Virus record (IMG/VR): IMGVR_UViG_2541047846_000004
DNA from: a virus
Lineage: Duplodnaviria; Heunggongvirae; Uroviricota; Caudoviricetes
Length of the DNA: 5,629 nucleotides
Direction: 5' to 3' (one strand)
In this document: piece after piece, positions 1 to 5,629 of the stretch
How positions within the stretch are numbered: the stretch's first letter is position 1
How the letters are laid out: each line of letters begins with the position of its first letter
The notes under the pieces: model-generated
Told to the model about the DNA's origin: nothing
The model's database searches: none
What the model saw: the letters and a program-made list of their open reading frames with translations, nothing else
Made by a program: the position numbers and the translations under genes

Positions 1-2929
<2,929 letters not shown>

Positions 2930-2947
2930 ATTTTATAACCCAGATAC

Positions 2948-2976
2948 GGGCGCCAGAAATGGCGCCTTTTTTATTT
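2948..2976 (+). terminator. Putative rho-independent terminator hairpin between J and stf
   Basis: GGCGCC (2949..2954) and GGCGCC (2961..2966) are self-complementary and form a 6-bp GC stem (a possible G-U pair extends it to 7) around the 6-nt loop AGAAAT. The stem is followed immediately by TTTTTTATTT (2967..2976). It sits 19 nt after the J stop codon. Confidence 0.6.
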
Positions 2977-2981
2977 GTGGA
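2977..2981 (+). promoter_or_regulatory. Shine-Dalgarno sequence for the stf-like gene
   Basis: GGAG lies within GTGGAGTGAATATG, 6 nt upstream of ATG 2988. Confidence 0.5.
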
Positions 2982-2987
2982 GTGAAT

Positions 2988-5048
2988 ATGGCAGTACAGA
3001 TTTCAGGCGTGCTGAAAGACGGTGCAGGAAAACCGATACAGAACTGCACCATTCAGCTCAAAGCAAAACGTAACAGCACCACGGTTGTGGTGAACACGGT
3101 GGCCTCAGAAAATCCGGATGAAGCCGGACGTTACAGCATGGATGTCGAGTATGGCCAGTACAGCGTTATCCTGCTGGTTGAAGGTTTTCCGCCTTCACAT
3201 GCCGGGGCCATCACCGTGTATGAGGATTCTAAGCCGGGGACATTGAATGATTTTCTGGGCGCTGCAACAGAAGATGATGTTCGTCCGGAGGCACTGTATC
3301 GTTTTGAAAAGATGGTGGAAGAGGTGGCACGCAACGCTGAAGCCGCCTCTCAGAGCGCAGCGGCAGCAAAGAAATCAGAAACAGCAGCGGCATCGTCCAG
3401 GAATGCGGCGAAAACATCAGAGACGAATGCAGGTAACAGCGCGAAAGCGGCAGCTTCTTCAAAAACAGCCGCACAAAACGCAGCAACAGCGGCAGAACGT
3501 TCAGAGACAAATGCCCGTGCGTCAGAAGAAGCCTCCGCAGACAGTGAAGAGGCTTCCCGCCGTAATGCAGAGTCAGCCGCTGAAAATGCCGGAGTCGCCA
3601 CCACAAAAGCGCGGGAGGCCGCAGCAGACGCAACAAAGGCCGGGCAGAAAAAGGATGAGGCTCTGTCGGCAGCGACACGGGCTGAAAAGGCGGCAGACCG
3701 CGCAGAAGTCGCAGCGGAAGTGACTGCAGAGCCCTATGCGAATATAGTGCCGCCGCTGCCTGATGTGTGGATACCGTTTAACGATTCACTGGATATGATT
3801 GCGGGTTTTTCTCCGGGCTATAAAAAAATAGCTATTGGTGACGATGTGGTTCAGGTCGCCAGTGATAAACAGGTTAATTTCAGTCGCGCATCAACGGCAA
3901 CATATATCAACAAATCTGGCGAACTGAAAACGGCGGAAATTAATGAGCCGCGATTTGAGTGTGATGGCCTGCTTATTGAGGGACAAAGAACGAACTACAT
4001 GCTCAATTCGGAAAGTCCAGCCAGCTGGGGGAAGTCATCAAACATGGATGTGCCCGAAACCGGGACAGATAGTTTTGGTTTTACTTATGGAAAGTTTGTC
4101 TGCAACGATTCTCTGGTTGGGCAAACTTCGGCTATTAATATGGCATCAATTGCTGCAACAAAGTCAGTTGATGTCTCAGGCGATAACAAGTACGTGACAA
4201 CCTCATGCCGTTTTAAAACAGAACGACAGGTAAGGTTACGTATACGGTTTGATAAGTATGATGGTAGTGCAACAACTTTTCTTGGCGATGCGTACATTGA
4301 TACGCAAACGCTTGAAATTAATATGACAGGTGGGGCTGCCGGCAGAATTACGGCACGAGTCAGGAAGGATAAGACCACAGGCTGGATTTTTGCAGAGGCA
4401 ACGATTCAGGCAATTGATGGTGAGTTAAAAATAGGCTCTCAGATACAGTATTCTCCTGAGCGGGGTGGGGCAACAGTATCTGGTGACTATATTTATCTTG
4501 CCACCCCACAAGTAGAGAATGGGCCGTGTGTATCATCATTTATTATTTCAGGAGGCAGCGCAACGACAAGAGCCAGTGATTTGGTTAGTATCCCCACCAG
4601 AAATAATCTTTATAAGTTACCATTTACTTTTTTACTTGAGATTCATAAAAACTGGGATATTGCACCAAACGCCGCACCCCGCGTGTGGGATATAGCAGCA
4701 GCCAATACCGGGCAATCAGCAATTGCAGCAATCAACAGAGGTAGTGGTAAGTTATATATGAGTCTGTCAAACCCTTCAGGCTTGTATGTTAATAGCGCAG
4801 CGACAGATGTATTTGCAGAGAAAACCACATTTGGATGTATTGCAAAAGCTGATGGTCACTTTCATGTGGTGACAAATGGTAAAGCGGTTAATGAAGTTTA
4901 TTGTGAATATAATGGTGTGACCGCTGATAAAAATATCCGATTTGGAGGGCAGACGAATACTGGAGAACGACATCTGTTTGGCCATATTCGCAATTTCCGC
5001 ATATGGCATAAAGAATTAAATGACAGGCAATTAAAAGAGGTCGTATGA
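2988..5048 (+). CDS. stf: Side tail fibre protein (Stf-like): lambda-Stf-type N-terminal attachment domain, Ala/Ser-rich stalk, divergent C-terminal lectin-like (LamG-type) receptor-binding domain
   Basis: The N-terminus MAVQISGVLKDGAGKPIQNCTIQLKAKRNSTTVVVNT.ASENPDEAGRYSMDVEYGQYSVILLVEGFPPSHAGAITVYEDSKPGTLNDFL is near-identical to my recollection of lambda Stf (MAVKISGVLKDG...). The ORF track starts at GTG 2982, but ATG 2988 matches the homologue start and has a GGAG Shine-Dalgarno. The C-terminal end (...NIRFGGQTNTGERHLFGHIRNFRIWHKELNDRQLKEV) resembles the terminal strand motif of concanavalin-A-like / LamG jelly-roll domains. Stop is TGA 5046..5048. Confidence 0.85.
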   Translation: MAVQISGVLKDGAGKPIQNCTIQLKAKRNSTTVVVNTVASENPDEAGRYSMDVEYGQYSVILLVEGFPPSHAGAITVYEDSKPGTLNDFLGAATEDDVRPEALYRFEKMVEEVARNAEAASQSAAAAKKSETAAASSRNAAKTSETNAGNSAKAAASSKTAAQNAATAAERSETNARASEEASADSEEASRRNAESAAENAGVATTKAREAAADATKAGQKKDEALSAATRAEKAADRAEVAAEVTAEPYANIVPPLPDVWIPFNDSLDMIAGFSPGYKKIAIGDDVVQVASDKQVNFSRASTATYINKSGELKTAEINEPRFECDGLLIEGQRTNYMLNSESPASWGKSSNMDVPETGTDSFGFTYGKFVCNDSLVGQTSAINMASIAATKSVDVSGDNKYVTTSCRFKTERQVRLRIRFDKYDGSATTFLGDAYIDTQTLEINMTGGAAGRITARVRKDKTTGWIFAEATIQAIDGELKIGSQIQYSPERGGATVSGDYIYLATPQVENGPCVSSFIISGGSATTRASDLVSIPTRNNLYKLPFTFLLEIHKNWDIAPNAAPRVWDIAAANTGQSAIAAINRGSGKLYMSLSNPSGLYVNSAATDVFAEKTTFGCIAKADGHFHVVTNGKAVNEVYCEYNGVTADKNIRFGGQTNTGERHLFGHIRNFRIWHKELNDRQLKEVV
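3340..3720 (+). repeat. Low-complexity Ala/Ser/Thr/Glu-rich repeat region encoding the fibre stalk (coiled-coil-like)
   Basis: The protein segment ASQSAAAAKKSETAAASSRNAAKTSETNAGNSAKAAASSKTAAQNAATAAERSETNARASEEAS... contains recurring SETNA / AAKxSE motifs. The DNA is GCN-codon rich and produces spurious long ORFs in other frames and on the minus strand (3247..3723 +, 3229..3678 -, 3350..3604 -). Confidence 0.6.
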
Positions 5049-5323
5049 AAGATTTAACTTTGAAGTTTCATGACAAACTGCAGTTTAAGGCCTTCCTGTC
5101 ATCTCTTGACTGGGAGGAGGATGAAGACCTCCAGAATAAACTGTTAGTCGATGAAATTGGTTTCACCTACACAGAAACAGGGGTAACAGAAGAGGGAGAA
5201 CCTGTCTGTGTCCGGAATGACGGTTATTTTGTCAACATTCGCATTCTTGATGACTTGTTTGATGTTTCTGTATTCTCTGATTATGTCGTGGAGCTGGAAA
5301 CACCGCTTCGGGAATGGAGCTGA
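5045..5323 (+). CDS. Hypothetical small acidic protein (92 aa), translationally coupled to stf; function unknown (candidate fibre-associated accessory or chaperone)
   Basis: Its ATG 5045..5047 overlaps the stf stop TGA 5046..5048 (ATGA overlap), and GAGG 5037..5040 precedes it. The product is strongly acidic (D/E-rich: ...DWEEDEDLQNKLLVDEIGFTYTETGVTEEGEP...). It shares the AT-rich composition of the stf C-terminal domain. I do not recognise the family. Confidence 0.6.
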   Translation: MKDLTLKFHDKLQFKAFLSSLDWEEDEDLQNKLLVDEIGFTYTETGVTEEGEPVCVRNDGYFVNIRILDDLFDVSVFSDYVVELETPLREWS

Positions 5324-5330
5324 AAGGAGG
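5324..5330 (+). promoter_or_regulatory. Strong Shine-Dalgarno sequence (AAGGAGG) for the downstream membrane-protein ORF
   Basis: AAGGAGG at 5324..5330, 5 nt upstream of ATG 5336. Confidence 0.7.
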
Positions 5331-5335
5331 AAATA

Positions 5336-5629
5336 ATGGATATAAGCCCCTTACTTCATGCGCTTTGTGCTGTGGCTGCGCAGATACTGGTTGGTCTTTT
5401 TACCGGAAACTGGGCTTACGGAGCGATAGCCGGTTGTACGTTCTTCATTGCGCGTGAACATACCCAGGCAGAATATCGCTGGATTGAAATGTTCGGGCAT
5501 GGCAAGCGAATGAATATGCCGTGGTGGGGCGGTTTTGATCCGCGAGCTTGGGATGTGGCAAGCCTGATGGATTTTGCTGTGCCGGTGGTGGCGTGTCTGC
5601 TGGTCTGGCTGTTGGTTAATCGTGGGTGA
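5336..5629 (+). CDS. Hypothetical small membrane protein (97 aa, 2-3 predicted transmembrane helices); function unknown
   Basis: ATG 5336 follows a canonical AAGGAGG Shine-Dalgarno, and the ORF ends at TGA 5627..5629, the window edge. Hydrophobic segments are LLHALCAVAAQILVGLFTGNWAYGAIAGCTFFIA and VASLMDFAVPVVACLLVWLLV, with a Trp/Gly/Pro-rich loop (MPWWGGFDPRAW) between them. GC content looks host-like, unlike the preceding AT-rich block. Confidence 0.6.
   Translation: MDISPLLHALCAVAAQILVGLFTGNWAYGAIAGCTFFIAREHTQAEYRWIEMFGHGKRMNMPWWGGFDPRAWDVASLMDFAVPVVACLLVWLLVNRG

Follow-up and report, generated by a model that had tools for sequence, protein, structure and literature searches.

The window analysed here, a 5,629-nucleotide stretch of Caudoviricetes DNA, shares 99% DNA identity with phage 21 and carries a side tail fibre gene, stf, at the place where the phage 21 record has CPT_21_22, 'side tail fiber'. 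The gene is a real open reading frame on the + strand, running from an ATG at 2988 to a stop codon at 5046-5048, and its 686-aa product matches phrog_1419 with 1102 bits. A copy covering at least 80% of stf is present in 576 of 5426 complete E. coli genomes. Judged by sequence, stf is the annotated side tail fibre gene of coliphage 21, already known and common in E. coli prophages. It lies downstream of J in a lambda-type tail module (the J C-terminal domains end at 2929), and the same order of J and stf is seen in phage 21 and E. coli ATCC 11775. In the gap between the two genes, the phage 21 record has a terminator annotated at the same place as our putative hairpin. Because an alternative GTG start at 2982 falls inside the ribosome-binding site, the ATG at 2988 is the likely start of stf. 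The features of the locus are as follows.

2948..2976, + strand: terminator-like hairpin (GGGCGCC-AGAAAT-GGCGCC) with a T-run in the J/stf gap, from a consensus scan and the sequence
2979..2982, + strand: ribosome-binding site GGAG, five bases 5' of the ATG, read from the sequence and annotated in phage 21
2988..5048, + strand: stf, 686 aa plus stop, from the open reading frame, phage 21 annotation and phrog_1419
2988..3260, + strand: collar (tail-attachment) domain of lambda Stf type, aa 1-91, from PF08400 and 9e7m
3291..3731, + strand: Ala/Glu/Ser-rich coiled-coil stalk of 21 heptads, aa 102-248, from periodicity and composition
3747..3809, + strand: junction motif PPLPDVWIPFNDSLDMIAGF, aa 254-274, a conserved block with which the exchangeable head cassette opens
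3870..4622, + strand: head domain 1, about aa 295-545, predicted large ConA-like beta-sandwich homologous to the RcGTA head-spike fibre; borders approximate
4623..5045, + strand: head domain 2, about aa 546-686, predicted Laminin_G_3-type jelly roll ending in RHLFGHIRNFRIWHKELNDRQL; borders approximate
5045..5323, + strand: gene for a 92-aa acidic protein, its start overlapping the stf stop (ATGA), conserved partner of the head cassette
5336..5629, + strand: gene for a 97-aa predicted membrane protein (phrog_1443; 2 TMDs in the phage 21 annotation)

The N terminus of the fibre protein is of the lambda type. PF08400 spans residues 1-131 (230 bits against a cut-off of 26.6), and the solved N-domain of lambda Stf (9e7m, chain 9e7m_Ta) aligns to residues 1-94 with an E value of 1.4e-49. 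The initial annotation, made from the letters of the DNA, had placed this region close to lambda Stf and assigned it to docking of the fibre on the tail. Both points are borne out: lambda DNA homology (85% identity over 2971-3337) extends to about residue 117, lambda orf-401 is 74% identical over residues 1-158, and the aligned collar domain is the one that forms a ring around the lambda tail (PMC12617516). A short linker separates the collar domain from the coiled coil. The 147 residues of the stalk form 21 uninterrupted heptads without a proline, with a strongest periodicity of 3.5 residues that was reached by none of 2000 shuffles, and residues 111-250 contain 36% Ala, 14% Glu and 11% Ser. 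The Ala/Ser-rich stalk described earlier is hence present, with slightly shifted borders. It is 53% identical to the coiled-coil region of lambda Stf, the region being of low complexity. If the coiled coil is canonical, the shaft would be about 22 nm long, and by analogy with lambda it is probably trimeric. Long open reading frames in other frames lie over 3229-3723; their simplest explanation is the composition of this stretch, which is Ala-rich and GC-biased. A CII site annotated inside phage 21 stf (window 3473-3486, minus strand) was discarded, as one pattern match was obtained against 1.5 expected by chance.

Several properties are thus shared with Stf of Ur-lambda (P03764; N-domain 9e7m/9mgh): the gene follows J, the collar domain is matched, and a flexible linker leads into an Ala-rich coiled-coil shaft. 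The role, presumably that of a non-essential accelerator of adsorption, would be shared as well. However, the phage 21 shaft has only 147 residues, about half of lambda's 290 or so, and the protein lacks both the hinge of lambda Stf and its gp37-like distal needle, which binds OmpC. Also unlike lambda, phage 21 has no lom gene between J and stf and no Tfa (Caudo_TAP) chaperone gene after stf; a Pfam search of the open reading frames downstream of stf gave neither Caudo_TAP nor any other match. The phage 21 tip is instead a two-domain ConA-like head, and the 92-aa gene that comes after it is an unrelated one. Since there is neither a lambda-like tip nor a Caudo_TAP gene, membership in the lambda-type Stf is limited to attachment and shaft.

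The head comprises residues 251-686. Sequence comparison found no similarity to lambda Stf in these 436 residues or anywhere beyond the coiled coil, in agreement with the earlier statement that the C-terminal 440 or so residues are unlike the lambda Stf distal region. The AF2 model of the head is all-beta (pLDDT 94.2, pTM 0.90) and has the two-sheet jelly-roll beta-sandwich of the ConA-like superfamily; its strongest structural matches are AbnA domain 4, neurotoxin HCN, CBM40, pentraxins and LamG. According to sequence and model, the head is composed of two ConA-like jelly rolls, the first resembling the RcGTA head spike and the second of the Laminin_G_3 type. Laminin_G_3 (PF13385) matches residues 560-681 at 23.9-25.1 bits (E 2e-5 to 5e-5), below the cut-off of 27.6, and among 52 homologues it is matched by 29 with E values of 0.001 or less, down to 1.9e-11. 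The hydrophobic-alternating C-terminal motif that had suggested a LamG fold in the first place, HLFGHIRNFRIWHKELNDRQL, lies at residues 662-682, in one of the best-conserved blocks that the family has. The LamG assignment is supported by the all-beta model, which fits a jelly-roll fold, and by the matches of the relatives, but it applies only to the last 120-140 or so residues; what had been taken for a single C-terminal domain is two, with the Laminin_G_3-type domain being the second. hhalign detected no similarity between domains 1 and 2 (probability 0.1%), so that the head is not a recent tandem duplication. Relatives of the head amount to 2889 cluster representatives at E <= 0.001 (clusters at 50% identity), a number that, with the phrog_1419 score, goes well past what chance would give. 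In 52 aligned relatives, positions P8, W11, P13 and G23 of the junction motif are nearly invariant, while E331, E510 and R322/R528 are invariant. Within domain 1 the terminal strands are conserved and the core (residues 345-500) is variable, and the invariant head residues are located in the conserved terminal strands, outside the core.

The closest experimentally studied homologue of domain 1 is Rcc01080 of the Rhodobacter capsulatus GTA (RcGTA), a flexible, beta-rich, lectin-like receptor-binding protein (PMC7296036, PMC10218006). NF048003 matches residues 329-529 with 55.3 bits (cut-off 36) along nearly the whole profile (positions 1-181 of 182), and the RefSeq name for fragments of stf is 'phage head spike fiber domain-containing protein'. 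Rcc01080 itself aligns with residues 297-543 (E 1.4e-9). The pairwise alignment brings out the common elements RA(S/T)xATY, xEPR(F/Y), LL(I/L)Ex...TN and QxE...SS.IPT...TRAxD, and pairs both E331 and E510 with glutamates. The two proteins nevertheless differ in their setting. Rcc01080 is located on the capsid vertices, where each spike has a single chain (PMC7296036) and the anchor is an N-terminal (I/L)-G repeat, whereas the phage 21 domain forms the end of a tail fibre and is preceded by a collar domain and a coiled coil. The (I/L)-G repeat, which plugs into the pentameric base of the capsid spike, is absent from the stf sequence, whose N terminus is the Stf collar domain. With 325 residues, Rcc01080 aligns solely with domain 1 and lacks anything corresponding to the C-terminal Laminin_G_3 domain; it has been resolved experimentally at residues 2-10 only, leaving the homologous domain without a solved structure. 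No partner of the 92-aa type was found in the alphaproteobacterial loci fetched. On alignment, then, the stf protein has a GTA head-spike domain but is no head spike. The RcGTA protein bound capsulated cells far better than capsule-less cells and is described as a capsule binder, not a degrader (PMC10218006).

Taken together, we favour, with a probability of about 70%, a phage-21-type side fibre composed of a collar, a coiled coil and a glycan-binding, lectin-like head, the latter being an exchangeable cassette with its own partner. Three chains would make one fibre, with collar domains that, as in Ur-lambda, would contribute to a ring encircling the tail immediately above its tip. The heads would then reversibly bind an E. 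coli surface glycan (O-antigen, capsule or LPS core), and would keep the virion on the surface of the cell until J, the central fibre, meets its porin, LamB for phage 21. Specificity probably resides in the variable cores of both domains, with the conserved terminal strands serving as scaffold and as homology for recombination. A polysaccharide receptor is suggested by the fold and by the capsule binding of the RcGTA homologue (PMC10218006). There are precedents among lambda-like and T5-like siphophages, whose side or lateral fibres attach to O-antigen or LPS core, primary receptors that are not essential (PMC11990801, PMC12312913, PMC8594841).

The invariant glutamates E331 and E510 could form a catalytic or metal site, and their conservation along with R322/R528 in 52 relatives, as well as the matching of both in the RcGTA protein, would fit an enzyme, namely a glycanase, lyase or esterase acting on O-antigen or capsule from a tailspike-like fibre. 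We regard such an activity as quite unlikely, given that the RcGTA homologue is described as binding capsule rather than degrading it (PMC10218006) and that every one of the strongest structural matches is to a non-catalytic binding module. Searches of Pfam and NCBIfam gave no match to a family of glycoside hydrolases or lyases, and the location of the invariant residues in the conserved terminal strands is a pattern that fits a scaffold role.

ConA-like and LamG domains can bind proteins as well, and domains of the LamG, pentraxin and neurotoxin HCN types take part in protein-protein contacts. Together with the binding of lambda Stf to OmpC (PMC12617516), this would be compatible with a head whose ligand is an outer-membrane protein rather than a carbohydrate. 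That reading appears unlikely to us, since the nearest experimentally studied homologue binds capsular polysaccharide (PMC10218006) and carbohydrate-binding modules associated with sialic acid and arabinan are among the top fold matches. The diversity of the head cores over the 2889 clusters also fits glycan ligands better, and in phage groups that carry the head the lateral fibres track O-antigen diversity (PMC8594841).

Comparison with relatives shows that the head travels as a cassette between phage types, starting at PLPDVWIPFNDSL and including the next gene, that of the 92-aa protein. The head module occurs in 218 phage records from at least six phage groups, and its hosts include lambdoid, P2-like, T5-like, 9g-like, Dhillonvirus and rV5-like phages. 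The initial annotation had called the fibre a mosaic, and this proves correct: beyond the end of lambda homology near residue 117, the same head is found behind P2-type (PF12571), PF03406 and tailspike-type N termini. One example is a P2-like prophage locus (L002; P0087 for the fibre H variant), where nucleotide homology begins exactly at 3747 and continues over window 3747-5618 with 88% DNA identity, so that head, 92-aa gene and 97-aa gene are all shared. Its N terminus, however, is Phage_tail_fib (PF12571), mounted on the baseplate of a contractile tail, and a 74-aa Caudo_TAP remnant of the displaced P2 chaperone gene lies downstream. The same 436-aa head is also borne by Gp22 of Tequintavirus IrisVonRoten (Bas32) and by members of Drexlerviridae, Dhillonvirus, Queuovirinae (JenP1) and Vequintavirus, at 36-57% identity among the records listed (IrisVonRoten 52%, pangalan 39.9%). 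In these groups the N-terminal attachment and the shaft differ from those of phage 21, but a 92-aa homologue follows the head with overlapping stop and start, as in phage 21. The branched LtfA/LtfB fibres of DT57C were considered as carriers of the same tip and rejected, being of the S74 autocleaving chaperone type (PMC4728585).

T5-like phages go on with a gene for a second, T-shaped fibre, which is thought to be attached to the head protein, whereas the phage 21 fibre is apparently unbranched. Gp22 of IrisVonRoten has been modelled as a proximal fibre bearing the T-shaped distal fibre (PMC11990801), and in both IrisVonRoten and locus L005 the order is fibre gene, 92-aa gene, second fibre gene. 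The head might accordingly serve mainly for the docking of a second, distal fibre, to which the 92-aa protein would be the adaptor, instead of binding a receptor. We hold this to be very improbable: no second fibre gene comes after the head in phage 21, the P2-like prophage or related E. coli prophages, where the gene of a small membrane protein is next in line, with cargo (sitABCD) or other phage genes after it, and the published model has the lectin-like domain protruding from the fibre end and does not make it the docking site. That paper, on BASEL-2, calls the Gp22 C terminus a 'galectin-like domain', a possible additional receptor-binding domain that 'could contribute' to receptor interaction, and this prediction is the sole published comment we found on the homologous domain (PMC11990801). 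Nothing on the head is said in the announcement of the phage 21 genome, nor in the papers on engineered lambda-STF chimeras.

The gene was already known, being annotated in phage 21, and the domain of a homologue has been called galectin-like in print, which makes the discovery a modest one. What the present analysis adds is that the head moves as a cassette together with a coupled 92-aa protein. Which E. coli strains can be reached behind O-antigen and capsule, by a siphophage or by an engineered lambda particle, is determined by the side and lateral fibres. This head type is a common one, found in about one tenth of complete E. coli genomes besides the phage records and sequence clusters given above. 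A self-contained lectin-like cassette with a fixed junction motif and a small partner gene is in effect a recipe for swaps onto lambda-based delivery particles, and the same recipe serves for receptor testing of the head.

The 92-aa protein is acidic and of alpha/beta type, and it is translationally coupled to the fibre. Its gene is present in 82 of 89 module loci and in 145 phage records, and adjoins the fibre gene in the 40 rows listed wherever the record is annotated; the rV5-like homologue scores 51.6 bits. It resembles the known fibre chaperones (Tfa/Caudo_TAP, PF02413) neither in sequence nor in fold. We consider it a candidate helper of head folding or assembly, or else an accessory subunit that would remain on the head. 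More tentatively, and with the odds rather against it, it may represent a new family of fibre-tip accessory proteins, acting as chaperone for a non-trimeric lectin head or as a head subunit that shapes receptor binding. In that case the fibre would carry at its end three two-domain lectin heads independent of one another, like a bouquet, where solved fibres have intertwined trimeric tips. A role of the fibre, 92-aa and 97-aa proteins in defence or exclusion was rejected, as PADLOC gave no matches for any of the three. The 97-aa gene is linked to the cassette in close relatives only: it follows the 92-aa gene in L002 and L004, and in T5-like phages another fibre gene stands in its place.

The window holds the distal portion of a lambda-like tail gene block, with the following features.

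Up to 2929: gene J (central fibre), C-terminal two thirds
2948-2976: hairpin and T-run
2979-2982: ribosome-binding site, GGAG
2988-5048, plus strand: side tail fibre gene stf, 686 aa, ATG at 2988, stop at 5046-5048
5045-5323: ORF of 92 aa, start codon overlapping the stf stop (ATGA)
5336-5629: ORF of 97 aa, after the 92-aa ORF

The window shares 99% identity over its whole length with coliphage 21 (OL657228) and with several evolved lambda hybrids. The fibre ORF of the initial annotation is confirmed as a 686-aa ORF, which in coliphage 21 is CPT_21_22, annotated as 'side tail fiber'. Of 5,426 complete E. coli genomes, 576 have a copy with at least 80% coverage of the gene, in many cases 100% identical; stf is thus real, common and already known and annotated. 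Whereas lambda has lom between J and stf, the window lacks it (2930-2987, compared with 3905-4650 of locus L007), and the J-stf gap is only 58 bp, holding the terminator-like hairpin and the ribosome-binding site. Gene J itself contains a 724-bp tandem direct duplication (copy 1, 440-1163; copy 2, 1164-1887) with 3 mismatches between the copies; across 440-1887 the window exceeds phage 21, ev017 and other records by 724 bp. This length is not divisible by three and so disrupts the J frame, an ORF at 19-1164 stopping and another resuming at 1106-2929. The junction was found in 0 of the 5,426 complete E. coli genomes, and the duplication probably reflects an assembly error, or else a rare variant in which J is inactivated.

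The N-terminus was thought to resemble lambda Stf and to lead into an Ala/Ser-rich stalk, and both descriptions hold. Residues 1-131 match PF08400 (230 bits), residues 1-94 align with the N-terminal domain of lambda Stf as solved in 9e7m (chain Ta; E 1.4e-49), and nucleotide homology to lambda (2971-3337, 85% identity) ends at about aa 117. In Ur-lambda Stf, residues 1-91 form the collar domain, with 12 copies assembled into a ring where gpV meets gpM, and a flexible linker (residues 92-101) precedes a trimeric coiled coil (PMC12617516). Residues 111-250 of the present fibre are 36% Ala, 14% Glu and 11% Ser. The absence of proline from aa 102-248, 21 uninterrupted heptads and a strongest hydrophobic periodicity of 3.5 (its power reached by 0 of 2,000 shuffles) show the stalk to be a coiled coil, of about half the length found in lambda. 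Other frames across the Ala-rich stretch (3229-3723, both strands) contain several long ORFs (149, 158 and 84 aa), most simply explained by its biased composition; the lambda record has a similar antisense 'orf206b' annotated inside stf. The CII binding site of the phage 21 annotation (TTGYN6TTGY; 3473-3486, minus strand, in stf) carries no weight, the window having a single match to the pattern where chance predicts 1.5.

The remainder, aa 251-686 (the head), has no similarity to lambda Stf, as had been noted for the distal region. Its homology and its fold, modelled as concanavalin-A-like sandwiches, are established. Laminin_G_3 (PF13385) matches aa 560-681, a span that includes the terminal motif, with E 5e-5 and 23.9 bits, narrowly below the 27.6-bit cut-off, and is found at E <= 0.001 in 29 of 52 head relatives (best 1.9e-11). 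Residues 329-529 match NCBIfam NF048003 'GTA_spike_fiber' (55.3 bits, above the cut-off of 36), and the RcGTA head-spike fibre Rcc01080 aligns with aa 297-543 (E 1.4e-9). The LamG-type assignment of the C-terminus is supported, with one change: instead of a single domain, the head is a lectin-like unit of two, of which the first (about aa 295-545) is a GTA head-spike fibre domain. An exhaustive profile-free search retrieved relatives of the 436-aa head in 2,889 cluster representatives (50% identity) at E <= 0.001, 72 of them at E <= 1e-30; in the best 150, proteins 375 to 1481 aa long, its position is mostly C-terminal or close to the C-terminus. Across the 52 relatives, four stretches (aa 251-274, 299-336, 503-540 and 659-682) are highly conserved and both domain cores (aa 345-500 and 560-650) poorly so, a pattern consistent with a constant scaffold that carries variable binding surfaces; the four stretches also provide homology at which recombination can occur.

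The mosaic nature first proposed for the fibre is borne out, the same head standing behind phage_tail_N, P2-type Phage_tail_fib, Phage_fiber_2 and Tail_spike_N N-termini. In a P2-like prophage of E. coli (L002), 88% nucleotide identity to the window runs from 3747 (aa 254), at the nearly invariant motif PLPDVWIPFNDSL, to 5618, taking in the head and both small ORFs, and directly beyond are the remains of the P2 chaperone gene that was displaced. The head occurs in 218 phage records, including lambdoid, Dhillonvirus, T5-like (IrisVonRoten), 9g-like (JenP1) and rV5-like (pangalan) phages. The 92-aa acidic protein, annotated as 'hypothetical' in all records seen, has a homologue directly after the fibre gene in every divergent lineage checked, usually with the stop/start overlap.

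Lineages with the 92-aa homologue after the fibre gene, and identity of their heads
L002, P2-like prophage: 88%
L004, related locus: 61%
IrisVonRoten: 52%
L005, related locus with a second fibre gene beyond: 45%
pangalan: 39.9% (51.6 bits to profile)
L006, related locus: 33%

Of the 89 loci retrieved by way of the head, 82 have the gene immediately downstream, a count that overstates independence because many loci are near-identical; the divergent lineages are the stronger evidence for linkage. The seven other loci comprise three IS-truncated fibres, three alphaproteobacterial loci (partial matches only) and one betaproteobacterial locus. As the gene is translationally coupled to the fibre gene and strictly inherited along with it, its product probably acts in connection with the head; we infer, for example, an assembly factor or accessory subunit.

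The 97-aa protein (phrog_1443), with two predicted membrane helices, is linked to the cassette only in close relatives, following the 92-aa gene in the P2-like prophage (81% identity) and L004 (80%). Searches of PADLOC, Pfam and NCBIfam gave no match, and pangalan has no comparable gene annotated past the partner gene. The gene may be a moron expressed in the lysogen, for instance one that causes exclusion or modifies the surface. IrisVonRoten and L005, the T5-like relatives examined, lack it and have another fibre gene in its place, an arrangement that would suit a head serving as docking platform for a second fibre; phage 21, however, has no second fibre gene.

For the head of phage 21, glycan is the ligand class that we infer. 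Rcc01080 is a flexible fibre on RcGTA capsid spikes, with only residues 2-10 resolved (PMC7296036); the fluorescently tagged protein bound fully to capsulated wild-type cells and at ~4% to a capsule-less mutant, and its AlphaFold model has two beta-rich lobes 'as in lectins' (PMC10218006). The sole statement found on this head in the coliphage literature concerns the homologous C-terminus of IrisVonRoten Gp22, which is called a 'galectin-like domain' and suggested as a possible extra receptor-binding domain (PMC11990801). In lambda-like, T1-like and T5-like siphophages, side and lateral fibres as a rule use O-antigen or LPS core as primary receptors that are not essential (PMC8594841, PMC11990801, PMC12312913), and phage 21 J uses LamB (PMC11336670). 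A protein receptor is possible and compatible with the fold; given the capsule binding of Rcc01080, the siphophage side fibres and the use of LamB by J, the heads most likely bind glycan reversibly, which would let J find its porin sooner.

The fibre gene is broken near aa 384-393, in the head, in several phages and viral contigs (records 4A7, Lambda_4C10, 1W and 3W; loci L052, L053 and L055), with transposase genes annotated at the interruption in the phage records, and E. coli GN02323 carries an ISEc52 element inside the fibre gene; the 92-aa gene has lost its place beside the fibre gene in the three truncated viral loci. These interruptions suggest recurrent inactivation of a non-essential fibre. 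Records labelled Campylobacter phage C13, A116 and C2 and Listeria phage LM 4-11-1 (H49, H77, H82, H88) carry the head at 39-71% identity, have genome sizes typical of T5-like, 9g-like and rV5-like coliphages, and look like mislabelled or contaminated entries. Many fibre-bearing IMG/VR contigs, like the window, stop exactly 584 bp past the stf stop. Just past this end, in phage 21 and E. coli ATCC 11775, the opposite strand carries the sitABCD iron/manganese transporter operon (L001, 8997-12446; L008, 7734-11183), a virulence-associated cargo of the prophage.

Follow-up and report, generated by a model that had tools for sequence, protein, structure and literature searches.

The AT-rich part of the 5,629-nt window (the whole stretch of DNA analysed here) encodes the receptor-binding end of the phage 21 side tail fibre, an exchangeable piece, together with a small linked gene. 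We consider it highly probable that this region is a distal Stf receptor-binding cassette with a translationally coupled 92-aa gene, exchanged in a mosaic way at conserved joints and written in AT-biased codons. This is ordinary, well-supported shuffling of tail-fibre modules between phages; the exchange of tail-fibre tips is textbook knowledge, the locus comes from a published phage, and existing knowledge is left unchanged. The value of the analysis lies in the precise map of a widely shared cassette, with its fixed left joint (3753-3797), its hypervariable core (4692-4940) and its conserved right arm composed of the fibre C-terminus and the small gene, called here orf92. Such a map could guide host-range engineering by swaps at natural joints, and the strictly linked orf92 is flagged as a worthwhile target.

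Identity and gene organisation of the locus

The window corresponds to the J-stf end of the lambdoid phage 21 tail operon, either in the phage itself or in its prophage form, as found in B2 E. coli. Identity with Escherichia phage 21 is 100% across 2189-5629, and prophages adjoining sitABCD in ExPEC strains are ~99% identical to the window. The gene order J, stf, 92-aa gene, 97-aa membrane protein gene (orf97) and sitDCBA is common to phage 21 (OL657228, side tail fibre locus CPT_21_22 to CPT_21_24) and to phage-21-like Jouyvirus prophages of ExPEC E. coli. In the window, in phage 21 and in the prophage of ATCC 11775 alike, the tail operon is lambda-like and has stf 3' of J. The phage 21 genome announcement is silent on the fibre. 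All the features located below are on the + strand.

Gene J (19..2929), which encodes the central tail fibre or host specificity protein, is matched by NF049904 (lambda_TipJ) and by the Pfam families Ig_J, Phage_Tail_Tip and Ig_GpJ_C. An apparent tandem duplication of 724 nt (440-1163, repeated at 1164-1887) breaks it into two ORFs, 19-1164 and 1106-2929. The duplication is missing from J of phage 21 and was not seen in any of 5,426 complete E. coli genomes. Between J and stf, a terminator-like hairpin followed by a T run (2948..2967) coincides with a terminator annotated in the J-stf gap of OL657228 (locus 4700-4727, corresponding to ~2949-2976 of the window). Apart from this hairpin, promoter- and terminator-like sites over 2900-5629 occur at chance level, and an Rfam scan of the whole window returned no family.

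According to the phage 21 annotation, stf extends from 2988 to 5048; in the ORF list it starts at a GTG codon at 2982, and fibre residue numbers are counted from that position. The N-terminal collar (attachment) domain (2988..3380) is matched by PF08400 over aa 3-133 (E = 9.8e-69; 230 bits for a cut-off of 26.6), which places the protein among the lambdoid Stf fibres, and the profile of the fibre alignment matches PDB 9e7m, 'Tail fiber protein' (E = 5.6e-35). By homology, this collar docks on the tail, the function of the domain being described in the cryo-EM structure of Ur-lambda (PMC12617516). It is followed by an Ala/Ser/Glu-rich stalk (3314..3752), presumed to be a trimeric coiled coil by analogy with the Stf of Ur-lambda.

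The left joint of the module

The module starts at a junction motif of 15 residues, PLPDVWIPFNDSLDM (aa 258-272; 3753..3797), which is the left joint of the mobile unit. This motif is invariant in eight fibres with five N-terminal types (PF08400, Drexler-type, T5-type, PF12571 and PF03406), and the N-termini joined to it are of at least five unrelated kinds; for P0161, the fibre of PF03406 type, the look-up returned no contig entry. At the DNA level, the motif corresponds to a conserved block of ~50 nt (3753-3800), and the alignment shows its coding DNA to be ~90% conserved even in a T5-like phage. In BLAST comparisons, the first similar position is 3745 for tunus, 3752 for VogelGryff, 3753 for VSe12, 3726 for 2G7b and 3747 for a P2-like prophage; for Drexlerviridae, Seuratvirus, T5-like and P2-like phages, DNA similarity sets in at 3745-3753.

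The sequence-only reading had suggested the Ala/Ser stalk repeats as the recombination joint, a role that the comparisons assign instead to PLPDVWIPFNDSLDM. As a substrate for the module swap, the stalk repeats would account for the Stf genes of other lambdoid phages (Stx2-1717, PhiR70_1), whose similarity to the window ends within the stalk (3340, 3378 and 3514) where they pass into unrelated distal modules, for the difference of ~100 residues in stalk length in 2G7b, and for the peptide repeat AKTSETNA, which Drexler-type and T5-like fibres also have in their stalks. However, Tandem Repeats Finder detected no tandem DNA repeat at 3250-3800, where only degenerate repeats of 15-28 nt occur. 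Moreover, the fibres with P2-type (PF12571) and PF03406-type N-termini have no Ala/Ser stalk, yet are joined at exactly the same motif, and in 1H12, which carries the closest alternative allele, the crossover is at ~3810, downstream of the stalk. We therefore regard the swap through stalk repeats as unlikely. The stalk breaks at 3340-3514 are a second, separate joint leading into unrelated distal modules, and the motif remains the left joint of the cassette.

Base composition and codon usage

GC content is 0.623 at 1-900, 0.492 at 1651-2929 (the C-terminal third of J), 0.514 at 2982-3300 (the start of stf), 0.576 at 3301-3750 (stalk), 0.435 at 3750-5330 and 0.531 at 5336-5629. Expressed by feature, it is 43% at 3753-5323, 59% in the Ala-rich stalk before it and ~49-51% in the non-stalk neighbours, defined as the C-terminal third of J plus the stf N-terminus. 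A change-point analysis, performed with the 724-nt duplicate removed and compared with codon-shuffle permutations, found three change-points overall (897, 3313 and 3776). The strongest one, at 897 (GC 0.625 to 0.481; LLR 61.5), is the largest GC step of the window and falls inside J (1621 in the second copy); GC then rises from 0.49 to 0.59 at 3313 and falls from 0.59 to 0.445 at 3776 (LLR 18.0, p ~0.01).

These values bear on the sequence-only reading, in which a GC-rich J and stf start were followed by a sharp drop near 3750 and by a return to intermediate composition after 5330. Its hand counts were right (61.7% GC at 601-660 and 40.0% at 4201-4260), a compositional step near 3750 is present, and the return to 0.53 after 5330 is real (two-proportion z ~3 at this pre-specified boundary). 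Richness in GC holds for the first part of J but not for its last 1.3 kb nor for the stf N-terminus, which are already at 49-51%. The drop itself is real but less sharp and less unique than described, the 15-point step coming mostly from the Ala/Glu/Ser-rich stalk; the step appears sharp because the preceding stalk has GC-rich Ala codons.

Compared with its non-stalk neighbours, the module is ~6 GC points lower, and the difference is due entirely to synonymous codon choice: its amino-acid content predicts a GC content of 0.491, and 0.434 is observed (z = -7.7). This significant shift towards AT makes up the remainder of the step at 3750, beyond the share due to the stalk. The codon-choice score is z = -5.1 in segment 4692-4940 and only -1.9 in orf92; in the same test the stalk and orf97 do not differ from the neighbours. 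The module is thus unlike its flanks in both composition and codon usage. The low GC reflects AT-biased synonymous codons that are shown by every cassette allele in every host phage. Indeed, module GC is 0.39-0.45 across all hosts, for backbones of 0.40-0.61, and the P2-like backbone repeats the trough, with 0.61 upstream and 0.45 in the module.

Two other interpretations of this composition have to be weighed. The step could be an effect of protein composition only, produced by an Ala-rich coiled coil (GCN codons) lying beside a beta-rich domain with no separate history. The stalk lends itself to this interpretation, since its GC comes from amino-acid content rather than codon choice: GC2 reaches up to 0.72, and the amino-acid effect is +10.7 GC points, or ~70% (~11 points) of the 15-point step at 3750, for a codon effect of -1.3 (z = -1.0). 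At the boundary GC1 drops by 18 points and GC2 by 17, but GC3 by only 8. The module nevertheless lies well below the GC content that its amino acids predict, and five other phage backbones have independent mosaic joints at 3745-3753, which show a separate history; the codon-choice test and the comparative joints both count against the protein-composition effect, which is largely refuted and, in our estimation, very improbable. It is possible, although less likely than not, that the cassette has long resided in lambdoid and enterobacterial phages and that its AT-richness is kept locally (for example by relaxed codon selection or diversifying selection in a late gene that is seldom limiting) rather than being the signature of an import from a lower-GC source. 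In agreement with such a history, all alleles are equally AT-rich, including the alternative one of 1H12 (0.43), the most variable segment is also the most AT-rich, and the module does not exceed backbone GC even in low-GC virulent phages (0.417 vs 0.447 in tunus, 0.409 vs 0.432 in VogelGryff and 0.390 vs 0.396 in VSe12). Long residence leaves unexplained, however, why the boundary in composition and codon usage coincides with the mosaic joint in the lambdoid and P2-like backbones. It is compatible with the mosaic exchange of an AT-biased cassette, which we prefer, and does not exclude it.

Domain architecture and variability of the cassette

The fibre part of the module comprises four segments, whose pairwise identities were computed over 48 unique modules. 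Segment A (3753..4001) is a conserved proximal part with a mean pairwise identity of 0.82. Segment B (4002..4691) is allelically variable (0.49) and resembles the head spike fibre of RcGTA: NF048003 matches aa 331-531 with 55.3 bits, above the curated NCBIfam cut-off of 36, and homology with Rcc01080 (PDB 6TB9; E = 6.5e-10, residues 44-285 of 325) extends over ~245 residues, which together make it a member of the GTA head spike fibre domain. Segment C (4692..4940) is the most variable, with a mean pairwise identity of 0.315 and a minimum of 0.09, and has the lowest GC (0.40) and GC3 (0.27) of the window; DNA similarity is lost at 4693-4941 in 2G7b, tunus, VogelGryff and VSe12. It would make up the core of a putative C-terminal domain of Laminin_G_3-like (ConA-like) type, PF13385 matching aa 562-683 with 23.9 bits, below the Pfam cut-off of 27.6 (E = 5.1e-5), and being recorded with the mark 'faint' for the close homologues P0130 and P0135. 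This segment is presumed to be the specificity-determining tip. Finally, segment D (4941..5048) comprises the conserved C-terminal strands ending in RHLFGHIRNFRIWHKELNDRQLKEVV (mean pairwise identity 0.73); all of the 86 loci have a motif of this kind at the C-terminus, and DNA similarity is back at 4937-4942 in 1H12, VogelGryff and VSe12. A break at 4915 in phages 4A7, D2 and 1W was rejected as a joint: it is an insertion carrying a transposase gene (IS) at 4908-4915, after which the module resumes. For the module (aa 256-688), AF2 gave a monomer model with a pLDDT of 47, which was unusable.

Capsular polysaccharide is what the head spike fibre of RcGTA binds (PMC10218006), and O-antigen is thought to be the primary receptor of the lateral fibres in the siphovirus groups that share the cassette (PMC8594841). 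Since the module resembles the capsule-binding fibre of RcGTA, it probably binds a surface glycan. Under the explanation that we propose, the fibre would be built of a tail-docking collar, an Ala-rich coiled-coil stalk and a cassette starting at PLPDVWIPFNDSLDM, the latter composed of the conserved proximal part, the RcGTA-like domain and a Laminin_G_3-like, lectin-like tip with a hypervariable core; its primary, reversible receptor would most likely be a surface polysaccharide (O-antigen, LPS or capsule).

The small linked gene orf92

Directly 3' of the fibre gene, orf92 (5045..5323) encodes a small acidic alpha/beta protein of 92 aa (phrog_1361), and its start overlaps the stf stop (ATGA). 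It directly follows a fibre gene with the same type of C-terminus at 86/86 loci, and in addition at the P2-like locus. Its identity tracks that of the last 35 fibre residues (r = 0.71), with correlations of 0.21 for segment B and 0.33 for segment C, and the correlation with the fibre C-terminus could reflect mere physical adjacency on one recombination block. The protein does not belong to the tail fibre assembly chaperone families Caudo_TAP/Tfa or gp38-type, nor to the intramolecular S74 chaperones; no informative relative in sequence or fold was found, and a PDB sequence search returned nothing. An exhaustive profile search gave 82 matches, among which the long multi-stretch ones are PKD- or TPR-repeat proteins and were discarded as spurious. 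Neither the cassette nor a small linked gene is mentioned in the paper on the DT57C structure or in a receptor-prediction preprint of 2026.

The function of orf92 is the step of our argument that we hold least firmly. Most likely, it would be a conserved fibre accessory, namely an assembly factor, or else a distal subunit recognising the conserved strands at the fibre C-terminus, and we do not expect it to act as a specificity determinant. It could instead be an unrelated passenger gene (moron) that happens to lie beside the fibre gene, which would fit the absence of homologues among known chaperones and structural families and the lack of co-variation with the specificity region. We find this improbable given its strict adjacency and start/stop overlap at the 86 loci, in temperate and virulent siphoviruses and myoviruses alike, and given that strictly virulent phages, in which lysogeny-related morons are unexpected, keep the gene. 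Extending the accessory role, one may speculate that orf92 founds an undescribed class of fibre accessories, unrelated to Tfa, gp38, gp57A and the intramolecular chaperones, that serves all fibres with a lectin-like tip, and that it forms with the PLPDVWIPFNDSLDM block paired 'recombination arms' moving one hypervariable receptor-binding cassette between temperate and virulent phages, siphoviruses and myoviruses; we offer this broader scheme as a conjecture whose odds we put well below even.

Exchange between phages

The same segment is found with a shared left boundary (3726-3753) in five backbones, belonging to four unrelated lineages and to the P2-like prophage. Whole or in part, the cassette matches prophages in 1,714 of the 5,426 complete E. 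coli genomes, and it is present in several virulent phage families; about 150 phages have matches. The region 3750-5330, which had been described as horizontally acquired, thus acts as an exchangeable unit, but a foreign origin, or acquisition in any particular direction, does not follow. Every allele is AT-rich in every host phage, and identity above 95% occurs only among lambdoid phages, falling to 87.8% in the P2-like prophage and to at most ~82% in the virulent phages. No identity above 90% across lineages and no identifiable donor were found, and the temperate-virulent identity of at most ~82% therefore gives no sign of a recent acquisition by phage 21.

The right boundaries of the shared DNA are more diverse, being located at 4692, 4937-4942, 5324/5325 or at least 5618. 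In 30-nt bins over 3571-5400, the close relative 1H12 is ~97-100% identical to the window up to ~3810 and again from ~5100, and is unalignable in between. Within the genus of phage 21, the replaced piece accordingly covers ~3811-5100 with one crossover inside orf92, and the unit is not monolithic. The earlier proposal that the small gene is swapped with the module is borne out by the linkage at 86/86 loci but not by 1H12, where the swap ends within the gene (~5100). The edge at 5324/5325 is a mosaic joint too. Beyond it, orf97 (5336..5629), a small predicted membrane protein of intermediate GC (phrog_1443), is a mosaic piece in its own right that at times accompanies the module: it moves with it in the P2-like prophage (similarity over 3747-5618 at the 87.8% given above), and in 2G7b it stands after a second fibre gene, with similarity starting at 5325.

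As the crossover positions suggest, exchange is probably the result of homologous recombination within conserved blocks on either side of the variable part. The left arm would be the motif block, and the right arm the conserved fibre C-terminus plus orf92. Shared DNA and protein show that the cassette circulates among temperate siphoviruses, P2-like myoviruses, virulent Drexlerviridae, Queuovirinae and T5-like phages.

Comparison with known systems

Classical tail-fibre mosaicism is represented by lambda Stf/Tfa, P2 H/G, Mu S/U and T4 gp37/gp38. As in these systems, the distal fibre and a downstream small gene are common to unrelated temperate and virulent phages, and a lineage-specific N-terminus is combined with an exchangeable C-terminus. 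Unlike the classical cases (referred to in PMC3945230), the present one involves another module family: PF03406 repeats and a Caudo_TAP (PF02413) chaperone are absent from stf, orf92 and orf97, and no invertase lies nearby. The likeness in sequence of segment B to Rcc01080, or GhsB, is accompanied by a difference in location, since the RcGTA domain is carried on the capsid whereas here it is carried on a tail side fibre, with a conserved junction segment before it and a lectin-like tip after it.

The lateral fibres of Drexlerviridae, Queuovirinae and Markadamsvirinae from the BASEL collection contain the same cassette (64-79% DNA identity over 3745-4692) followed by the same 92-aa gene; within each family only the far 5' end of the lateral fibre genes is conserved (PMC8594841). 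In these phages, the 92-aa gene is usually followed by another fibre gene (two-protein fibres), whereas phage 21 has the small membrane protein there. In the P2-like prophage, the cassette replaces the usual C-terminus of H, and a 74-aa Caudo_TAP remnant is left.

Identity and gene content of the region

The whole window is matched, at ~99% identity, by lambdoid prophages of B2/ExPEC E. coli, in whose genomes tail genes flank the region on one side and the sitDCBA operon on the other. Among the phages of the collection, Escherichia phage 21 (OL657228, genus Jouyvirus) matches best, with 100% identity over 3750-5330 and 99.5% over 1881-3749; compared base by base, the two show zero mismatches from 2189 to the window end, and all mismatches lie within J (the central tail fibre / host specificity gene), at 642-2188. 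J is split in the window by a 724-nt tandem duplication whose copies (440-1163 and 1164-1887) differ at 3 positions (462, 483 and 1011). Since 724 cannot be divided by 3, a TAG arises at the junction (1162-1164), leaving J as two ORFs, 19-1164 and 1106-2929. The duplication is absent from phage 21 and from the matched E. coli prophages (matched span 4905 = 5629 - 724), and none of 5,426 complete E. coli genomes contains its junction sequence; the two explanations are a defective prophage and an assembly chimera.

J is followed by the side tail fibre gene stf (2988-5048 in the phage 21 annotation, with an alternative GTG start at 2982 in the ORF listing, from which Stf residues are counted here), by orf92, a 92-aa ORF (5045-5323), and by orf97, a 97-aa membrane-protein ORF (5336-5629). 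In the prophage of the E. coli type strain ATCC 11775, stf is called a truncated pseudogene 'missing C-terminus' by RefSeq (prophage locus 8264-8627, equal to window 2988-3351) and the next ~1.7 kb are left unannotated; the ORF is intact and its protein identical to the Stf of the window, and the call looks like an annotation artefact.

Stf begins with a PF08400 collar domain (aa 3-133, E = 9.8e-69), and a profile of the fibre alignment matches the 94-residue 'Tail fiber protein' chain of PDB 9e7m (E = 5.6e-35). In Ur-lambda, Stf residues 1-91 make up a collar at the tail tip, and a linker and a trimeric coiled coil come next (PMC12617516); by analogy, the Ala/Ser/Glu-rich stretch at aa ~112-257 would be an equivalent stalk. 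The distal part contains NCBIfam NF048003 'phage head spike fiber domain' (aa 331-531, 55.3 bits, cut-off 36) and also matches the solved head spike fibre Rcc01080 (6TB9, E = 6.5e-10) of the Rhodobacter gene transfer agent RcGTA; that spike fibre binds capsular polysaccharide (PMC10218006). A Laminin_G_3 match in the last ~125 residues is sub-threshold (23.9 bits vs 27.6), and the AF2 model of distal Stf (pLDDT 47) is too poor for use.

Base composition and codon choice

GC content is 0.623 in 1-900, 0.492 in 1651-2929, 0.514 in 2982-3300, 0.576 in 3301-3750, 0.435 in 3750-5330 and 0.531 in 5336-5629. The hand counts of the sequence-only reading (61.7% and 40.0% in two samples) were right, and its description of J and the start of stf as GC-rich fits the first part of J but not 1651-2929 or 2982-3300. 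With the duplicated J copy taken out, change-points were searched recursively and compared with codon-shuffle permutations, which placed boundaries at 897 (0.625 to 0.48, LLR 61.5, strongest by far), 3313 (0.49 to 0.59) and 3776 (0.59 to 0.445, LLR 18, p ~0.01). The step reported near 3750 is real, but the window's main compositional boundary lies elsewhere. The biggest step is inside J (~897, with its counterpart at 1621 in the second copy), where the Ig-like middle domains give way to the C-terminal tip-fibre / receptor-binding part; GC3 falls there from 0.74 to 0.56, which hints at a further boundary, both compositional and mosaic, inside that gene.

Amino-acid and codon-choice effects were separated with the C-terminal third of J and the stf collar as reference codon usage. 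The stalk (3314-3752) gains 10.7 GC points from its amino acids and does not differ in codon choice (z = -1.0); the module, i.e. the AT-rich distal part of stf (3753-5045), has an observed GC of 0.434 vs 0.491 predicted from its amino acids (z = -7.7), with the strongest internal codon shift in 4692-4940 (z = -5.1). The shift is marginal in orf92 (z = -1.9) and orf97 is not different (z = -0.95). The Ala codons of the stalk thus account for about 70% of the 15-point step at 3750; the other ~6 GC points come from a real shift of synonymous codon choice towards AT, limited to the distal fibre part. The sharpness and uniqueness first attributed to this boundary were overstated.

Joints, transfer and age of the module

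Joints were mapped by BLASTN of the window against the loci of relatives, which belong to Drexlerviridae, Seuratvirus, T5-like phages, Nesevirus and a P2-like prophage. Similarity covers 3745-4692 in tunus (Drexlerviridae, 79%), 3752-4692 in VogelGryff (Seuratvirus, 72%, plus 4942-5169), 3753-4692 in VSe12 (T5-like, 64%, plus 4942-5057), 3726-4692 in 2G7b (Nesevirus, lambdoid, 82%, resuming from 5325) and 3747-5618 in the P2-like prophage (87.8%, in a single piece). In a protein alignment of eight fibres, homology starts at the invariant motif PLPDVWIPFNDSLDM (aa 258-272, nt 3753-3797), whose DNA is ~90% conserved even in the T5-like phage, and five kinds of N-terminus stand upstream of it: PF08400 collar, Drexler-type, T5 LtfA/pb1-type, P2-type PF12571 and PF03406 repeats. 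The P2-like prophage shows a GC trough (0.61 upstream, 0.45 in the module, 0.42 in orf92, 0.52 in orf97). These joints, common to several phages, argue strongly for a transferable unit whose left edge, at 3747-3753, is where the first reading had placed it; distal fibre part and small gene behave as an exchangeable block beginning right after the stalk, as had been proposed.

The stalk repeats had also been proposed as the recombination joint. Two other lambdoid stf genes, those of Stx2-1717 and PhiR70_1, have only the collar in common with the window; similarity ends at 3340-3514, within the stalk, beyond which each runs on into an unrelated distal module (in one case collagen-like repeats, in the other a different, long C-terminus), so that exchange also takes place in the stalk region, as a second zone. 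The AT-rich module does not need the stalk as a joint: P2-type and PF03406-type fibres have no stalk and are still joined at the same motif, and Tandem Repeats Finder detected no repeats in 3250-3800, where only short degenerate ones occur. The joint of this module is the conserved junction motif, not the stalk repeats.

As for a 'foreign' origin, the module has a GC content of 0.39-0.45 in every host, on backbones from 0.40 (T5-like) to 0.61 (P2-like), and the alternative allele of 1H12 is as AT-rich as that of the window. Identity exceeds 95% among lambdoid phages only, the best virulent-phage match being ~82%. Such data show an old, shared cassette family that is intrinsically AT-rich, but not a recent import into phage 21 from an identifiable donor; foreignness was overstated. 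In line with this, De Paepe et al. saw no recent mosaics between temperate and virulent E. coli phages and noted ancient stf gene sharing (PMC3945230), and in the BASEL papers lateral-fibre loci are conserved at the far 5' end only, with O-antigen as the presumed target (PMC8594841). The original observation is partly confirmed, its interpretation being right in its core and wrong on mechanism, and the locus is a clean yet ordinary case of tail-fibre modularity in a known phage.

Internal structure of the cassette

For the 48 unique combinations of module and orf92 found in 86 loci, mean pairwise identity is 0.82 at aa 258-340, 0.49 at aa 341-570, 0.315 (minimum 0.09) at aa 571-653, 0.73 at aa 654-688 and 0.64 in orf92. 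Against the close relative 1H12 (same genus, same flanks), identity in 30-nt bins over 3571-5400 is ~97-100% to ~3810, the sequences are unalignable through ~4950, and after a gradual recovery identity is ~97-100% from ~5100. By this profile, the latest swap in this lineage spans ~3811-5100, with crossovers just past the motif block and ~55 nt into orf92.

A break at 4915 in 4A7, D2 and 1W was rejected as a recombination joint, being a three-ORF transposase-gene (IS) insertion at 4908-4915. An IS3-family or ISEc52 transposase gene lies within the matched J-stf region of several E. coli genomes, and an IS4 one within the J/stf match of the lambda-like phage Lambda_4B5; stf has been struck repeatedly by insertion sequences in relatives.

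orf92, orf97 and downstream genes

No relatives of orf92 were found in Pfam, NCBIfam or PDB, and it belongs to phrog_1361, a family of unknown function. After their fibre gene, tunus, VogelGryff, VSe12 and 2G7b each carry a homologue (49-54% identity). The stop of the upstream ORF overlaps the orf92 start in 65 of 80 IMG/VR loci and abuts it in the other 15, and all upstream ORFs (86/86) share a C-terminus of the type HLFGH.RN[FL]R.W; the window itself has an ATGA overlap, and the Shine-Dalgarno sequence AAGAGG lies 5 nt ahead of it. Identity of orf92 correlates with that of the last 35 fibre residues (r = 0.71) and not with that of the variable segments (r = 0.21 and 0.33), and 162 pairs combine an orf92 at least 90% identical with a tip less than 50% identical. 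By this pattern orf92, itself conserved, is a companion of the conserved C-terminal end of the fibre rather than a partner in specificity; adjacency alone could produce the correlation. As the weakest step, we infer that orf92 may be an assembly factor or a distal subunit, and the function of this strictly linked gene is the one point worth following.

A second gene follows the orf92 homologue in 2G7b (locus 6085-7122) and VSe12 (5693-6526), annotated as tail fibre protein, in VogelGryff (5554-6720; putative lateral tail fibre chaperone) and in tunus (5587-6324; hypothetical protein), so that orf92 might connect two fibre proteins within a branched fibre. This extra gene is missing from phage 21.

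orf97 belongs to phrog_1443; the phage 21 annotation makes it a membrane protein that has a signal sequence and 2 transmembrane domains. The gene is a separate mosaic piece. It moves with the module into the P2-like prophage (similarity to 5618); in 2G7b it stands after the second fibre gene and DNA similarity begins exactly at 5325. The gene order in the P2-like prophage is P2 gene I, fibre gene, 92-aa gene, 97-aa gene and a 74-aa Caudo_TAP fragment (locus 6612-6836), which looks like the remnant of a displaced P2 G-type chaperone gene.

Follow-up and report, generated by a model that had tools for sequence, protein, structure and literature searches.

The tail-fibre tips of a phage, or of a delivery particle derived from one, determine the bacteria that it is able to reach, and tip swaps fail if a needed helper protein is left behind. 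Tips of the lambda, P2, and Mu type are helped by Tfa, and tips of the T5 and K1F type by the S74 intramolecular chaperone. The window analysed here, a stretch of 5,629 nucleotides taken as a whole, is phage 21 DNA (100% identity to phage 21 over 4400–5629) and carries a side tail fibre gene, stf, for which neither solution is apparent. A sequence-only reading of this DNA had remarked that no Tfa-type gene follows stf, and Pfam searches bear this out for both the window and phage 21, with no Caudo_TAP/Tfa gene located 3' of stf; likewise, neither Stf nor the product of the next gene, ORF92, matches Peptidase_S74. The locus raises the question of what the small acidic protein encoded directly after the fibre does for the fibre tip, if anything.

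The stf–ORF92 junction in phage 21

The features of the window that bear on this question are as follows.

2982..5048, + strand: stf, side tail fibre, 688 aa; attachment domain (phage_tail_N) followed by a coiled, Ala-rich shaft and by the tip module at the C-terminus
3744..5048, + strand: portable fibre-tip module, ~434 aa, Stf residues 255–688, low GC (43.4%)
5035..5040, + strand: Shine-Dalgarno-like AAGAGG, within the 3' end of stf and 4 nt ahead of the ORF92 ATG
5045..5323, + strand: ORF92, 92 aa, ATG start, acidic, cytoplasmic, PHROG 1361/18574 family
5324..5330, + strand: strong Shine-Dalgarno AAGGAGG, serving ORF97
5336..5629, + strand: ORF97, small membrane protein, phrog_1443, 53.1% GC, with two TMDs annotated in phage 21

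Stf matches PF08400 at 1e-68 and Laminin_G_3 at residues 562–683, and its phage 21 counterpart is CPT_21_22, annotated as 'side tail fiber'. In the C-terminal module of Stf, the N-terminal frame is conserved (PLPDVWIP...STATYINKSG...EPRF...GLLIEGQRTN), the centre is variable and includes a GTA head-spike-fibre-like domain (NF048003 at Stf 331–531), and the end is LamG-like (...IRNFRIWHKELNDRQLKEVV). It is found behind unrelated fibre N-termini at 28–54% identity, forming a mosaic structure. Few fibre ends are as common in E. coli phages: the module occurs in 228 phage records and more than 2600 proteins, and no fewer than 1122 of the 5426 complete E. coli genomes contain it. Its carriers include the model phage 21 and the BASEL phages used in O-antigen recognition studies. 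An AF2 model of the 434-aa module, built from a shallow alignment, failed at a pLDDT of 41.6.

The stf gene ends in ...GTA TGA and the ATG of ORF92 occupies 5045–5047, so that ATGA is common to both genes; the phage 21 annotation places a ribosome-binding site at AAGAGG (5035–5040) and labels the product "hypothetical protein". ORF92 contains 22 acidic residues (D+E) versus eight basic ones (K+R), giving a pI of 4.1 and a GRAVY of −0.29, and its N-terminus, MKDLTLKFHDKLQFK, is charged; a signal peptide, hydrophobic leader, Cys lipobox, and TM segment are all absent from the sequence. The sequence-only reading had described a strongly acidic 92-aa ORF at 5045–5323 whose start overlaps the stf stop, and the coordinates, ATG, overlap, and pI all agree with this description. 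The AT-rich composition that it saw as common to ORF92 and the stf C-terminus is likewise present, as the GC content is 42.7% in ORF92 and 43.4% in the module (3744–5048), against 55.1% in the N-terminal part of stf, 55.7% in J, and 53.1% in ORF97, and the low-GC stretch shared by the module and ORF92 ends where ORF92 ends.

ORF92 is a real gene under purifying selection. Comparisons with unsaturated dS give dN/dS values of 0.22–0.41, and this range also holds among lambdoids that lack a distal fibre gene. The AF2 model of the protein (pLDDT 89) forms one compact alpha/beta domain with a short tail, in which the secondary structural elements follow the order beta-alpha-alpha-beta-beta-beta-beta. 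A chance ORF or decaying remnant carried along with stf would suit a short gene annotated only as hypothetical and without a known domain, but this explanation is effectively refuted by conservation down to ~30% identity, together with the dN/dS below 0.45, the pLDDT of 89, and the Shine-Dalgarno sequence with its coupled start.

In phage 21, the gene order is stf, ORF92, ORF97, and then sitABCD, and there is no distal fibre gene. ORF97 adjoins ORF92 in lambdoid and P2-like prophages only, the virulent phages being without ORF97, and it also occurs without ORF92 after other fibre types; ORF97 is no obligate part of the module.

Linkage of the ORF92 family to the tip module

Residues 1–91 of ORF92 match positions 1–91 of the 92-position phrog_1361 profile (E 8.1e-42). 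Close homologues form 48 clusters, and an exhaustive profile search of 1.84 billion representatives returned 80 representatives of the family. Its members are 85–110 aa long and share an N-terminal M-[KR]-D-[LIF]-x-L-[KR]-F motif, a G-[YW]-[FH]-V-N-[IL]-R core, and a P-x-R-x-W-x C-terminal end; the length, motifs, and position of the family are kept in many phage families, even where identity drops to ~30%. PHROG 1361 is also matched by homologues from T5-, rV5-, and Dhillon-type phages, and distant family members bridge PHROG 1361 and PHROG 18574. The family is further catalogued as VOG7707 and 'FIG00639828 hypothetical protein', and the catalogues give PHROG 1361/18574 no function and no record of a link to a fibre module. 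That the sequence-only reading did not recognize the family was fair, because PHROG 1361 is catalogued without function, and the profile searches lead only to PHROG 1361/18574.

Other searches gave no functional lead. A Pfam scan of ORF92 at E<=1 returned LUD_dom at 0.064 as its sole match, 33 family members had no Pfam match at E<=0.01, and NCBIfam and PADLOC scans and a PDB sequence search with ORF92 and the 33 members found no relative. The predicted fold matched none of the solved fibre chaperones with which it was compared and is like no known chaperone, and no family member fused to a fibre was found among the 1.84 billion representatives. Long PKD- or TPR-rich proteins returned by the exhaustive search (P0063, P0071, P0091, and others; Pfam-checked) were set aside as probably motif-level or repeat-driven, because the matches ran through numerous short segments of their PKD or TPR repeats.

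A family member lies directly 3' of a module-bearing fibre in at least eight phage lineages, whatever the N-terminus of the fibre. The module is followed by an ORF92 family gene in lambdoids, a P2-like prophage, the T1-like phages tunus and KarlJaspers, the Nonagvirus JenP2, the Dhillonvirus 'rolling', the T5-like phages SP15 and IrisVonRoten, and the rV5-like myovirus CarlMeissner; in an HK97-head/T5-like-tail prophage, the module and family gene lie between the head and tail genes, and distant metagenomic fibres (28–31% identity) also carry a family gene after the module. The two genes are adjacent in 92 of 98 loci and split by an IS in three more; of the remaining exceptions, two lie at contig ends and one has a homologue that was too distant for the profile used. 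In all intact lineages, the fibre gene and the family gene overlap by 4 nt or 1 nt or are separated by no more than ~10 nt, and no promoter-like or terminator-like site lies between them. A narrow-alignment scan of species-representative genomes yielded three loci only (two in Escherichia ruysiae and one on a stray contig), all of which adjoin a module-bearing fibre.

The sequence-only reading had named two observations that would speak against a fibre-linked role, namely homologues in non-fibre contexts and stf C-terminal homologues that routinely lack the small ORF. No homologue outside a fibre context was found in the loci examined, and fibre-tip homologues without ORF92 comprise only IS-disrupted or truncated copies and the first of two tandem module-bearing fibres in one locus (L104), in which a single family gene is present for both fibres.

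The module and the ORF92 family have been gained and lost together in three phage groups. The rV5 fibre gp41 and its CarlMeissner counterpart bas48_0026 are 91% identical over ~1000 aa, yet gp41 ends in Peptidase_S74 with no small ORF, whereas the CarlMeissner allele has the module and a 110-aa family member. The Dhillonvirus EE09 has neither the module nor a family gene, and 'rolling' has both. In the P2-like prophage (L107), the module, ORF92, and ORF97 stand in place of the gpH tip and gpG, and a 74-aa Caudo_TAP remnant of gpG is left further downstream of ORF92. Together with the synteny, these swaps bear out the co-inheritance with a lectin-like fibre tip that had been proposed from the sequence.

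Within the module, ORF92 identity tracks that of the frame (r=0.82 for residues 1–80 and r=0.71 for the last 39 residues) more closely than that of the swappable centre (r=0.42–0.57), which is consistent with a factor that serves this architecture in general and is not specific to one receptor. In one locus (L004), however, ORF92 is 93% identical, whereas identity is 44% over the module and only 25–35% in its centre; as ORF92 can thus be paired with very different centres, the linkage signal could in part reflect nothing more than physical linkage to the stf 3' end.

Candidate roles of ORF92

Because the synteny is independent of phage type and fibre anchor, the start is coupled, and the two genes are gained and lost together, ORF92 is very probably the dedicated helper or partner of the tip, with an activity that is predicted. 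The common GC content, purifying selection, and co-variation with the frame support the same reading, as does the absence of fusions and of a signal peptide or TM segment. Genomic context suggests more specifically, at about even probability, that ORF92 is a dedicated, translationally coupled partner of the phage 21 Stf tip module and, most likely, a small trans-acting assembly factor. ORF92 would be translated from the late mRNA that also encodes the fibre, keeping pace with each fibre chain, and would bind the conserved frame of the module (its first ~80 and last ~40 residues), with the invariant C-terminal P-x-R-x-W tail as a possible contact; it may then aid the folding or oligomerization of the tip, or its solubility, until the fibre is mounted, and may leave the fibre after assembly. 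Points against an assembly factor are that lectin-like beta-sandwich domains often fold unaided and that the two tandem fibres of L104 have a single family gene between them. The sequence-only reading had offered a dedicated chaperone or adaptor; of this, the dedicated partnership stands on the synteny and the swaps, while our preference for a chaperone over an adaptor is inferred.

The adaptor itself, considered possible but rather doubtful, would make ORF92 a structural virion component, that is, a small adaptor or cap kept on the module, either docking a distal fibre or forming part of the receptor-binding tip, as gp38 of the T2/S16 type does. In most virulent phages, the gene after the ORF92 family gene encodes a short S74 fibre, and an adaptor role therefore fits the gene order equally well; the order of module fibre, ORF92, and Peptidase_S74 short fibre recurs in T1-like, T5-like, Nonagvirus, and HK97-head phages. 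In IrisVonRoten, Gp24 has been modelled as a distal T-shaped fibre on the module-bearing proximal fibre Gp22, with the 92-aa Gp23 left unexplained (PMC11990801). Stoichiometric translational coupling and a conserved C-terminal tail motif would also suit a docking subunit. However, lambdoid, P2-like, and Dhillonvirus members keep ORF92 under purifying selection with no distal fibre gene after it, and a chaperone fits the same synteny data equally well.

A small, strongly acidic protein made 1:1 with the fibre and limited to this lectin-like module could also act inside the cell to mask or inhibit the lectin domain, shielding a glycan-binding or aggregation-prone surface during synthesis and being displaced on assembly or lysis. 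We consider this improbable, and we regard with the same reserve the purpose that such a mask might serve, which would be to keep new fibres off cytoplasmic or periplasm-bound glycan precursors and off each other. ORF92 co-varies with the conserved frame, not with the variable and presumably glycan-binding centre, and a mask is operationally hard to tell from a chaperone; to our knowledge, the masking of fibre lectins has no precedent.

The sequence-only reading had also considered that the small size and negative charge fit an anti-defence or immunity-type protein. ORF92 would then be an anti-defence, immunity, superinfection-exclusion, or lysogenic-conversion 'moron' hitch-hiking at the stf 3' end. 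DNA-mimic anti-restriction proteins are similarly small and acidic, ORF92 of lambdoids lies at the edge of the moron-rich b region near ORF97 and sitABCD, and exclusion factors such as Cor or Llp can be small genes beside receptor-binding genes (PMC8594841). The family nevertheless sits amid the late structural genes of phages that are strictly virulent (T1-, T5-, and rV5-like) and, in loci L005–L009, between the head and tail genes; it is always coupled to the same fibre module and never occurs elsewhere. As these late structural operons belong to virulent phages, the protein lacks a signal peptide, a lipobox, and any TM segment, and a PADLOC scan gave no match at E<=0.1 for ORF92 or ORF97, the proposal is unsupported; an anti-defence role is unlikely, and a hitch-hiking moron of any kind has a very low probability.

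Returning to the dedicated partner, a broader proposal may be advanced tentatively, at somewhat less than even probability: PHROG 1361/18574 would be an unrecognized family of fibre partners acting in trans, be it as chaperones or as subunits bound to the tip, that are obligatory for a widespread, horizontally exchanged lectin-type module and act via the P-x-R-x-W tail on its invariant frame, so that one protein would service many receptor specificities. If so, the module and ORF92 would form a portable two-gene 'tip cassette', and a simple rule for host-range engineering would follow, namely that the small ORF be moved with the tip whenever a module tip is transferred between phages. It would also represent a third solution to fibre-tip assembly, besides Tfa and the S74 self-chaperone, and an obligate helper or subunit would fill an annotation gap of thousands of 'hypothetical proteins'.

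Comparison with known systems

A described counterpart is found in IrisVonRoten (Bas32), in which the Gp22 module is 52% identical to phage 21 Stf 255–688 and the following 92-aa gene product is 49% identical to ORF92. Its proximal fibre Gp22 has a 'galectin-like' C-terminal domain and its T-shaped distal fibre is Gp24, and the BASEL paper on this phage does not discuss the 92-aa protein (PMC11990801). Phage 21 differs in having no distal fibre gene, with ORF97 and then sitABCD in its place. No published virion proteomics able to tell a chaperone from a structural subunit was found: the papers concern EE09, whose fibre is without the module (PMC10673088), AKFV33, of which four gel bands only were analysed (PMC3326045), and rV5, which has the S74 allele without the small ORF (PMC3606486). 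No statement on the ORF92 protein was found in the literature on DT57C LtfA/LtfB, in either BASEL paper, in the phage 21 genome announcement, or in work on lambda STF chimeras. The 225-aa 'putative lateral tail fiber chaperone' of KarlJaspers was rejected as a true chaperone, since it carries an S74 domain and represents a short fibre, is not a Tfa, and is absent from lambdoids.

Superinfection-exclusion lipoproteins of the Cor/Llp type are located in the envelope, unlike ORF92, which has no lipobox signal peptide, and DNA mimics such as Ocr and ArdA are early or leading-region gene products with a DNA-mimicking fold, features that ORF92 does not share. Like gp38 of T2, T6, and S16, ORF92 is a small protein whose gene comes straight after a fibre gene (the distal one in the case of gp38), and it could stay bound to the tip; unlike ORF92, gp38 is larger and has Gly-rich receptor-binding loops, the two have no sequence similarity, and co-variation of ORF92 with the variable tip region is not seen.

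Tfa-type proteins (lambda Tfa, P2 gpG, and Mu gpU; PF02413 Caudo_TAP) resemble ORF92 in that the gene lies directly 3' of the fibre gene and is co-transferred with the tip, and in the presumed role of helping the fibre tip assemble; in L107, ORF92 even sits between the fibre and the gpG remnant. However, ORF92 has no sequence or profile similarity to Tfa, is a single domain of 92 aa in contrast to the two-part (N/C) Tfa of ~175–195 aa, and would serve a lectin-like beta-sandwich module instead of a Tfa-dependent tip. By sequence and profile, ORF92 is not a Tfa. Peptidase_S74 (PF13884; T5 pb1, K1F endosialidase, and DT57C LtfA/LtfB) occupies an equivalent end-of-fibre position, but ORF92 is translated as a polypeptide apart from the fibre, from a start of its own preceded by a Shine-Dalgarno sequence, and shows neither an S74 motif nor any sign of autoproteolysis. 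In Vequintaviruses, the S74 end and the module with its small ORF are alternatives on a 91%-identical fibre.

ORF92, its genomic setting and its family

ORF92 (5045..5323, + strand, 92 aa) lies directly after the side tail fibre gene stf (2982..5048), which finishes GTA TGA; the small gene begins at the A of GTA, leaving ATGA common to both genes, and AAGAGG stands 4 nt 5' of its start. The sequence-only reading had described a small acidic ORF at 5045-5323 that overlaps the stf stop, and both features are confirmed by the ORF call, by a composition of 22 D+E against 8 K+R (pI 4.1), and by the overlap itself. The AT-richness that it was said to share with the C-terminal domain of stf is also borne out, as GC content is 42.7% in ORF92 and 43.4% in the final 434 stf codons, against 53.1-55.7% in the flanks (early stf 55.1%, J 55.7%, the gene after ORF92 53.1%), and the low-GC island stops precisely where ORF92 ends. 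Across 4400-5629 the window matches Escherichia phage 21 (OL657228) at 100% identity, as it does several lambdoids of prophage origin, and the phage 21 gene order is as follows.

K, I and J (central fibre), first in the order
stf, CPT_21_22, 'side tail fiber', after J
CPT_21_23, 'hypothetical protein', after stf; this is ORF92
CPT_21_24, 'putative membrane protein', after CPT_21_23
sitDCBA, other strand, after CPT_21_24

This order contains no tfa gene and ORF92 is not a Tfa-type tail fibre assembly chaperone, in line with the earlier remark that Tfa is missing where it would be expected. In phage 21-like phages (7322-10771 in phage 21, and L002-L004), ORF97, the membrane protein gene that follows ORF92, is directly succeeded on the opposite strand by the entire sitABCD operon for iron/manganese transport, a metabolic moron located at the stf-att junction. 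The J gene of the window carries a tandem duplication of 724 bp (copy 1 ~440-1163, copy 2 1164-1887, 3 mismatches) of a segment that is single-copy in phage 21 and its relatives, where window 1-3000 aligns to 2276 bp. Because 724 is not divisible by 3, the reading frame is broken, and J is split into two ORFs, 19..1164 (which stops) and 1106..2929; phage 21 itself is therefore not the source, which is either a defective prophage or an artefact of assembly.

ORF92 is a member of a catalogued family without assigned function. PHROG 1361, whose function is blank, matches it end to end (E 8e-42) and PHROG 18574 matches more weakly; profile searches give only these two, and the sequence-only reading had likewise not recognised the family. 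ORF92 and 33 diverse family members have no relative in Pfam, NCBIfam, PADLOC or by PDB-sequence search. Close homologues form 48 clusters, with identity down to 54%, all from E. coli or Shigella, and searching 1.84 billion representatives exhaustively with the profile yielded 80 proteins, almost all full-length ones being 85-110 aa. The family alignment has a conserved N-terminal motif (M-[KR]-D-[LIF]-x-L-[KR]-F), a core motif (G-[YW]-[FH]-V-N-[IL]-R) and a motif at the extreme C-terminus (P-x-R-x-W-x). AF2 predicts with confidence (pLDDT 89) a compact alpha/beta domain (beta-alpha-alpha-beta-beta-beta-beta), followed by a less ordered C-terminal tail, and dN/dS, taken only where dS is unsaturated, is 0.22-0.41.

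Large repeat proteins, either PKD-rich (P0063, P0091, P0107, P0110) or TPR-rich (P0071, P0094), also matched the profile, each in many short segments; a strand motif resembling 'GY.VN.R..D', also present in PKD repeats, is apparently responsible, and these hits were treated as spurious. Coliphage-type fibre and ORF92-family sequences also occur in four 'Campylobacter phage' records (MG065692, MG065653, MG065676, MG065652) and one 'Listeria phage' record (OR847806); with up to 99% identity to Vequintavirus genes, these are probably mislabelled or contaminated assemblies.

The fibre-tip module and its linkage to ORF92

At its C-terminal end, phage 21 Stf has a portable module of ~434 residues that is carried by >2600 proteins, behind N-termini as varied as phage_tail_N (lambdoids), P2 gpH-type PF12571, PF03406, T5-, T1- or rV5-type fibre shafts, or none. 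The NCBIfam model NF048003, 'phage head spike fiber domain' (GTA_spike_fiber), recognises its centre (Stf residues 331-531; window 3972-4574) at E 1e-14, so that an E. coli tail-fibre tip has a domain in common with the Rhodobacter gene-transfer-agent head spike; weak tblastn matches to the centre occur in RcapMu, Synechococcus phages and Aeromonas phages. The module end is LamG-like by Pfam, and the same domain in IrisVonRoten Gp22 has been termed 'galectin-like' (BASEL paper, PMC11990801). A conserved frame (PLPDVWIP...STATYINKSG...EPRF...GLLIEGQRTN and ...IRNFRIWH..L.D.Q.K) is what persists in the most distant fibres. In phages D2 and Lambda_4C10 (L002 3442-5564, L003 3554-5970), and also in 4A7, 1W and 3W, a mobile element of three ORFs interrupts the module near its residue 391 and puts ~2.6 kb between stf and ORF92; these phages were isolated viable and can therefore do without the side fibre, as laboratory lambda can.

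An ORF92-family gene lies directly 3' of every intact module copy examined, in the following settings.

Lambdoids: module, then ORF92-family gene
Prophage with HK97-type head and T5-like tail genes: pair placed between head and tail genes
T1-like tunus and KarlJaspers: module and ORF92-family gene
Nonagvirus JenP2: module and ORF92-family gene
Dhillonvirus 'rolling': module and ORF92-family gene
T5-like SP15 and IrisVonRoten: module and ORF92-family gene
Myovirus CarlMeissner: module and 110-aa family member (hhalign probability 98%)
Metagenomic fibres of only 28-31% identity: ORF92-family gene follows
Aeromonas T5-like phage: small ORF after the fibre is PHROG 18574

The HK97-head prophage and phage 21 have unrelated fibre N-termini and share 54% identity in the fibre C-terminus and 57% in the small ORF. 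Module and ORF92 are adjacent in 92 of 98 loci and split by IS in three more; where they are not adjacent, stf carries an IS insertion, the contig ends (two loci), or the homologue is the distant Aeromonas one, which the narrow profile failed to detect. At the junction the two genes overlap by 4 nt or 1 nt or are separated by no more than ~10 nt, and no promoter-like or terminator-like site was found between the fibre gene and ORF92. One metagenome contig (SRR5125608_62; L104 1691-5297) has tandem fibre genes of 679 aa and 416 aa, both with the module, and a single ORF92-family gene after the second, directly followed by holin and amidase genes. By tblastn, ORF92 matches 160 phage records, and among the matches listed every hit in an annotated region adjoins a gene labelled tail fibre or tail protein. 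The main interpretation of the sequence-only reading, a dedicated fibre-tip partner, was to fall if homologues occurred in non-fibre contexts or if homologues of the stf C-terminus routinely lacked ORF92; neither was seen, and it survives as a proposal from comparative genomics.

The module is itself mosaic. In L004, ORF92 is 93% identical and the module centre just 25-35%; in L057, the centre is 95% identical and ORF92 53%. In 60 distinct pairs, the correlation of ORF92 identity with module identity is highest for the first 80 module residues (r=0.82), lower for the last 39 (r=0.71) and lowest for residues 281-395 (r=0.42). Plain linkage to the stf 3' end accounts for part of this correlation, and lineage history may account for part of the remainder. 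We read the pattern as suggesting that ORF92 serves the module architecture, not one receptor specificity.

Allele swaps and the role of ORF92

In Vequintaviruses, rV5 gp41 (L112 14200-18018) and CarlMeissner bas48_0026 (L095 1-4601) are 91% identical over ~1000 residues, past which the sequences differ: in rV5 the allele has a Peptidase_S74 intramolecular chaperone end and a 99-nt gap without a small ORF, whereas the CarlMeissner allele has a LamG-type module end and the 110-aa family member, in which a C-terminal extension replaces the R-x-W ending. Among Dhillonviruses, the EE09 fibre has neither module nor family member and 'rolling' has both. In a P2-like prophage (L107), the module (88% identical to that of phage 21) is joined to a gpH-type N-terminus; ORF92 (90%) and ORF97 come next, and of the Tfa-type gpG only 74 aa remain after them. 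The family gene thus comes and goes together with the module tip, and ORF92 appears to fill the place held by other chaperoning solutions at other tips.

The chances that ORF92 is an assembly factor are about even. Stf and ORF92 would be produced in step from the late transcript via translational coupling, and ORF92, perhaps through its invariant C-terminal tail, would bind the module's conserved frame and aid tip folding, oligomerisation or solubility; we infer this binding and activity, and its fate after assembly. What the data establish is the gene itself, its coupling to stf, its synteny with the module, their joint gain and loss, and the selection on it.

A virion-borne adaptor or tip subunit is possible, at appreciably lower probability. 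It is favoured by the short fibre with a Peptidase_S74 end that comes next after ORF92 in T1-like, T5-like, Nonagvirus and HK97-head phages (in KarlJaspers, the gene annotated 'putative lateral tail fiber chaperone'); CarlMeissner has a 196-aa tail fibre protein in this place, and the 'rolling' record stops 0.8 kb past the small ORF, with no gene annotated in that stretch. It is weakened by the lambdoids, which have no distal fibre and keep ORF92 under purifying selection, so that ORF92 function cannot depend on one. Lambdoid and P2-like prophages instead have ORF97 (5336-5629, 97 aa, phrog_1443, strong Shine-Dalgarno, 53% GC) next after ORF92. ORF97 accompanies ORF92 in these prophages, is absent from virulent phages, also occurs without ORF92 after other fibre types (phage HannyBb, many E. 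coli genomes), and may be a prophage-specific exclusion or conversion factor.

That ORF92 masks the lectin inside the cell is improbable. An unrelated function as a moron or in anti-defence, the latter raised as an alternative in the sequence-only reading, is more improbable still. The anti-defence idea fails on context, since the genes lie in late structural operons of virulent phages; ORF92 also has no export signal and no match in PADLOC or among DNA-mimic folds. That ORF92 is not a gene is scarcely conceivable, since the PHROG match, homologues, motifs, AF2 fold and dN/dS mark it as a genuine protein-coding gene.

Comparison with known fibre chaperones

Fibre genes commonly have helper genes after them, and ORF92 is therefore no surprise in kind; the finding is nevertheless real, and the family is distinct, widespread, unannotated and tied to an important receptor-binding module. 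At least 1122 complete E. coli genomes carry ORF92 in RefSeq under the label 'hypothetical protein', and no discussion of the family was found in the literature: the phage 21 genome announcement makes no statement on ORF92, and the BASEL papers, one of which describes the galectin-like domain and distal fibre of IrisVonRoten (PMC11990801), do not mention its 92-aa Gp23. The role of ORF92 is easy to test. ORF92 resembles both Tfa and the S74 intramolecular chaperone in position and inheritance and differs from both in profile, size and fold, and it would be their trans-acting functional analogue.

What the first reader, a model, noticed from the sequence alone, without database searches (positions are those of the whole stretch)
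5336..5629. 97-aa membrane protein with a strong ribosome-binding site at the distal end of the tail module (candidate lysogenic-conversion or exclusion gene)
The ORF has a canonical AAGGAGG Shine-Dalgarno, 2-3 predicted transmembrane helices and a Trp/Gly/Pro-rich loop. The position just beyond the fibre genes is a known hotspot in lambdoid phages for accessory cargo genes such as lom and bor in lambda. A small inner-membrane protein here could act in superinfection exclusion or envelope modification. It is unlikely to be a lysis holin, because it lies in the tail module rather than a lysis cassette. The function is purely inferred.
Basis: inference. Interest (0 to 1): 0.5.

Follow-up and report, generated by a model that had tools for sequence, protein, structure and literature searches.

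The report
Conserved small phage membrane protein, function unknown
The ORF is a real 97-residue, three-helix inner-membrane protein from an uncharacterised family that sits just after receptor-binding tail genes in many unrelated phages and also occurs alone in bacterial chromosomes, so it is an accessory gene rather than a virion or lysis part, and its role (possibly blocking incoming phages) is untested.

Summary
ORF 5336-5629 (+) has AAGGAGG 5 nt upstream of its ATG, encodes 97 aa, and is 100% identical to phage 21 CPT_21_24 ("putative membrane protein").

It belongs to PHROG 1443 (function unknown). It has no Pfam, NCBIfam, PADLOC or PDB match. The AlphaFold model is confident (pLDDT 92.8) and shows three helices.

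The family has at least 429 clusters at 50% identity. Its core is nearly invariant: H8, R40-E41, Q44-A45-E46, W72, P83.

In phages the gene lies directly after receptor-binding-protein genes of unrelated types:
- lambda-like, before the sitABCD cargo;
- P22-like, between tailspike and int;
- P2-like, between the fibre-assembly gene and the sheath gene;
- an Ackermannviridae contig, between two tailspike genes.

It also occurs as a syntenic chromosomal gene in Aeromonas, Leclercia, Silvania and sphingomonads. It is therefore autonomous and accessory, not structural, not a chaperone and not the holin.

Charge bias across 92 homologues predicts N-in/C-out with the conserved loop cytoplasmic. This contradicts the TMHMM note in the phage 21 record.

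The gene is often translationally coupled to the upstream tail gene and has no own promoter or terminator, so it is not a classic moron.

The exclusion function is only a best guess (about 0.3). Interest is moderate.

The parts
5324..5330 (+). Shine-Dalgarno AAGGAGG, 5 nt before the ATG and 1 nt after the stop of the upstream 92-aa ORF
   Evidence: Read directly from the sequence. The phage 21 record annotates a ribosome-binding site at the same place.
5336..5629 (+). 97-aa ORF including its stop codon. Member of PHROG 1443. Identical to phage 21 CPT_21_24 (UMO75439.1) and E. coli WP_000355360.1.
   Evidence: (E=2.4e-58, full length).
5345..5404 (+). Helix 1 (residues 4-23), transmembrane. Carries the nearly invariant H8, and Q16 (65%).
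   Evidence: AF2, hydropathy, conservation.
5411..5494 (+). Helix 2 (residues 26-53). Residues 26-39 are hydrophobic and 40-53 form a polar extension. It follows the conserved G24-N/D25 hairpin turn.
5453..5485 (+). Family signature R40-E41-x-x-Q44-A45-E46-Y47-R48-W49-I50. E41 is invariant; R40, Q44, A45 and E46 are at least 95% conserved in 92 diverse homologues.
5495..5554 (+). Trp/Gly/Pro-rich loop (residues 54-73: GHGKRMNMPWWGGFDPRAWD), with R58 (86%) and the invariant W72.
5555..5623 (+). Helix 3 (residues 74-96), transmembrane, with D79 (84%) and P83 (99%).
5045..5323 (+). Upstream 92-aa acidic soluble protein (PHROG 1361). It overlaps the stf stop by 4 nt. It is restricted to Escherichia/Shigella. 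This is context only and not a universal partner of the 97-aa family.
2988..5048 (+). Side tail fibre: Prophage tail fibre N-terminal domain (PF08400) plus a C-terminal GTA-spike-fibre / LamG-like domain. It is the receptor-binding gene that the ORF follows.

Best explanation
What is shown:
- The ORF encodes a genuine three-helix integral inner-membrane protein of a widespread, uncharacterised family (PHROG 1443; absent from Pfam, NCBIfam and PDB).
- It is an autonomous accessory gene, not a virion component, not a fibre chaperone and not the holin.
- It lies in the hypervariable slot immediately 3' of receptor-binding-protein genes in lambda-like, P22-like, P2-like and Ackermannviridae-like phages, and survives on its own in bacterial chromosomes.
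- It has no own promoter or terminator and is often translationally coupled to the preceding tail gene.

What is inferred:
- It is made with the late tail transcript, whatever is also made in lysogens.
- Topology is N-terminus in, a two-residue periplasmic turn, a conserved R-E-x-x-Q-A-E-Y-R helix and W-rich loop at the cytoplasmic face, and C-terminus out. Its working surface is then a polar cluster (H8, R40/E41, D79, plus Q44/E46/W72) inside or at the inner leaflet of the cytoplasmic membrane.
- Best guess: it acts on a conserved inner-membrane component to stop a second phage genome crossing the cytoplasmic membrane. That would be superinfection exclusion at the DNA-entry step, working like HK97 gp15, T4 Imm or P22 SieA. 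It would not act by masking a surface receptor.

Confidence by layer: real membrane protein 0.95; accessory and autonomous 0.8; cytoplasmic-loop topology 0.65; exclusion function about 0.3.
For: Gene and fold:
-.
- AF2 gives pLDDT 92.8 and three helices.

Family and conservation:
- 577 hits; 429 clusters at 50% identity.
- E41 and W72 are invariant. H8, R40, Q44, A45, E46 and P83 are at least 95% conserved in 92 homologues of 28-57% identity.

No known family:
- Pfam, NCBIfam, PADLOC, PDB sequences.

Accessory slot in several phage architectures:
- Phage 21, Nissle prophage and Perceval: stf, orf92, this ORF, then convergent sitDCBA.
- JEP4 (Lederbergvirus): tailspike, family gene (4-nt overlap), int.
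- phiHAP-1: tail-fibre assembly gene, family gene (4-nt overlap), sheath. This is the position of the P2 Z/fun hotspot, described as mixed RBP/cargo in 10.1101/2024.10.15.618418.
- Citrobacter prophage: J, pectate-lyase spike, family gene.
- Ackermannviridae contig: family gene between two tailspike genes. Isolated relatives lack it.
- Further fibre/spike neighbours.

Autonomy:
- Syntenic non-phage loci in Aeromonas, Leclercia, Silvania and sphingomonads.

Not receptor-specific:
- Adjacent RBPs are unrelated in their receptor-binding parts, while family proteins stay 55-68% identical.

Topology:
- Residues 40-73 hold 5.3 K/R on average, against 0.02 in the turn and 0.3 in the C-tail.
- The G24-N/D25 turn is conserved.
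- Natural variants have an extra N-terminal TM followed by RWRIR, or an extra C-terminal TM followed by a K-rich tail.

Precedent:
- HK97 gp15 is a small inner-membrane product of a tail-operon moron. It excludes at DNA entry and has chromosomal homologues, the YebO family (PMC3594210).
Against: - No experiment or homology links the family to exclusion.
- It is absent from PADLOC.
- About 60% identity from E. coli to Comamonas is unusually high for exclusion proteins, which tend to evolve fast. This fits an enzyme or ligand site at least as well.
- There is no promoter-like or terminator-like signal around the gene in phage 21. The 0 to -4 nt junctions with late genes argue against expression mainly from the prophage.
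- The family is vertically inherited at fixed chromosomal loci in several genera, which suggests a cellular role.
- The TMHMM note in the phage 21 record gives 2 TMDs, N-in/C-in, with the loop periplasmic. This disagrees with my topology.
Confidence: 0.35

Rival explanations
1. It is a minimal membrane enzyme, or an ion- or lipid-binding protein. The H8/R40-E41/E46/D79 cluster would be a catalytic or ligand site. It would alter inner-membrane or envelope physiology as a fitness or conversion function for the cell, and only incidentally affect phages.
For: - The polar residues are nearly invariant across distant taxa, and consecutive positions R40-I50 are conserved on all faces of the helix.
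- The polar residues lie at matching depths of the three helices.
- Core-like syntenic chromosomal copies occur in Aeromonas, Leclercia, Silvania and sphingomonads with no conserved partner gene.
- Identity between classes is very high.
Against: - No similarity to any enzyme family or solved structure.
- 97 residues is very small for an enzyme.
- No conserved operon partner hints at a pathway.
- It does not explain the repeated placement directly after receptor-binding genes.
Confidence: 0.25
2. It is a lytic-cycle helper made with the tail proteins. For example, it could prevent late superinfection or re-injection into the producing cell, or tune lysis timing as an antiholin-like modulator. 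It would not be a prophage-expressed gene.
For: - The gene is translationally coupled or tightly spaced to the late RBP genes: -4 nt in L012, L028, L031, L042, JEP4 and phiHAP-1; 0 nt in L066; 10-16 nt in E. coli, Leclercia and Citrobacter.
- No own promoter or terminator.
- It is present in virulent phages: an Ackermannviridae contig and Aeromonas jumbo phages.
- In Comamonas prophages it lies directly upstream of holin-like, endolysin-like and Rz-like genes.
Against: - Chromosomal copies without any phage genes.
- It is variably present among close relatives, i.e. dispensable.
- In phage 21, JEP4 and phiHAP-1 it is far from the lysis cassette.
Confidence: 0.17
3. It is a holin or pinholin that forms membrane lesions for lysis.
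For: - It is small, with three hydrophobic helices.
- It is adjacent to a lysis cassette in Comamonas prophages.
- One of 92 homologues gives a weak Phage_holin_8 match, E=0.0036.
Against: - In phage 21 it lies in the tail-to-cargo region and not in a lysis cassette. The well-studied S21/R21 lysis cassette lies elsewhere in that genome (established knowledge).
- It has no charged C-terminal tail. The mean C-tail is 3 residues with 0.3 K/R.
- Invariant polar motifs and stable chromosomal copies are unlike holins.
- 91 of 92 members give no holin family hit.
Confidence: 0.04
4. It is a tail-fibre assembly factor or a minor virion protein specific to the upstream fibre.
For: - It is always close to RBP genes.
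- The StfC-type fibre and the family gene are linked in Escherichia, Comamonas, Pantoea and Chelativorans.
Against: - It is an integral membrane protein.
- The adjacent RBPs are unrelated in fold: LamG-like fibre, pectate-lyase spikes and others.
- phiHAP-1 has a separate tail-fibre assembly gene just upstream.
- P22-type tailspikes need no chaperone (established knowledge).
- Orphan chromosomal copies exist.
- Lambda_4C10 keeps the gene although its stf is interrupted by mobile-element genes.
Confidence: 0.03

Closest known systems
HK97 gp15 (YebO-like moron product; superinfection exclusion at DNA entry)
   Same: - It is a small inner-membrane protein encoded inside or next to the tail operon of a lambdoid phage.
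- It is not a virion part.
- It has homologues in bacterial chromosomes outside prophages (PMC3594210).
- The ORF studied here shares the membrane location, the accessory status and the chromosomal relatives.
   Different: - No sequence relationship: there is no YebO-type or any other Pfam match.
- gp15 has its own promoter and terminator, the classic moron form. This ORF does not.
- gp15 lies between the tail chaperone and tape-measure genes, not after the fibre.
- The gp15/YebO family is restricted to Enterobacteriaceae. This family spans several proteobacterial classes.
T4 Imm and P22 SieA (inner-membrane blocks to phage DNA injection)
   Same: - Both are phage-encoded integral inner-membrane proteins that act alone.
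- T4 Imm is made by a virulent phage during lytic growth (established knowledge). This matches the presence of the family in virulent phages.
- The P22 SieA paper was found in the literature search (PMC10883804) but I saw only the start of its abstract in the list and did not open the paper.
   Different: - No homology: there is no Imm-type, Sie-type or any other Pfam match.
- The genomic position differs.
- An exclusion phenotype has not been tested for this family.
Receptor-blocking lipoproteins encoded next to receptor-binding genes (T5 Llp; phi80/N15/T1 Cor)
   Same: The gene sits beside the receptor-binding-protein gene, and the product is a small envelope protein. Cor blocks FhuA (PMC3594210).
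   Different: - Llp and Cor are outer-membrane lipoproteins specific for one receptor.
- This protein has no lipobox: residues H8-A9-L10-C11 do not fit one, and C11 is not conserved.
- It has almost no predicted periplasmic exposure.
- It accompanies RBPs with unrelated receptor-binding domains.
Cargo in the P2 Z/fun hotspot and the P22/Sf6 tailspike-int conversion slot (gtrABC, oac)
   Same: - Same genomic slots: phiHAP-1 ORF19 lies between the fibre-assembly and sheath genes.
- JEP4 gp21 lies between tailspike and int.
- The Z/fun hotspot is described as a mixed RBP-swap/cargo locus (10.1101/2024.10.15.618418).
   Different: - It is unrelated in sequence to GtrA (no Pfam match). I did not compare it with Z/fun.
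- It is co-oriented with, and overlaps, the upstream late gene. P22 gtrABC are divergently transcribed conversion genes (established knowledge).
Lambda Lom and Bor
   Same: They are accessory envelope proteins of lambdoid phages encoded near the tail-fibre end of the late region.
   Different: - Lom is an outer-membrane beta-barrel and Bor is a lipoprotein. This protein is an alpha-helical inner-membrane protein with no Pfam match of any kind.
- In phage Perceval, lom sits in its own slot between J and stf, while this gene follows stf-orf92.

Membership tests
PHROG 1443 (phage protein family, unknown function) | Full-length match to the family profile | tested here: met
   E=2.4e-58, residues 1-96 against profile positions 1-96 of 97.
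Integral alpha-helical inner-membrane protein | At least two hydrophobic helices long enough to span a bilayer | tested here: met
   Hydrophobic blocks at 3-39 and 74-95. AF2 helices 4-23, 26-53 and 74-96 at pLDDT 92.8. The TMHMM note in the phage 21 record agrees. No experimental localisation exists.
Classic moron (Juhala/Hendrix definition) | Own promoter and terminator flanking the inserted gene | tested here: not met
   No sigma-70-like promoter lies between stf and the ORF, and no intrinsic terminator follows it. The downstream 120 nt fold no better than shuffles, z=-0.6. The junctions with upstream late genes in other phages are 0 to -4 nt. Consensus scans are weak evidence.
Classic moron (Juhala/Hendrix definition) | Present or absent among otherwise similar phages, with deviating composition | tested here: met
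   It is present in one Ackermannviridae contig but not in isolated relatives. Its GC is 53%, against 43% for stfC and orf92.
Holins (class I/II/pinholin) | Encoded in a lysis cassette next to an endolysin | tested here: not met
   In the stretches read of phage 21, JEP4 and phiHAP-1 it lies among tail and cargo genes, with no lysis gene nearby. It is adjacent to a lysis cassette only in Comamonas prophages.
Holins (class I/II/pinholin) | Highly charged hydrophilic C-terminal tail | tested here: not met
   The C-tail averages 3.1 residues with 0.34 K/R across 92 homologues.
Holins (class I/II/pinholin) | Match to a holin family profile | tested here: not met
   No Pfam hit for the query. One of 92 homologues gave a sub-threshold Phage_holin_8 match.
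HK97 gp15 / YebO family | Sequence homology to YebO-like proteins | tested here: not met
   No Pfam family matched the query or 92 homologues at E<=0.1, apart from chance-level hits.
T4 Imm-type and SieB-type exclusion proteins | Sequence homology to those families | tested here: not met
   No such Pfam match. No PADLOC match.
Superinfection exclusion proteins (functional class) | Expression reduces infection by other phages at adsorption or DNA entry | not testable with these tools
   This needs plating, adsorption and DNA-entry assays.
Cor/Llp-type receptor-blocking lipoproteins | Lipoprotein signal peptide with a lipobox cysteine | tested here: not met
   The N-terminus MDISPLLHALC has no basic n-region and no L-[AS]-[GA]-C box. 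C11 is replaced by I, V or L in most homologues.
Tail fibre assembly chaperones (Tfa/gpG/gp38 type) | Soluble protein homologous to Tfa families and specific to one fibre type | tested here: not met
   It is a membrane protein with no Tfa-type Pfam or PHROG match. It occurs beside unrelated RBPs and beside a separate assembly gene in phiHAP-1.
Known anti-phage defence systems (PADLOC-DB v2) | Match to any defence protein model | tested here: not met
   Zero families matched at E<=1.

The most novel reading that the evidence does not exclude
The family is a previously unrecognised, very widespread minimal inner-membrane effector. It would be a three-helix protein with a buried His/Arg-Glu/Glu(/Asp) site at the cytoplasmic leaflet. 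It would either catalyse or bind something universal in proteobacterial membranes, or close a conserved genome-entry route. It would be shared by lambda-like, P22-like, P2-like, Ackermannviridae and jumbo phages and domesticated by bacteria. That would amount to a new, mechanistically distinct single-gene exclusion or defence (or envelope-modifying) function.
Probability: 0.15. Interest if true: 0.7.

Novelty: new member of a known kind. Interest (0 to 1): 0.4.

Why it matters
About a third of complete E. coli genomes (1,903 of 5,426) match the 730-nt query that spans the stf 3' end, orf92 and this ORF. These include Nissle 1917, ATCC 25922 and many ExPEC strains, usually next to the sitABCD iron/manganese transporter.

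The family has no Pfam or NCBIfam model and no function, although it is short, confidently modelled and highly conserved. This makes it a cheap and well-defined experimental target: one gene, obvious point mutants (H8A, E41A, E46A, W72A), and natural chromosomal copies to delete.

If it blocks phage entry, it would add a broadly distributed single-gene exclusion determinant. That would be relevant to phage therapy and to host-range prediction. If it is a tiny enzyme or ligand-binding site, it would be interesting for membrane biochemistry. If neither, it is one more hypothetical cargo gene.

Tried and rejected
- **PhoR similarity rejected as sub-threshold.** A weak match to the PhoR N-terminal membrane hairpin (E=0.037; 6 of 92 homologues, best 0.0032; cut-off 27 bits against 14.9) was noted and set aside. 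It is at most consistent with a hairpin followed by a cytoplasmic W-rich segment.
- **Literature searches found nothing.** Searches by accession or PHROG id and for phage 21, side fibre and sit found nothing on this gene.
- **Tai/Ati tail-assembly interference rejected.** I read that paper (PMC11364771). The word 'transmembrane' does not occur in it, and the phi80 tai/ati genes it describes (orf63/orf64) lie in a different region from the slot studied here.
- **Receptor-specific masking considered, then disfavoured.** The StfC-type fibre is linked to the gene in Escherichia, Comamonas, Pantoea and Chelativorans. However, the family also follows pectate-lyase spikes and other unrelated RBPs, and the predicted periplasmic exposure is minimal.
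- **Cleaved signal peptide rejected.** The phage 21 record carries a SignalP note of a 29-aa signal peptide. Against this, there is no basic n-region, H8 lies inside that segment and is nearly invariant, and AF2 packs the helix confidently.
- **The viral-contig scan added no diversity.** The best 80 of 434 hits were all near-identical E. coli sequences.
Full report
**1. The observation**

The window reads GAGC-TGA-AAGGAGG-AAATA-ATG. The stop of an upstream 92-aa ORF is at 5321-5323, the Shine-Dalgarno sequence at 5324-5330 and the ATG at 5336. The ORF runs to TGA at 5627-5629, the last base of the window, and encodes 97 aa.

Hydropathy shows hydrophobic blocks at residues 3-39 and 74-95. Between them is a polar 40-73 segment holding the Trp/Gly/Pro-rich stretch NMPWWGGFDPRAW.

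**2. Where the window comes from**

Positions 4900-5629 are 100% identical to Escherichia phage 21 (OL657228.1), to phage ev017 and to prophages of E. coli Nissle 1917, ATCC 25922, NU14 and many ExPEC strains. Of 5,426 complete E. coli genomes, 1,903 have a match.

In phage 21 the gene order is I, J, side tail fibre, 92-aa ORF, 97-aa ORF (CPT_21_24). This is followed by convergent sitDCBA, small ORFs, attP and int. The record annotates CPT_21_24 as [quoted passage not shown]. Nissle and phage Perceval have the same order.

The ORF is therefore the last co-oriented gene of the late/tail region, at the border of the cargo region.

**3. What the protein is**

It matches PHROG 1443 (unknown function) over its full length, E=2.4e-58. 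Nothing else matched:
- Pfam, NCBIfam and PADLOC gave no hit.
- PDB sequences gave no hit.
- 92 diverse homologues scanned one by one also gave no Pfam or NCBIfam hit.

The family is sizeable. There are 577 clusters at 90% identity and 429 clusters at 50% identity with E<1e-3. Almost all are single-domain proteins of 90-120 aa.

Among 92 representatives sharing only 28-57% identity with the query:
- E41 and W72 are invariant.
- H8, R40, Q44, A45, E46 and P83 are at least 95% conserved.
- Y47, R48, I50, R58, P62, D79, G24 and G29 are 75-87% conserved.

Consecutive conservation along R40-I50, and polar residues at matching depths of the three helices (H8, R40/E41, D79), suggest a specific buried site rather than a mere hydrophobic anchor. 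This last point is inference.

**4. Topology**

The 37-residue first hydrophobic block is split by a conserved G24-N/D25 turn. AF2 models it as a hairpin, so three membrane helices are more likely than two.

Across the 92 homologues, residues 40-73 carry 5.3 K/R on average. The N-tail carries 0.6, the turn 0.02 and the C-tail 0.3. By the positive-inside rule this gives N-in, loop-in and C-out.

Two natural variants agree:
- P0177 has an extra N-terminal helix followed by RWRIR before the family domain.
- P0185 has an extra C-terminal helix followed by a Lys-rich tail.

This contradicts the TMHMM note in the phage 21 record, which places the loop outside. I could not run a dedicated predictor, so I rate the cytoplasmic-loop model at about 0.65. 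If it is right, only about 2-5 residues face the periplasm.

**5. Genomic context across the family**

A scan of one genome per species gave 70 loci. They come from Escherichia, Aeromonas, Leclercia, Silvania, Pantoea, Comamonas, Acidovorax, Pigmentiphaga, Chelativorans, Devosia, many sphingomonads, Halomonas and Desulfovibrio. I called ORFs in these loci and clustered the neighbours. I then added precomputed Pfam contexts and annotated phage records.

(a) Phage contexts. The gene lies directly 3' of a receptor-binding-protein gene:
- StfC-type fibres, in Escherichia, three Comamonas species, Pantoea and Chelativorans.
- Another fibre after a J-like protein, in Leclercia (L030).
- A tailspike in Desulfovibrio with a 0-nt gap, followed by another tail gene (L066).
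- Minor tail proteins in Sphingobium.
- J followed by a pectate-lyase spike, in Citrobacter.

Three cases map onto textbook accessory slots:
- Lambda-like phages: after stf, before b-region cargo.
- P22-like JEP4: tailspike, family gene with a 4-nt overlap, then int. This is where P22 and Sf6 carry gtrABC or oac (established knowledge).
- P2/VP882-like phiHAP-1: tail-fibre assembly gene, family gene with a 4-nt overlap, then sheath. This is the position of the P2 Z/fun hotspot, described as a mixed RBP-swap/cargo locus (10.1101/2024.10.15.618418).

The gene also sits between two tailspike genes of a 160-kb Ackermannviridae contig. That contig is 96.7% identical to Salmonella phage pSal-SNUABM-02. 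Isolated relatives lack the gene, so it is a variable insertion in a virulent phage.

Weaker homologues occur in 235-kb Aeromonas jumbo phages and elsewhere, not always near tail genes.

(b) Non-phage contexts, syntenic within genera:
- Aeromonas: Pirin upstream; RIO1 and lipid A acyltransferase genes downstream (L004, L009, L011, L015, L016).
- Leclercia: a MetE-like gene and urea ABC transporter genes downstream.
- Silvania: porin and pyruvate:flavodoxin oxidoreductase genes nearby.
- Sphingomonads: ligA upstream.
- No partner gene is conserved across these contexts.

**6. What this excludes**

Virion part or fibre chaperone is excluded:
- It is a membrane protein.
- Orphan chromosomal copies exist.
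- The neighbouring RBPs are unrelated in their receptor-binding parts, while family proteins stay 55-68% identical.
- phiHAP-1 has a separate assembly gene just upstream.

Holin is excluded:
- It lies away from any lysis cassette in the stretches read of phage 21, JEP4 and phiHAP-1.
- It has no charged C-tail.
- It gives no holin profile match.
- Only in Comamonas prophages does it abut a holin-like/endolysin-like/Rz-like cassette. There the lysis genes simply follow the tail genes.

Receptor-specific masking of the Llp or Cor kind is disfavoured:
- There is no lipobox.
- There is minimal predicted periplasmic exposure.
- There is no tie to one RBP type.

Classic moron is only partly met:
- The gene is variably present and deviates in composition, 53% GC against 43% for stfC and orf92.
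- It has no promoter-like or terminator-like signals.
- It is often translationally coupled to the late gene upstream.
- It is therefore probably made with the tail proteins, whatever is also made in lysogens.

**7. Most likely function**

Shown: this is an autonomous, accessory, conserved inner-membrane protein that travels in the RBP-adjacent variable slot.

Inferred: it acts within, or at the cytoplasmic face of, the inner membrane on something conserved across Proteobacteria.

The best-fitting known paradigm is exclusion at the genome-entry step by a small inner-membrane protein. HK97 gp15 is the example I checked: it is also encoded among tail genes and also has chromosomal homologues, the YebO family (PMC3594210). 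T4 Imm and P22 SieA are further examples from established knowledge. I put this at about 0.3.

The main rival, at about 0.25, is a minimal enzyme or ligand-binding protein with a cellular role. The unusually high conservation and the vertically inherited chromosomal copies favour it. A lytic-cycle helper made with the tail genes comes next, at about 0.17.

**8. Comparison and novelty**

The gene is already catalogued (PHROG 1443; "putative membrane protein" in the phage 21 record), but it has no function and no curated family. By kind, it is a new member of the class of small phage-encoded accessory membrane proteins in RBP-adjacent cargo slots. It is not a member of any named family that I could test.

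Its interpretation is partly supported:
- The cargo/accessory and not-a-holin points are supported.
- Conversion, exclusion and envelope modification are unproven.
- Envelope modification is disfavoured by the predicted topology.

**9. Side findings**

Relative to phage 21, the window carries a 724-nt tandem duplication inside gene J (440-1163 and 1164-1887). This frameshifts J. It indicates either a defective prophage or an assembly artefact.

orf92 is a narrow Escherichia/Shigella family with a small alpha/beta fold and no informative structural match.

Noticed in passing
window 440-1163 and 1164-1887: There is a 724-nt tandem direct duplication (99-100% identical copies) inside the tail-tip gene J. 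Phage 21 and the Nissle prophage have a single copy. Because 724 is not a multiple of 3, J is split into ORFs 19..1164 and 1106..2929. This is either a defective prophage or an assembly or sequencing artefact.
   Followed up: partly
[not shown]
   Followed up: partly
window 2988-5048; L012, L021, L025, L031, L032: The side-fibre C-terminal domain (NCBIfam GTA_spike_fiber plus LamG-like) has homologues immediately upstream of the family gene in Comamonas, Pantoea and Chelativorans prophages. The fibre-plus-membrane-gene module has therefore moved across proteobacterial classes.
   Followed up: partly
L156 (Escherichia virus Lambda_4C10) 1554-3970: Three 'mobile element protein' genes lie between the annotated tail fibre CDS and orf92, where related phages have the 3' part of stf. 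orf92, the 97-aa gene and sitABCD are retained downstream.
   Followed up: no
L079-L154 (IMG/VR UViGs): Many IMG/VR prophage predictions end exactly at the stop codon of this gene (locus length 6294). The boundary callers therefore cut off the sitABCD cargo that belongs to the phage 21-type genome.
   Followed up: no
P0147, P0190, P0251 (representative-library hits): A subfamily carries an insertion of about 45 residues, charged and Tyr-rich, in the loop between the RWIE..FGK segment and the MPWWGGF segment. This shows that the loop tolerates a soluble domain.
   Followed up: no
L003 8300-10033 (Comamonas testosteroni prophage): Directly downstream of the family gene (4-nt overlap) lie two small membrane proteins, a 183-aa protein that looks like a transglycosylase-type endolysin, and an Rz-like protein. 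I read this as a lysis cassette from the translations alone; it was not checked with any profile search, and the precomputed Pfam column shows no hit for these genes.
   Followed up: partly
L004, L009, L011, L015, L016 (Aeromonas chromosomes): The family gene sits at a conserved chromosomal locus: Pirin upstream, and RIO1 kinase and two lipid A acyltransferase genes downstream on the other strand. No phage genes lie within 8 kb in L004. The reason for this conservation is unknown.
   Followed up: partly
window 5336-5521 (residues 7-62): There is a sub-threshold similarity to the PhoR N-terminal membrane hairpin (PF11808; E=0.037, also seen in 6 of 92 homologues). This is probably compositional. 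At most it is consistent with a two-helix hairpin followed by a cytoplasmic Trp-rich segment.
   Followed up: partly
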